10,054 nucleotides of DNA, taken from positions 1-10,054 of the forward strand of contig JBEKDF010000064.1 of the NCBI GenBank assembly GCA_050014495.1. Direction: 5' to 3'. Shown here one piece after another: positions 1 through 10,054 of the stretch. The stretch's first letter is position 1; the number at the start of each line of letters is the position of its first letter. Below the pieces are notes generated by a model. That model searched no databases. It worked only from the letters and a program-made list of their open reading frames with translations, and had not been told where the DNA came from. Position numbers and translations under genes: made by a program. This DNA is from Candidatus Bathyarchaeia archaeon. GTDB taxonomy: Archaea > Thermoproteota > Bathyarchaeia > TCS64.

Positions 1-235
1 GTATCTGCCTGTTTCTCGGCTGATGGCTCGTGTGTTGTGAGCTTTGGCTTTTCCTCGTTTTGGTTATGTTGGGGCGTTCAGGTGGTCCTAAAATACGAAT
101 TTCTAAACAAGCAAGCGCGCGATAACTATTTACTATATTCTAAAGAATAAACTGGCTTAACTTCTTCGGGATAACCTGAAACTACGTTATAATAAATCAT
201 ATGTGCACTAGCTAAACCCTTCGTTTATCAGTTAG

Positions 236-241
236 TTTTAA
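236..241 (+). promoter_or_regulatory. Candidate TATA box for dtdA
   Basis: TTTTAA ends 29 nt before ATG 271, a spacing compatible with an archaeal promoter and a very short or absent leader. The region is AT-rich, so a chance match is possible. Confidence 0.3.
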
Positions 242-270
242 CAGCTGAATTGTACATCCCTACGTAGCTG

Positions 271-1104
271 ATGCTTGCCATGGGGAGTGTAGGTATTACT
301 CTTTCAACAGTCGACCCTGTCGGTGCAAACGTCTTCGAAATCTTAAAGGGTCGCGGGTTTGTTGAAGCCCGAGAGGGTATCTACGCAATGAAAGATACAT
401 ATCTGGTCCCAGTGCCGAGGTTCATCGTACCCGAAGATGAGTACAAAATTCCCTCTGAACCAAACCCCTACCCTCTCGACTTCGATGCACTTGCTGTGGA
501 GCTTGGGATCGACTACTTTGTCGTGGCTAGTCGACACTGGTCTAAGAGTGGGCAGCCTAGTCTCACTACTCACGCAACGGGTAACTACGGGAAGGCTGTA
601 TTCGGGGGGCATAACCGTGAGTTGCAGGCAGTGCCCCCGAATGGACTGAGGAATGTCTACCTTGCCATGCTGAGGAATCCTCCTAAGAACTTCCAAGTGA
701 GCCTCGAGGCGACGCACCATAGCCCAACGCAATTTCTTGTCCCCATGTTCTTTGCTGAGGTGGGGAGTAGCCCCATTCAGTGGGCGGATCTAAATGTTTG
801 CGAGTATCTCGTCGACGCCATCTTGGATGGGATAGCTTCAAAGGAAACGGTCCCAACATCGATTGGCTTCGGTGGTGGCCACTACTGCCCGAAGTTCAGT
901 ATCATGGAGAGGGAGCACGCCTTTGGCCACATAGCTGCTAAATATGCCTTTCCCATGCTCACCGACGAGATGATCTCTCAAATGATAACGAAGACGATGG
1001 GTAGCGTAAGTAAGGCGTACATTGAGAGTGGAATGAATAGATCGTATAAGAGAATGTTTGAGGCGGCGCTCAACCGCTTCGGCGTCGAGAGCGAAGTCGT
1101 TTAG
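271..1104 (+). CDS. dtdA: D-aminoacyl-tRNA deacylase, archaeal/plant DTD2 (GEK1) family
   Basis: Family motifs SRHxS...PSLTTHATGN, SLEATHHSP, FAEVGS and IGFGGGHYCPKF...GHI are present, and 277 aa is a typical length. The start could be ATG 271 or ATG 280. Confidence 0.93.
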   Translation: MLAMGSVGITLSTVDPVGANVFEILKGRGFVEAREGIYAMKDTYLVPVPRFIVPEDEYKIPSEPNPYPLDFDALAVELGIDYFVVASRHWSKSGQPSLTTHATGNYGKAVFGGHNRELQAVPPNGLRNVYLAMLRNPPKNFQVSLEATHHSPTQFLVPMFFAEVGSSPIQWADLNVCEYLVDAILDGIASKETVPTSIGFGGGHYCPKFSIMEREHAFGHIAAKYAFPMLTDEMISQMITKTMGSVSKAYIESGMNRSYKRMFEAALNRFGVESEVV

Positions 1105-2363
1105 CGTCGATTACTCAGCACTTTTTTCTCGTATCTTTTAATCTCCGTCATCCATTCGTGATCAGATGGGACACCCTGTTCATCACAGAACTTGTTCCAG
1201 ACGGCTCCAAGGGGGAGCGCCTTCGACTCTTCCAGTAGAGCAAGACGCCGTGTGTAGTCACCAGCTTCCTCGGCCTCAATTAGCATATCATGAGGCTCTA
1301 GTAGAGCGAAGAGTAGTGCCTTCTGGGTGGCCCTCGCCCCGACAACCCATGCGGCTACCCTGTTTATACTCGCATCAAAGTAGTCGAGAGCCAAGTGGAC
1401 CCTATCCAAAGCATCACAGCGTATAACCTCAAGGGCGACATCCCGGAGTTGGTCATCCATGATGGGTACATGGTCGCTATCCCATCTCACACCCCGGCTC
1501 ACGTGCAACATCAACTCAGGCATTTGGATAAGTATGGCGCTCAGTTTGTCCCCTATTGATTCCGTTGGGTGGTAGTGACCCATATCTATGCAGACGATTA
1601 GGCCATGCCTCAGTGCGTAAGCGAGGTAGAAGTCGTGGCTCCCTACAACGAAACACTCGCTACCTAAGCCAAAGAGCTTCGACTCAACTGTGTCCTTTAG
1701 ATGTGCTCCTGGATACTTCTCCGCGTAAATCTCGTCTAGTGACTCAACGAGTATCCTCCTGTAACCAATCTTGTCGACACAGCTGTCCTTCATACCGTCA
1801 GGTATCCAGAGGTCATGTATACAGGGAGTACCTAGACTCTTACCGATATGAGCAGAGACCCTTCTTGTATGCTTTACATGCTCTATCCAAAAGTGGCGGG
1901 TCTCGGGGTCCTTGCTGCTCAGTGTGAACCCAGTGTCTGAGTTGGGGTGAGAGAATAGGGTAGCGTTGAAGTCGAGGCCCAGCCCACACTCCTTTGCCCA
2001 GGACACCCAGCCATCAAAGTGTTCTGGCTCTACTCCGTCCCTGTCGACCCTGCCCTTGAACTCGCCATAGGTGGCGTGGAGGTTGATCCTATGAGGGCCT
2101 GGAATGAGGCTCATCGCCTCTTCTAGGTCACTCCGTAGCTCTGAAGGGCTCCTAGCCTTTCCAGGGTAGTTGCCCGTCGCCATGATTCCACCAGTAAGGA
2201 CGCCACCAGGCCTCTCAAATCCTGCGACATCATCTCCTTGCCAGCATTGGAGAGATATGCTCTTCCCCGCCAGCTTTTTTACAGCCTCTCCTACATTGAC
2301 GCCGAGTTCAGCGTATGTTCCCTCTGCTAGATCATATGCATTCTCCACGTTCAATCTTTCCAC
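1101..2363 (-). CDS. rhaA: L-rhamnose isomerase
   Basis: Motifs CWQGDDVxGFE, ATGNYPGKAR, INLHATY, WIPDG, VESKLFG, DMGHYHP, LHVSRGVRWDSDHV and LDYFDASINR match E. coli-type RhaA, including the metal ligands. The GTG start at 2363 is preceded by AAGGAGA. Confidence 0.97.
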   Translation of the reverse strand: MERLNVENAYDLAEGTYAELGVNVGEAVKKLAGKSISLQCWQGDDVAGFERPGGVLTGGIMATGNYPGKARSPSELRSDLEEAMSLIPGPHRINLHATYGEFKGRVDRDGVEPEHFDGWVSWAKECGLGLDFNATLFSHPNSDTGFTLSSKDPETRHFWIEHVKHTRRVSAHIGKSLGTPCIHDLWIPDGMKDSCVDKIGYRRILVESLDEIYAEKYPGAHLKDTVESKLFGLGSECFVVGSHDFYLAYALRHGLIVCIDMGHYHPTESIGDKLSAILIQMPELMLHVSRGVRWDSDHVPIMDDQLRDVALEVIRCDALDRVHLALDYFDASINRVAAWVVGARATQKALLFALLEPHDMLIEAEEAGDYTRRLALLEESKALPLGAVWNKFCDEQGVPSDHEWMTEIKRYEKKVLSNRR

Positions 2364-3820
2364 ATCTCCTTAAGCTCGATGAATTTAGTATACTGCTCAT
2401 CCCAACCACCAGGGTCACTGGGTTCATACTCCTTTATTTCTGTCGAGTCTCGGACGATCCTCCTAAGCTGGGGAAGATCCTTCACCCTTCCACCAGCCAT
2501 GGCTTGGACAAGTAGATTACCTATTGCGGTTGCCTCAGCTGGACCAGAGTGGACGCTTCTACCGGTTGCGTCAGCGGTGAGTCGGTTTAGGAGCCGATTC
2601 CTTGACCCGCCACCTACTATGTGGATTCTCCTAATTCTATTATCTGATGCCTGCTCAAGTTGTGTAAGTGTATGCCTGTATGCTAGAGCGAGACTCTCAA
2701 GGACGACTCGAGTTGTCTCACCGTGGCTCTGGGGTGGCTCCTGTCCCGACTTCTTACAATAAGTCGCGATTGCCTCTGGCATTGAGGGCGGATTGAGAAA
2801 ACCTGCCCAGTCGGGGTCGATAATCGCCACATGGGGCTCCGATGCTTCAGCGAGGGCGACTAGTTCATCGTAGCTATAACTCCTGTAGCTCTCCCACGCT
2901 CTGCGGCATTCATGAAGAAGCCAGAGTCCCGCAATATTCTTCAGGACCCTGAAAGTGTGGTTTACCCCACCCTCGTTTGTGATATTGTAGCGATTAGATG
3001 CTTTGTTTATGATAGGTTTCTGGGACTCTATTCCCATGAGGGACCAGGTACCTGAACTTATATAGGCGAAGTCATCGGAATCAGCTGGGACGGCTGCGAC
3101 TGCGGAGCCAGTGTCATGGCAGGCGACTGTAGCCACTGATACTTTTCCCAATCCTGTCTTTGCACGTGCATCAGGTGTAAGCTCCCCAAGGATCTTGCCT
3201 GGTTCGATGATCTCCTGAAAAAGTCTTCGGGGGACTTCAAGGGTAGAGATTATCTTCTCATCCCACGCGCCCTCCCACGGGTTGTAGATGTGACTCGTCG
3301 TCGCCAGAGTGAACTCAGACGCTGGCACGCTCGTTAATTGATAGTTGAAGAGGTCAGCCATCATAAGGAGGCGAGAGGCCGAGCGAAGCGACTCAGGCTC
3401 GTCTCTTACAGCAGCGTAAAGCTGAAAGAGGGTATCGAAAGGAAGAATCTGTATCCCTGTGCGCCTATAGAGACTACTAAGTGACATCTTAGCGGCGAAG
3501 CACTCGACTACCCCCTCTGTTCGGGCATCTCGGTAAGCGTATGGAAGCTCCAATAAGCTGCCGTCTCTACTAAGGAGAGCGTAGTCGACACCCCAGGTGT
3601 CGATGCCTATGCTCGTAGGATCCTTTCCACACCTACGCATCCCCATATATATCTCGGCTAGGAGCCTTCCCGAATCCCAGCGAAGGTGACCATCGTCCTC
3701 AACCATCCCATTCGGGAACCTGTGTAACTCCGAGATGACGAGCTTGTCATCATCGCTTAGCTCCCCAAGGATCGCCCTCCCACTTGACGCGCCGAGGTCG
3801 AAGGCCAGATACCTAGACAC
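2351..3820 (-). CDS. rhaB: Rhamnulokinase (FGGY carbohydrate kinase family)
   Basis: Motifs LAFDLGASSGRA, ELHRFPN, SIGIDTWGVDY, YRDxRT, ACHDTGSAV, YISSGTWSLMG, TNEGG, KNIAGLWLL, IVGGGSRN and GPAEATAIGN are present. The gene lies directly upstream of rhaA and starts at GTG. Confidence 0.95.
   Translation of the reverse strand: MSRYLAFDLGASSGRAILGELSDDDKLVISELHRFPNGMVEDDGHLRWDSGRLLAEIYMGMRRCGKDPTSIGIDTWGVDYALLSRDGSLLELPYAYRDARTEGVVECFAAKMSLSSLYRRTGIQILPFDTLFQLYAAVRDEPESLRSASRLLMMADLFNYQLTSVPASEFTLATTSHIYNPWEGAWDEKIISTLEVPRRLFQEIIEPGKILGELTPDARAKTGLGKVSVATVACHDTGSAVAAVPADSDDFAYISSGTWSLMGIESQKPIINKASNRYNITNEGGVNHTFRVLKNIAGLWLLHECRRAWESYRSYSYDELVALAEASEPHVAIIDPDWAGFLNPPSMPEAIATYCKKSGQEPPQSHGETTRVVLESLALAYRHTLTQLEQASDNRIRRIHIVGGGSRNRLLNRLTADATGRSVHSGPAEATAIGNLLVQAMAGGRVKDLPQLRRIVRDSTEIKEYEPSDPGGWDEQYTKFIELKEMWKD
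2365..2371 (-). promoter_or_regulatory. Shine-Dalgarno-like site for rhaA, embedded in the rhaB 3' end
   Basis: The minus strand reads CTT-AAGGAGA-T-GTG. rhaB and rhaA overlap by 13 nt, suggesting translational coupling. The spacing to GTG 2363 is unusually short. Confidence 0.45.
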
Positions 3821-3842
3821 GAATCAAAAACCGCTGGATCAG

Positions 3843-3849
3843 TATTTAA
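3843..3849 (-). promoter_or_regulatory. TATA box of a probably leaderless rhaBA transcript
   Basis: The minus strand has TTAAATA at -29..-23 from the rhaB GTG with no SD sequence in between, which is typical archaeal leaderless geometry. Confidence 0.55.
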
Positions 3850-3855
3850 CGGAAG

Positions 3856-5010
3856 TCACTCGAAAGTCCAGTTGTCTTTCTCTTCCCAGATCTTCTCTAG
3901 GATTTTCTTGGCTTGCCCCGGAGGGAGGCTAAGGAAGAATTTGTCGACGTGTTTACACATCCGCTTTCTATCAGTAGTCTTCTTCCAGTCGTCGCAGTCG
4001 TGGCGCAGTACCTTACCAGTTAGGTCAACTTCGATTGTGTAGTCCTTGATCTTTGCTTTTATGAGATCCTTGGTATTTAGTGTAAATTTCACGTCCTCAG
4101 GCATCTGCTCGGCTCTAGCGAGGCGACCATTATCTGTATAGTGAGTGAGGAGGTCAGCTACACTGAGTCCCTCTTCCTGCTCCCTGTAGGACTCGATAGG
4201 TTGTATATTTCCGGGGCGGAATGCACTACTTCTATGCCCTTTAATCTTGGAGAGTGCTGCTTCCTGCTCTGAAGAAGCTCCTCCCATACTCTGAAGGAGC
4301 TCAACTGCATTCTTCACCGCGCTCGCGTTGAAGTGATTGTTAAAGTAACCATAGGTCCTCTTAGCCTTCTTGGAGACTTCTTCGACTTTGGGCTTCCATT
4401 CCTCAAGTTGCTGCTTTGTGTAATCGTAGTCGTACCAGATGCGTTTGCCTTGACCATGCCAACGGATGTAAGCGAAGTCCGCTGTTACATGGGTCTCCGG
4501 AGGAAGAAGAGGCTCGTCGACTATCGTGTAGGCCACATTGTGTTTCTCAAGCATCTTATAGGTCTCATTCCTTAGCCAGCTGTCGTGTCGGAACTCTATG
4601 GCCCACTCGTGGTTCTTGGGTAGTATCTCTAAGAACTTCTCAAGGTCTGCAGCGTTCTCTTTGTATGTGAACATAGGACGGAGCTGAATTAGGATGGGGC
4701 CGAGCTTCTCGGCGAGAGGTTGCATAATATGGATGAACCTCCACATATCATCTTCGACCCCCTCGCTTAGCTTAAGCCACTTGTCATGAGTTATAAGTTG
4801 GGGGAGCTTTGCAGCGAATACGAAGCCAGGTGGTGCAGTGTGAGTCCAACCCTCGACGAGGCGCTCAGTTGGGTAGCTATAGAATGTACTGTTAATCTCC
4901 GTAGTCCTGAAAACTTTAGTATAGTTTGTGAACATACCCTGCTTCTTATCGTAGAATGGGCCTATCCATTCGTCGTAGCTCCACCCTGAAGTACCGATTA
5001 GGAGGCTCAT
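3856..5010 (-). CDS. DUF72 (UPF0759/YecE-like) TIM-barrel protein with a C-terminal SWIM-like zinc-finger extension
   Basis: The N-terminal ~245 aa carry the DUF72 signatures IGTSGWSY, EINSTFY, KLPQxITH, QL(R)P, EFRHxSW, YIRWHG and YFNNH. The C-terminus has YTIEVD...H337-D-C339-x12-C352-K-H354. A GGTGA SD lies 4 nt before the ATG. Confidence 0.88.
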   Translation of the reverse strand: MSLLIGTSGWSYDEWIGPFYDKKQGMFTNYTKVFRTTEINSTFYSYPTERLVEGWTHTAPPGFVFAAKLPQLITHDKWLKLSEGVEDDMWRFIHIMQPLAEKLGPILIQLRPMFTYKENAADLEKFLEILPKNHEWAIEFRHDSWLRNETYKMLEKHNVAYTIVDEPLLPPETHVTADFAYIRWHGQGKRIWYDYDYTKQQLEEWKPKVEEVSKKAKRTYGYFNNHFNASAVKNAVELLQSMGGASSEQEAALSKIKGHRSSAFRPGNIQPIESYREQEEGLSVADLLTHYTDNGRLARAEQMPEDVKFTLNTKDLIKAKIKDYTIEVDLTGKVLRHDCDDWKKTTDRKRMCKHVDKFFLSLPPGQAKKILEKIWEEKDNWTFE

Positions 5011-5115
5011 GGACTCACCAGTGGAAGATCGCCTCTGCGCTGGTTAAATGCTTCACCAAGTCGATGCAAAGTATGAAATGCGCGCCTCCTCCATGCTTGT
5101 TCATCGGTGTTTTAC

Positions 5116-5529
5116 ATGATTAGGGTGAGGAAGCTCAACGAGGAGCCCGGAGAAATGGAGAGAGAGGAGGGCTCTCAGGGTGTTAATTCGATAGACATCG
5201 TCCTGAAGAGGGTTGATCTGAAGGCATTCAGCAGTCGGATTCTCCGCATAAATCCGGGGGGCCACACAGCATTCCATAGCCATGCTAGGGAGCACATCGC
5301 TGTCGTTCTTACGGGGAGATGCAAGATAGAGACAATTGACAGCGTACAGGAGCTGCGGGATGCAATGATTGTCACCATACCCTCTGGTGAGGGGCACCGG
5401 TTCGTGAACCCCGGGAGCGTTCCACTCGCCATCCTAATTCTCAATTTCTTCACCGAGGAGGAGCAGAAACCAGTGGAACTCCTCCCAGCAGCAAAGGTTG
5501 AGGAGGAATCTAAGCCTGAAGGTGCTTGA
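5116..5529 (+). CDS. Cupin-domain protein (Cupin_2-like, metal-binding)
   Basis: Cupin motif 1 is PGGHTAFHSHAREH and motif 2 is IVTIPSGEGHRFVN. ATG 5116, preceded by GGTG, is preferred over GTG 5107. The C-terminal tail is charged and of low complexity. Confidence 0.85.
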   Translation: MIRVRKLNEEPGEMEREEGSQGVNSIDIVLKRVDLKAFSSRILRINPGGHTAFHSHAREHIAVVLTGRCKIETIDSVQELRDAMIVTIPSGEGHRFVNPGSVPLAILILNFFTEEEQKPVELLPAAKVEEESKPEGA

Positions 5530-6529
5530 AGAGGGATGCGGAGAGCTCCTCGCGTGGATGGACCCCGACGATGCCCGTGAGTGGATGGCGGGAAAGAAGA
5601 GTAGGCATATGATCAACAAGGTGATTACTATAAGGGAGGCTGTTTCCAAGTTCACCTTCGATGGTGGTTACCTCGCCATGGGGGGCTTTGGCCACATACG
5701 TGTCAGTATGGCGGGAATCTACGAGATGATTAGGCAGAAGAGGAGAAACCTAGTCATCGCTGGAAAAACAGCTGTCCACGATGTGGACGTCCTCATCGCC
5801 GCAGGCGTAGTAAACAGAGTCGAGTGTGCCTATGCCTTTGGCCACGAGCTGCGTGGTCTTAGTCCCGCTGGACGAAGGGCTGTCGAGAGTGGAAAGGTCA
5901 AGGTTGTAGCAGAGCTTAGCAATGCAGCTTTCCAGTGGAGGTTCAAGGCCGCTTCAATGGGTCTACCTTGGCTGCCAGCGCGTATCATGATGGGTACTGA
6001 CACGTTCAAGTATAGCTCCTCGAAGGTTGTGGAAGACCCTTACACAGGGAAGCCGATTTGCCTCATCCCCGCTTGTTACCCTGATTTCGCCTTCGTCCAT
6101 GTACACAGGTGCGATAAATTTGGGAATGCACAGATCGATGGCACTATCATCGAGGATAAGGAGCTTGCGATGGCTGCAAAGAGACTCATAGTCACTACTG
6201 AGGAGGTCGTGTCAGAGGAGGAGATTAGGTCAACACCCGACCGCACAGTTATCCCCTTCTATATGGTCGACGCCGTCTGCAAGGTCCGATACGGGAGCCA
6301 CCCTGGGAACATGCCGCTGCTTTACTATAGCGATGAGGAGCACATGGCTGAGTGGCTTAGCCTTACCAAGACGGAGGAGGGAGTGAGTCAATATCTAGAC
6401 AAATATGTTTACCCTGTCAAAGACTTCGCGGAGTACATCGAATTAATCGGCGGAGAGCGAAAGATGGAGTACTTGGGCAGGCTGGAGAGGTTGGAGGAGC
6501 CTCTCTCAGTGCCTTGGGCGAAGAGGTGA
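5516..6529 (+). CDS. Family I CoA-transferase, alpha subunit (glutaconate CoA-transferase GctA-like)
   Basis: Motifs KVITIREAV, GGFGHIR, AASMGLPWLPAR, DPYTGK.ICLIPA..PD.A.VHVHRCDKFGNAQI and IP..MVDAV....YGSHP are present. The start is uncertain: TTG 5498, CTG 5516 (after AGGAGG) or GTG 5522. Confidence 0.88.
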   Translation: MKVLEEGCGELLAWMDPDDAREWMAGKKSRHMINKVITIREAVSKFTFDGGYLAMGGFGHIRVSMAGIYEMIRQKRRNLVIAGKTAVHDVDVLIAAGVVNRVECAYAFGHELRGLSPAGRRAVESGKVKVVAELSNAAFQWRFKAASMGLPWLPARIMMGTDTFKYSSSKVVEDPYTGKPICLIPACYPDFAFVHVHRCDKFGNAQIDGTIIEDKELAMAAKRLIVTTEEVVSEEEIRSTPDRTVIPFYMVDAVCKVRYGSHPGNMPLLYYSDEEHMAEWLSLTKTEEGVSQYLDKYVYPVKDFAEYIELIGGERKMEYLGRLERLEEPLSVPWAKR

Positions 6530-7296
6530 CAACGTTGTTGTATAATCCAACCGAGCTCATGGCGTGCGCCGCATCAAGGGTCCTCGAGGATGGAAAGTCA
6601 GTTTTCGTTGGTACAGGGCTCCCAATAATCGTGTCGATGCTCGCACAGAGGACTCATGCTCCTAACCTCCTCGTCGTCTTCGAGGCAGGTGGAATAGGCC
6701 CCCGAATACCCGCGATCCCGATAAGCGTTGGAGACAGTCGCACCTTCCATAAGGCAGTGATGGCGGCGAGTATGGATTATGTGATGAGTTGTGCCCAACT
6801 CGGACTCATAGACTTCGGTTTCCTCGGTGCAGCCCAGATTGACCCATATGGCAACCTAAATACGACCTGCATAGGTCCTCATGATCATCCTAAAACGCGT
6901 CTACCCGGAAGTGGTGGAGCTAACGACCTTGGAAGCTTATGCCACAACACTATCGTTCTTATGCGTCAGGACACCCGAAAGTTCGTAGAGAGACTTGACT
7001 TTTTAACTACCCCCGGTTACCTCTCTGGGCCTGGGGCGAGAGAGAGGGCGGGTCTTCCGAGGAACACAGGGCCATATAGGGTAATAACCCAGCTCGGGGT
7101 CATGGGCTTCGACACCGAGTCGAAGAGGATGACTCTCATTACAACTCACCGTGGTGTCTCTGTTACTGATATAGTTAACAACACCGGGTTCAAGCTAATC
7201 ATACCTGACGAAGTTCCGACGACTGAAGAGCCAAGCTCTGAGGAGCTGCGACTACTGAGAGAAGAGATCGACCCGAATAAGATTGTTATAGGCTAG
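6526..7296 (+). CDS. Family I CoA-transferase, beta subunit (GctB-like)
   Basis: Motifs VFVGTGLP, FEAG (catalytic Glu position), GFLGAAQIDPYGNLNTT, RLPGSGGAND and FVERLDFLTTPG are present. GTG 6526 overlaps the alpha-subunit stop (GTGA). TTG 6535 or 6538, after GAGGTGA, are alternative starts. Confidence 0.9.
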   Translation: MTTLLYNPTELMACAASRVLEDGKSVFVGTGLPIIVSMLAQRTHAPNLLVVFEAGGIGPRIPAIPISVGDSRTFHKAVMAASMDYVMSCAQLGLIDFGFLGAAQIDPYGNLNTTCIGPHDHPKTRLPGSGGANDLGSLCHNTIVLMRQDTRKFVERLDFLTTPGYLSGPGARERAGLPRNTGPYRVITQLGVMGFDTESKRMTLITTHRGVSVTDIVNNTGFKLIIPDEVPTTEEPSSEELRLLREEIDPNKIVIG

Positions 7297-8240
7297 AGAT
7301 GGGGCCTCACCTTCTCGGTGAAGAGTCTCATCCCCTCTAGTTCCTCTCCGAAATGGAACCTGAGAATAAAATGGTCGACACCGAGGTCCATGTAGTCCCT
7401 GATGAAAGCTGCGACTTCGTCGGTTGTACCAACAATATTGGCGGGCTGCTTTGCGAGGTACCTCATATAAGGGGTATTACTCATCTTTTCCCTATTCCTG
7501 ATCTTCGTCTTAAGGGCATCTTCGTCTTCCGCCATTGTGATCATGAGGCCCGCCGACTTCCTAATTTCAGCGTTGTCTCTACCCCTGGCTTTAATGTAGC
7601 CCCTGAATTCTTCAAGCTTGACCTTGAACTGCTCGATCGGTATTGTCCAAGCGAAGTTGATAGCATCTGCGTGACGAGCTGCGATCTTAAGAGTGAAACT
7701 TCCCATACCGCCGATCCAAATGGGTGGGTGCGGCCTCTGGATGGGTTTCGGACTGCATATAGCGTCCTTAACACTGTAGAATCTACCCTCATATGTAGCC
7801 CTCTCCTCCGTCCACATCAACTTCGTGATCTCCAGTGAATCATTGAGCTGCCTTATCCTAGTATCTGGAGGCGGGAACGGGTAACCATAGGCTTTGTATT
7901 CGACCTCCTTCCACCCTGCACCGACTCCAAAGTTGAGCCTTCCCCCACTCATGTTGTCGATGCTCGCCGCCATCTTTGCGGTGAGGGCAGGGTTCCTGTA
8001 ACTCTGCGATGATACCATTGCGCCTAATCGGATCCGAGAAGTATCCCGGGCAAGGGCAGCTAGAGTAATCCAGCATTCTAGACATGGAGTCTTTGACAAC
8101 TCAGGAGCGAGGAAGAAGTGATCGGAGACCCAGAGAGACTCAAAACCAATACGCTCAGATTCTACAGCGAGCCCTCTGATCTCCTCGTAGCTGAAGCCAT
8201 ACTGAGGCTCGATCTGAAGCCCGAAGTCTAGTCTGCCCAT
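7293..8240 (-). CDS. LLM-class (luciferase-like) flavin-dependent oxidoreductase, probably F420-dependent
   Basis: Motifs GFESLWVSDHF, ECWITLAALARDTSRIRLG, YRNPALTAKMAASIDNMSGGRLNFGVGAGW, PKPIQRPHPPIWIGG and GVDHFIL are present. The cofactor is inferred from family resemblance only. Confidence 0.88.
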   Translation of the reverse strand: MGRLDFGLQIEPQYGFSYEEIRGLAVESERIGFESLWVSDHFFLAPELSKTPCLECWITLAALARDTSRIRLGAMVSSQSYRNPALTAKMAASIDNMSGGRLNFGVGAGWKEVEYKAYGYPFPPPDTRIRQLNDSLEITKLMWTEERATYEGRFYSVKDAICSPKPIQRPHPPIWIGGMGSFTLKIAARHADAINFAWTIPIEQFKVKLEEFRGYIKARGRDNAEIRKSAGLMITMAEDEDALKTKIRNREKMSNTPYMRYLAKQPANIVGTTDEVAAFIRDYMDLGVDHFILRFHFGEELEGMRLFTEKVRPHL

Positions 8241-8300
8241 ATAAGTATCGCTTTAAAATTAGATGCGTAGCGATTTAACGACTATCAGGCGGAAAATCTG

Positions 8301-8308
8301 AAAAAAAA
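8301..8308 (-). terminator. U-tract terminator of the ferritin-like gene
   Basis: T8 on the minus strand lies about 30 nt downstream of the stop at 8340-8342 and is followed by further T runs, typical of archaeal intrinsic termination. Confidence 0.55.
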
Positions 8309-8339
8309 TGAAGTTAAGAAACCAAACTGTAAAAGAGGT

Positions 8340-9317
8340 TTACTTTATGTAATCGTCGAACTTCCAGTAGTGCTCCTCTTCCTGGATCACGATGTCCTCG
8401 AACATTCGCCTAGTCAGAGTATCCCCACGCTTCATGGCCTCCTCAATTATCTTCCTGTAAAGGACAATAGCGTCGTTCTCAGCCGCGTGGTCGAGCATAA
8501 GGAAGTCGTCAGCGGTATCACCCACCTTGGGAAGTGGGTCGGGTAGGACAGTCGCCTCGCCCTCCAGGAGGTAGATCCTCTCAGATATCTTCTCCAGGTG
8601 ATCCATCTCCTGCATGAAGATGGGCTTTAGGAGCTCACTTACAGCTTTTGTCTTGTTCTTCTCCGTAATTATCTCGAGGGCTGTTTCCTTCATGCGTAGG
8701 CTAAGCAGAGCTGCCTTCTCATGCTGGTTTGTATACTGGATAATGGCCATGATCTCGCTTGCAACAGCCTTGTTTAAGAGGGCAAAGTAGTCTTCAGTGA
8801 AGACTTTTCTCCACTCGGAGGGTTTTCCAGTCTCTTCCTGGGGTTCGTCCCTAATTTTGATGTACTCTTGGAACTTGAAGAGGTGCACCTCCTCTTCCCC
8901 GTAGATCTTCTCGAAGAGTTCGTGGGTCTCGTAGTCCCCTGCCTTCCTTGCCTCGTCTATAATCGTTCTATATAGTATGAGTGCCTCCTCCTCGGCTTTG
9001 ACCCCGAGTTTGGCGAACTCACTAAGGGAGTCCCCGACGACGGGTTTCTTCGACTTAGTCGTCGCCAAGCCACCAAGGTAGTATATCCTCTCTATGATCG
9101 AGGCAGCATGCTTCATCTCCTGTATGCCGATCTCCCTCAGGAACTTACCTACGGCGTCGTACGTCGTCTTGTCGAGGAGGATGTTCTCGGGGAGTTTTTT
9201 CATGATGAGTTTCTCCATCTTACCATGTTGAAGCAGGTACTGGATAGAGACCTGAATCTCCCTAGCTACTGCTTCGTTAAGAAGATCGATATACTCGGGT
9301 GTAGTCTTGACAGCCAT
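8340..9317 (-). CDS. Tandem two-domain bacterioferritin/ferritin-like di-iron protein
   Basis: Two homologous ~150-aa repeats each follow LLNxAVAxE..IQY..QH...QEMxH...I.ERIY.L.G...AE..A..LYR.II.EA...GD..T...FE.I...EExH..KF..Y. The ligands are E20/E67/H70/E109/E142/H145 and E188/E237/H240/E280/E313/H316. Confidence 0.9.
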   Translation of the reverse strand: MAVKTTPEYIDLLNEAVAREIQVSIQYLLQHGKMEKLIMKKLPENILLDKTTYDAVGKFLREIGIQEMKHAASIIERIYYLGGLATTKSKKPVVGDSLSEFAKLGVKAEEEALILYRTIIDEARKAGDYETHELFEKIYGEEEVHLFKFQEYIKIRDEPQEETGKPSEWRKVFTEDYFALLNKAVASEIMAIIQYTNQHEKAALLSLRMKETALEIITEKNKTKAVSELLKPIFMQEMDHLEKISERIYLLEGEATVLPDPLPKVGDTADDFLMLDHAAENDAIVLYRKIIEEAMKRGDTLTRRMFEDIVIQEEEHYWKFDDYIK

Positions 9318-9355
9318 TCTTCACAACCTTCTGAATGAGTTTCTGGTATCAAAGG

Positions 9356-9394
9356 ATATTAAGGATTCGTAGGAAATATTAACGGATTTAATAT
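9356..9394. promoter_or_regulatory. Promoter/operator region of the ferritin-like gene, with ATATTAA direct and inverted repeats
   Basis: ATATTAA occurs at 9356-9362 and 9376-9382 (20 nt apart), and its complement TTAATAT at 9388-9394 forms a perfect 7-5-7 palindrome with the second copy. Confidence 0.45.
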
Positions 9395-9421
9395 ATCTCG
9401 ATATTTGATGTCGTAAGTGGC

Positions 9422-10054
9422 TTAGTTTTTGATGAGGCCCAGAATCTTCCTCGCTTCATCGGGTTTTGCTACTTCGATGTTTAGTGCCTCCGCAATTGTA
9501 ACGATCCTCTTCACAAGGTCCGCGTTGCTCTTCGCGAGCTCCCCATGCCGGATGTAGATATTGTCCTCGAAACCCACGCGAACATGTCCACCAAGTGTCA
9601 TCGCGAAAGCTCCCATCGGTAGCTGAGTCCTACCTAAGGAACAGACACTCCATGTCCAGTTTGGGCTTATTTGCTCTACGCCGTAGAGAAGCGTCTTGGG
9701 TGTCGGCGACCAACCCGTAGTCCCGACCATAACAAACTGGACATGCAAAGGCTCACGCAGCACACCGTCCTTGACCAGCATCTTCGTCGCATTGATCATG
9801 CCAGTATCATAGAACTCAAGCTCCGGTCTGATCCCCGCCTCATGCATGTAGCCAACCCACCTTTTAATAGTCGGTATCTCATTCATGAAGACGTTCTCGT
9901 AGGGAGGCGTCCAGAGGTTGATGGTCCCCATATTGAGACTCATCATCTCTGCGCCAAGGGTACACCTCTCCTTAACCATCTCGTCAAGCTTTGACCCTGA
10001 TGTGGGACGTGCCCCCCCCCCCCGTTGTCATATTAATCACAATGTCGCAACGAT
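9422..10054 (-). CDS. Beta-keto acid cleavage enzyme (BKACE/Kce, DUF849; 3-keto-5-aminohexanoate cleavage-like), 5'-truncated by the window edge and frameshifted at G12
   Basis: Motifs EMMSLNMGTIN, PELEFYD, GGHVRVGFEDN, SNADLV and A.PDEARKILGL are present. The upstream family motif RCDIVINMTTGG is encoded at 10052-10017 in a different frame. The listed ATG 9979 is not the true start. Confidence 0.88.
10012..10023. repeat. C12 (G12 on the coding strand) homopolymer tract
   Basis: Twelve consecutive C residues on the plus strand, the longest homopolymer noticed in the window. Confidence 0.95.

Follow-up and report, generated by a model that had tools for sequence, protein, structure and literature searches.

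A bathyarchaeial member of the two-domain dFTN ferritin family with a predicted bis-Met heme site

The gene, its locus and the host genome

The window, meaning the whole 10,054-nt stretch of DNA analyzed, is a complete contig of a 3.1-Mb Candidatus Bathyarchaeia genome. Its completeness is 95.95% and its contamination 7.5%, so the absence of one gene from it is no proof. The window contains the dFTN gene at 8340..9317 (-), a 325-aa ORF with two ferritin domains within one chain (Table 1). No further Bfr-like gene was found in the host, where the other match to the Ferritin HMM is a rubrerythrin. Its neighbors are rhamnose, CoA-transferase, luciferase-like and BKACE genes. They are unrelated to dFTN, and a conserved iron operon was rejected for this locus.

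A likely archaeal BRE/TATA promoter precedes the start. In the 18 of 81 upstream regions that were inspected by eye, related loci have a similar AT-rich box at a comparable distance. No conserved operator palindrome was found upstream, and the best candidate was an A/T-run pair in 6/81 upstream regions.

The rhamnose genes encode a bacterial-type L-rhamnose isomerase, above the NCBIfam cut-off, and a rhamnulokinase-like protein, here in an archaeon. The BKACE gene (kce-like) is truncated at the end of the contig; contig C10 matches its N-terminal part, and an assembly break is probable. Elsewhere in the host genome, a 100-aa ORF of near-pure PNP/PDP/PTP repeats (L101:2676-2978 (+)) lies about 2 kb from the rubrerythrin gene.

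Table 1. Positions of features in the window
Feature	Position	Strand	Details
N-terminal ferritin domain, aa 6-155	8853..9302	(-)	di-iron ligands E20, E67, H70, E109, E142, H145; Y27; M68 at heme position
Linker, aa 156-174	8796..8852	(-)	predicted ordered; 167-169 contact neighboring chain in trimer model
C-terminal ferritin domain, aa 175-325	8343..8795	(-)	di-iron ligands E188, E237, H240, E280, E313, H316; Y195; M238 at heme position
Inserted short helix, N-domain, aa 43-47	9177..9191	(-)	model; dFTN pseudo-four-fold element; same residues in preprint
Inserted short helix, C-domain, aa 213-218	8664..8681	(-)	model; preprint has 213-219
Met68 codon, predicted axial heme ligand	9114..9116	(-)	alignment and dFTN preprint
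Met238 codon, predicted axial heme ligand	8604..8606	(-)	alignment and dFTN preprint
Likely archaeal BRE/TATA promoter	9354..9369	(-)	about 40 nt ahead of start
L-rhamnose isomerase and rhamnulokinase-like genes	1101-3820	(-)
BKACE (kce-like) gene	9422-10054	(-)	frame change at 12-C run, about 10012-10023

Across 80 GTDB loci, the commonest neighbor of dFTN is a 2-oxoacid:ferredoxin oxidoreductase (alpha/beta), found at 39/80 loci and not at the window locus. Thirty of these 39 genes begin 85-411 nt downstream of dFTN. The genomes are kin, so the adjacency may be plain synteny; it is also possible that the enzyme is a source of reduced ferredoxin. NrdR/NrdD genes lie close to dFTN in 19 of these loci (L001-L080).

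The Pfam Ferritin profile hits two stretches of the 325-aa protein (E 1.8e-36). The N and C halves align with 69/152 identities (45%; E 2e-37), and their global score is 276 against a maximum of 59 among 500 shuffles. The two iron sites had been suggested to be non-equivalent; their first-shell ligands are the same. The 16 ligand, Tyr and Met positions are invariant in 148/148 aligned homologues of 48-92% identity, picked from about 240 near-full-length matches. Among 200 close sequences, 80 of them from a motif-seeded scan, 199-200 retain these positions. The preliminary description had claimed two diverged four-helix repeats joined by a charged linker, with all six di-iron ligands, the Tyr and the Met kept in both. 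It was right on each point, and the linker spans about aa 156-174.

An insertion absent from that description lies between the first two ligand helices, with 14 residues in the N-domain and 16 in the C-domain. The Glu-to-Glu spacing is 47 (N) and 49 (C), versus 33 in 17/19 single-domain bathyarchaeial relatives. The remaining two have a longer insertion, unrelated to the dFTN one. Across the 148 homologues, the spacing is 47 in every N-domain and 49-50 in the C-domains.

The dFTN family and the predicted assembly

The family, its cage and the M68/M238 site are already in print (August 2026). Remeeva et al. report 24 such proteins in Asgard and TACK archaea (bioRxiv 10.64898/2026.08.25.747088). 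Their 2.4 A cryo-EM structure of Hend-dFTN (A0A9Y1BS62; PDB 26ZY) is a tetrahedral 24-domain shell of 12 chains with an ordered linker. Its E helix is relocated and occupies residues 43-47 and 213-219. The two di-iron sites are intact, and M68 stands opposite M238 across an intramolecular N/C pseudo-two-fold. Heme was not observed in Hend-dFTN made in E. coli, and no ferroxidase assay is reported in the preprint text. The fused chain had been proposed earlier, from the present DNA, to encode a Bfr dimer with an intramolecular bis-Met site and to build a cage from half the usual number of chains. Both features are now reported for this homologue, which has the same M68/M238 numbering.

By sequence and model, the 325-aa bathyarchaeial protein belongs to the dFTN family. 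Its two domains stem from a single duplication, as judged from the trees below. In each domain a short helix lies between helices 1 and 3, and the C-terminus has none. The di-iron sites (4 Glu, 2 His) are complete, and Met68/Met238 are present. Its closest single-domain kin are mini-Bfrs, and its host falls within the Asgard or TACK archaea. Hend-dFTN was compared through the 15 residues whose numbers are printed in the preprint. Eight are identical here at the same number (M68, M238, E44, L48, L214, R117, K125 and E307) and three are conservative changes (R303, R304 and D308). The other four are pore residues that differ, with D121, H132, E136 and M295 here versus R, K, R and T. PDB 26ZY was absent from the matches of our sequence search and of our fold searches, whose library ends in April 2026.

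The N-domain three-fold thus carries H/E at 132/136, versus the basic K132/R136 pore of Hend-dFTN. In 46 close rows of the alignment, position 132 is R or H in 46/46 and position 136 is E in 44/46. In the 102 distant rows, these positions are mostly W plus S/T. Three residues of the C-domain pore are kept (D299 in 148/148, E307 in 147/148, K/R303 in 147/148). Because the N-domain pore varies by lineage and these residues are kept, the C-domain pore is the likelier conserved iron entry.

In the tree, N- and C-domains form separate clades (99/98 and 100/99) on a common stem (100/99), apart from the single mini-Bfr-like proteins. Mean N/C identity across the aligned family is 39.3% (39.7% in the preprint). 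One query returned 1,656 clusters of 179-573 aa at E up to 1e-60, fragments included. The family is therefore much larger than the 24 proteins of the preprint. In an even sample of the class, 25/151 Bathyarchaeia genomes encode dFTN; 23 copies are full and two are truncated by a contig end, one of which seems to be frameshifted as well. Outside Bathyarchaeia, it is also present in one genome of a different Thermoproteota class. The nearest GTDB loci are titled Bathyarchaeia, Bathyarchaeota or Bathyarchaeales in 79/80 cases. Farther full-length homologues carry the names Loki/Promethe-, Thor- and Hodarchaeota. Frameshift-broken copies (L127:1812-2719, L122 and L083) may be pseudogenes or sequencing errors.

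The AlphaFold2 monomer model is confident (pLDDT 95, pTM 0.92). Its short helices fall at 43-47 and 213-218, while a helix at 300-324 ends the chain. The linker is predicted to be ordered (pLDDT 78-96), with a short helix at 168-172. The best fold matches are the mini-Bfr entries 9QQ5/9QQ4 (Z 21.3/21.0, rmsd 1.4/1.5, 136 aligned), and 2QQY and 8W1D lie within about 1 Z of them.

The three-copy model scores 0.80 versus 0.00 for the best of three controls (pLDDT 86), and three runs share at least 75% of contacts. The mark for this score was reached by 20/30 solved pairs and 1/23 single chains, counts that apply only roughly here. The interface involves residues 295-311 (including 295, 300, 304 and 307) and linker residues 167-169. 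The model supports a match to the published C-domain three-fold of dFTN. The score could also stem from likeness to solved ferritin cages.

A DFLP-type ferroxidase would be a dimer outside any cage, possibly an encapsulin cargo. DFLPs likewise combine two ferritin domains with an interdomain bis-Met site, according to the available text of their preprint (bioRxiv 10.1101/2025.09.13.676036). The protein matches PDB 9VIW (306 aa, two stretches; E 2.4e-8), which we infer to be a DFLP structure. We consider it very improbable that the protein here is of the DFLP type. The targeting motif is absent from the last 25 aa in 148/148 homologues, and no encapsulin was found in the host genome. The Glu spacing of 47/49 differs from the 30 in TmDFLP (E17-E47) given in that text (bioRxiv 10.1101/2025.09.13.676036). 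DFLP-like proteins fall on a far branch of the tree, and the trimer model has a three-fold-type interface. A DFLP identity is disfavored by the insertion, the distant branch and the missing targeting peptide.

Heme supply and proposed function

HemA, HemB, HemC, AhbAB and ChdC were not found in the host genome, and AhbD was not above the cut-off. The genome also yielded no cytochrome c assembly genes and no Bfd. It encodes a heme catalase. In the host genus, dFTN is present in 12/17 genomes and HemC in 0/17. Heme catalase or KatG is present in 9/17 (catalase in 5, one of them in pieces; KatG in 6). HemB occurs in 12 of the 25 dFTN-bearing class genomes, and AhbAB above the cut-off in 5. These are related draft genomes, so the genus and class counts are not independent. 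Without detected tetrapyrrole synthesis, and with heme catalase or KatG present, any bound heme is likely scavenged. These gene contents fit a host genus that is likely heme-auxotrophic and would scavenge heme. Such auxotrophy with scavenging has been inferred for other archaea, in the available text of one study (PMC8351635). The heme supply of the genus in relation to dFTN is not in the main text of the dFTN preprint and is new here.

A mini-Bfr grips coproheme by Arg13 and Tyr28, according to the available text of its description (PMC13168243). These residues align with V17/G32 and V185/E200 here. Arg at 17 or 185 is not listed in any of the 148 rows. The replacements make heme b, or nothing, likelier than coproheme. 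A scavenged cofactor would thus probably be heme b rather than coproheme. For this genus, the cofactor question raised by the dFTN preprint thus gains a constraint, with scavenged heme b or an empty site as the likelier options.

Bacterioferritins oxidize Fe(II), store it as a mineral and release it reductively with the help of heme. We consider it highly likely, on the whole, that the dFTN protein is a 12-chain iron-storage shell with a predicted bis-Met heme site and with heme that is likely scavenged. The two domains of each chain would pack like a bacterioferritin dimer, with M68 and M238 predicted to bind one heme. Twelve chains would assemble into the tetrahedral 24-domain shell, as the homologue structure and the model suggest. 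The inserted short helices would plug the pores at the pseudo-four-folds, and iron would more likely enter by the C-domain pore. Fe(II) would be oxidized at both di-iron sites and kept as ferric mineral, as in bacterioferritin biochemistry. By analogy with Bfr, heme would aid the reduction and release of the stored iron. Since no Bfd was found in the host, another ferredoxin likely donates the electrons.

The same cage could also work with an empty site, the Met pair being kept for packing or redox. We regard this as rather unlikely. It fits the heme-free Hend-dFTN, the counts of HemC versus dFTN in the genus, the few dFTN-bearing Bathyarchaeia with AhbAB above the cut-off (5/25) and the Bfd not found in the host. 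Against it, both Met residues are invariant (148/148), and the catalase or KatG genes of the genus suggest that heme likely reaches the cells. DFLPs made in E. coli bound 3-8% heme, according to the available preprint text, so low loading is expected there (bioRxiv 10.1101/2025.09.13.676036).

Unfused two-gene relatives and comparison with known ferritins

A metagenome locus, reached through the distant match P0132, contains adjacent single-domain genes A (154 aa) and B (157 aa) at L110:2946-3410 and 3429-3902 (+). The 18-nt gap between them holds a ribosome-binding-like sequence. The pair lies close to peroxiredoxin, Fur-family, ArsR and VIT genes. A-type proteins make up 22 full-length sequences among 53 matches (P0402-P0418, P0420-P0423, P0438). 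They are 152-160 aa long, with 67-100% identity and a common end point, and the ligands, Met and insertion are retained in 22/22. The named ones belong to Ca. Helarchaeota (6), Lokiarchaeota (1) and 'Deferrimicrobium' (1). The B type comprises two proteins, with DNA context from one pair. B proteins begin like N-domains, without the linker.

The peroxiredoxin, Fur-family and VIT genes beside this unfused relative bear on another reading, in which peroxide detoxification of the DpsL or mini-Bfr kind is the main role and iron storage is secondary. The nearest folds, which include mini-Bfr and the Dps-like PA4880, would also suit it. This reading is improbable in our judgment. Catalase and rubrerythrin are encoded separately in the host, the 24-domain shell is the storage architecture, and no oxidative-stress genes recur near the fused gene across the 80 loci. 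We retain iron storage as the main role.

The A/B trees leave out Heimdallarchaeia. When the tree is rooted on mini-Bfr-like singles, the A proteins form the sister group of the 15 fused N-domains, with weak support (93/71), and the B proteins that of the 15 fused C-domains (100/95). The fused groups have 100/98 and 100/99, and a second tree shows similar placement of A and B. The AU test rejects B with distant, Asgard-type C-domains (p 0.005). Grouping A with distant N-domains (p 0.025) or with B (p 0.033) is rejected as well, although these two values are marginal, as the groups were named after seeing the trees and three tests were run. The sister positions, and the lack of a linker in B, favor duplication followed by fusion, with the two-gene stage surviving. 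The sequences thus suggest that the A/B pair is a surviving pre-fusion stage. Its fit to the species tree would need transfer or differential loss, and the pair may instead have arisen by fission followed by gene conversion.

In the main text of the preprint, all dFTNs have two domains except two deemed assembly-truncated (bioRxiv 10.64898/2026.08.25.747088). No description of an unfused A/B pair was found in that main text or in the literature searched, which covers few subscription papers. We tentatively propose a joint history that is possible, though more doubtful than probable as a set. Duplication would have given a two-gene hetero-bacterioferritin with the relocated helix, followed by fusion. 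The unfused stage would persist in Helarchaeales, with A and B forming an obligate hetero-24-mer. The fused cage of heme-auxotrophic Bathyarchaeia would bind scavenged heme and double as a heme buffer. The A/B pair offers a direct test of a 24-domain cage re-evolving from 12-mer mini-bacterioferritins.

Among known ferritins, the mini-Bfr Mper-mBfr (PDB 9QQ4) is the best sequence match (E 9.6e-14) and among the top fold matches. It shares the ferroxidase ligands, the bis-Met site and the lack of a C-terminal E helix, according to its available description (PMC13168243). Unlike the protein here, it is described there as a single domain without the insertion, in a 12-domain cage (PMC13168243). 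A mini-bacterioferritin identity, meaning a single domain of about 140 aa without an insertion, was rejected.

Other mini-Bfr-like proteins were also seen. P0155 (291 aa) is another, independent doubling of such a domain, with no insertion and no encapsulin tail. Its halves both nest among the single mini-Bfr-like proteins, and the tests made place it in neither dFTN nor DFLP. L126:2551-2964 and 2983-3408 (+) are tandem single-domain genes, possibly for a hetero-mini-Bfr. L081:1680-2165 (-), L082:3954-4406 (+), P0163, P0164 and P0174 are single domains with a longer, different insertion. This group has a spacing of 54, an 'SH..FF.PG' segment and its own clade (99/89), and two members are in dFTN-bearing genomes. 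L081 and L082 (same genus) were rejected as a pre-duplication form, as their insertion differs and their branch lies outside the dFTN clade.

DFLPs (TmDFLP and CaDFLP) resemble dFTN in their tandem ferritin domains, Bfr-dimer geometry and intramolecular bis-Met heme site, according to the available preprint text. They differ in their independent duplication, their dimers in place of shells, their disordered linker and their lack of the insertion. Their C-domain site is often degenerate, and 56/157 have an encapsulin-targeting tail (bioRxiv 10.1101/2025.09.13.676036).

Classical Bfr (E. coli Bfr; TIGR00754) shares the ligand set, Tyr and Met, and the 24-domain shell predicted here. It differs in having 24 separate chains, a C-terminal E helix and a Bfd partner. 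A classical identity was rejected, as the protein scores 65 bits against the TIGR00754 cut-off of 125.55 and the E helix is missing in the model.

The published dFTNs are the closest system. Unlike that of Hend-dFTN, the host here is without detected tetrapyrrole synthesis. The protein shares with dFTNs two domains in about 325 aa, intact di-iron sites, M68/M238, E44/L48/L214 and about 40% N/C identity. It also shares the inserted short helices at 43-47 and 213-218/219, the ordered linker, mini-Bfr as nearest single-domain kin and the host group Bathyarchaeia.
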